From positions 1 through 50,464 of the forward strand of contig NW_021835390.1 in the NCBI RefSeq assembly GCF_006345805.1: a DNA stretch of 50,464 nucleotides, given 5' to 3'. Shown here piece after piece: positions 1 through 50,464 of this stretch. The notes below the pieces were generated by a model. It saw only the letters and a program-made list of their open reading frames with translations. It was not told the origin of the DNA and did no database searches. The translations under genes were made by a program, and so were the position numbers. The first letter of the stretch is position 1; each line of letters opens with the position of its first letter. This DNA is from Octopus sinensis (taxonomy: Eukaryota).

Positions 1-171
1 CATACACACACACACACGCGGTAGCTATTAATCTCGTGTTGTTTTTAACATGAACAACAGAACCATCCTATTTGAGCCAAGAAAGGTGAACCTCTGTGTG
101 GTCGCTGAACATGCTAAAATTAGCAGCCAAATCTACGTCAATATACACCTTACAGTAGTAACAAAAATTGA

Positions 172-540
172 ATTATTCTCTTATTCTTTTACTTGTTTCA
201 GTCATTTGACTGCGGCCATACTAGAGCACCGCTGTTTAGTCGAAGAAATCGACCCCATGGACTTATTCTTTGTAAGACTGGTACTTATTTATTCTTTCGG
301 TCACTTTTGCCGAACCGCTAAGTTTTGAGGCGTAAACACCCAACATCGGTTGTCAAGCGATGGTGGAGGTGGGGGGTGTGGAAAAGAGACACACAGACAC
401 AGACACAGACACACACACACACACACACACACACGACGGGTTTCTTTCAGTTTCCATCTACCAAATCCACTCACAAGGCTTTGGTTGGTCCGAGGCTATA
501 GTAGAAAACACTTGCCCAAGGTGCCATGCAGCGGGACTGC
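172..540 (-). mobile_element. SINE family A copy, head truncated
   Basis: Its reverse complement matches the body and tail of 43473-43882. Confidence 0.85.
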
Positions 541-850
541 TCCTTGCCACACAGCGACGCCTGCGCAAAGTATATGTTTGGCAATGTGCTCTGAAATTTA
601 GATGGATTATAAACAGGACATTTTGCTGGCTGTATAGGAATGGTCATGGCTGTTTGAACGTCTTTGATTAGAAGTAACAAGAACGGCAACGATTGCGGTT
701 AAAACTATGATAACAGTGACGATGACAACAGCGATGACGACTATAATTACGACCACACTTAAGATAAGTACTACGACAACGACTACTACGACTATGACAA
801 GTCGATGAGTTCGACTCGGGCTACGCCAACGACTGCAACTGCAGAGACGC

Positions 851-1035
851 GGAGACGCAATCGCCCAGTGGTTAGGACAGCGGACTCGCGGTCGTAAGAA
901 CGCGGTTTCGATTCCCAGACCGGGTATTGTGAGTGTTTATCGAGCAGTAACACCTAAGCTCCACGAGTCTCCGGCGTGGGGTTGGTGGGTGAACCCCGCT
1001 GTACTCTTTCACCACAACTTTCACTCTTTCTTCCT
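851..1035 (+). mobile_element. tRNA(Arg)-like-headed SINE (family C), 3'-truncated
   Basis: GGAGACGCAATCGCCCAGTGGTTAGGACAGCGGACTCGCGGTCG...GGTTTCGATTCCC shows an A box, a TCG anticodon-like loop and a B box, followed by a non-tRNA body. It resembles octopus OR-type SINEs (from memory). Confidence 0.7.
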
Positions 1036-1319
1036 ACTTCTGTCACAAAGCAGAGGAAACATGATGTAATCCACTATGGTGTGGTAAACTTTCAGACCCT
1101 AGTCTAGATTGCGAATCCTCTGTACCCCAGGATGGTTCAGCCCTCCACCCGTTAAAAAAATTACCGTTTACGGAATGAGGATAACAACGTAGTTTTCGCA
1201 CCCGTGCAACCGCCAGTCTATCGTGTGTGGTTGGTGGATCTTCAAGTTGCCACATGCATTCTTAGTAGCTTCGAATTAGAGATTATTCTTTGTGGCTAAG
1301 GGCGAGAATCCTGATTGGA

Positions 1320-1590
1320 AGAAGACTACAGCAGCGACTACGATGAACGCTATGACTCCAGTTACGACAACAACTCTGTCTACGGTCATAACTACAGCGA
1401 GGCCTACGACTACCACGAGTCAGACAACTTCGGCCATGATTACGACAACTTGTACTACAACTACGACCACGACGTTTTCGACGAGCGAGGACTGTAACTA
1501 GAACTACGACGACAACTATGATTGCGGTTACGGTGAAGCCTATGACTACGGCTACGCCGATGACTACAATAAGGACGACGACGACGCAGT
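1320..1590. repeat. Cryptic (ACG/ACT)n trinucleotide array; continuation of the same tract at ~685-840
   Basis: 3-bp periodic gactac/gacgac units. Confidence 0.8.
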
Positions 1591-1764
1591 GATTAGTTCG
1601 ACTTAGTCCTCGGAGAGCTCTAATGTTTTGAATTGATGTCAGGAGTTCATTTGTATAATTGTATGACAAGAGTATTTTGAAATTATAAAACGTTATAAAA
1701 AGTAAGTTGAGAATTGGCAAAGTCATTAGAGCGTCAAACAAACAAACTGCAAAAAACAAAAAAA

Positions 1765-2185
1765 TGTTAGCGTCTGAGTTCGAGTCCCACTCAGGTCAAT
1801 TTCCTCACTTTTGCGATTGATAAAGAACAATTACTTGGGTGACATATTTACAGAGTTGCTAGAGATATCTTTACGGTATTTGCTTCGGCTCTCTGGATTC
1901 AAATCCTCCGGAAGTCAGTTTCGTCTTTCACGCTTTTGATATCGATTGATAAAGTGCCAGTCTTTGAACGATGTATCAGTGGAATTGCTGGCGATTTCTT
2001 TTACGTTGTTTGTTTCGACTCTCTGCGCTCTGGGTCGAAATACAGCGGAGCTCAATTTCATCTTTCACCTTTTTAGCATCGATAAAGTACCAGTCCATCA
2101 GCGATATATTAACAAAATTGTTTAAGATGTCTTGCGCTATCTATTGCAGATCTTTGCATTTTGAGTTCAAACCCCACCTCTCTGT
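1765..2185 (+). repeat. Old degenerate tandem array (3-4 units, ~110-130 bp) of SINE family B core
   Basis: Units of the form (g)agttc(g/a)aa...gtca.ttt..ctttca..tttt...tcgat..aaagt.ccagtc recur. Confidence 0.5.
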
Positions 2186-3075
2186 AGTGGCTCTCTTTTA
2201 GTGACTAACTTTTATAAAAGTTAGCCAATGCAAGAAAAGAAGAGGCATTGGATAATTAATTAATAATGGCAACCCTGTGTAAATTACCTAGATGTCACTA
2301 GAGTCATGTCTGACTCCAATCTATAATAATGAGTCATCGTAGGGTTAGTTTAGAGTCAACGAGGTAGTTGAGCAGACAAGTACATCCTCTGAAGAAATAT
2401 AAAAATATAGATACGCTAAAAATAAAATGTCCGACATGTTTGCTTCATTCAACAATCTTAAGATTATATGCACCAAGTCTACACGAAGAGGAATCATCGG
2501 GGAAGCTAAACCAGTCACAGAAAACTCAAGAACTCATTAAAGCAACCAAACCAATGCTATATAACAGTGAAAAAATTAAATAAATAAATAAGTAAAAACC
2601 GAAACTCCATAAGAACTTTAAAAAATAGCTTAATATAAATGAAAATGAATATAAAACAAATATTGGCTTATGTGAGTCACATGAGTTGCACGTTTGTCAC
2701 TATTCTCTTTCTCTCTTGCGCGCTCTTTCTCTCCCTCTCTCTTTATTAATCTATCTATCTCTACTCCCTCTCTTCCTCTCTATTCCGACTTTCTTTCTGC
2801 CCTTTACGCCTCCCACTTTTTATTGCTTCGCTGCATGCTCCCTGTCTATGCCGCGGTATCTCCCTTTCTTTTAATGCCCTCTCTCCCGACCTTTCTCTCT
2901 TTCTTTCCCCTTCATCACTACCATGTCCTCTCTCTTCGCGCCTTGTCTATCTGTCTGTCTGTCTCTCTCTCTCTGTTTCACTATCAGCCATCTTCCTCCT
3001 TCGATAATGTGTTTAAGTGCCGACGTAATGCGGTTATATAAAGCAACAATAAAACATACACTCATACATGCATAC

Positions 3076-3115
<40 letters not shown>

Positions 3116-3479
3116 CACGGACACACACATATTGACATTTATTTCCTGTTAGTTGTTTATTTAAGGAAGGAGATCCCGGGACGTATTTGAAAAAAGAAAA
3201 AAGAAAATGAAAAGGAAATTTGTACTATTTTTTTCTTCGCTTCTTACCTTGCACTCGAAGTACGATTGTGTTCGGCGTGTCTTATAAGCCCGACAGTCCC
3301 ACTTTAATAGAGAGACTAAGCTCTAGCAACAGGAAAATAATCAGATCACTTGAAAAGTTTTAAAGAAGACACTAATGTATAAAGCAGACGATAATGTTTT
3401 CAACATGTCGCTGGTACAACCAGATGTTGTCATCCAAATACACTGATTCGAACACACATGCGCAGACAACGCACATACA

Positions 3480-4065
3480 TAGACAGACATATGTACATAC
3501 GCATATATATGTATATATTGGTGTGTGTGTGTGTGTGTGTTTTCCTCATATATATATATATATACATACATACACACATGCATATATATTAACAGTTGTG
3601 TAAATATACATTCTTACTCCGAATAAATATACGCACATACACCATATCATATGTAACTGCGTATACATACATACATACATACATACATACATACATACAT
3701 ACATACATACATACATGTATATATACACACACATATATATATATATGTGTGTGTGAGCGCGTATATACATATACATATATATGTATAAATAAATGCATAA
3801 TATTATACATGTGTATGTGTATATATATGTATATAAGACTCACTCACACAGTTATACATATGCACATATACTTATATACAAAAGAGGTATACATATATAT
3901 ATATATACACACACATATATATATATATATATGCAACTTATACCTATGTGTATATATATAGTATACCATCATTATACATAAGTGTGTGGAATGTATGATA
4001 TATATATATATATATATATATAAATATATATATATTATCCATACATACATACATACATACATACA

Positions 4066-4097
<32 letters not shown>

Positions 4098-4189
4098 CAC
4101 ACACTTTTGTGAATGTACTTGTGTCTATAAAACGTTTCTTTCTTGCGCTGGAGATGTGTAACTTTATGGACTAGGGTAAACACACATAC

Positions 4190-4229
<40 letters not shown>

Positions 4230-4250
4230 TGCACGTCGCGCATATACATT
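3480..4250. repeat. Compound (TA)n/(TACA)n/(CA)n microsatellite field
   Basis: Seen directly. Similar fields occur at about 17730-17980, 19230-19880, 37125-37570, 42450-42690 and 49215-50020. Confidence 0.9.
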
Positions 4251-5138
4251 TACACATACATGCCACCCGTGTAAATCAAAAAATGCTTTTGGACTGATGT
4301 TGCGCTTGGTGGTAGTGGTGTTGGTGATGCTATTGCTGCTGTTACAGCTGATAGTTTTGGTGGTGCTGGTGTTGTTGTGGTATTGGTGATGCAAGTAATA
4401 TTGTTGGTATTGGTTGTTGTATTATTGTCCTTTCAGGTCAACACTGATCAATTCAAAATTGAACCAACCGTGATCATCTTGTCTTTTTTTCTTTTCTGCT
4501 AACATGAACCAACGTGTCTTTCATTTCGAAAAATAAGTAGCTAATTCCTGTAGGTCGACTCGACCATGAAGAGCAGTCATTCTCAACCATTCTTTTTTTT
4601 TTTAAACTTATGGACCCCTTCAATTTCTATCTTATTTTATAATGGAAGGAAGGTTTTCTTTCTGTGACATGTGAGGCGTCGGAACACAGAGGTAGACGGG
4701 AACGATGGCTATAGGCTTCACCAAGAAAAATGGCGAAAACGAAACGGCGGGAAACAATCTCGTCCTTACAAGTTTACCGGTTCGTTCCTAGCAGCTTTCG
4801 TCACTTCTCAACATGGCGTCGTTTGTTTAATTCGTCTAAGGAGCGTGGTACGTCGTGGGGGGGGGGCGAATTTGCTGTTCTTCTCTTCTGTTCATTCGTG
4901 TGTATAAGTTTGTACGGCTTTTCAATTTTGAGGTAGAGCGAACACATGCACATAGAAAGCTCATTCTTTTAGGAATTATAACGATGGCGAAACTTTCGTA
5001 TTCAAACTCGGGCTGCGAAGTTGATGGCCGGCTTGCTTGAAAATATGTCCTCTCGTTGCTGCATTTAGAATCTAAGTTCTTCGTTCGGGTGAGCCATTTT
5101 AACAACGATAGAAGCTTGATGTTTAAAAAATCTCAAAG

Positions 5139-5508
5139 CCGCAGGCGTGGCTGTATGGTAAGAAGCTTGCTTTCCAACGACATGGTTCTTAGTTCAATCC
5201 CACTGCGTGACACCTTGGGCAACATTTTTCTGCTATAGCCTCAAGCCGACCAAAGCCTCGTGAAGCCGGCGTATATATGTATATATCTACGTGTACTTAT
5301 CTTTGTATCTGTGCTTGTCCACCCACTACCATTGACAACCGGTACTTGTGTGTTTACGTCCCAGTGACTCAGCGGTTCGGCGGAAGAATAAGAGCCAGAC
5401 CTTTAAAAAATAAGTACCAGGGTCTATACATTCTATTAAAAATTCATCAAGGCGGTGCCCCAGTCCGCTTTGCATGGCCACAGTTTAATGACTGAAACAA
5501 GCAAAAGA
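5139..5508 (+). mobile_element. SINE family A copy, diverged
   Basis: GCAGGCGTGGCTGTATGGTAAGAAGC head through AATGACTGAAACAAG tail. Confidence 0.85.
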
Positions 5509-5634
5509 TGCTTTTAAAATCGGGAAAACAACGGCCCGTATGAGAAATGAGTCCTACGAGGTGGAGAGGATGCTACAGTGAATGGCACTGACCATTCTCC
5601 GTGGCAACGCCATCGTGGTAATGCATCATTGAAA

Positions 5635-5865
5635 GGCGGCGAGCTGGCAGAAACGTTAGCACGCCAGGAGAAATGTTTAGCGGTATTTCGTCTGTCTTCA
5701 CGTTCTGAGTTCAAATTCCACCAAGGTCGACTTTGCCTTTCATCCTTTCGGGGTCGATAAATTAAGTACCAGTTACGCACTGGGGTCGATGTAATCGACT
5801 TAATACCTATGTATGTCCTTGTTTGTCCCCTCTGTGTTTAGCCCCTTGTGGGTAGTAAAGAAATA
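5635..5865 (+). mobile_element. tRNA-derived SINE family B (Nin/Deu-domain-like core), full length, 18-bp TSD
   Basis: Head GGCGGCGAGCTGGCAGAAACGTTAG and B box GAGTTCAAATTC. The core GCCTTTCATCCTTTCGGGGTCGATAAATTAAGTACCAG resembles the Deu/Nin SINE domain. A direct repeat GGTAATGCATCATTGAAA lies at 5617-5634 and 5866-5883. Confidence 0.9.
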
Positions 5866-5986
5866 GGTAATGCATCATTGAAATGCTACAACGATACGAG
5901 AAAATGCAGCGCGACGAGCGGTGTATAACAACATCCGATAATCTGGTCGATACAGTGATATACAGACTTACTACATCAAGGATACA

Positions 5987-6201
5987 TTTTTTACATTCGA
6001 CGGATATTTGTCCTCATCTTGTTTGTTGTTAACACAACATTTCGTCTGATATACCCTACAGCCTTGTTCAGGTGTCTTGGGGAAATTTCGAACCTGGGTT
6101 CTCATTCCTAGGATATTTTTCGATGTAATTATATTATTAATATTATTATTCAGGTAACTGCCTGGAATCTTGGGGGTTAGTAGCCTGCGCTGTTAACCAC
6201 T
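5987..6201 (-). mobile_element. Inverted, more decayed second copy of family D SINE, head-to-head with 6205-6563
   Basis: Its reverse complement matches about 6217-6510 along its length (ggatatttgtcctcatcttgtttgttgttaacacaac..., ggggttagtagcc), with a deletion in the head. Confidence 0.8.
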
Positions 6202-6204
6202 TTA

Positions 6205-6285
6205 GGTATATGGCGTAGTGGTTACGAGCGCGGGCTACTAACCCCAAGATTCTGAATTCGATTCCAGGCAGTGACCTGAATAATG

Positions 6286-6343
<58 letters not shown>

Positions 6344-6563
6344 TAATAAAAACAACAACAACAACAACAATAACAACATCGAAAAATACCTTAGGAATGA
6401 GAACCAGGTTCGAAATTTCCCCAAGACTCCTGATGATGGTTGGAGGGTATATCAGCCGAAACGTTGTGTTAACAACAAACAAGATGAGGACAAATATCCG
6501 TCAATTGTAAATAATGTAAATAATGTAAATAATGTAAATAATTCTTCATCTCTTAAATATAGA
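6205..6563 (+). mobile_element. tRNA-headed SINE (family D) with internal (AAT)n, hammerhead module and (AATGTAAAT)n 3' repeats
   Basis: The head TGGCGTAGTGGTTACGAGCGCGGGCTACTAACCCCAAGATTCTGAATTCGATTCC has pol III A- and B-box-like motifs. It is followed by (AAT)n/(AAC)n, a unique body, CTGATGA...GAAACG and a 9-bp tandem tail. Confidence 0.75.
6425..6470 (+). ncRNA. Hammerhead-like motif in the 3' part of a tRNA-headed SINE
   Basis: GACTC CTGATGA T GGTTG gagggtatat CAGCC GAAA CG TT GTGTT. The inverted sister copy has GACAC as the 5' arm of stem I, which pairs with GTGTT. Confidence 0.6.
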
Positions 6564-6948
6564 TCTACATCTTGGATCACGATATCGAACGTATCTTTTA
6601 TTATTCAGAAGACAGTTTTGTACTATGACTAAGATTTGGCTGGTATTTCCAGCGAGAGCGAGCAACTGCATAATGACTCCTTATGATGTTGATGATGGTG
6701 ATAGTGATTGTGAAGTGAAAGTCATTAATCATTACTCATTAATCGTTATTTATGTCGTTCTTTAGCTGCATGAAAGTCATGACTGAATAGAACAATGACA
6801 CAAAGACGTTACGACCATGGACATCCCGCCTTTTGTAAATCAGTCACTATATTTACATAACCTAATGACCTTTTCCTGCCATTCATATTTTAAGATACTA
6901 AAAATGTAATTTGAAGGTAATTTGGCTATTATTTTTAGCCTTTCGGAG

Positions 6949-7180
6949 GGCGGCGGGCTGGCAGAAACGTTAGCACGCCGGGCGAAATGCGTAGCCGTAT
7001 TTCGTGTGCCGCTACGTTCTGAGTTCAAATTCCGCCGAGGTCGACTTTACCTTTCATCCTTTCGGGGTCGATTAAATAAGTACCAGTTACGCAGTGGGGT
7101 CGATGTAATCGACTTAATCCGTTTGTCTGTCCTTGTTTGACCTCTCTATGTTTAGCTTCCTGTGGGCAATAAAGAAATGT
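6949..7180 (+). mobile_element. SINE family B, full length, 12-bp TSD
   Basis: Colinear with 5635-5865. TAGCCTTTCGGA occurs at 6936-6947 and 7182-7193. Confidence 0.9.
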
Positions 7181-7508
7181 GTAGCCTTTCGGACCACTTC
7201 GTAGAGACGGTACTATCATTTTGGTCGTTCAGGGGTAGATGTCATGTTAATGACAACAATGACGGCTAAACAGTTTAGTGATGGCCTTCGTTACAGAGAT
7301 GATGGTGGTCGGCTGCTGCTGCTGCTGCTGCAGGCGGTGGCTGTGGTGGCGGTAGCGGTGATAGTGGGGTAGGCGGAGTTGCGGGTGTTAGAGGTGTAGG
7401 AGGAAAAAGAATGGGAAGAGTATATAAAAAAAACAACAGGAAGCACTGGAGGAAGATAGATTGCAGTCATTGTTCCACAGTAGCAGAGGCAGCAGCAGCG
7501 GCAGTAGC

Positions 7509-7540
<32 letters not shown>

Positions 7541-7746
7541 CAGCAGCAGCAGCACAAGCCAAAATTTGCTATAGTTTCTCAGTATAGACATGCTCTCTGA
7601 ACATATGACGGTCCTGCGATTTTCATTAAACCCAAGTCTCTTTTCTTTTCATCTTTACACATACACACATATGTATGTATGTACGTGTGTATATACACAC
7701 AGACACAGACACATCTATATATGTATGTTTGTATACACATACACAC

Positions 7747-7778
<32 letters not shown>

Positions 7779-7899
7779 CGAAGTTTACTTAAGACTTACG
7801 AGATGTTTCATCAAGAGCAGTAAACTGCTTTGCTTGCTGTTCTCTTTGTGAAACATCTTGCAAACTTTGGAAGTGTAAGTAAACTCTGCCTTGCAAAGA

Positions 7900-7949
<50 letters not shown>

Positions 7950-8221
7950 TAATAATAATAATAATAGTAATAATAACAATAATGGAAACTCGGTAAGAAA
8001 AGGAAAGAGACTTGAAAGAAGATGAAAATGAAAATGATAATAATGATAAAAACAAGTGATAACAAAAACAAAACTCTACCAGCAAACATGTTGAGTACAA
8101 TATATTTTGAGTCGTTGACTACTACTACTACTACTACTACAACTACTACTACTACTACTACTGCCGCTGCTGATGTCTATGCCACCAACAGCACCATCAT
8201 ATATATGCATACCTCTATATG

Positions 8222-8281
<60 letters not shown>

Positions 8282-8430
8282 CAGATGCATATATGGGTAC
8301 AGGACGTCACCCACGGTGCAAATAACATGAAATACGTGAACAAGCAAAAAATGGAAAGCAGGACAACTAAACACAGAGAAAGGACCCCTCATCAGTTGTC
8401 GGCTTTCAATCTACTCCTCATTTCGAGTTG

Positions 8431-8466
<36 letters not shown>

Positions 8467-8694
8467 CATGTATGTATGTATATAGATAGATAGATAAATA
8501 GATATATATTATATTATATATATTATATATATATATATATTATATATATTATATATATATATACATCATATATATCCCATACACACACATATGAAAGCGA
8601 AATAGAAACATGAAAGCGATAAACGGAAGACAAATATACATGGAAATCCTCTCACTCACTCACACACACACACACACACACATCTACATGTAAT

Positions 8695-9095
8695 GTATTC
8701 TCTTTACTTGCTTCAGTCACTGGACTGCAGCCATTCTGGTGCACCACCTTCATGTGGTTTAGTTTTTATGTCTGCTTCTTTAAGACTATCTTCTTTAAGA
8801 CTATTTCTATGTCTACTTTCTTTAAGACCATTGGTAAATTTTTTTACCGAGCCGAAACGTTATGGAGGGCAAACACAAGCGTTGGTAGAGGACAAACACA
8901 AACACCAACACACACATACATATTACACAACGAGCTTCCGCACAGTCTCTATCTATTAAATTCGACCATAGCACATTGGTCAACCAGGGGCTGTAGTAGA
9001 AGATAATTTCCAAAGGTGCCGCGGAAAGAGGGACCGAGCTCGAATCTTCGTTGTTTCAAAGAGATCTTCTTAACCACACAGCTATACCTATGCAT
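8695..9095 (-). mobile_element. SINE family A copy, strongly diverged, with internal short tandem duplication
   Basis: Tail match at 8695-8750 and head match at 9040-9095. TCTTTAAGAC is repeated at about 8777-8830. Confidence 0.7.
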
Positions 9096-9127
9096 ATTTT
9101 ATGGAATGTGTGTGTGCGGGTATGTGT

Positions 9128-9167
<40 letters not shown>

Positions 9168-9989
9168 TGTGTGTGTGTGAGTGTGTGTGTGTACAGATCG
9201 TCTAATTGATACATGTTTGTTGCATTTTCTCACTATTTTTTCGCTCCTCATCTTTACTTTCCGTAGTAGAGCGTACGGTTGAGACGTAAAAGACTTTCCT
9301 CTCTATTTTTCCCGAGCGTAAACCTAATACACGCTGTTTCTTCGTTTTCTTTTTACCTCGTCCTCGTGTGTTTTTTTATCCTTGCACCGTATATATAATA
9401 CACATATACTACATGTATGTCTATATAAATAAATAATAATACATATATATATATGAGTATTACATGTATATACTTATGTGTATGTATATATATATATATA
9501 GTTTTATTATACACACATATATGTATGTATGTGCGTATATATACATATATATATATAATATATATGATATATATATATATATAGTTTATTAATTATTGTA
9601 TTATAATATATTGAATTATTAACCCCCGCTAGCAATATATCCAGTCAGCTTGTCTGCCAATCTTCAATTGGTCTCACGTCAACCAACCACTCCACCCACG
9701 TCTCACTTCTTCATTTCTTCAAAACCGCCTTCGCTTCTCCTTTTTCCTCCTCTACATGCGCTCCCTCTTCCTTCTCCTCCTCATCCCCCCTCCTCCTCGT
9801 CGGCCTCTTCACTAATCATATCGAGTTGAGACATAAATATTTACTTTGCCGTCTTCCATATAAACAGGCTCACGCACGCACGCACACACATGTACACCCA
9901 TATATACGCACACAGCTTCAGTATTTGATTTGATTTGGTTTTCTGGCAAAATTTTTCTCTTCTTTGGACATGGCCTCCAGTTACGTTGC

Positions 9990-10980
9990 TGGATTGTGGT
10001 CTTGTTGTTGTTATTGCAGTTACTAGTCCTGTTGTTGTTGTTGGTGGTGGTGGTGTTGCTGTGCTTGTTACTGTTCATAGTGGTGCCGAGATTGCAGTTG
10101 TTGATGGCGGTGGCGATGGCAGTGATGGAGATGTCATCGTTGATGTTGTAGTTGGTGGTGGTAGTGGTCACGGGGTGATGAATATGGTATTGGTGTTGGA
10201 GTTGTTCTTGGTGGTGGTGTTGGTGGTGGTGGCCATGTTGATAACGATGTTATTGTTGTTAATGGTATTCCTGTTGATGTCGGCGGTGTTGGTGACGTTG
10301 ATGTTGGTGTTGATATTGTTGTTTGGCGTCATTGGTGGTGGTGTTGGCGTTGGTGGTGGTTGTGTATGTAGGTGGCGGTTTTGGTGGTGTTGGTGTTGGT
10401 GGTGCTTGTGTATGTAGGTGGCGGTTGTGGAGGTGTTGGTGGTGGTGGTGGTTGTGGTTGTAGTGTTGTTGATGATGTTGATTGTGGTGTTGGTGGTGGC
10501 ATTGATAATGGTCTTGTTGGTGGTGGAGGTGGTGATGGTGTTGGTAGTAGCAGTGTTGGTGGTGGTGATGGTGTTGGTAGTAATGTCGGAGGTGGTGTTG
10601 ATGGTAGTGGTAGTGGTAGTGGTGGTGTTGGTGGTGGTAGTGTCGGTGGCAGTGTTTTTGATGGTGATGGCGTTCTTGCTGTCCTCGCAGTTGTTGATGT
10701 CGATAGATTTGTGATGGTGATGAAGGCTGATTTAATAGTATTGTTGGTGATCGATGTGGTAATAAAACAATAGGATTTTCGTTGTTATTGGGTATTGAAG
10801 TGGTGGCTATTGTTTTTGTTTTTGTTGTTGCCGCAGGAAAACAATAGCAGTAGTAGTAGTAGTAGTAGTAGTTGTTGTTGTTGATGATGGTGGTGGTGGT
10901 AGTGGTGGTTATGGTGAAGGTATTGTAAGTGCTGTAGTAGGAAGACAATAGCAGTTGTAATAGTAGTAGCAGCAGCAGCG

Positions 10981-11017
<37 letters not shown>

Positions 11018-11230
11018 CAGTAGTAGTGGTAGTAATAGTAGTAGTATTTGTTGTTGTCGTCGTTGGTGACGGTGGTGATATTGAAGGAAGTGTAAGAGCT
11101 GTGGTAGGAAAACAATAGCAGTTATTGTAGTAGTTGTAGTAGTAGTAGTAGTAATAGTGGTGGTGGTGGTGGTGGTAGTAGTAATAGTAGTGGGGGTGTG
11201 GTGATAGTAGTAGTAGTAGTAGTTGTAAGT
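9990..11230. repeat. Cryptic trinucleotide array (GGT/GTT/GAT/AGT)n
   Basis: 3-bp periodic low-complexity tract; the source of the poly-V/G/H ORFs. Confidence 0.9.
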
Positions 11231-11267
11231 GTTGTATTTTGCCCTTGCTTATCTTCATGCTGATAAT

Positions 11268-11680
11268 GTTTGTCTGTCCTTGTTTGTCCCCTCTGTGTTT
11301 AGTCCCTTGTGGGTAGTAAAGAAATAGGTATTTCGTCTGCCGTTACGTTCTGAGTTCAAATTCCGCCGAGGTCGACTTTGCCTTTCATCCTTTCGGGGTC
11401 GATTAAATAAGTACCAGTTCCGCACTGGGGTCGATATAATCGACTTAATCTGCTTGTCTGTCTTTGTTTGTCTCCTCTGTGTTTAGTCCCTTGTGGGTAG
11501 TAAAGAAATAGGTATTTCGTCTGCCGCTACGTTCTGAGTTCAAATTCCGCCGAGGTCGACTTTGCCTTTCATCCTTTCGGGGTCGATTAAATAAGTACCA
11601 GTTGCGCACTGGAGTCGATCTAATCGACTGTGCCCTTCCCAAAACATTTCGGTCCTTCTGCGTAGAGTAGAAAAACAATT
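11268..11680 (+). mobile_element. Tandem/nested SINE family B array, 184-bp period
   Basis: The tail-to-body junction AAAGAAATA|GGTATTTCGTC occurs at 11326/7 and 11510/1. Confidence 0.85.
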
Positions 11681-12611
11681 TTTTTGTTTGTTGTTGTCAT
11701 TGGCGTCACTGGCAGAATTTCCAACCACGGAAAAAAAAACAAAAACAATAATAAAGCCCACGACAGCAACAACAGCAGCAGCAACAACAACAACAACTAT
11801 GGCAACAGCATCAGTATCAGCAGCAACAGAAGAAATACGAGCATCAAGAACTTATATGACAGCACGGTAATAGCCAAAAGCAAGATATATAACATCCTCA
11901 TCGTCATCATCATCATTGTCATCATCATCATCACCAACATCATCATCGCCGTTGTCACCGTCGTTGTCATCGTCGTCGCCGTCATTGTTCGAAATGTTCT
12001 GATGCTCATTGCTGCCGCCGCTGCTGCTGCTGATTGCATTGCCAGTAGAACAATAAAATATAACAATAAAATATGCTTAACGGTTACTTCTGTTGAGTTG
12101 CCAAGGGTAACATATTTAAATCATCATTACGATCACCATCTTCATCGTAGTCGTCGTCGTCGTCGTCATCATCATCATCATCTGCATCAGCAGCAGCGTC
12201 AACGTCATCAGCGTCAGTATCATCATCATCATCGTAATCATCAACGTAATCATAATCATCATCATCATCATCGTCGTCGTCATCGTCAACGTCATCGTTT
12301 GTCTCTCTGTCTGTCTGTCTCTCATTAATAGCCATCAGCACAGCTCCCATAAAACCACATCTACTATAGACCCACACTCCTTCGACAGTCACGATTGGAC
12401 CCTCACCCAGAAGAAATTTGGTGAAAGCTTATGGCTACCCTCAACACCAGCAACACTTTCAACTGGTCTGTCATGCGATTTCCCCGTTAAAACTACCCTA
12501 TCTGTTTCTGGTCCCTTGACATAATAGCTCTCCTCTCAAATCCTTTTAAGGCAGCCTGTCCCTACAGTCTATCAAATTTTCTGTCCCAGGGTTCGGGTCT
12601 GTCTTCCAAAT

Positions 12612-13573
12612 CAACCAACCAGCAACACACCCATACATCCACACTAAGAAACCAGCCATTCATATCGCTAACCAACCAAGTGACCAATCAATCAAGCAAG
12701 CAAGCAAGCTGGCAACCAACCAACCAACCAATCAACCAATCAATCATCAACTTCGTCAAGCAACCAATTAACAGTAACCTAGGCAATCAAGCCATACAGC
12801 AAACAACCGACCAAGTTATCAATTAACCGACCAACTAACCAGCCAACTAGCTAACCAATCAACTAATCAGCAAGCCAACCAGCCAATAATCCAATAAATC
12901 AGGCAACCAACCAACCAAACAACTAACCGATCGACCAACCAACCAATCAACCAACCAACCAAAGAAAGAAACAAATAAAGAGCCAATAAACAACTACATA
13001 CAAAACCAACCTACCAATTAATCAACGAACCAGCCAGCCAATCAACCAACTAATCACAGAACCAACCAACCAATCGACCAACCAGCTAACTAACCAATCA
13101 CCCAACAAACCAACAAACCAGCCAGCCTACCAACCTACCAACCAACCAATCAACCATACAATCAAGCAACCAACCAACCAGCCAACCAACCAGCCTATGG
13201 AACAACCAGCCAGCCAGCCAACTAGTTAACCATCCGATCAACCGACGTAACAACGAACTCACCAGTTAACCAGCCAATTACACAACCAGCCAGCCAGCTT
13301 ACCAACCGACTAAACAACCAACAAATCAGCCAGCCAACCAGCCAATCACATAACCAACCAACCAATGAACCAAGTAACTAACCAACCAATCACACAACCG
13401 ACCAAACAACCAAACTAGTTTATAAACTTAACCAACGAACCGATCACATTACACGACCAAACCTACGACAAACCAGCCAGCAAACCAACCAACCAGCCAG
13501 CCAACCAGCCAGCCAACCAACCAACCAACCAGCCAACCAGCCAACCAGCGAGCTAAGCAGCCAACCAGCCAGC
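12612..13573. repeat. ~960-bp cryptic (AACC/AGCC/AATC)n tetranucleotide satellite
   Basis: Continuous degenerate 4-bp periodicity. Confidence 0.9.
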
Positions 13574-14019
13574 AATATGAAATTCTGCGTGTGATTTCTA
13601 TCCGAACACGACATTGCTTTGACAGGCATTACAGAGGACGCCGGAAGTTATAGCGACAGGACCGGAAATTACTTTGGTAGCGGGAAAGTCGTCACTGCTG
13701 CTGCTGCTGCTATTGCTGTTGTCATCACCTTCTATGTAACTACTATAGTTTTTAGTTCTTTTATTTTTAAGTTTGTTATTTTTGTGGGGGTGGGGGGCGG
13801 AGGGAGTCGGGAGCTATCAAACAGTCAACCCCTAATTTAAAAAAATAAAATTCTTGTTGTTTTTGTTGGTGCTGGTATAGTTTAATATTTTTGCATTTAT
13901 TGTTTTCTTTTTCTTTTTCTTTTTTTTTGTAAGGGTGCTGTCGTTTCTATTTGATGTCGCTAGTTTTGGATTTTTTTTTTTTGCAGATTTGTTTGCAAAC
14001 ACGGGAGCAGCAAACGGAG

Positions 14020-14430
14020 GAGGCGGAGGAGTAGAATCCGAAGATAAAGAAATATGAAAGAAGAGGAAGAACAAATAAAAAAAATAAGAAACGGGAGAAA
14101 AATAAGGAGGGGAAAAGAGGAAGACAAAGTGAAGAAGGAGGAGGAGGAGGAAAATGAACTGAAGAAAAAAGAATAGAAAATAAAAAGCATTAGAAGAAAT
14201 GAAGAAGAAAAGGAAAAAGAAGAAGAAGAAGAAGAAGAAAGAAGAAGAAGAAGAAGAAGAAGAAGAAGAAGAAGAAGAAGAGGAAGGAGAAGAGGAAGAA
14301 GAAGAGTAAGAGGATGAGTAGGAGGAAAGAAGAACGAAGATGATTGAATAGGGAAGAAAAAGAAAAAAGCGGAGGTAGAGGAAAAGGAAGAAGTGGTGGT
14401 GGAGGAAAAGATCGGACTGGGAAGAAAAAA
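14020..14430. repeat. Polypurine tract with (GAA)n core
   Basis: (GAA)n at about 14217-14280 within an A/G-rich tract. Confidence 0.9.
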
Positions 14431-15454
14431 AATCGATATGCCTGGACGTCCACGCTACATGTCGTACAATAAAACCACGGCATGTCAGGTCAAAGTGCAG
14501 AGTGTAAATTCTAAACTAATTGGCGTAGTGATGGATTATCTAAAGAGCTTGATCTGTTGCACATTGCAGAGAGATTAGTAATTCTTCATCTCTTTCTTTT
14601 CGGTAATTTTCCCCTTCCCTGCCTTTTACCAGTTCACTATCCTGGTTCCTTTTCACATATAAGAAAGAAGTAATTTTGTATACAGCAGAATTTATTTACA
14701 TAGCATTAACAGCCTTTAAATAAAGAAATCTTTTGTACAACACTATTTCATACCATTAACAACTTTATATTAAAGTACTTTAGTCTGAAACACAATTTAT
14801 TAACAACTTTATATTAGAGTTTTATACATTATTACATAACGTTAACAACATTATAAATTTTTCATTAGCATCGTTAAAAATCACCTCTAATGAAAATATA
14901 TCAAGTAAAAATTTAAAAAACATTCCCCCAAAATGCAAAAAATAGAAAATCTGCATGAAATAATTGCTAAAGAATTCTTCGATCCAAGACCAGTTCACAT
15001 TTTAGAAATTACACCTGGAATCATGAAATTTCTTCTATAGAATAGCTAAATTTCCTTACTGGAATCCGCCACATTTGCCCTTAGAATCGTTAAATATGTG
15101 AGTATGTGTACGAGAAACATGCTCTTACACACATTCATACAAACATGCACATACATACATATTTATCTGTATATACGCAAAGGAGGAGATTAATCAATAT
15201 ATATATATATATAATATATATATATATAATATATATATATGGATTGCAGTAGTTTTTTTTATTGACTCTGAAAGGATATGAAGAAAAGTAAGTGAAAGTC
15301 GACCTCGACAGAATTTGAACTCAGAACGTAAAGACAGACGAAATACTCCACTAAGCAGATTTATATATGAAATCTAAACGTTAACCCACTACAAACAACA
15401 ATAACAACGATAACAACAACAACAGTAGCACTGGTAGTAGTAGTAGTAGTAGTA

Positions 15455-15489
<35 letters not shown>

Positions 15490-15855
15490 ACAGCAGCAGC
15501 AGCAGCAGCAATATTAAACACACCCATACGAAATTGACTTTTCCTTTCTTTTGTCCTGGGTAAATCATCCACACACTAGAACAAAATGTTCTTAAGAAAC
15601 TGATAGTCAGAAAATCTGTTTTATATTTTACTGTCCATTGAATGGAGTAAAGATGGCGGAAATGTTTCCTACGCTGGCCTTTTATCGTTTTCAGTAGTTT
15701 TAAGAAAGAAGTTTTATTTTCCATTCAACCGAGTTAAAATAATTCATCTTTATTTGCTTTCGATGTTATATAGAATATACATTGATATGTAGGTGACACG
15801 CTTAAATTATTCTCAAGAATGTGTGTGGGTATATATATCTGGGTGTGTGCCAGAG

Positions 15856-15886
<31 letters not shown>

Positions 15887-15927
15887 ATAATATATATATA
15901 TATATATACACCCCCCACACACACACA

Positions 15928-16805
15928 TAGGGTGCGATGGGTGAATTGTCGCCATTTAATATATTTTATTTCGCGCATGCCCATTGTTTGTTTTTGATTT
16001 TGTCTACTATACAGTATAGTAGGGTCAGTTGGGTACCGTCTGTGAGAAAAACAGTCTCATGAGGCAATTCACTCTAACAGAAATTTGGAAACGACATGCT
16101 ATACGGCTTGGTATTCGCACCGGAAGCGCCAATACGAACATTTCAGAGTGTTTAGGTGTCAATCTTCGGACAGTGCAATCTGATGACATGTACCGAGAGT
16201 GATGATAAAAATCAAACATCCAGTCAACATCATAGTGTTTGGAGTGATCACTAATGATGGCGACGTTATGCCTCCATTCATCTTCCCACACGGCCTCAGA
16301 CTCAACGCGGAGGCCTACATCAAGTTTCTGTCGGAGGTAGTGCTACCATAGGTAAAGAAGCTCGTTGCCTGAAGACCCTATATCTGACAACAGGATTCTG
16401 TATCATTCCACATAAGCAGGAGAACCCAGTCATGGCTGTTAGACAATTTCTGCGAACACATCACCCCTAACATCTGACTACCTAACTCCCCAGACTGCAA
16501 TCCCCTTGATTATTATGTATGGGGTGCAGTTCAGTGAGAGACCAGCAAAACTCCTTGTAACACCAAAGATGAACTGAAGGCAAGGATTACGACAGCATTC
16601 ACCAACTTAAACCGTCCAGAAGAGGTGCAGGAGATTCCGAATTCATCTGGAGGCCGTGATTGAAGCCAATCGCGATTTTATTGAATAAATTTACTCCTTA
16701 GTATTTCAAGATAGTTTCATGTAATTTTGGTAAATATACCTATTAAAATGAGATGTTAGTGTTATCTTCATTTTGCGTAATTTAGACGACAGTTCATTCA
16801 CCTTG
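15928..16805 (+). mobile_element. Internally deleted, inactive Tc1/mariner transposon with DD37D spacing (maT-like)
   Basis: An N-terminal HTH remnant (NISECLGVNLRTVQ) is fused to catalytic sequence KHPVNIIVFGVITNDGDVMPPFIFPHGLRLN...QQD-37aa-DYYVWG...LEAVIEANRDFIE*, with stops and a frameshift. Degenerate TIRs share tgaa.tgtcg.c at both ends. Confidence 0.85.
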
Positions 16806-16826
16806 TATACACACACACACACACAC

Positions 16827-16898
<72 letters not shown>

Positions 16899-17122
16899 AA
16901 TAATATATATATATATATATGTGTGTTGTGTGTGTTATATATATATACATATATATATCTTGATAGAAATGGCAAGACAACAAAAGAATGAAAGAGAAAT
17001 CTGTAAAAATAATATGTGATAAAACTACGGGTTTCGGATGTCGGAGTTTTATCATAGCTACCGAATAATTGTCACATATTATTTTTACAGATATATACAT
17101 TTATATATGTGTGTGTGTGTGT

Positions 17123-17160
<38 letters not shown>

Positions 17161-17229
17161 ATAAGCACAAATACAAACATACACGCAAACACACACTCAC
17201 ACATTATATGCATGAATATTTATATACAA

Positions 17230-17390
17230 TGGGCTTCTTTCAGATTCAGTTTTCCAAATCCATTCGTACGGCTTTTTGTCAACCCGGGGCTCTAGTTGAA
17301 GATACTTGCCCAAGGCGTCACGCAGTGAAACTGAACCCAATACCTTGTGGCTGGGAAGCAGATTTCTTACTACATATCCATACCTGCACC
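17230..17390 (-). mobile_element. SINE family A 5' half
   Basis: Matches the head to GAAAGAAGCCC segment on the minus strand. Confidence 0.75.
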
Positions 17391-17913
17391 TATATATATG
17401 TGTGTGTGTGTATGTGTGTGTGTGTGTGTGTATGTGTGTGAGAGGCGAACATACTCGATCTCTTTAATACTCTGCATTTGTTTGACTATACACACACACA
17501 CACAAATACACACAAACATACACATATACACATACTACGATACAGTTATCTATATATTTACACATAAACATTCAAATACCCTCACACACACATAGATACA
17601 CACACACATTCACTCCCTCTCCCAAAGGTGATCCTTTATTAGAACGTCCCTTTTAATTGCATTCTTAACTATAAATCATGGTCGTTTATCAACTGATTTT
17701 GGCAGTCAGCTTTCTGTCAGCGCGTAAACATACATACATATATATATATAAATATATACATACACGCAAACACACTCATATATATATGCACCCACATATG
17801 TGTGATTATATGTATGTACGTATGTGTGTATGTATGTATGCATGTATGTATGTACGTATGTATGTATGTATGTATATATAATATATATATATATATATAA
17901 TATATATATATAC

Positions 17914-17947
<34 letters not shown>

Positions 17948-18550
17948 ATATATATATCTATATATTATATATATAATATGGGATAGATAGACAGATACCC
18001 AGGCAGACAGGCAGATAGATAGATAGATAGATAGATGTGAGATACCTATCCATGTGGGACCGGAAATCACGTGTCATGTTTAATTAGAGAGAAAGGCAGA
18101 GAGAGAAAGAGAAAGAATGGAAGAAAAAGGAAAAGAGAGGTAGGCGGTGAGGACCAAAATTGATGAGATACTTGTCTGTTTCTTTGTTTTTTACATCCCC
18201 GACTCTTGTCGTGTCCCCTAATGAAACTGTGTCCTTTAAAATCATAGTCCTTTCAAAATTTTCTCGTTGTTTATATTTTTCATTTTCTATGAAGTCTGTT
18301 TCTTTGCTTCACGTCTCAGTCGGGAGTTCAAACTCAGCAGAGAAAAAAGGTCGTTTGACATACATACATACATACATACATACATACATACATACATACA
18401 TACATACGTACATACATACGTACATACATACATGCATACATACATACATACATACATACATACATACATACATACATACATACATACATACATACGTACA
18501 TACATACATACATACATACATACATACATACATACATACATACATACATA

Positions 18551-18890
18551 ACAAGCCTACCAAAAGCACTACTAGCCATGCTGATTCTGTATGAAATTTC
18601 ATCATCAAAACCAGCAGTGCTCAAGGTACTTCCTAAATAAATGAATCTAGGTACTGTCTACAAACCTTTGACCATTCACAGTTATAAAAAGTTCTACATA
18701 CATCCTGGAGGGATCGGGCTGGTAGATTATAACAGTTTTCTTTAGATTGTCAGACCCAATACTGTTCATGCTGCAAAAATTGTATTCACCATGTGCTGCA
18801 TACCTTTCTGAGATTGTGCCAACAGGTCACCATCATCTGCATACAGAAACTCAACAAGGTGAGAATGCAGAACTTTCGTAAAGGTAACAG
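18551..18890 (-). mobile_element. RTE-clade LINE reverse-transcriptase fragment (pseudogenised)
   Basis: EFLYADDGDLLAQSQKGMQ...LGLTI...DDEISYRISMASSAFGRL, with stops and frameshifts; flanked by (TACA)n on both sides. Confidence 0.85.
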
Positions 18891-18950
18891 TACATACATA
18901 CAAACATACATGCATACATACATGCATACATACATACATACATACATACA

Positions 18951-18981
<31 letters not shown>

Positions 18982-19705
18982 CCAATCCATCACTGGAATT
19001 GTAAAATCTGTAAAACTTTCCAGAAGTTTATCATGTCTAGATATGCAAATATATGCATGTGAAGACATGCATAAAACAAAACATACCAATCTGCACATAT
19101 ACATACGTACATGCATGCAAAAAATACCCTGTTGCTGATGTTTAAATTCCAATGAAGGATCCTTGGATCTAGGTTAGAAACTGGTTCTTTCCCCATTGGC
19201 AAGAAATCTTGAAATAAAACTAAATAATGACATACATACATATACACATGCATGCATGAATAAGTACATACATGCGTACATACAACACACACACGCGCAC
19301 ACATACACGCACACATGCACGCACATACACACACGTATAGTATATTTGTGATGGGCTTACCGCAGCTTCTGTCTTACTGATGTAATATACGAAATACGTA
19401 TTGACGAATTAGTTTTAGAAACATCGGACAGAATACCTGTGTGTGTATGTATGTGTGTGTGTATGTATGTATGTATGTATGTATGTATGAATGTGTGTGC
19501 GTGTGTATGTATGCTTGTATGTATATGTGTGTGTGTAGTGTGCATGTATATATATATATATATGCGTGTGTGTGTGTGTATGTATATATGTATGCACTAT
19601 GTATATATATATATGTGTGTATGTATGTAGGTAGGTATGTATGTATGTGTGAGTGTAGTATATTTGTACATATGTGTGTGTGTATGTATATATGTGTGTA
19701 GTATG

Positions 19706-19739
<34 letters not shown>

Positions 19740-20142
19740 GTATGCATGTATATAGTAATAACCAACCAAGAGATTGATGAATTAATAATGAAATATAAAT
19801 ACAAAAAGACACACACACGCAGACTCACACACACACACACGCAGACTCACACAGACACACACACACGTAGACTCACACATATATATGAGAATGTGCAGAA
19901 ACACATTCTTGTTCTTTTTTCTCCTTTTCTTTCCCCTCTGCCTTCTTCTTCGCCTTTATCCTCCATCAGCGTGCGTCAAACCTAATGACAGACAAACCAC
20001 ATAACCCACTTAATTATAAGATTTTTTTTTGTACGACAATGCTCCTTCATTATACCTTTCAAAGCTAATACTTCCCCACACCAGGAGCGTCGTTGTACCT
20101 GCTATGAACACAATAGTCGATGCGGTTTTTCTAGTCAGCCAT

Positions 20143-20372
20143 TTTTACTCTTTTACTTGTTTCAGTGATTTGACTGTGGCCATGCTGGAGCGCCGCCTTT
20201 AGTCGAGCAAATCGACCCCAGGACTTATACTTTGTAAGCCTAGTACTTATTCTGTCGGTCCCTTTTGCCGAACCGCTAAGTTACGCGGACGTAAACATAC
20301 AAGTATCGGCTGTCGAGCGATGTTGTGGGGACAAACACAGACATACAAACTTATACACACACATACATATAT

Positions 20373-20414
<42 letters not shown>

Positions 20415-20575
20415 CGACGGGCTTCGTTTTCAGTTTCGTCTACCAAATCCACTCACAAGGCTTTGGTCGGCGGGAGGCTATAGTAGAAGACACTTGCTCA
20501 ATGTGTCACAGTGGGACTGAACCCGAACCATGTGGTTTGTAAGCAAGCTACTTACCACACATCCATTCCTACGCC
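20143..20575 (-). mobile_element. Near full-length SINE family A copy
   Basis: Colinear reverse-complement match to 43473-43882. Confidence 0.9.
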
Positions 20576-21203
20576 ATCCTTAATATATCATACAAACTAT
20601 CAAATAAATTATTCGTTCTTTTAACCAGGCTCTCTGTCGTGTCGTGGTCTCTCCACTCGCAGAGCGAACCCTCTAAGTCACTAGTTTAGCGATCCCAGAA
20701 GAATGGAAAGTTAAGTTGGCCTCGTCAGGATTTGAATATAGCGCTTAAAACCGGAACTTAAAACTGAAAGGCATTTTGTTCGACGCTCTAGTGATTCTGC
20801 TAATCTACCGCTTAAGTAGCTTAACTTTCTTGATCTTTATTTCGATCTGATAATGGAGTTTACAGAGGTGTGACCATTAATGTTGTTTCCCATTAAACGT
20901 CTTCCTTTTTTTTCTTTTTTCTTATCGTTAATTCATAAATTATAGACGTTCTCTGAGTGGTGGTGATGGTGGGTGTTGGTGGTGGTATTGCTGATGGTGG
21001 TGAGATAAATGTGGTTGACACAAGATGAGATATCCTGCTCAAAGCCGTATTTTTTTTTTGTGTAGTAATAACTAAGTGATCGGTGAATTAGTAATGAAAC
21101 AATGCAGGTAAAAAGTTCAGTTGAAAAGCGAATAGACATTTTCATAAATAAGGTGAGCGAAATGGGAACAGAAAGTCAGTGAGGTGTAATAGGTGTATAT
21201 ACA

Positions 21204-21243
<40 letters not shown>

Positions 21244-21362
21244 TTGTGTGTGTGAGTGTGTGTGTGTATGTGTTTTGTGTGCGCGTATGTGAGAACACAG
21301 GCGTACCTACACACAAACGTCCCCGTGCTAACGATTCTGCCTGCTCACCGCCTTAGTTGATA

Positions 21363-21393
<31 letters not shown>

Positions 21394-21397
21394 TAAT

Positions 21398-21640
21398 AGA
21401 AGAAGATTCTAACTGGGCCCCACCTGCAAGGTCATGTGCTGTTTATCTTGATATGAGATCACCATGTCGCGCACACATGGTTGTGATGCATGTGCCTAGT
21501 GTACCCTTATCAGACGGGTAGTCATGATGGGTATACTGGGTTTCGTATATTTTACCCCAGTGTCACTTTGATGGCATGCACTGCTTTCTCACTCAATAAT
21601 AATAATAATAATAATATAATAATAATAATAATAATAATAA
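21398..21640 (+). mobile_element. 3' end of a non-LTR retroelement with (AAT)n tail, copy 1
   Basis: About 195 bp nearly identical to 40688-40885 (attctaactgggccc...gatggcatgcact), ending in (AAT)n. Confidence 0.7.
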
Positions 21641-21649
21641 TCATGATTT

Positions 21650-22158
21650 CTTTATTAACAACAAGGGCTTACATTAAGAAAAAAACATTACGGATAGCAC
21701 AGGGAAAAACAAAGAATGTGTGTGTGTGTGTGTTGTGAGGGTTTTGCGTGTAAACAAGACTAACAAAATTTTAAAATAAAGAATCCTCAATAGGGACGAG
21801 ATGTTCGAGGGCTGCTCATGAAATAACCCCATAAAAAAAACCATGGGTACCCTGAATTTTGGGGTAGGTGCCTTTTTCTCCTTTCCTTTTTTTTTCCAAC
21901 TACAGGCGTATGCTCAGGGCAGACCCGTTCACTCGTACCATTCTCGCCACTTTCATCCACCTTTCAGCAAACTAGCTAGAAGACAACACCACCCTCTCTG
22001 CCCTCATTTTCCTTTTTAAGTGAAACTTGAAGAAGTTCATCAGGGATTGGCCAAAGAGAAACGTGTTTGACTTCAGCGCCGTCAATCTCGTCCACCGTAT
22101 AACCTCTTTCGCAATGACAACCAGGAACATAAAAAACAGCCTTTCCTTCCCGGTTAAA
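21650..22158 (-). mobile_element. L1/Tx1-clade LINE 3' end related to 40005-40631
   Basis: FLVVIAKEVIRWTRLTALKSNTFLFGQSLMNFFKFHLKRKMRAERVVLSSS*FAERWMKVARM aligns with the other copy. AATAAA lies near 21650 on the minus strand. Confidence 0.75.
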
Positions 22159-22259
22159 GGAAGGTGGCCATAGATTCAATAACAATATTAAAGGAGTGGC
22201 TGTGTGGTAAGAAACTTGCTTTCCAACCACACACACACACACCACACACACACATATTA

Positions 22260-22424
22260 TACGGCGGGTTTCTTTCAGTTTCCGTCTCCCAAATATATTC
22301 ACAAGGCTTTGATCGGCTCGAGACTATAGTAGAAGACACTTGTCCAAGGTGCCGCGCAGTGGGAATGAACCCGAAACGATGTTCTTGGTACGCAAGCTAC
22401 TTACCACACAGCCACTCCTGCGCC
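22260..22424 (-). mobile_element. SINE family A 5' half, facing a short plus-strand head fragment at ~22191-22230
   Basis: GGCGCAGGAGTGGCTGTGTGGTAAGTAGC head on the minus strand. Confidence 0.85.
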
Positions 22425-22449
22425 TATATATATATATATATATATATAT

Positions 22450-22610
22450 CTCTTTCTCCCCTTGTTTTTTCTGTGTCCCTTTCTGTAGAAGAGCGTAGGC
22501 TCGAAACGTAAAAGACTTTTTTCTATTGCTGAGCGTTATACTAATACATCTGTTTGTTTTCTACACCACCTGTGTTCGTCTTTTGTTTTTTTCGTAAACT
22601 CTCCCTATAT
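22450..22610 (+). repeat. Dispersed short repeat with variant hammerhead (related copies ~9215-9390 +, 25790-25985 -, 30880-31030 -, 48270-48450 -)
   Basis: Shared segment GAAGAGCGTAGGCTCGAAACGTAAAAGACTTT...GAGCG...CTAATAC. Confidence 0.75.
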
Positions 22611-22633
22611 ATATGTGTGTGTGTGTGTGTGTG

Positions 22634-22671
<38 letters not shown>

Positions 22672-23307
22672 ATGTGTGTATGTATGTACGTATCTGTTTA
22701 TTTGTGATTATGTTAATGTGTAAGCTTATATGCCAGCACATAAGCGTTTGTGTACAATACTTAGATACCTTACAATGCCTGAGGCCTTACAAACGTGAGA
22801 AAGACAGTCATGTGACTAGCAATCACATGAGCGACGTCATCATCAACGTCAAGTCTGCCATTATATCTTTACGAGAAAAGCGGTTGATTATAAAAATGGC
22901 CCTCGACTTGTGTGTTTGTGCTTCTGTTTATAATATCACTGTGTTTGTCATGTGTGAACACCTATGTTAGCGTCTGTGTGTATGTATGTATGTATGTATG
23001 TATGTATGTATGTATGTATGTATGTATGCCAGCATGTATACGTGTGTCAATGTGTATGTACGTGAAAGCGTATGAGCGTGAATGTATGGAAGACTGTATG
23101 TGTATGTTTGTAAACGTGTACCCACAAATGGTCGTGGCTGTTTCTGTAAATGAATTTTGAATGTGTATATAAGTGTTAATGTGTGTGTGTGTGTGTGTGA
23201 GAGAGAGTAAATGTGGTGTGCGATTTTGGGGTGCAAGTGAATATATGTATATTCTAGTGAGGATATATGAACTTGTAATCGGACGGGCATGCACAGGCAA
23301 GGGTACG

Positions 23308-23355
<48 letters not shown>

Positions 23356-23497
23356 CATCTATCTATCTACATGTTTGTCCGCTTGTCTATCTGTGAATGT
23401 GCTCATGTGTCAGTGTATGTGGGTGTATTAGGGGTGTGTGTGTATGTGTGTGTGTGAATGCATGTAGAGAAGTTAGTGGAACCCTGTTTGTTGAAAT

Positions 23498-23535
<38 letters not shown>

Positions 23536-23595
23536 AAGACGAAGGCGGAGTCATAATAATTAACAACAACAACAACAACAATAATGATAATAATA

Positions 23596-23634
<39 letters not shown>

Positions 23635-24549
23635 TTAATAATAATAAAAATAATAATAATAATAGTAATAATAATAATAACACGCTCATTGAAATCCATC
23701 AAGGCTATTTTTCCCTTGTTACTATGGTAATGGGTGGATATTTCCTTGTTGCCATTCCTGTCTGTTCATCTTCGTTACACTCATCACACTAACACTTATC
23801 CTATCCTCCCACCTCTCTCTCTCTCTCTCACTTTCTCCATCTCTCACCCCGTCCTCTCTTTCTCTCTTTGTTTCTGTCGCAGCCACTGTCTGTCTGTGTG
23901 CCAATATGTCTGCCTCTTAGATCACGGCTACGGCCATGTTGTTCACTTGACATCTGGAAGATAATTAGGTCTCTCCCTCTCAGTTTCTTCCTCCCAGTCT
24001 CTCCCTTTCACTCTCCCTTTTCTCTCAGTTTCTATTTCCTCCTCCCCTTCATCTCCTGGCTTTTTGTCTTGTTCACCGACAAAGTCTTTCTTTCCTTTAA
24101 GTTCAGTTTTACACCATGTTGCATGTTCTCCCTTATTTTGGCTATAAGTCAGCTTGAAAGTAGAAAAAAAAAGGTGCCCATCACCCCCACTAGCGCCACC
24201 ACCGCAGTAATGTGCCAGTTCCGGCATTTGATTCTCAAAGGAAAAGAGGTTGCTAAAAAGAGCTAAACATGTTACCTTCAATTTGGTTTTAAGTGCCTGT
24301 CTTCACTAATGGCCATGAATGTTGATATATATATATATATATATATCCATCCATCCATCCATACATACATACATATACACTTTTTTATCCAAGGGGAGGT
24401 AATAGGAGCAACAACCACAGGAACACCACAAAATTCAAAGATAGACCAAACACATGCAAAACTTATATACTAGTTTATATACTAGTCTATTTCCAGTCCG
24501 TTGTATATCTTGGGTGTTGTTGTCACTCAAGATATAACTTTATATTTTG

Positions 24550-24597
<48 letters not shown>

Positions 24598-24834
24598 AGA
24601 GGGGTTTAATACCTCTAAGGGATAATAAAAATCCAGAGTCGCCCCTGGCTATTAGCTGGGTAGGTACAGTCTTTTGTAAGGTTGTACGGTAGTAAGTGGT
24701 TCGGTTGGTGAACCGGAGTTTAGGTTATATAGGAGAAGAAAATAGATAAAAACAACAATGAGAAACTCGTGGTTTACGTCGGTATGTCTTTCATTAAATA
24801 GGTAAGAAAGAAGGAAGAAGCAGAGATGAGGGTA

Positions 24835-24885
24835 GCATTTACGATCGTTTCGATTTACTGGTTTAAGTAAATCTCTTCAGAATGC
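24835..24885 (-). ncRNA. Minimal type-I hammerhead ribozyme motif, fully canonical core
   Basis: Minus strand: GCATT CTGAAGA GATTTACT taaacc AGTAAATC GAAA CGATCG TA AATGC. This gives stem I GCATT/AATGC, core CUGAAGA, a perfect 8-bp stem II, GAAA, a palindromic short stem III and a GUA cleavage triplet. Confidence 0.85.
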
Positions 24886-24951
24886 GAAAATAGATAGATG
24901 CATCGGTAAGATGCGAAAACAATTGATACATATGTGATGGTAATGTATCAT

Positions 24952-25014
<63 letters not shown>

Positions 25015-25270
25015 AATGGAATAATTATGCAAAGTGTAAAACAGATGATGAGTAAAGCACCGGCACAGTTTAGGTTACCTGTTGTTATCCATAGATTTAC
25101 TCCAGGAACTTCATAGTGGCAGTTAGGGTAATAGTATTAATAATATAGATGGAATGTTTATTAGACTTTATTGAGTAGTTCTGGGCCTCTTCGGGTACAT
25201 CAATACAAAATTTGCAGTAGAGATTTCTTGCGTCGGCTTGCTTACCACTATACGTCCATCTTTTTTTGTT

Positions 25271-25320
25271 GATGTATCTGAAGAGACCCAGAACGACGGG
25301 TCGAAACATGTGTCGTACTC
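25271..25320 (+). ncRNA. Minimal type-I hammerhead ribozyme motif
   Basis: GATGTAT CTGAAGA GACCC agaacgac GGGTC GAAA CATGTG TC GTACTC: canonical core, 5-bp stem II, stem III with an ACATGT palindrome, GUC triplet and a stem I with one bulge. AATAAA follows immediately. Confidence 0.8.
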
Positions 25321-25496
25321 AATAAAGTATAATACACATTCCATCTCCTAATTTATTTATACCATTATATAGTATTATAATGTATTATATATATTATATA
25401 CTATAATCTGTATACACACACACACACACACACACCACACATATATATATACACATTATATATATACACGCATATATATCACACACACCACATAAC

Positions 25497-25551
<55 letters not shown>

Positions 25552-25884
25552 TATATATACATATATATATATGTGTGTGTGTGTGTATGTGACGGACTTA
25601 TATTAGAAGTGCAGCGGTTATTAAATTGTTGACGCAGAAGTTAATGTCCAAAATGTGAGATTTCATACCCGTATTATTTGATATATCACTCTATTTCCAT
25701 CGATATTGAGACCTATCCCGTCTGTCGCCACCCGCCTTTTGTCATATATATATATATATATATATATATAGTAAACCCCCCCCCCCCCCCAAGAAAAACG
25801 AAGAAAAAAAACAAGAAAAAACAACAACGCGAGGACGTGGTACATGTAAGGTATTAATAAGACGCTCAGAGAAGGCAAAAAATG

Positions 25885-25919
25885 GTTTTACGTTTCGAGA
25901 AAAGCTCTTCTTCAGAAAC
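25885..25919 (-). ncRNA. Minimal hammerhead-like motif inside a ~200-bp dispersed repeat (25790-25985)
   Basis: Minus strand: GTTT CTGAAGA A GAG ctttt CTC GAAA CG TA AAAC. Stem I is GTTT/AAAC, there is one extra A after the core, and the triplet is GUA. Confidence 0.6.
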
Positions 25920-26635
25920 AGGAGACAGAGGAAAGCCCAAAAGAAGAGAAAGACGGAGGAAAAAATTGTCAACAATCCACGTGTTGTTATATATGTATGT
26001 ATGTATATAAGTTGAAAATGTCGCAAAGACTGAAACCGGTACTAAAATGTTCTTCATGATAAGATTATTTTAGAATTTTCTACCTTGTCCTATTTTCTTT
26101 ATATGTGTGTGTGTGTGTGCGCGTATATATGTATATATATATGTGTGTGTGTATTTAACGTATATGTATTTAAAAGTCACAATGACAAACGTTGTTTTAG
26201 ATATCACAATGACGGATGGGTCTCGGCTGGAACGTCTTTGATCATAAATTTGCACAACGTATGTCGATCTGAGTACTAAACAACAACAGCATCGACTTCA
26301 AATCCTCCACTATCACCTCTACACCTTCTTCTCCGCCTCCTCCTCATTTCACGATATCCCTACCACCACCATACAACCACTAGGAACAATGGCTGTCCAT
26401 AACATCCTAGTTCTGTTATGTGATTGTCACATGAGTGTCAGAGAAGGTGTCAGAAACTGCGATCTCAACTATCAATATCCAGAGAGCGATAGGTAGAGGA
26501 GAAGATCCAGAGAGAACAAGAGAGGAAAGAAACTACGTGCGAGTGAAAAATAGAGCGGAGGAAGAGAAACAGTGAGAGAGTAGAAAGAGAAGAAAGACAG
26601 AGGTGGGGGGACTCTGAGCTATTTAAGAAAAGGAG

Positions 26636-26677
<42 letters not shown>

Positions 26678-26957
26678 GAGAAGAGTGTGTAGAAAGTATG
26701 AGACAGGTAGACATAAAAAGTAAGACAAAGCAAAGTGACAGATATATAGTCCATCAGATAGATGGCAGGTGGATGGGTGGCTGGTTGGTTGGTTGGTTGG
26801 TTGGTTGGTTGGTAGGTGGGTGGTTAGAGACATTGTGAATGGGTGTATAAAGAGATAAAGACTAAGTTGGTGTTGATAGATACACAGAAGGATATGTGTG
26901 TGCGCGCGTGTTAAACATATATACATACACACACATATATATATATATATGTATGTT

Positions 26958-27118
26958 TTTCATTCTTTTACTTGTTTCAGTCATTTGACTGCGGCCAAGC
27001 TGGAGCACTGCCTTTAGTCGAACAAATAGACCAGGACTTATTCTTTGAAGGCCTAGTACCTTATTCGATCGTTCTCTTTTGCCGAACCGCTAAGTTATGG
27101 GCACGCAAACACATCATC
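26958..27118 (-). mobile_element. SINE family A 3' half
   Basis: ttttacttgtttcagtcatttgactgcggcc...gccgaaccgctaag. Confidence 0.85.
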
Positions 27119-27653
27119 AAACTGTTAAACGTGAAGGAGGATATGGGATGATCGGGGGTGGGGCTATATCTTGGAAATCCACTGGCCCAATCACTTATCT
27201 TCATGGCAGAATTAATAGTCAAGACTATTTAAGCATTTTTATCTGATCAAATTTATCCTATATTTGCGGAACTGTTTCCCGGAGGGAAAGGCAGTCTTCA
27301 GAATGATAATGCACCAATTCACACAGTTTAAGTTGTTCCTGAATGGCACGAGGAACGTTCTAGTGAAGTTGAACAACTTATCTAGCCACCACAGTCCCTA
27401 GATCTCAATATTATTGAACATTTATGGTGCATTTTAGAAAAAAACAAGTAAGGAGTCGATATCCTCCACCATCATCACTACAAGAACTGGAGATTGTTTT
27501 AGCTGAAGAATGGACAAAAATTCCTTTGGAAACAATTCAAACTCTGTACGAGTCCATACCTCATAGAATTCAAGCTGTAATTACTGCCAAAGGCGGTCTA
27601 ACCCCATATTAAAATTTGTTTGAAATTTCAAGGTATTTACATTATTTTGTCAA

Positions 27654-27658
<5 letters not shown>
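27119..27658 (+). mobile_element. 3' half of an inactive Tc1-like transposon with DD36E spacing
   Basis: TVKREGG...AISWKSTGP...QNDNAPIH...PPQSLDLNIIEHLW...RIQAVITAKGGLTPY*. I counted 36 residues between the second D and E. The right TIR remnant attattttgtcaaacc runs into (CT)n. Confidence 0.85.
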
Positions 27659-27745
<87 letters not shown>

Positions 27746-27800
27746 GAGTGAGTAGAGAAACGAAAGAAGGGCAATCAACACATCTATTGGGAATTACGTT

Positions 27801-27945
27801 TGAATCAAAGCAGGTTGATTCAATCCCCTTGGTATCCTGAGTTTCAAGCGTGATGCTAATCTTCGGGCAAACTCCAATGTCTGAACATTAATTTCACATT
27901 TGAAACCAGAGTGCCAAGGAGTTTGAATTAAGCTGCTTTGATTCA
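27801..27945. repeat. 145-bp foldback hairpin (~68-bp arms, 8-nt loop)
   Basis: tgaatcaaagcaggttgattcaa...cttcgggca aactccaa tgtctgaac...ttgaattaagctgctttgattca. Confidence 0.85.
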
Positions 27946-28021
27946 TATATATATATATATATATACGGATGAATGAATTATCCTTTGTTTACCGTTAACA
28001 TGGAAAATTCAGGCTCGCTTT

Positions 28022-28103
28022 CTTTCCTGATGAGAAGATTGCATTTTTCACCGTTTATTCCTCTAGAATAATACCATGTTGTCGTCGAAACATATGTCGA
28101 AAG
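28022..28103 (+). ncRNA. Minimal type-I hammerhead motif with long stem II
   Basis: CTTTC CTGATGA GAAGATTGCAT...ATGTTGTCGTC GAAA CATATG TC GAAAG: stem I CTTTC/GAAAG, canonical core, imperfect ~11-bp stem II, palindromic CATATG stem III and GUC triplet. The ~180-bp host element lies between (TA)n tracts. Confidence 0.75.
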
Positions 28104-28145
28104 TAAAAGAATTTTAAAAGACCTTCGTTCAACTCCATTTATTTA

Positions 28146-28181
<36 letters not shown>

Positions 28182-28330
28182 AACACTTTTTCCTGCAAAA
28201 TAGGAGTGGCTTCTCCTGTTCAGGCTATATTATTGGCATTGTCCTGCGTTTGAGAATTTAAAATCATTTCTTTAACTTTCTAAGACATTTCAACGCTTCT
28301 AAAGCACACTTCGTTTGTTAACGTTCATCG

Positions 28331-28371
<41 letters not shown>

Positions 28372-28717
28372 CATGGGTAGTAGCTTGTTGTGATCGCATT
28401 CAGATTAACAATAATTGTTGATAATATTTAGCAAATTTTGTTAAAAGCGGTAAATAAAATTGTCGATAATCATAATAAGCGGATTCACAGGTGTCTGACT
28501 AGGCTCGCCTGAGGAGATCTAATTATATCGAAACATGTTAATTTTGGGGACCAGTTTTACTTTAAAGTACATTCTTCGTTTACACATTTGCTTTAGAGAT
28601 CAAGTCGTCTGACCCCTTTATCAAACATATAACTACAAATAACATTATCATTTTGAACTGAACTGATATAATTACATTAATGTAATTTTAAATACAATAC
28701 TATAATTACCAGATCCA

Positions 28718-28747
28718 CTGATGAGGTAAAGAGGACCGAAACACGTA
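28718..28747 (+). ncRNA. Decayed hammerhead core (stem I lost)
   Basis: CTGATGA GGT aaagagg ACC GAAA CACG TA. A second decayed core, CTGAGGA GAT...ATC GAAA CATG TT, lies at 28509-28539. Confidence 0.45.
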
Positions 28748-28905
28748 TACAAGCTTAATAAGGTCATTGAATACAAAAGAGATTAAGCATATCATTATAT
28801 GTGTTCTTTAAGTTCCTTCAAACAGAACAACCGACAGGAATGCGAGATGAGAAAGGACGGACCCGACTTTATCAGCAACGTGTACACCCTCACTCACGAA
28901 ACAAA

Positions 28906-28936
<31 letters not shown>

Positions 28937-29317
28937 ATAGGTAAACAAATAAATGAAAAAATAGATGAGTAAAAGCGTGAATAAAACTACTAAGCGAAAG
29001 AAAAAGGTACACTATCTTGTACACACACACATATATATATACGTATTGTCCCAGTTTGTATTTTTTTTACATTTACATATATATATATACATATATATAT
29101 ACACACACACACATATATGTATGTGTATGTATGTCCTCTTCTCTAAAGCAGCTTATCACAACGTATGTATTTAAAGTTCTCTTTTCCACTATCACTTTCC
29201 TCTCACCCTCTGTATGTGTGTGTGTATATATCAATTTGTTAATGTGTGTGTGTTTGCATTAGATGTGTCCATATATATATATATACATACACACACACAC
29301 ACACACATATATATATA

Positions 29318-29387
<70 letters not shown>

Positions 29388-29614
29388 TCAAAGATTTCCT
29401 TCTTATCGCTATGCATCTTCGCATTTACCGCTTAGCTAGCATTATTATTCAAAGAGAAAATTATCAGCTCTTTTGTGTTAAGAGTTAATTTAGTTACGAT
29501 AGAGAGCACCAAGCGTATCGTCTCAATCTCGCTTTCATTGTCATGCTTTGCTTACTCCTCTCCTGGGAATAAAATTCTCTTTTTTTTTCCACCCCATTCA
29601 GCTCTTGATTATGA

Positions 29615-29659
<45 letters not shown>

Positions 29660-30519
29660 TATATATATTATATATTTTTATATATAAATATAAATAATTA
29701 TATATATATTTAATATATAATATATCTTATAATATTTCCATATACATATAAATGTGTTTTGGTGTATGTGGTTATATGCTTGGTTTTAATTCTTTTTGTA
29801 TTTTTGTCAGGTAATAGTGACACCTAAATCTTATCATGTAGTTCTTACTATCTAGGTCTCAACATAAATACACACACGCACAAACACACACACATACGCA
29901 CACACGCGCACATTAGTCCCTTATACAAATATTCTACACATACTCATAAATACAACATAGAAATACAAGAAACTATACAAGTGCATAGTATTTGTATACA
30001 TGTGTGTGTGTGTGTGTGTGGAAAGACTAAGGTACGTTTATAGTTGTAGAAACTAGTCTTCAGGATTATGTGTGTGATTTTGTGTATCTGTAATGTATGA
30101 AAGATATAATGAGAGAGGGGGAGATAAAGAGAAGAAAGCGAGAGAAAGAAAGACTGAAACAAAGAAAATAAGAAAAAGAAAGAAAGAGAAAAAGGAAGGG
30201 AAAGACAGAAAGATATAAAGACAAAGAGATATAGAGACAGAGAGATCTTGGCTCCTGATTTGGGGAACGCGTCATCATATATACGACTTGCATGAGATTC
30301 GCTATATGTGTTAGTGCTTTTAGCTCTAAGACACACTTGATCCAGCAGACTTATGATCCAGAGTGTTCCAATTATGACCATTGCATCGAATTTCGTATTA
30401 CGTAAAACTACATATCTTAAAGCACCCATAAAACGCTCTCGTCCACGTGTCTCAAAAATAACCCCTGGCCTTATATAAATATATATATATATATGTATGC
30501 ATGTATATATATATATATA

Positions 30520-30869
30520 ACGAGCAAAACGGTGCTGAGTTGTCAAACATTTAAACCAAATTTTCTCAAAACAACTTGTCCGACGGTCCCATAGGCTTCC
30601 CCTTTAGGAAACACTGATTTAACCTAAATTTGAGACAACAACAACAGAAGAAATAAAGATAGACTTTTTTTCTATTCCAAAGAAAAACGATTTTATTCAC
30701 GTTATCGATCGCTTTCTCACATGGAATCGATTTTTGTAATTTTTTCAAGATTTATACACTTCCTGATACAGTCGGTATCTACATATCAAATTTGAGCGCA
30801 ATCAGATGGAGGATGCCCGAGATCCAAGAAGACACACACACACAGACAGAACGAATTTTATATAACAGA
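30520..30869 (-). mobile_element. Second non-autonomous Helitron-like element, 3' end decayed
   Basis: The minus strand starts A|TCTGTTATATAAAATTCG-(CTGT/GT)n...CAAATTTG, the same 5' architecture as 34343-35001. Confidence 0.5.
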
Positions 30870-31026
30870 TTAATTAAAAAATAAAAGCGAAGAAAAACGC
30901 AACAAGAAAAAGCAACAACGCGAGGACGTGATACATACAAAGTATTAGCAGATGCTCATGAAAGAAAGAAAGGTAGTTTTACGTTTCGAGCAAAGGCTCT
31001 TCTTCTGAGCCGGAGACAGAGGAAAG

Positions 31027-31072
<46 letters not shown>

Positions 31073-31465
31073 ATATATATATATATATCCATATATATTT
31101 GTATATTAATATGTACATATATTCATATATGTCTTTGTTGCCGTACACATTCGCTAGCTTTCTTACAAAGAGGTCTAATGCTCTTAGCTTAGACTTTTGT
31201 AGTGGCAACTAGATTGAACCATCTCAAGTGTAACTGCCCGAAATGGTCATGACTTCTGAGACATGACCGACGACAGAAAGCTCAGAATGACCCGTCTGTT
31301 TTTGCTTGTCCTAATTGTTGCTTCTCTTGTCCATTTTGTATTGTCTATCTATCTGTCCGAACGTTTTAATGCCTTCTATTGTGTTTTTGTTCCATTTATA
31401 TACACACACACATATATATATATAGCGAAGTTGAGCATTCTCTATATATATACATACATATATAT

Positions 31466-31511
<46 letters not shown>

Positions 31512-32819
31512 TGTGTGTATGTGTGTGCGTGTATGTGTGTATTATTACTAATAAAATATAAGAGCAAAATGACTTTAACATTCTATTATATATTTCATTA
31601 ATAATATATTTTCTCATGACGCGTTTCTTTCACATTCACACGCACACATTCACAAATACACATTCACACATAATCACATTCACACGGAATCAAGCATTAC
31701 TATACGCAATAATAATAAAAGAGAGCGAGAGGAGGAGGTGGGTGGGCTGAAGCTAAAAATCCTGCATGAATGTGTTAAGACTGACCTAAATGTTTGTTGG
31801 AAAAAGTCTGTGGGTTTTGAAGACCTACTTAAGACGGTGAATGATTGAGTGAGCGAAAGAGAAAAAGAAAGGGAAAGAAAGAAAGAAAGAGAATGGGAGT
31901 GTGTGTATGTGTGTGTATGTGTGTGAGAGAGAGAGACAGACAGACAGATAGAGAATGAAAATGAGCGCCTCCCCACCTACACACAAACGCAAAAAATCAA
32001 CCGAAATGTATGGCAGACCGTCCATGCGAAACTGGAAATCACTCAAGGATAGAATTTTGAACGACGGTCTTGTTGTGGGCCGTTGGGCTTTTCGTTGTTT
32101 ACCCCTGTGCCAGACACCTGATCAGGCAAACCTATGATCCAAAAGTTTTCCAGCAATGATCATCTCGTCTTACACACATGCGCGCGCATATATATGCATG
32201 AATAAATTTATAAATGAATGTATGGCTATCTCTCTATGCATATACCAATCTCTTTCTGTATCTAGCTTTGAAAAATATAAACTCAACGTGAGCCATTGTA
32301 GGATTTGAAATCAGGACGTAAAGATATGTAACTAAATATTGCTCTACTGATTCAGGCAACGAAACCCTAAAAAACCCCTAAAACTCGTATTTGATAGCAG
32401 GAAATGGGTACAGGCATTCTAGATGCACCCAAATTTCTGAAGCGCGATTTCAGGAAAGACATATCTTGGTGCATTAAAGAATGCGATACTGATTTCAAAT
32501 TTTGGTAAAAGGCCAGTAATTTCAAGGGCGGGGGTAAGTCGATTATATTGACCCCCCCCCCCAGTTCTCAATCGCTGGAGCGCAACGGGATAGAAGACGG
32601 AGCGCAACGGTTGGAAGAAAGGAAGAAAGAAAAACAAAAGGATCGGCATGGGTCGCACAGCTAAAGAAAAGAAGACAAAAGGAAGAGGAAGAATCATTCC
32701 CCCCTTTTTTTTGTGGACTGAGAGGCTGGTTTATTAGAGACCCTTCCTAAATTTTTTTTAACCAGGAGGAGGTAGTGAGGTTATCGAGCCTTGCTTCGGC
32801 TGAGAATAAATAATATTAA

Positions 32820-33140
32820 CTTTGTCCTATTTTAACGACCCTGAAAGAGTGAAATACAAAATCAACCTCGACGGAATTCGAACGCAGAAAATGAAGACGG
32901 CCGAAATGCCTATTTCTTTACTATCCACAAGGGGCTAAACACAGAGGAGACAAACAAGGACAGACAAACGGATTAAGTCGGTTATATCGACCCCAGTGCA
33001 TAACTGGTACTTAATTTGTCGACCCCGAAAGGATGAAAGGCAAAGTCGACCTTGGCGGAATTTGAACTCAGAACGTAACGGCAGACGAATTGCCGCTCAG
33101 CATTTTGCCCGGCGTGCTAACAATTCTGGCTGCTCGCATC
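32820..33140 (-). mobile_element. SINE family B, young copy fused to an older copy
   Basis: A full head and core on the minus strand is followed by AAAGAAATA|GGCATTTCG, which restarts a decayed core at 32910. Confidence 0.85.
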
Positions 33141-33169
33141 CATATTAAAGCGTGTAATATTTAAAGCAA

Positions 33170-33320
33170 TCTTCATGTTCTGAGTTCAAATTCCACCGAT
33201 CTCGACTTTGCTTTTCATCCCTTTGAAATCAATGAAATAAGTACCAGCTGAACACTGGAGATGTAATCGACTTACCCCCTCCCCGGAAATTGCTGGCCTT
33301 GTCCCAAAATTTGAAATCTA
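33170..33320 (+). mobile_element. SINE family B core with alternative 3' tail
   Basis: gttctgagttcaaattcc...cgacttaccccctccccggaaattgctggccttgtcccaaaatttgaaa. Confidence 0.75.
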
Positions 33321-33684
33321 TGTTTAAAGTAATCTAGCAAAACATTGCAGGACTAGATCAGTTATAGCAAAAAATATGACTGGATATAACAAGGAAAGTT
33401 GGTAGTACAGCTGAAAATAAAGCAAGACATCACAATAATAAAAATAGCCTGCAAGGAAAAAATTAATTCATTGGAGGCCCAACTTCGCAAGTAGGACTTG
33501 GGGTGACGTTTTTCTCTTTTGAGACATATTTTCGGGGAAAAAAAAATCTGTTTTATATACCATCAAATCTGCTAAGTAACATCGGTAAAATAACGACCGA
33601 AATGATATGAAAACCGCATTAACGGCTTCAAAAATCCGAAAGCCTGAAGGAAAAGTAGTAATATAAAGATATAATCCTACTTAC

Positions 33685-33756
33685 AATCTCTCCATGGCGA
33701 AGAGGTCACGGAAAGCTTCCTTCTCAATTTTGGTAATCCTGTTTTCCGGTAGCTGT
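33685..33756 (-). CDS. slit: Single 72-bp internal coding exon encoding one LRR (QLPENRITKIEKEAFRDLFAMERL), probably from LRR domain 1 of a Slit homolog
   Basis: Minus strand reads tttcttcattacag|A CAG CTA CCG GAA AAC ... GAG AGA TT|gtaagt. It has a polypyrimidine-AG acceptor, a consensus GTAAGT donor, exactly 72 nt and symmetric phase 2-2, as is typical of one-LRR exons. From memory the peptide resembles Slit D1 repeats (fly [24 protein letters not shown]; human SLIT2 [24 protein letters not shown]). Gene identity rests on 24 aa only. Confidence 0.8.
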
Positions 33757-33821
33757 CTGTAATGAAGAAACAAGAGAGAAAATATAGAAACACGCGTAAT
33801 AATCATTGTACTCGTGTAAGA

Positions 33822-34035
33822 TGGCGAGCTGGTAGAATCGTTTGCACGTCCAGTCAGGACGTTTAGCGGCATTTCATCCGTCTATTTTTTTTCTGAGTTC
33901 AAATCCTGCCAAAATCGATTTTGCCTTTCGTCCTTTCGGGGTCGATAAAATGAATACCTGTGCAGCACTGAGGTCGATGTAATGGATATACCTTCTCCAC
34001 CCCAAAAATTGCTGGGCTTGTGTCAAAATTTACTG
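33822..34035 (+). mobile_element. SINE family B with alternative tail; an inverted decayed copy follows at ~34070-34225
   Basis: Head ggcgagctggtagaatcgttt, Nin-like core, tail aaattgctgggcttgtgtcaaaattt. Confidence 0.8.
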
Positions 34036-34342
34036 ATAGGCACAAAGTCTGAATTTTTGAAGGAAGGAGATGGTCGATTACATCGGCCACAGTATTCCAC
34101 TGGTACTTATTTTATCAACTCCGAAGGAGAGGAAAAGCAAAATTGACTTCGACGGAATTTGAACCCAGAACTTAAAAGCAAGAAGAAATGCCGTTGTGCA
34201 GTTTGAACAGCACGGCAACGATTCCACAGCACGGCAACGATTCCACAGCACGACAACGCAGATACAGAAGTAATATATAAGTTTGTAGATATGTATATCT
34301 ATACACCCACATCACCTAGAATCACCAGGCTTTTATAGAAAA

Positions 34343-35001
34343 CTAGCATTATGACCCGTCTTCGCCGGGTCATAGTGCTAGTGCATGTATATATGTGTAT
34401 ATATATATGTGTACATATTACATGTACATCTATATATATACATCTACAGATAAAATACAAAATACAAAGTTATATCTTGATACCGCTAGTGATAACAATA
34501 CTCAAAATATATAACAAACTGGAATTGTAGGACTATTCCATTTCTGCACACTAGTTTTATTTTTTAACTTATTCCCATTCATGTGAAACCACTTATTCAA
34601 GTTCAAGTCATTGATGCAATTTTATACCAATTGCTATTTTTACTTTTGTAATGTTACGATTATATTATACTTCAGTTTGATTTTAATTATTACTTACTAC
34701 ATATAATTCAATTGTTATTATTATCTCTAATTTTTATTGTTACAGTGAAAGTATCTGACATAAAATAGAGAAATGTTTTTGTTTCACTTTTAACACGTAA
34801 TACTGAAATAGTGGAGAAGATATGATATTGCTATGGGCTCGCCTTAGGCAAGAAGTTGAACTTTTTTTTGCCCATGAAACTACATGGGCCCTAAGTAAGG
34901 CATGTGTAAAATTTGAATAAAATTGGTAGTGTAGTTCTCAAGTTTTAGGGAAACACACAGACAGACACACACACACATTCTCAGTTTTATATATAGAGAG
35001 A
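34343..35001 (-). mobile_element. Non-autonomous Helitron
   Basis: The minus strand begins A|TCTCTCTATATATAAAACTGAG-(GT/CTGT)n and ends with hairpin GACCCG-gcgaaga-CGGGTC then CTAG|T. This gives 5' TC, 3' hairpin plus CTAG, and an AT target without TSD. Confidence 0.8.
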
Positions 35002-35134
35002 TTATCAAAGTGATTGTGAAGCTTGAGATCTTGCTGTTTATATTATAACCAAGTGCTTTCAATAAATAATAAAATAAAGATTGCTCTAATTTGCAAATAG
35101 GAAAAAGTAAGAACATAGTCCCTGGTTGAATAAA

Positions 35135-35375
35135 TGGAAAAGTCTGAGTCGATGATTCTATTTATGGACTCCACAGCGCAGGTTATGATCACTGTAAGTG
35201 CGTGTGAGTGTGTGTGTTAATTACTGTGGAGGATTGAAAAGGTATGCCAAAAGAATTCATACTATGGCACCTGTCCCCTCTTCCAGCCAGCACAGCTGTG
35301 TATTATGCAACAAAATGTGCAAATATTTGGCCGGGTCTCAAAAGTCATACAAGGGCCTGGCATTGCATCATCAAC
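35135..35375 (+). mobile_element. Short decayed RTE-like 3' end
   Basis: KRYAKR...SCVLCNKMCKYLAG, then frameshifted LKSHTR, resembling the RTE C-terminal C2H2-like finger. Confidence 0.45.
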
Positions 35376-35584
35376 CTCGACGGAATTTGAACGACAATAT
35401 GAGTCTTCGAAGACAGTTTGCTCTCATAAGTACCAAAATAAAATTAGGGATTTATGGAGAGTCAAAGTTGGGAACAAAAACAGGACAGTAGAGACATACA
35501 AGGAAACCGAACGAAAACAAACACGGAAGGTCGTTAGACCAGAACGAAGGGAAAAGATCGGAGATATCTTCTTAGCATCACTTC

Positions 35585-36072
35585 ACTGATGTAGATTCGG
35601 AAGTCTGTTGTCCACGTGGTCTGCACGCTTGTTCGTGGTTGATAAGATCGATGTGGATTTGACATATCCGATTGCAGTGATCACAGGGGTATGGTTGTTC
35701 AGGGTCTATGATTCAGCCGCATTATTTTTTCACCTCTGACGTTTGTCTTCAAGAGAGACACTGCGAGAGATCTCAAAGGAGGAAACAGCATCGCTGATGG
35801 CATGGCCCCAAACGAAGCGGTGAGCTGTTAGAGTGGACCACTCACGATAATCAAAGTCACAAACGCTAAGATACTGCTTCAGGCAGTCTTTGCAAGGCTT
35901 CCTTGGAGACCCCGCCCTGCTGCGGTGGCCAGTGGTGAGCTCACTGTACATGATGATCTTGGATGGGCGGTGGTTTTTCATCCAGTCAACGTACCCTGAC
36001 CAAAGCAGTCGTATCTGAAGCAAAATGACTCCCAAACTGGTGACCTTTGCTCCCCCGAGGACCTCGGTGTAT
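35585..36072 (-). mobile_element. RTE-clade LINE 3' end (ORF C-terminus with terminal Cys/His finger)
   Basis: TEVLGGAKVTS...LLWSGYVDWMKNHRPSKIIMYSELTTGHRSRAGSPRKPCKDCLK...EDKRQR, then after a stop/frameshift PYPCDHCNRICQIHIDLINHEQAC. Confidence 0.85.
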
Positions 36073-36277
36073 TTATGTATATATAAACAGGAGTTGAAAG
36101 ATACATATATATACACACTTATGAACATGTTCGAACGCATTACTACATATATGTAAACATGTAAAGACGTGTGTGCGTGTGTGCACACGCACATACACAC
36201 ATACGTTAGAACACATATAACAGAAGTGTGTGAAAATTTCATGCAATATAAATACATACATACATATACATATATAT

Positions 36278-36335
<58 letters not shown>

Positions 36336-36336
<1 letters not shown>

Positions 36337-36766
36337 TGGTTTCAATCGACTTACGACCACAATTGGTTCCGACTGACTGGTCGTCAGTGAATTTGATCTT
36401 AAGTCAGCCTATAGGCCTACATAGCCTTGTTTTATATACTTACATTCTTAAGGTATCTTCTCGGGTTAAAGTCACACACAGCATTCTGTATTATAGTTAG
36501 TCAAACATTTCGGAATCTCAAACAATCGTCTTATGAACAAATACGAGGTTGCCTCGATGTCTCCGCGACAGGATATTCATCCAACACTCAGGGTAACCAC
36601 AGTGGCGATCGATAACCAAACCATGGGGAAGTATTTGTTAGCTGACATCATCCGTAGACGGGTTTAGATTTCAACTGGACTATTTATTATTGCTACCGGG
36701 AGCTGGCACCCCAGTCGTCGTAAAGTGATCGGTCGTAAATCGGATGGGTCGTAAGTCGACGACCTG
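36336..36766. mobile_element. pogo/Tigger-like MITE
   Basis: TA-flanked ends share the inverted motif TCGACTTACGACC with subterminal TTACGAC repeats. The right end reads CAGGTCGTCGACTTACGACC on the minus strand. Confidence 0.6.
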
Positions 36767-36869
36767 TATATATATGTTGGTACGAATGAATGCATGTATA
36801 TGTACGTATGTATGTATATACTTACTAGGAAATATATAGGATACAATCACCCAAGAATGTTTTACATAT

Positions 36870-36924
<55 letters not shown>

Positions 36925-37273
36925 TGTGTGTGTATACGAGTGAGTGCGTGCATACGCGCCTGTGATGTATATAGTGCACCTAAAGGAAGTATCTAGCGTA
37001 CTGATTATACAAGTCTAACTATCCCCAAAAGCGCTATTGTACCTTAATCGTTTTGTCCCCGTAAAGAACATTTCACACCTGCTTTTAACATGAAAGGGAA
37101 AGCATTTTGTGCTTAGTGCTTTGTTTATGTATGTATGTATGTATGTATGTATGTATGTATGTATGTATGTATGTATGTGTGTGTGTGTGTATGTATGTAT
37201 ATATATATTGATGGTTGGATGGATGGATGGATGGATGGATGGATGCATGTGTGCATATATGTATGCATGTTTC

Positions 37274-37309
<36 letters not shown>

Positions 37310-37517
37310 CATGCATATATATATATATATCATACATGCATATATATGTGTGTGTGCTCAGTCTACAAAATCTACTATAGGGTGTTATATGAGTATGTAC
37401 AGACATACACACACACAGACACACATATATACTACATATATATAATATATATATAATATATATATATATACACAACATATATTACATGTATACATACATA
37501 TATACATGTATACATAC

Positions 37518-37548
<31 letters not shown>

Positions 37549-37579
37549 ATATGTATACATGCATATATAGTGTGTGTGT

Positions 37580-37700
37580 GTTCAGTCTACCAAATCTACT
37601 CACAGGGTTTGGTCGGCCAGAGGCTATAGTCCAAAGTGCCACTTAGTGGAACTGAACCGGAAACCATGTGGTTGGGAAGCAAGCTTCTTAGTACATAGCA
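37580..37700 (-). mobile_element. SINE family A 5' fragment
   Basis: ctaccaaatctactcacagggtttggtcggcc...ccatgtggttgggaagcaagc. Confidence 0.75.
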
Positions 37701-37763
37701 CATATTATATTATGTGTATACATAGTGAATACATGGCATAATATATATATATAATATAATATA

Positions 37764-37802
<39 letters not shown>

Positions 37803-38330
37803 TATGATATGTGTAACCACTCACAAACACAGACATACACGCACCCCCACCACGCACACAAATTGTTGTCGTTTTGTCTGCAGTTATCAGTAATTTTGAC
37901 CGAATATCAGTGAAACTGGAAGGTTAGAAATTACATTCTGTGTATGTTTGTGCGTTCGTTGTTTCTTTAACAGTGTATGTGCGCATGGAAGCATATGTGT
38001 GTGTGCATAAGTATGTATGAATGTATGTATCTGAGTATTATGTATGTATGAATGTATGTATGTATGCATGTATGTATGTATGCATGTATGTATGAATGTA
38101 TGTATGCATGTATGTATGCATGTATGTATGTATGTATGTATGTATGTATGTAGTATGTATGTATGCATGCATGTCTATGAATATTGGTAGGCACGAATGG
38201 AGATTTTTCATTAAGATTTATTGAAATTCTTCATGGCAAACCAGAAGCCATTCCCTAACACCAGGGCAAGGTATTTTTGATTGGGGCAAAGCGGTAACAG
38301 AGATCTGTGCATATGTGAATGAATTTGGAG

Positions 38331-38385
<55 letters not shown>

Positions 38386-38409
38386 CAAATAAGTCTATCT
38401 ATCTATCTG

Positions 38410-38481
<72 letters not shown>

Positions 38482-38929
38482 CCAATCACTTGATCGATCG
38501 ACCGATCTGTCTATCTATTTATCTGTCTGTGTGTCTGCCTGTGAGTCTGACTGGTTGTATGTACATTTATAATTACACGCCCACGTACACATATATATAT
38601 ATTGGTGTATGCACGTTATACATATATATGTATACACACAAACACACACGTGTGTATGTATATCTGGTCATATGTGTGTGTGTGTGCGTACGCGCGTGTA
38701 TACATGTGTGTGTGTATTTGTGTGTGTTTGTGTGTGTTGTGTTTGCATGGACGTGCGAGTGGGTGGCCGTGCTGAGGCGGGGGGTCAGTTTGTCATATCT
38801 ATCGTAATTAAGAACAGCTGTGACACATTGTGGGGAGACTCAGTCGCGTCTCAGTCGTGTCAGAGGCTGGCATTTGACATATTGAGGTCCCTTAGCAGAC
38901 AACACACCGGCCACAACTACATCAACGAC

Positions 38930-39450
38930 CAAAACTACTGCCGCCACCGTCACCACGACACCGCTGCCGCCACGGGCCCCACGGCGACGACGACGACGAC
39001 CACCACCACTACCACACCTGCACCATCATCAAATAACCACCGTTATCAGTAACATCATCATCACTAACATTAACATGACTACCATCATTTACCGCGCCCA
39101 CTTACTTCACCACCACCACCACCACCACCACCACCACCACCACCACCACCACCACCACCACCATCACCGCCGCCGCCGCCACTACCATCACCACAACAGC
39201 AAAAATACCATCACCAACACCAACACCACCACCATTTTCATTACCATCATCCCCATCAGCACAGTCTCTACTACCATCACTGCAAGAACAGAAACACCAT
39301 CACCACCATTTTCATTACCACCACCGCAACCACCACAGCCACCACCACCACCATCGCCAGGAACAGCACAAGCTACACCACTATTCCACCACCACCAAGA
39401 CCACCACCATCACCACGGCGACTACCCACACCACCAACACCACTATGAAC
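38930..39450. repeat. (CAC)n-based cryptic trinucleotide array
   Basis: Seen directly. Confidence 0.9.
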
Positions 39451-39591
39451 GCTGTATAAGTAACTGACCAATCAATGGTTGGACACTCACTCTTACATCA
39501 CGTGACTCATGAAATCTTCACGGAATCATTAAAGTCGTCACATACAGCGTGCCATTACAAATATGTGACGTTTTTGCGTCACATATATTGA

Positions 39592-39635
<44 letters not shown>

Positions 39636-39887
39636 CGTGAATGTGTGCGAGTATGTGTGCATGTGAGGGTATGTGGATATATGGATGTGTATGTGAGAAA
39701 ATATGTACAAGCGTATACATGGACACTGGCCCTCTCCTATTCCCATACACACATACACACATATACACAGACACACAGACATACATAATAATACTATACA
39801 CATACATACATAATAATAAGATGGAGATAAGCATTTTGTCCGTCGCGCTAAAAATTCTACCCGCTTTCTGCCTTCAATAATAATGAC

Positions 39888-39924
<37 letters not shown>

Positions 39925-39927
39925 GTA

Positions 39928-39979
<52 letters not shown>

Positions 39980-40004
39980 TGATGATTATGATGAAGATGA
40001 TGAT

Positions 40005-40631
40005 TTCATTGACTTTATACACTGAAAAAGAAGGAACATATGCTTAGCATACAAAGATAAAAGAATGACGGGGAGGATGATAGAGATGTAGTCTTCCGGA
40101 TAGAGGAAGGCCTGTAGGGATAATCGAGGAACCCCACTGTCAGAAATATCCCTGAAACCCTAGGAGCAAGTACCCTCTCCAATTCCTTGTCTCCGGCTCA
40201 CAGGTCTACATTTAGAGAGGTACCATCCATTCTTGCCATTTTTACAACCTTCACCCGCCCTTCAATAAACTCACTCGAGGACAGAACTTTCCTCTCCACT
40301 CTCAATTTCCTTTTCAAATGAAACTTGAAGAAGTCAATGAGAGCTCAACCAAAGAGGAATATATCTGTCCTAATGCCTTTCAGCCTTGTCCACCAAACAA
40401 CCTCTTTCGCCACAGCCACCGGCCATAGGAAAACTGCCTTGCCTGACCGATTGAAGGAGAGTAGCGGTGCGATCATCACTCGGCCGACAGATGGATCTGG
40501 CCCACACGTGACAGCAACTGTTTAACATAAACCCACAAGTCCGCAATGCCCGGACACTGAACGAGTGCGTGCAGAATGGTTTTGTCACTTTGCGCACACC
40601 GTGGACAAGTCCGTCTGATAGCACGTCCGTG
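40005..40631 (-). mobile_element. L1/Tx1-clade LINE 3' end with CCHC knuckle
   Basis: RTCPRCAQSDKTILHALVQCPGIADLW...KAVFLWPVAVAKEVVWWTRLKG...FFKFHLKRKLRVERKVLSS...DL*, then a 3' UTR. Confidence 0.75.
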
Positions 40632-40883
40632 CCAATAGAGACCTGTAGGGACCTTTTGAGAAGGATGGGTTACTCGACCAGAATAAAATTCTAACTGGGC
40701 CCCACCTGCAAGGTCATGTGCTGTTTCTCTTGATATGCGATCACTATGTCACGCACATATGGTTGTGATGCATGTGCCTAGTGTACCCTTATTAGACGAG
40801 TAGTCATGATGGGTATACTGGGCTTCGTATATTTTACCCCAGTGTGACTTTGATGGCATGCACTCTCACTGCTCTCTCACTCA

Positions 40884-40922
<39 letters not shown>

Positions 40923-40943
40923 TAATAATAATAATAATAATAA
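40632..40943 (+). mobile_element. 3' end of the same retroelement with (AAT)n tail, copy 2
   Basis: Direct match to 21398-21640 with about 55 more 5' bases. Confidence 0.7.
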
Positions 40944-41115
40944 TCCTTTCTATTATAGGCACAAAGACTGAAAAATGGGGGAGGGGATAGTCGATTACAT
41001 CGACCCCAGCACTCAACTGGTACTTGATTTATCGTCTCTGGAAGGTTGAAAGATAAAGTCGACCTCGACGAAATTTGAACTCAGGACGTAAAGAGCCAGA
41101 AGTACCGCTAAGCAT
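40940..41115 (-). mobile_element. SINE family B core with third tail type ending in (ATT)n
   Basis: Minus strand: core, then cgactatcccctccccatttttcagtctttgtgcctataatagaaaggattatt. Confidence 0.75.
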
Positions 41116-41645
41116 TCTTCAAACTCGTCGCTTTCCACCTAAGGTCAAATAACAACAAAACCAAACATAAAAGCATTTTGCGTGTACACATACGTAAGTA
41201 CTTGAGGTATCAAATGACCCATGTCATTACAGACCAAAAATTAACCCCACTCGTCTCCCCCTATAAACAGACCACCAAAACCACCACCACCACCTCTACC
41301 ACCACTACCACTACTACCACCATCACTACTACCTACTACTACTACTACTACAACCACCGCCGCCCTTGCCACTGTCACCAACACCACCACCATCACTTTC
41401 TTACAACTGTCAACTGTCATGTACTCTTGGTTACTATTGTCGTCGCACCGTGTAGTCTATTAAGAGTTAATTGTTGTCACAAAACTGCGTTGCCACGACA
41501 ACAGAAAGGGTCTTTCTGGTTTTTTAAATATATATTTTAGAGAGACAGACGGACAGATTGACACAGGGACACGTTCGGTCGTTTAAAAGAAAAGAACAAA
41601 GCTCAACGCACTGGAGATAAATACTTTTTCTCTCTCTTTCTCTCC

Positions 41646-41722
<77 letters not shown>

Positions 41723-42446
41723 GAGCCTTTTTATCTATCTGATCATTTAAATGTCTTCGAGGAAGCTATAAGATGTCACACAAGCATTCAGCTCTGAGCG
41801 CAATACTTCTCATAGCAGAAACAAGTGTAAGCTAATGAAAAGGATTACATAATTTCTGTTCTTTTGTCATTCACTGATATTGGTATTACGCTCTGCACTC
41901 ATCTGAAGCTTTATTCTAAAGAATAACTATATTGAGTTCTTACACCCAGTTACTAGTATCGCTGTGCTAAAGCGAAATCATAATCACTCACTCACTCTCT
42001 CACTCACTCACTCACTCAATCAATCAATCAATCAGTCTATCTGTCTGTCTGTCAGTCTATTGATCTATCTACCGGAGAAATTTGAGCTCATAACGTAAAG
42101 ACGGACGAAATCATTTAAACCATTTTCGAGCTGACCACTCATTGGTCATTTCCTCACCAAATGTTTCGTTGAAATCGCGAGTAGTTTCAGCTGTTTTACA
42201 TCCTTTTCTGAAGCTGAAACGCAAGACTGCTCGAATATCGCGCTTTGACAGTTCCATTTCAGATGATTAACAACGGTGAAAGAAAAAAATATCAATGATA
42301 TCAAAATATCAATTGATGCATTTCGGCAAGGCTTTGTATTATCAGACAATTACAAAAAAAAAAAAATGTTTTAAAAATTTCAAAACACTGCAAAAATCCG
42401 GTACAAATTCTTCATGGTTTAAAACGTTGCTTACTTTTTACTCAAC

Positions 42447-42499
<53 letters not shown>

Positions 42500-43472
42500 C
42501 TATAGCTATATATATGTGTATATACACATGCACATATATCAATATATATATATATGTGTGTGTGTATATACATATATATATATATGTATATATGTATGTA
42601 TGCCTATATATGTATATATATATATATATAATATATATATATATATATCTATATATATATAGATATATATACGTGTGATGTGTGTATATATATTTTCAAA
42701 AGAAAATGGTGGCCCAACAAAATTCTGGTGTTGTTACTTCTTCCCTATGCTACGGTGCCCTACAGATTCCGCTTCTTCACTCAGCCCGCCTTCTAACAGA
42801 AAATATTAATAAAAGCATCAAAGTTTTCGAAAGACTTAATTATAAATCCATTAACCGGACGTATGGTTGTCTCTTCAACACTACAGACATCAAAAGAAAA
42901 AGTGATACAGAAAATGTATGTACGTACCACAATATATGTGCTTGTATGCGCATGCGTAAGAATATGTGTTTGAGTATGTATAATTCTGTGTTTGTGTGTG
43001 TATGTGTATTTATGTGCATGTATGTGCAATTGAATGTGTATGCGTGTATGTGTGTGTGTGTGTGTGTATTACGGGAGTGTTTGTGTGTGTTGTATGTGTT
43101 TCAGTGCTTGTGTGCCTCGAGTCTGAGAGTGTAGTTACGTGAGCGTTTATGCTGTCTGTGCCTGTATGTGTGTGTATGTGTGTATGTGCGTATGTGTGTG
43201 TGTGTGTTTGTGTGCAGGTACCGGTGTGAATGTGTGCTGTGTACTGTGTGTGTAGTCACATGTATGTTTGTGTGCTGTCTGCCGCGTGTATTTGCGCCAG
43301 TTTAGTGTACGTTTGTGCGTTGTGTGCTGTTTGTGTTTGATTGTACAAATAAACGGGAAAGGCATCTCAATACATAGTTGGCCTTATTTATCCCAAGTCA
43401 AAAAACCTCACGCTTGCCCAATCGAGTCTATGTACCCGTTTATTAGACATCGTAGTTGGATCGAAAATCATA

Positions 43473-43882
43473 GGCGCAGGAGTGGCTGTGTGGTAAGTAG
43501 CTTGCTTCCCAAACATATGGTTCCGGGTTCAGTCCCACCTTGGGCAAGTGTCTTCTGCTATAGCCTCGGGCCGACCAAAGCCTTGTGAGTGGATTTGGTA
43601 GACGGAAAACTGAAAGAAGCCTGTCGTATATATGTATATATATGTATGAGTGTGTATATGTTTATGTGTTTGTCTGTGTTTGTCCCCCCACCCCCCAACA
43701 TCGCTTGACAACCGATGCTGGTATGTTTACGTCCCCGTAACTTAGCGGTTCGGCAAAAGAGACCGATAGAATAAGTACTAGGCTTACAAAGAATAAGCCC
43801 TGAGGTCGATTTGCTCGACTAAAGACGTTACTCCAGCATGGCCACAGTCAAATGACTGAAACAAGTAAAAGAGTAAAGAGTA
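43473..43882 (+). mobile_element. Full-length tRNA-derived SINE family A (CORE-like CCTTGGGCAAGT motif, internal microsatellite, (AAAGAGT)n tail)
   Basis: It has an A box TGGCTGTGTGGTAA, a B box GGTTCAGTCCC and a 3' end CAAATGACTGAAACAAGTAAAAGAGTAAAGAGTA. About 10 homologous copies occur in the window. Confidence 0.9.
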
Positions 43883-43894
43883 TATACATAATAT

Positions 43895-43940
<46 letters not shown>

Positions 43941-44057
43941 GTACAAATATACATTTATACGTACATATATGTACATACACATACTTATGTGTATGTATGT
44001 GTATATGTAGCATGCATTATATCTGAATGTCTGTATGTATGTGTGTACGTCTCTCTC

Positions 44058-44093
<36 letters not shown>

Positions 44094-44599
44094 CGTGTGT
44101 ACACGTACACAAATACACACATATATTTACACACATGCACATATTTATACTCACACACACTGTACAGACACACGCACACACACACACCACACACACACAC
44201 ACACACACGCACACACACAATCAGAAATCTTTGAGGTGGTGGTATTACACCGGATTAACTCCAATAGATCAGTTCCTCTCAACCTAAACTACCTGCTTAA
44301 CGCAGTCATTCCAGAGTTACCAAGCTACCATTCATTTCAAAATTCCTACCTTTTTTATGCGATGTCTAGGAAAACTTTGTCGTTATTTTTCTCTGTTTTT
44401 TTTTTTTTTTTATAGTCGTTTTTATAATATTTTGGTGTGGGGGTATCTAAATTTTTTTCTTGATTTTTAATTTTAGATTCACCGATTGATTTTACGACAG
44501 TTTTATCCCCAGGGTCGGGTGGGATAGGGGTTATTTTCTTTTGCTTTTTGAATTTTTTTTGACGTTTGCTTTGGGTTGGGATATTTTGTTTTGGATTCC

Positions 44600-45301
44600 G
44601 TTGACTGGCTGGTCATTGGTTGATGGTGGTGGTGGTGGTGGTGGTGGCAGCGGTGATGGAGTTAGTGGTAGTAGTAGTGGTGGGTGGGGTGGGGTGGGGG
44701 AGGGTGGTAGTGGTGGTGGAGATGATGGATGCGGTGGCGGTGGTGATGGAGGTGTTGGTGGTGGTGATTGAGGTAGTGGTTGTGGCAATGGCGGTAGTGG
44801 TGGAGATGATAGATGTGGTGGTGGTGGTGGTAGTGGTAATAAAGGTAGTAGCGATGGTCGTGGTCGCGTGGAGGGTGGGGTTGAATGCAAGGTGGAAATG
44901 CCGTAAAAGTCCTCGTGTGTAAATCACCGTCTTAAGGAATGCTTCTTGGGAGATGTTTAATGATAAATAAACATTTAGAGGGTCTTTGTACGGCGAAACT
45001 ACTGTTTCAACAAGGGGCGTGTAGCAGTGGTGGTGAGAGTGATGGTTGTGGTGGTTGTAGTGATGGTGGTGGTGTTCGTGGTGGTGGTGGTTGAGGTGGT
45101 ACTTACTGGTCGTGTAGTTGGCAACGAGTGAGAACGAGAGGCCGGATTAGTACTGAGTGTATGACCCTCACCCTCGATCTAACTTATCTCTCTCGTATCT
45201 TGCACACCTGTGCAATAATCACTAATAATCACTTTCCCAAGTAGTAGTAGTAGTAGTAGTAGTAGCAGCGGCGGGAGCAGCGGGGGTGGGGCAGCGGTGG
45301 C

Positions 45302-45356
<55 letters not shown>

Positions 45357-45359
45357 ACA

Positions 45360-45442
<83 letters not shown>
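44600..45442. repeat. (GGT)n, (TAG)n and (CAG)n arrays
   Basis: Seen directly. Confidence 0.85.
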
Positions 45443-45443
<1 letters not shown>

Positions 45444-45504
45444 AAACGTTAATGATTTGAATCTGAAGTGAAGCTAACCTGAAACCTGGCTCGAATACTT
45501 TCTA

Positions 45505-45750
45505 CAAACTGGACCTCATTAAGGATATTCAAAGATCAGACGGTGGTGTTAAACTGGGCAATGGATCGAGGATGGACATTCAGGGTAACGGAATGGACAC
45601 CAAAACAATGGAGAAGATCAAGAGGCCAAGCAAACAGAAGATGGCGAGATGATCTCACCCTCGACCTGGGGCCAACATGGCCACGACTGGCCAGAGATAA
45701 ACAACGGTGAAAGAGTCCAAGAGCGCGGTTTTCGCCTTCAGGAGTGAGGA
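45505..45750 (+). mobile_element. RTE-clade LINE 3' fragment (second family)
   Basis: WTFRVTEWTPKQWRRSRGQANRRWRDDLTLDLGPTWPRLARDKQR matches the RTE C-terminal WT..VTEW.P...KR.RGRP..RW.D pattern. Confidence 0.75.
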
Positions 45751-46594
45751 AAGCTTGGATGTGGAAGTGACCGCGCCACGGGATTGAACCAGCAACTATG
45801 TAATTGAGGACAGAGCTTCTTAACAACACAACTATTCTTGTATCATGAATTCTATGGGTTTTGAGCGCGTCTTTAGGCTTCGAGCATGCTCCAGATGCTT
45901 TCTTAATTACGGATTTTAGGAAGTCTGCTTACGTTTCAAGTTGGGTGTGAGAAAATACAACAGCCACGCCAACGACGATGATGATGATGATAATGACAAT
46001 GCTGCTGTGCTGATGATGATGATAATGATGACAACAACGAGGACGACGACGACGAGGTGAGATTGAACGTCATCGTCATTATCCTCCTCACCAACATTAC
46101 CGTCCTCATCCTCTCACCACCACCACTATTATCGTCGTCGTCGTCGTCATCGTTGTACTCTGCCTCCTCCTCACCATCTCATCATCACGGTAGTCATCAA
46201 CCACCACCAGCTCCATCTTCATCATCATCATCGTCATCGTCATCGTTTTCACCATGGGTATAAATGTACATCTGGATTTTGCTGTGGGCTGGGGGGAGGG
46301 CAAGAACAGGGTAGATCCACAGCTACCTTGCAAAGCTGCTACAGCTTTAATATTACACAAACACACACACACACCCTACACACATACCGGCACAGGCATT
46401 CTGATGTATAACAGATGTCGTCATTATTAGACCTAAACATGTGAATTTTATCAGATTTACATCTCATCTGATGTAAATCTTCTCAGATGTACATTTTTGC
46501 ACATGTAGTTTCCTAACTGTAACTACAAATTATCATTGCTGTTATTGTCGTTGTTTAGGTTATCTTAGATATTGCGGCCTCTGACATAATAATG

Positions 46595-46800
46595 GCTTCA
46601 AAGTTTGGCACAATGCCAGCAATTTTGAGAAGTTATAGTTTGGTCGATACCATGACCCTCAGTATTTTTTATTCGTACATTACTTAATCGACCCCGGAAG
46701 GTTGAAAGGCAAAATTAGATGCAGTGGAATTTGAATGTAAAGACGGACGAAATGCCGCTAAGCACTCTGGTCAGCGTACCAACGATTCTGCCAGCTCACC
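46595..46800 (-). mobile_element. Decayed SINE family B
   Basis: Head gtgagctggcagaatcgttgg and core ttcaaccttccggggtcgattaagt on the minus strand. Confidence 0.7.
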
Positions 46801-47214
46801 CTGATATAATAACAAAAAAAAAACAAACTGGATCAGCTTAGTATAGAATGCTTTTGATGGAAACCCTGCTTGATCAGGGCCGACCTGGGGTTAAATAACA
46901 ACAACAACTACAAATGATTGTTGTCTCTTTGTTCTGTAACCTCAGGTAAACTGTTTTACCGATTGAGTAGATTTATGATTTGAGTTATTCCAGCCGTAAC
47001 CATCTCATCAGACAACATAAAACTAGCTTGCGGTTTACTGTCGCTACTTAAGAATTTTCATATCCATCAGTCTATCAGTCCATCGTAGAAGGCTCTTCTA
47101 ACGGACACGGCTAACAGAACATTATAATCACTCAATATAGAGAAGTGTAATGCAAAGTGTCCATGTGGCTGAAATCCAGAAGATACAATCAAGGAAATAA
47201 CTTCATGAGGAGTA

Positions 47215-47582
47215 TATAAACCAAAAAAGTCAGGCGATCTGAGAGTTGAATATATTTATTTCACCACATGACGTCCTTAGGGTTACAGTTGTTTCGCAGC
47301 CTTCATCATGTAGTAATCATTTCAGTCCGGAATAAATTATGTTTACATGCTTGCATAAAAAGTGCATGGTGTGCATTATAAAATATTATCGTATATTCAC
47401 AAATGGAACAGTTGTATTTTATAATACATAGCATGCATAGTTGTGCAAACCTGTCAACGTAATTTAGTCCACACTGAAATTATTACTACATGGAGAAGAC
47501 TGCGAAACGACCGTAACACTAAGGATGTCAATTGGTTAAATAAATATATTCACCTTCTATATCTCCCGACTTTTTTATGGTT

Positions 47583-47586
<4 letters not shown>
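47215..47586. repeat. ~370-bp foldback (imperfect palindrome, ~170-bp arms)
   Basis: The left arm tataaaccaaaaaagtcaggcgatct...gtttcgcagccttcatcatgtagtaat... matches the reverse complement of the right arm throughout. Confidence 0.85.
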
Positions 47587-47618
<32 letters not shown>

Positions 47619-47642
47619 GGCATATATATATATATATAATAT

Positions 47643-47681
<39 letters not shown>

Positions 47682-47751
47682 CAGATCTACATATACATAT
47701 TTATATATATTTGTGTATATATGTATGTATGTATACATATATACATACATA

Positions 47752-47850
<99 letters not shown>

Positions 47851-48035
47851 TGTGGTGTAATGTAAAAAACAACAAATTGGGACAAGAACGCAAAACATTT
47901 AGAAGGCGATACAAAAAACACGGACGGGACATTCGAAGCCTTCAATCTTTAGTCAAGAACCGGATCATCCTCGCAATTTCGATATATATATTACTAAGAT
48001 TGGTAGAATGAAATTGCGTTGAAGCACGTGTGTAT

Positions 48036-48081
<46 letters not shown>

Positions 48082-48096
48082 GTATGTGTATCGTAA

Positions 48097-48163
48097 ATTT
48101 AGAGAAAAACCATTGGTTTCACATCTAGCGTGAACTAGACTGTGCTCTTCAGTTTCCCTAAAT
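48097..48163 (-). ncRNA. Minimal type-I hammerhead motif
   Basis: Minus strand: ATTTAGGGAAA CTGAAGA GCACAGTCTAG ttcacg CTAGATGT GAAA CCAATGG TT TTTCTCTAAAT. It has an 11-bp stem I (one G.U), a canonical core, a bulged stem II, a 3-bp stem III and a GUU triplet. Confidence 0.7.
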
Positions 48164-48469
48164 AGTAGCCGTCTTCTGCTGAAATAAATAACTGTTCTAT
48201 ATTCTATAGGATACGCTCTTCTCCTGATTTATGATATTGTAACGAAGATATATATATTTATATAACGGGAAAGTTTACGAAAATAAACAAAAGACGAAAG
48301 CAGGTGGAGTACAAACAAACAAATGTATTAGTATAGCGCTCAGGAATAGAAATAGAAAAAGTCTTTTACGTTTCGAGCCTACGCTCTTCGACAGAAAGAT
48401 ACACAGAAAAAAACAAGGAGAGAAAAAAATGCGTGTAGGAGCTAACATACACACATGCATATACACATA

Positions 48470-48630
48470 CGAGAAGCATCTACATTGTTTTATCCTTCCA
48501 AATCAATTCACAAGGCTTTGCTCGGCGCTCTATTGGAAGACATTTGCACATGGTGCTAGGCAGTGAGAACCGAACCCGAAACCAAGTCGTCGCACAGCGA
48601 ACTACTTAACCACACAGCCACTCCAGCCAC
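48470..48630 (-). mobile_element. SINE family A 5' fragment, decayed
   Basis: caaatcaattcacaaggctttg...cttaaccacacagccactcc. Confidence 0.65.
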
Positions 48631-48723
48631 TGCTTTTATTTTCAATGAGCACAAATTACCACGATACAGGTTCAAGTTCCACCAAACTCAAATGCCGCCA
48701 TCTTCCTTCTCTGTCTCCTGATA

Positions 48724-48792
<69 letters not shown>

Positions 48793-49214
48793 TATGTATA
48801 TATATCTGCTTTATTTTTTTGTGACTTCACCTTGTCTTGTTTACAATATTTCATTTATAACTGACATACAGTTAGCTATTTATTTCAATTTCGTTCATAA
48901 TATATTATCTCTCAGTCACTCCACTCACCATCCACAATACCACCACCTCCACCATCACCACCACCTCAACTATCATTCGCCATGTTGCATTTTTTTTATC
49001 TATTTATTTATGTACTTATTTTTACATTCATTGTTCAACATTTGTTTTCTCTTGTTTTATTTTCTTCATCATTTGACCTCTCATTATTCTGAATCTAATA
49101 CAAAAACAATTTCTCTTCTTTTTTCACTAAGCATTTTTTCTTTTCCTTCTTCCCTTTTGCTTTCCTATTGTTTTATACACCACACATATATGAAATGTAT
49201 AATCTGTATATCTC

Positions 49215-49315
<101 letters not shown>

Positions 49316-49794
49316 GTGTGTGTGTGTATATATATATAATATATATATATATATGCATGCATGTATGTATATATACTCACACATATAAATGTATATATAT
49401 ATGTCCTGTATACTCACACATATAAATATGTATATATAATGCACATATTTATATACATATATGTATGATTATGCACATATGTATATGTGTGTATAATATC
49501 TATATATAGATATATACGTATCTTTTATATGCATATATATACACACATATATACATATACATATATATAGATATATACGTATCTTTATATATGCATATAT
49601 ATACACACACATATATACATACTATATATATATATATATATTATAATATATATATATATATATACATTACTGAGTGTGTGTGTGCACACGCTCGCGCATG
49701 TGTCTATATATATATATATATAATATATATATATATATAATATATATATATAACATATATATATATTATATATATACTATATATATATAACATA

Positions 49795-49825
<31 letters not shown>

Positions 49826-49870
49826 GTATGGTATGTATTATATGTATATATAACTATATTCTATCTATCA

Positions 49871-49916
<46 letters not shown>

Positions 49917-49990
49917 TCTATCTATCTATCTGTCTATCTGTCATCTATCTATCTGGCTATCTATCAATCTATCTATCTCTCTCTCTCTCT

Positions 49991-50023
<33 letters not shown>

Positions 50024-50464
50024 CTACGCTGCAGACGAGTGAGATGTGATGCACGTCTGTGAATGTGTGGGAGGTTATTGGGTGACAATTTAAAATAAGA
50101 CGTAAAGTAGAAAATAAAAAAAAACAGAAAAATGATGGAAAAGAAAAAAAAAACAACATGAGATAAGTGTGATGTGATGGAAGTGGAATAAGAGAAGTAG
50201 TGTTAGAGAGGGAGAGAGTGTGGGGAGGAAAGATGGAGATAGAGAGTGCCAGGAGTGAGGGAAATGTAATGAAACATAGAAACGGAAAGGTAAACGGTTG
50301 AGGGAGGAGGAGAAGGGAAGAATGTGTTAGGGTAAGAAAAAGTGGGAGGGAAAGGCGCGTAAAAACAGAGAAAGGTGTATATATATACATACATACATAC
50401 ATATATGTATGTGTGTGTGTGTGTATGTGAGCGTAAGTGTGTGTGCAGTGCATGTATATCGACT

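What the first reader, a model, noticed from the sequence alone, without database searches (positions are those of the whole stretch)
24592..28760. Cluster of unrelated short hammerhead-bearing elements parked in (TA)n tracts
Seen: hammerhead cores within ~4 kb at 24835(-), 25271(+), 25885(-), 28022(+), 28509(+) and 28718(+), plus a half core GAAACCGGTA at ~26032. Stem sequences differ completely but topology is the same (type I, CUGANGA, GAAA, palindromic stem III CGATCG/CATG/CATATG/CG). Several hosts are 180-360-bp non-coding segments bounded by (TA)n on both sides (24592-24955, 25012-25365, 27966-28148). Established: such minimal hammerheads occur in PLE pseudo-LTRs and retrozymes and are thought to cleave as dimers. 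Inference: a diverse radiation of microsatellite-targeting non-autonomous PLE/retrozyme-like elements, possibly largely unannotated in octopus.
Basis: partly seen in the sequence, partly recalled or inferred. Interest (0 to 1): 0.75.

Follow-up and report, generated by a model that had tools for sequence, protein, structure and literature searches.

The report
Piled-up Penelope retroelement ribozyme ends
Six small predicted self-cutting RNA motifs crowd 4 kb of this octopus-like genome; four are the truncated tail ends of common Penelope-type jumping genes that sit in TA repeats and two are likely older relics of the same kind, an arrangement already described, including in octopus.

Summary
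The six hammerhead cores are real (6 vs 0.01 in shuffles). Only three are complete in the window; one has a broken stem II, two lack stem I, and the 'half core' belongs to a fold-back repeat. Four host segments are families with at least hundreds of candidate copies. Longer copies run, on the ribozyme strand, into GIY-YIG endonuclease frames: three of Hydra-clade type, one of Neptune type. So these are mostly 5'-truncated, often inverted 3' ends of protein-coding Penelope-like elements (PLEs), not a separate radiation of retrozymes. (TA)n-targeting Hydra PLEs with hammerheads are published, including Hydra-1_Obim from octopus, whose ribozyme family also occurs in this window (48152). Local crowding is real but seems general near PLE ends. 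Two details go slightly beyond the papers I read: three families have two discrete 3' ends (tail 118-149 nt), with 24 of 24 complete inverted pairs short+long; and the Neptune-type family mostly occurs as a ~220-bp unit whose 5' ends stop at an initiator-like site. Cleavage and expression are untested. This scan has reported the same kind of thing on other DNA.

The parts
24593..24947 (-). F1: 5'-truncated 3' end of a Hydra-type PLE, ending at the family's long 3' end against (TA)n
   Evidence: 94% to family consensus; 503 first-look candidates, 40 scored; L019/L015/L025 link it to an upstream GIY-YIG frame
24835..24885 (-). F1 hammerhead, complete: stem I 5 bp, stem II 8 bp, palindromic stem III, predicted cut after GUA at 24840
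   Evidence: core intact in 23 of 29 copies
25015..25260 (-). F2 long arm (3' end plus 118-nt tail) of a Hydra-type PLE; its own hammerhead is partly deleted
   Evidence: deletion read; 787 candidates; L043/L155, L054, L038 carry RT thumb and/or CxCx5C linker and EN upstream
25263..25362 (+). F2 short arm, inverted against the long arm, ending at the family's short 3' end; holds the hammerhead 25269-25322 (CUGA at 25278)
   Evidence: 89% to consensus; arm ends +48 and +168 from the cut site
25771..25992 (-). F4: ~220-bp unit-length end of a Neptune-type PLE; hammerhead 25885-25919 with loop-less 4-nt palindromic stem III that can pair only between two molecules
   Evidence: 5599 candidates; Neptune RT/linker/EN upstream in L132 and in 5 of 24 other loci; 5' wall at -86..-83 from CUGA
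26010..26082 (.).
   Evidence: matches both arms of a palindromic repeat in L098
27967..28011 (-). F3 long-end arm: last 45 nt of the family's 149-nt tail, inverted
28011..28147 (+). F3 short arm of a Hydra-type PLE; hammerhead 28022-28102 (CUGA at 28027), stem II broken by one substitution in this copy
   Evidence: 94% to consensus; 1753 candidates; L088/L152, L086/L153, L079 carry EN (and RT thumb) upstream; core intact in 17 of 17 copies
28509..28539 (+). F5: isolated hammerhead core with stem II and palindromic stem III, no stem I; likely relic of an old family
   Evidence: 3 other genome matches to the core, 0 for the reversed control; flanks barely align
28634..28822 (+). F6: old low-copy repeat with hammerhead core at 28718-28747; relatives restore a 5-6-bp stem I and a palindromic stem III
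   Evidence: 69-81% matches at four other places, two with inverted second arms
48097..48163 (-). Outside the finding: complete hammerhead of the published Hydra-1_Obim type, beside (TA)n, with the family's 5' leader on the opposite strand just after it
   Evidence: compared by eye with File S2 and the consensus start in the supplement of PMC8557442

Best explanation
These are the ribozyme-bearing 3' ends (pseudo-LTRs) of at least four families of protein-coding Penelope-like retrotransposons, three Hydra-type and one Neptune-type, likely left as 5'-truncated and partly inverted insertions by repeated targeting of the same TA-microsatellite field. Shown: multicopy families; hammerhead on the coding strand downstream of a GIY-YIG frame; sharp 3' ends against microsatellite; two discrete 3' ends in F1-F3; head-to-head short+long pairs. 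Inferred from PLE biochemistry (PMC11167929): the RT-endonuclease cuts AT-rich DNA on both strands and primes reverse transcription internally on the RNA at one of two start sites, so one cut strand yields a copy with the tail and the other a copy without; early termination leaves only the end, and the split (TA)n flanks both sides. Inferred for F4: cDNA primed ~110 nt past the hammerhead runs off the RNA's 5' end at an initiator-like site, giving a unit-length solo pseudo-LTR. Inferred from PMC4209133: the minimal hammerheads would cleave only as dimers through the palindromic stem III. F5 and F6 are likely older relics of the same kind. The copies here are likely dead; nothing suggests a host function.
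For: Motif excess over shuffles. Copy searches: 503, 787, 1753, 5599 candidates. Endonuclease upstream, same strand: F1 L019 (Pfam GIY-YIG E=0.015, below curated cut-off; continuity through L015/L025); F2 L043/L155, L054, L038; F3 L088, L086 (Pfam E=0.027), L079; F4 L132 plus F4 hammerhead downstream on the same strand in 5 of 24 other loci found with the Neptune linker. Peptides match the Hydra and Neptune rows of Fig. S7 of PMC8557442 by eye. Microsatellite within 25 nt of the 3' end: 31/34, 34/38, 41/45, 38/56 arms. Two 3' ends at +113/+252, +50/+168, +53/+203. Hydra-1_Obim, (TA)n, hammerhead. Literature: single min-HHRs from truncated PLEs, opposite-strand pairs, high variability; tail on one of the inverted pLTRs; two RT start sites.
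Against: No intact full-length element was recovered for any family; all coding pieces are broken, and clade calls rest on motif comparison by eye, not a tree. F1 has no RT or linker evidence, only the EN. F4 is mostly unit-length (25 of 29 by BLAST do not pass -86), which simple random truncation does not explain. F5 and F6 have no coding partner found. Pfam hits are sub-threshold and Rfam did not detect the F1 hammerhead. Loci were the top-scoring 30 per query, so counts are biased toward window-like copies.
Confidence: 0.88

Rival explanations
1. At least F4 (and perhaps F5/F6) is a true non-autonomous short element: a solo pseudo-LTR that carries its own internal promoter, is transcribed from dispersed copies and is remobilised in trans by Neptune-type RT/EN, SINE-fashion. 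This can hold alongside the best explanation.
For: In a search that did not include the upstream part, 5' ends pile against a wall at -86..-83 from CUGA, the A of an initiator-like TCATTC; 25 of 29 by BLAST (27 of 29 by eye) do not pass it. Most abundant family. Penelope has an internal, TATA-less promoter (PMC2377424 passages); pLTR sequences suffice for mobilisation in trans (PMC3846280 passages).
Against: The same wall is expected if RT primes near the 5' end of the full-length autonomous RNA, as in PMC11167929. Longer forms are common too (1436 candidates). No subfamily test or RNA evidence separates the two.
Confidence: 0.3
2. The segments are non-LTR retrozymes: tandem-unit, non-coding elements that make self-cleaved circular RNAs and spread through them.
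For: Short non-coding hosts of 180-360 bp with type I hammerheads; retrozyme monomers are dispersed in Xenopus and derive from PLE pLTRs (bioRxiv 10.64898/2026.07.22.740005).
Against: No head-to-tail arrays of the units among the loci examined (one segmental triplication with flanks, L102); ends are 50-250 nt past the cut site rather than at it; motifs are minimal, not canonical as in PMC7229834; coding partners exist.
Confidence: 0.07
3. The cluster is a selected locus (for example a piRNA-source or regulatory RNA locus) that keeps several ribozymes together.
For: Six cores in 4.2 kb is far above the spaced-sample rate (Poisson P about 1e-10 per segment); the contig also holds three further F4-like pieces.
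Against: Half of the motifs are broken in the window; copies are as diverged as their siblings; strands are mixed; TA tracts are 3.5-fold denser here (4.3 vs 1.25 per kb); with a relaxed descriptor the flanks of PLE ends elsewhere are also enriched (10 in 248.5 kb vs 2 in 399.7 kb), though the strict descriptor showed no such enrichment (4 vs 6).
Confidence: 0.04
4. Chance motif matches in AT-rich, repetitive DNA.
For: One loose core in the region (27301, minus strand) falls inside a transposase-like fragment and is likely chance.
Against: 6 vs 0.01 in shuffles; family consensuses give complete folds.
Confidence: 0.01

Closest known systems
Hydra-clade C-terminal EN+ Penelope-like elements, incl. 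Hydra-1_Obim (Craig et al. 2021, PMC8557442; passages, section 11, supplement parts 2, 57, 58)
   Same: Hammerhead near the 3' end in sense; (TA)n insertion; GIY-YIG EN with CxxC before the conserved E; CxCx5C linker (F2); RT thumb and 'W-x-x-P' region like the Hydra rows of Fig. S7 (F2, F3); inverted truncated copy with tail at one end.
   Different: F1-F3 hammerheads are not among those in File S2; F3 has an Asn-rich stretch where the linker would be and no CxCx5C seen; tails are 118-149 nt against the 30-40 bp described; 3' UTRs are long (about 0.3-1 kb).
Neptune-clade PLEs (Neptune1_Ap row of Fig. S7 in PMC8557442)
   Same: F4-linked frames show the Neptune RT core, CxxC-PF linker and EN with the internal C..C/H/H pattern.
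   Different: F4 occurs mostly as a ~220-bp unit with a fixed 5' boundary; only 1 inverted pair in 53 loci.
Minimal hammerheads of metazoan PLEs (Cervera and de la Pena 2014, PMC4209133, parts 1-2 of 4)
   Same: Short stem I, G10.1-C11.1, palindromic or loop-less stem III, mostly single motifs from truncated PLEs, opposite-strand pairs 100-700 bp apart, many unrelated families per genome.
   Different: No cephalopod mentioned in the parts read; activity of these octopus motifs untested.
Non-LTR retrozymes (PMC7229834 passages; bioRxiv 10.64898/2026.07.22.740005 parts 1-3 of 5)
   Same: Short non-coding sequence with a type I hammerhead, PLE pLTR ancestry.
   Different: Not tandem, not cut-site-to-cut-site units, minimal rather than canonical ribozymes, coding partners present.

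Membership tests
EN+ Penelope-like elements | C-terminal GIY-YIG endonuclease upstream of the pLTR, same strand | tested here: met
   F1-F4 longer copies; Pfam GIY-YIG only sub-threshold for 2 of 5 peptides
EN+ Penelope-like elements | PLE-type RT in the same ORF | tested here: inconclusive
   RT core in L132 (F4), RT thumb in L155 (F2) and L152 (F3); none for F1; no intact ORF, no tree
EN+ Penelope-like elements | Type I hammerhead in the pLTR | tested here: met
   complete folds in consensuses of F1-F4
EN+ Penelope-like elements | 5' truncation, inverted copy, optional tail at one end | tested here: met
   (F1-F3); F4 shows 1 inverted pair in 53 loci
EN+ Penelope-like elements | Direct pLTR preceding a full ORF (partial tandem) | not tested
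   no full-length copy was retrieved
Hydra clade | CxCx5C linker, no internal CCHH, CxxC and CxH around conserved E and N | tested here: met
   F2: linker and CxxC; F3: CxxC and CxH, linker not seen; F1: EN only, one C of the CxxC changed; compared by eye
Hydra clade | RWK and DKT motifs; RT phylogeny | not tested
   N-terminal RT not recovered
Hydra clade | Insertion into (TA)n | tested here: met
   31/34, 34/38, 41/45 arms end at a microsatellite (loose definition); 23% of random positions have (TA)4 even within 300 nt
Neptune clade | CX2-5CxxC linker and CCHH-type EN | tested here: met
   frames in L132, L162-L176 match Neptune1_Ap by eye; linked to F4 in 5 of 24 independent loci
Non-LTR retrozymes | Tandem head-to-tail units each with a hammerhead | tested here: not met
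   none in the loci apart from a segmental triplication (L102)
Non-LTR retrozymes | No coding partner in cis | tested here: not met
   for F1-F4; untested for F5, F6
Non-LTR retrozymes | Monomeric linear and circular RNAs; self-cleavage | not testable with these tools
   only assembled contigs of runs guessed to be RNA were available

The most novel reading that the evidence does not exclude
The octopus copies record an asymmetric PLE integration rule: a dimeric RT-endonuclease primes the two cut target strands at two different, fixed RNA start sites 118-149 nt apart, so inverted insertions always pair one short and one long end; and the Neptune-type F4 end has become a self-propagating, internally promoted ~220-bp ribozyme SINE that starts at its initiator.
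Probability: 0.3. Interest if true: 0.55.

Novelty: new member of a known kind. Interest (0 to 1): 0.3.

Why it matters
Mostly for annotation: short TA-bounded hammerhead islands in octopus should be filed as PLE ends, not as SINEs, MITEs or new ribozyme RNAs. The thousands of copies also offer a natural dataset on an open point, how PLEs make inverted, tailed insertions: in vitro both strands were extended with no difference in start site (PMC11167929), whereas here complete inverted pairs were short+long in 24 of 24 cases. If that holds in an unbiased genome-wide set, it constrains the integration model; if F4 is self-propagating it would be a clear PLE-dependent SINE.

Tried and rejected
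Rfam: whole window at E<=10 gave 435 matches, the 150 shown being microsatellite-driven miRNA-type hits, none a hammerhead; the F1 segment alone gave no hammerhead. Exact-core search for F6 found only the window. Within-family covariation: double changes were 2, 1 and 3 cells in F1, F2, F4 and all look like CpG decay on both strands, so they are not counted as support (F3 pairs not counted, pattern failed). RNA: no RNA holder on record was listed; contigs of three runs guessed to be RNA and one other cover F1-like sequence but cannot show strand, ends or level; used neither for nor against. Protein search with the F2 RT thumb returned three hits, one an Octopus bimaculoides protein with an uninformative name; Pfam added nothing. 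L157-L160 were fetched but not analysed. Strict-descriptor test for clustering near other PLE ends was negative, relaxed one positive; in the latter one duplicated hit (L032) is counted twice. Half-core reading of 26032 rejected. A GIY-YIG piece downstream of F3 in L063 was treated as an unrelated neighbour. Paper searches; none of the listed titles or the parts read reports strict short+long pairing, long tails or an F4-like unit, but subscription papers, Repbase/Dfam, the Zenodo library of PMC13282606 and bioRxiv supplements were not visible.
Full report
Observation. The six cores are present. A descriptor scan placed CUGANGA at 24880(-), 25278(+), 25915(-), 28027(+), 28509(+) and 28718(+), and found others at 48152(-), 6430(+) and 27301(-). 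I call the hosts F1 (24880), F2 (25278), F3 (28027), F4 (25915), F5 (28509) and F6 (28718). F1, F2 and F4 are complete type I folds. F3's window copy has a broken stem II. F5 and F6 have no stem I. The 'half core' near 26032 lies in a fragment that matches both arms of a fold-back repeat in L098 and has no CUGANGA partner. Rfam does not see F1.

Families. Searches of the own genome (2.7 Gb) gave 503, 787, 1753 and 5599 first-look candidates for F1, F2, F3 and F4; 40 were scored and 30 loci fetched each. These are lower bounds, and the loci are biased to window-like copies. Copies differ from their consensus by 10-13% on average, and the four consensuses are unrelated. The catalytic core is intact in 23 of 29, 8 of 22, 17 of 17 and 23 of 29 aligned copies. 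F5 has three other core matches. F6 has four distant relatives, two with an inverted second arm; their alignment restores stem I and a palindromic stem III.

Coding partners. Longer copies continue upstream on the hammerhead strand into endonuclease frames. F1: L019 carries a GIY-YIG frame about 0.6 kb upstream, and L015 and L025 align co-linearly from its C-terminal part to the hammerhead. F2: L043/L155 carries RT thumb, a CxCx5C linker and EN; L054 and L038 carry EN pieces. F3: L088/L152 has RT thumb plus EN, and L086 and L079 have EN. By eye these peptides match the Hydra rows of Fig. S7 in PMC8557442 and the features in its section 11. F4: L132 has a Neptune-like RT core, linker and start of EN joined to the F4 upstream region. 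A search with that linker gave 25 loci; besides the seed, 5 of 24 have the F4 hammerhead on the same strand within the 1.5-kb flank, and 6 match the F4 upstream region. Pfam support is weak (E 0.015 and 0.027, below cut-off), no intact ORF was found, and no tree was built.

Architecture. Microsatellite follows the 3' end within 25 nt in 31 of 34, 34 of 38, 41 of 45 and 38 of 56 arms (loose definition). F1-F3 each have two discrete 3' ends: +113/+252, about +50/+168 and +53/+203 nt from the predicted cut. The tails are thus about 139, 118 and 149 nt. Of 30 head-to-head pairs listed for F1-F3, 24 have both arms ending downstream of the cut site, and all 24 are one short plus one long end; two of these are the window's own F2 and F3. 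In the other 6 the second arm is a small internal piece. F2 and many F3 loci were retrieved with short+long queries, so they are biased. F1 was retrieved with a long arm only, and all 4 partner arms are short. Junctions differ between loci, which points to independent events.

F4 differs. With a query lacking the upstream part, 5' ends stop at a wall 83-86 nt upstream of CUGA (6 copies), with 14 more between -80 and -56 and 5 shorter. Four pass the wall by BLAST, of which two look like alignments through microsatellite. The wall is the A of TCATTC, which I recognise from memory as an initiator-like motif. Penelope has an internal promoter (PMC2377424 passages), and a purified Poseidon protein primes internally near the pLTR-ORF junction (PMC11167929 parts 1-2 of 4). 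Run-off from the RNA's 5' end would give such a solo unit. Whether the unit then propagates by itself is open.

Crowding. Forty spaced 10-kb stretches gave 6 cores (0 full; shuffled mean 1.3) in 399.7 kb, against 8 in the 50-kb window. TA tracts are 1.25 per kb in the sample and 4.3 per kb in the region. With a relaxed descriptor that requires all three stems, flanks of PLE ends elsewhere hold 10 hits in 248.5 kb against 2 in the sample; the strict descriptor showed no such difference. I read the cluster as an extreme case of PLE ends piling up in TA-rich fields, picked out of a very large genome. This is plausible, not proven. TE hotspots are reported for O. vulgaris (PMC13282606 parts 1-2 of 3).

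What is known. PMC4209133 (parts 1-2 of 4) describes thousands of minimal hammerheads per genome, mostly single and from truncated PLEs, with opposite-strand pairs, palindromic stem III, extreme variability and weak dimer-only cleavage. PMC8557442 defines the Hydra clade as (TA)n-inserting with hammerheads, notes inverted copies with a 30-40-bp tail at one end, and lists Hydra-1_Obim from Octopus bimaculoides. The hammerhead printed for it matches window 48152 by eye, and the start of its consensus matches the opposite-strand sequence next to it. PMC3846280 (passages) describes the tail on one inverted pLTR and solo pLTRs. Retrozymes are tandem units (PMC7229834 passages; bioRxiv 10.64898/2026.07.22.740005 parts 1-3 of 5), which these are not.

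Mechanism, shown versus inferred. Shown: motifs, families, coding linkage, end positions, pairing. Inferred: target-primed, internally initiated reverse transcription at AT-rich cuts on both strands; dimer-dependent cleavage (self-duplexes of stem III are predicted at -1.7 to -10 kcal/mol while none folds as a hairpin). In the one PLE tested, cleavage needed protein and was not required for insertion, so the ribozyme's role is unsettled.

Verdict. Real, but a known kind: new octopus members of Hydra- and Neptune-type PLE ends. Earlier notes of this scan reached the same reading on other DNA; none lies near this place. The long tails, strict short+long pairing and the unit-length F4 are modest leads. 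Interest 0.3.

Noticed in passing
window 48097-48250: Complete hammerhead of the published Hydra-1_Obim type on the minus strand, followed by that family's 5' leader on the plus strand: a two-arm insertion suggesting that the tail is the sequence leading into the ORF.
   Followed up: partly
window 30913-31027(-), 22506-22586(+), 48322-48397(-): Another F4 copy (30.9 kb) and two pieces of an F4 sister family with a decayed core; the contig is rich in PLE ends.
   Followed up: partly
window 6430(+): Hammerhead core with 6-bp stem II, loop-less stem III and no stem I; the same type occurs in L204 and L047, so a further common family.
   Followed up: no
window ~27135-27620(+): Broken frame that looks, from recall, like a Tc1/mariner DDE transposase C-terminal half; not searched against Pfam. 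The loose core at 27301 lies inside it.
   Followed up: partly
window 26010-26082; L098:2740-3162: Fold-back repeat with arms over 200 bp beside (TA)n; MITE or hammerhead-less inverted PLE end not decided.
   Followed up: partly
L152 (minus strand, 265-3900 of the reverse complement): Long inverted copy of F3 coding sequence upstream of the direct copy, i.e. a kb-scale two-arm insertion.
   Followed up: no
L006, L027, L032, L048, L053, L075, L084, L116, L119, L192 flanks: About ten further unrelated complete minimal hammerheads with palindromic stem III: many more PLE families exist in this genome.
   Followed up: no
window 11270-11629: 184-bp direct tandem duplicate (96% match) of a common repeat.
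   Followed up: no
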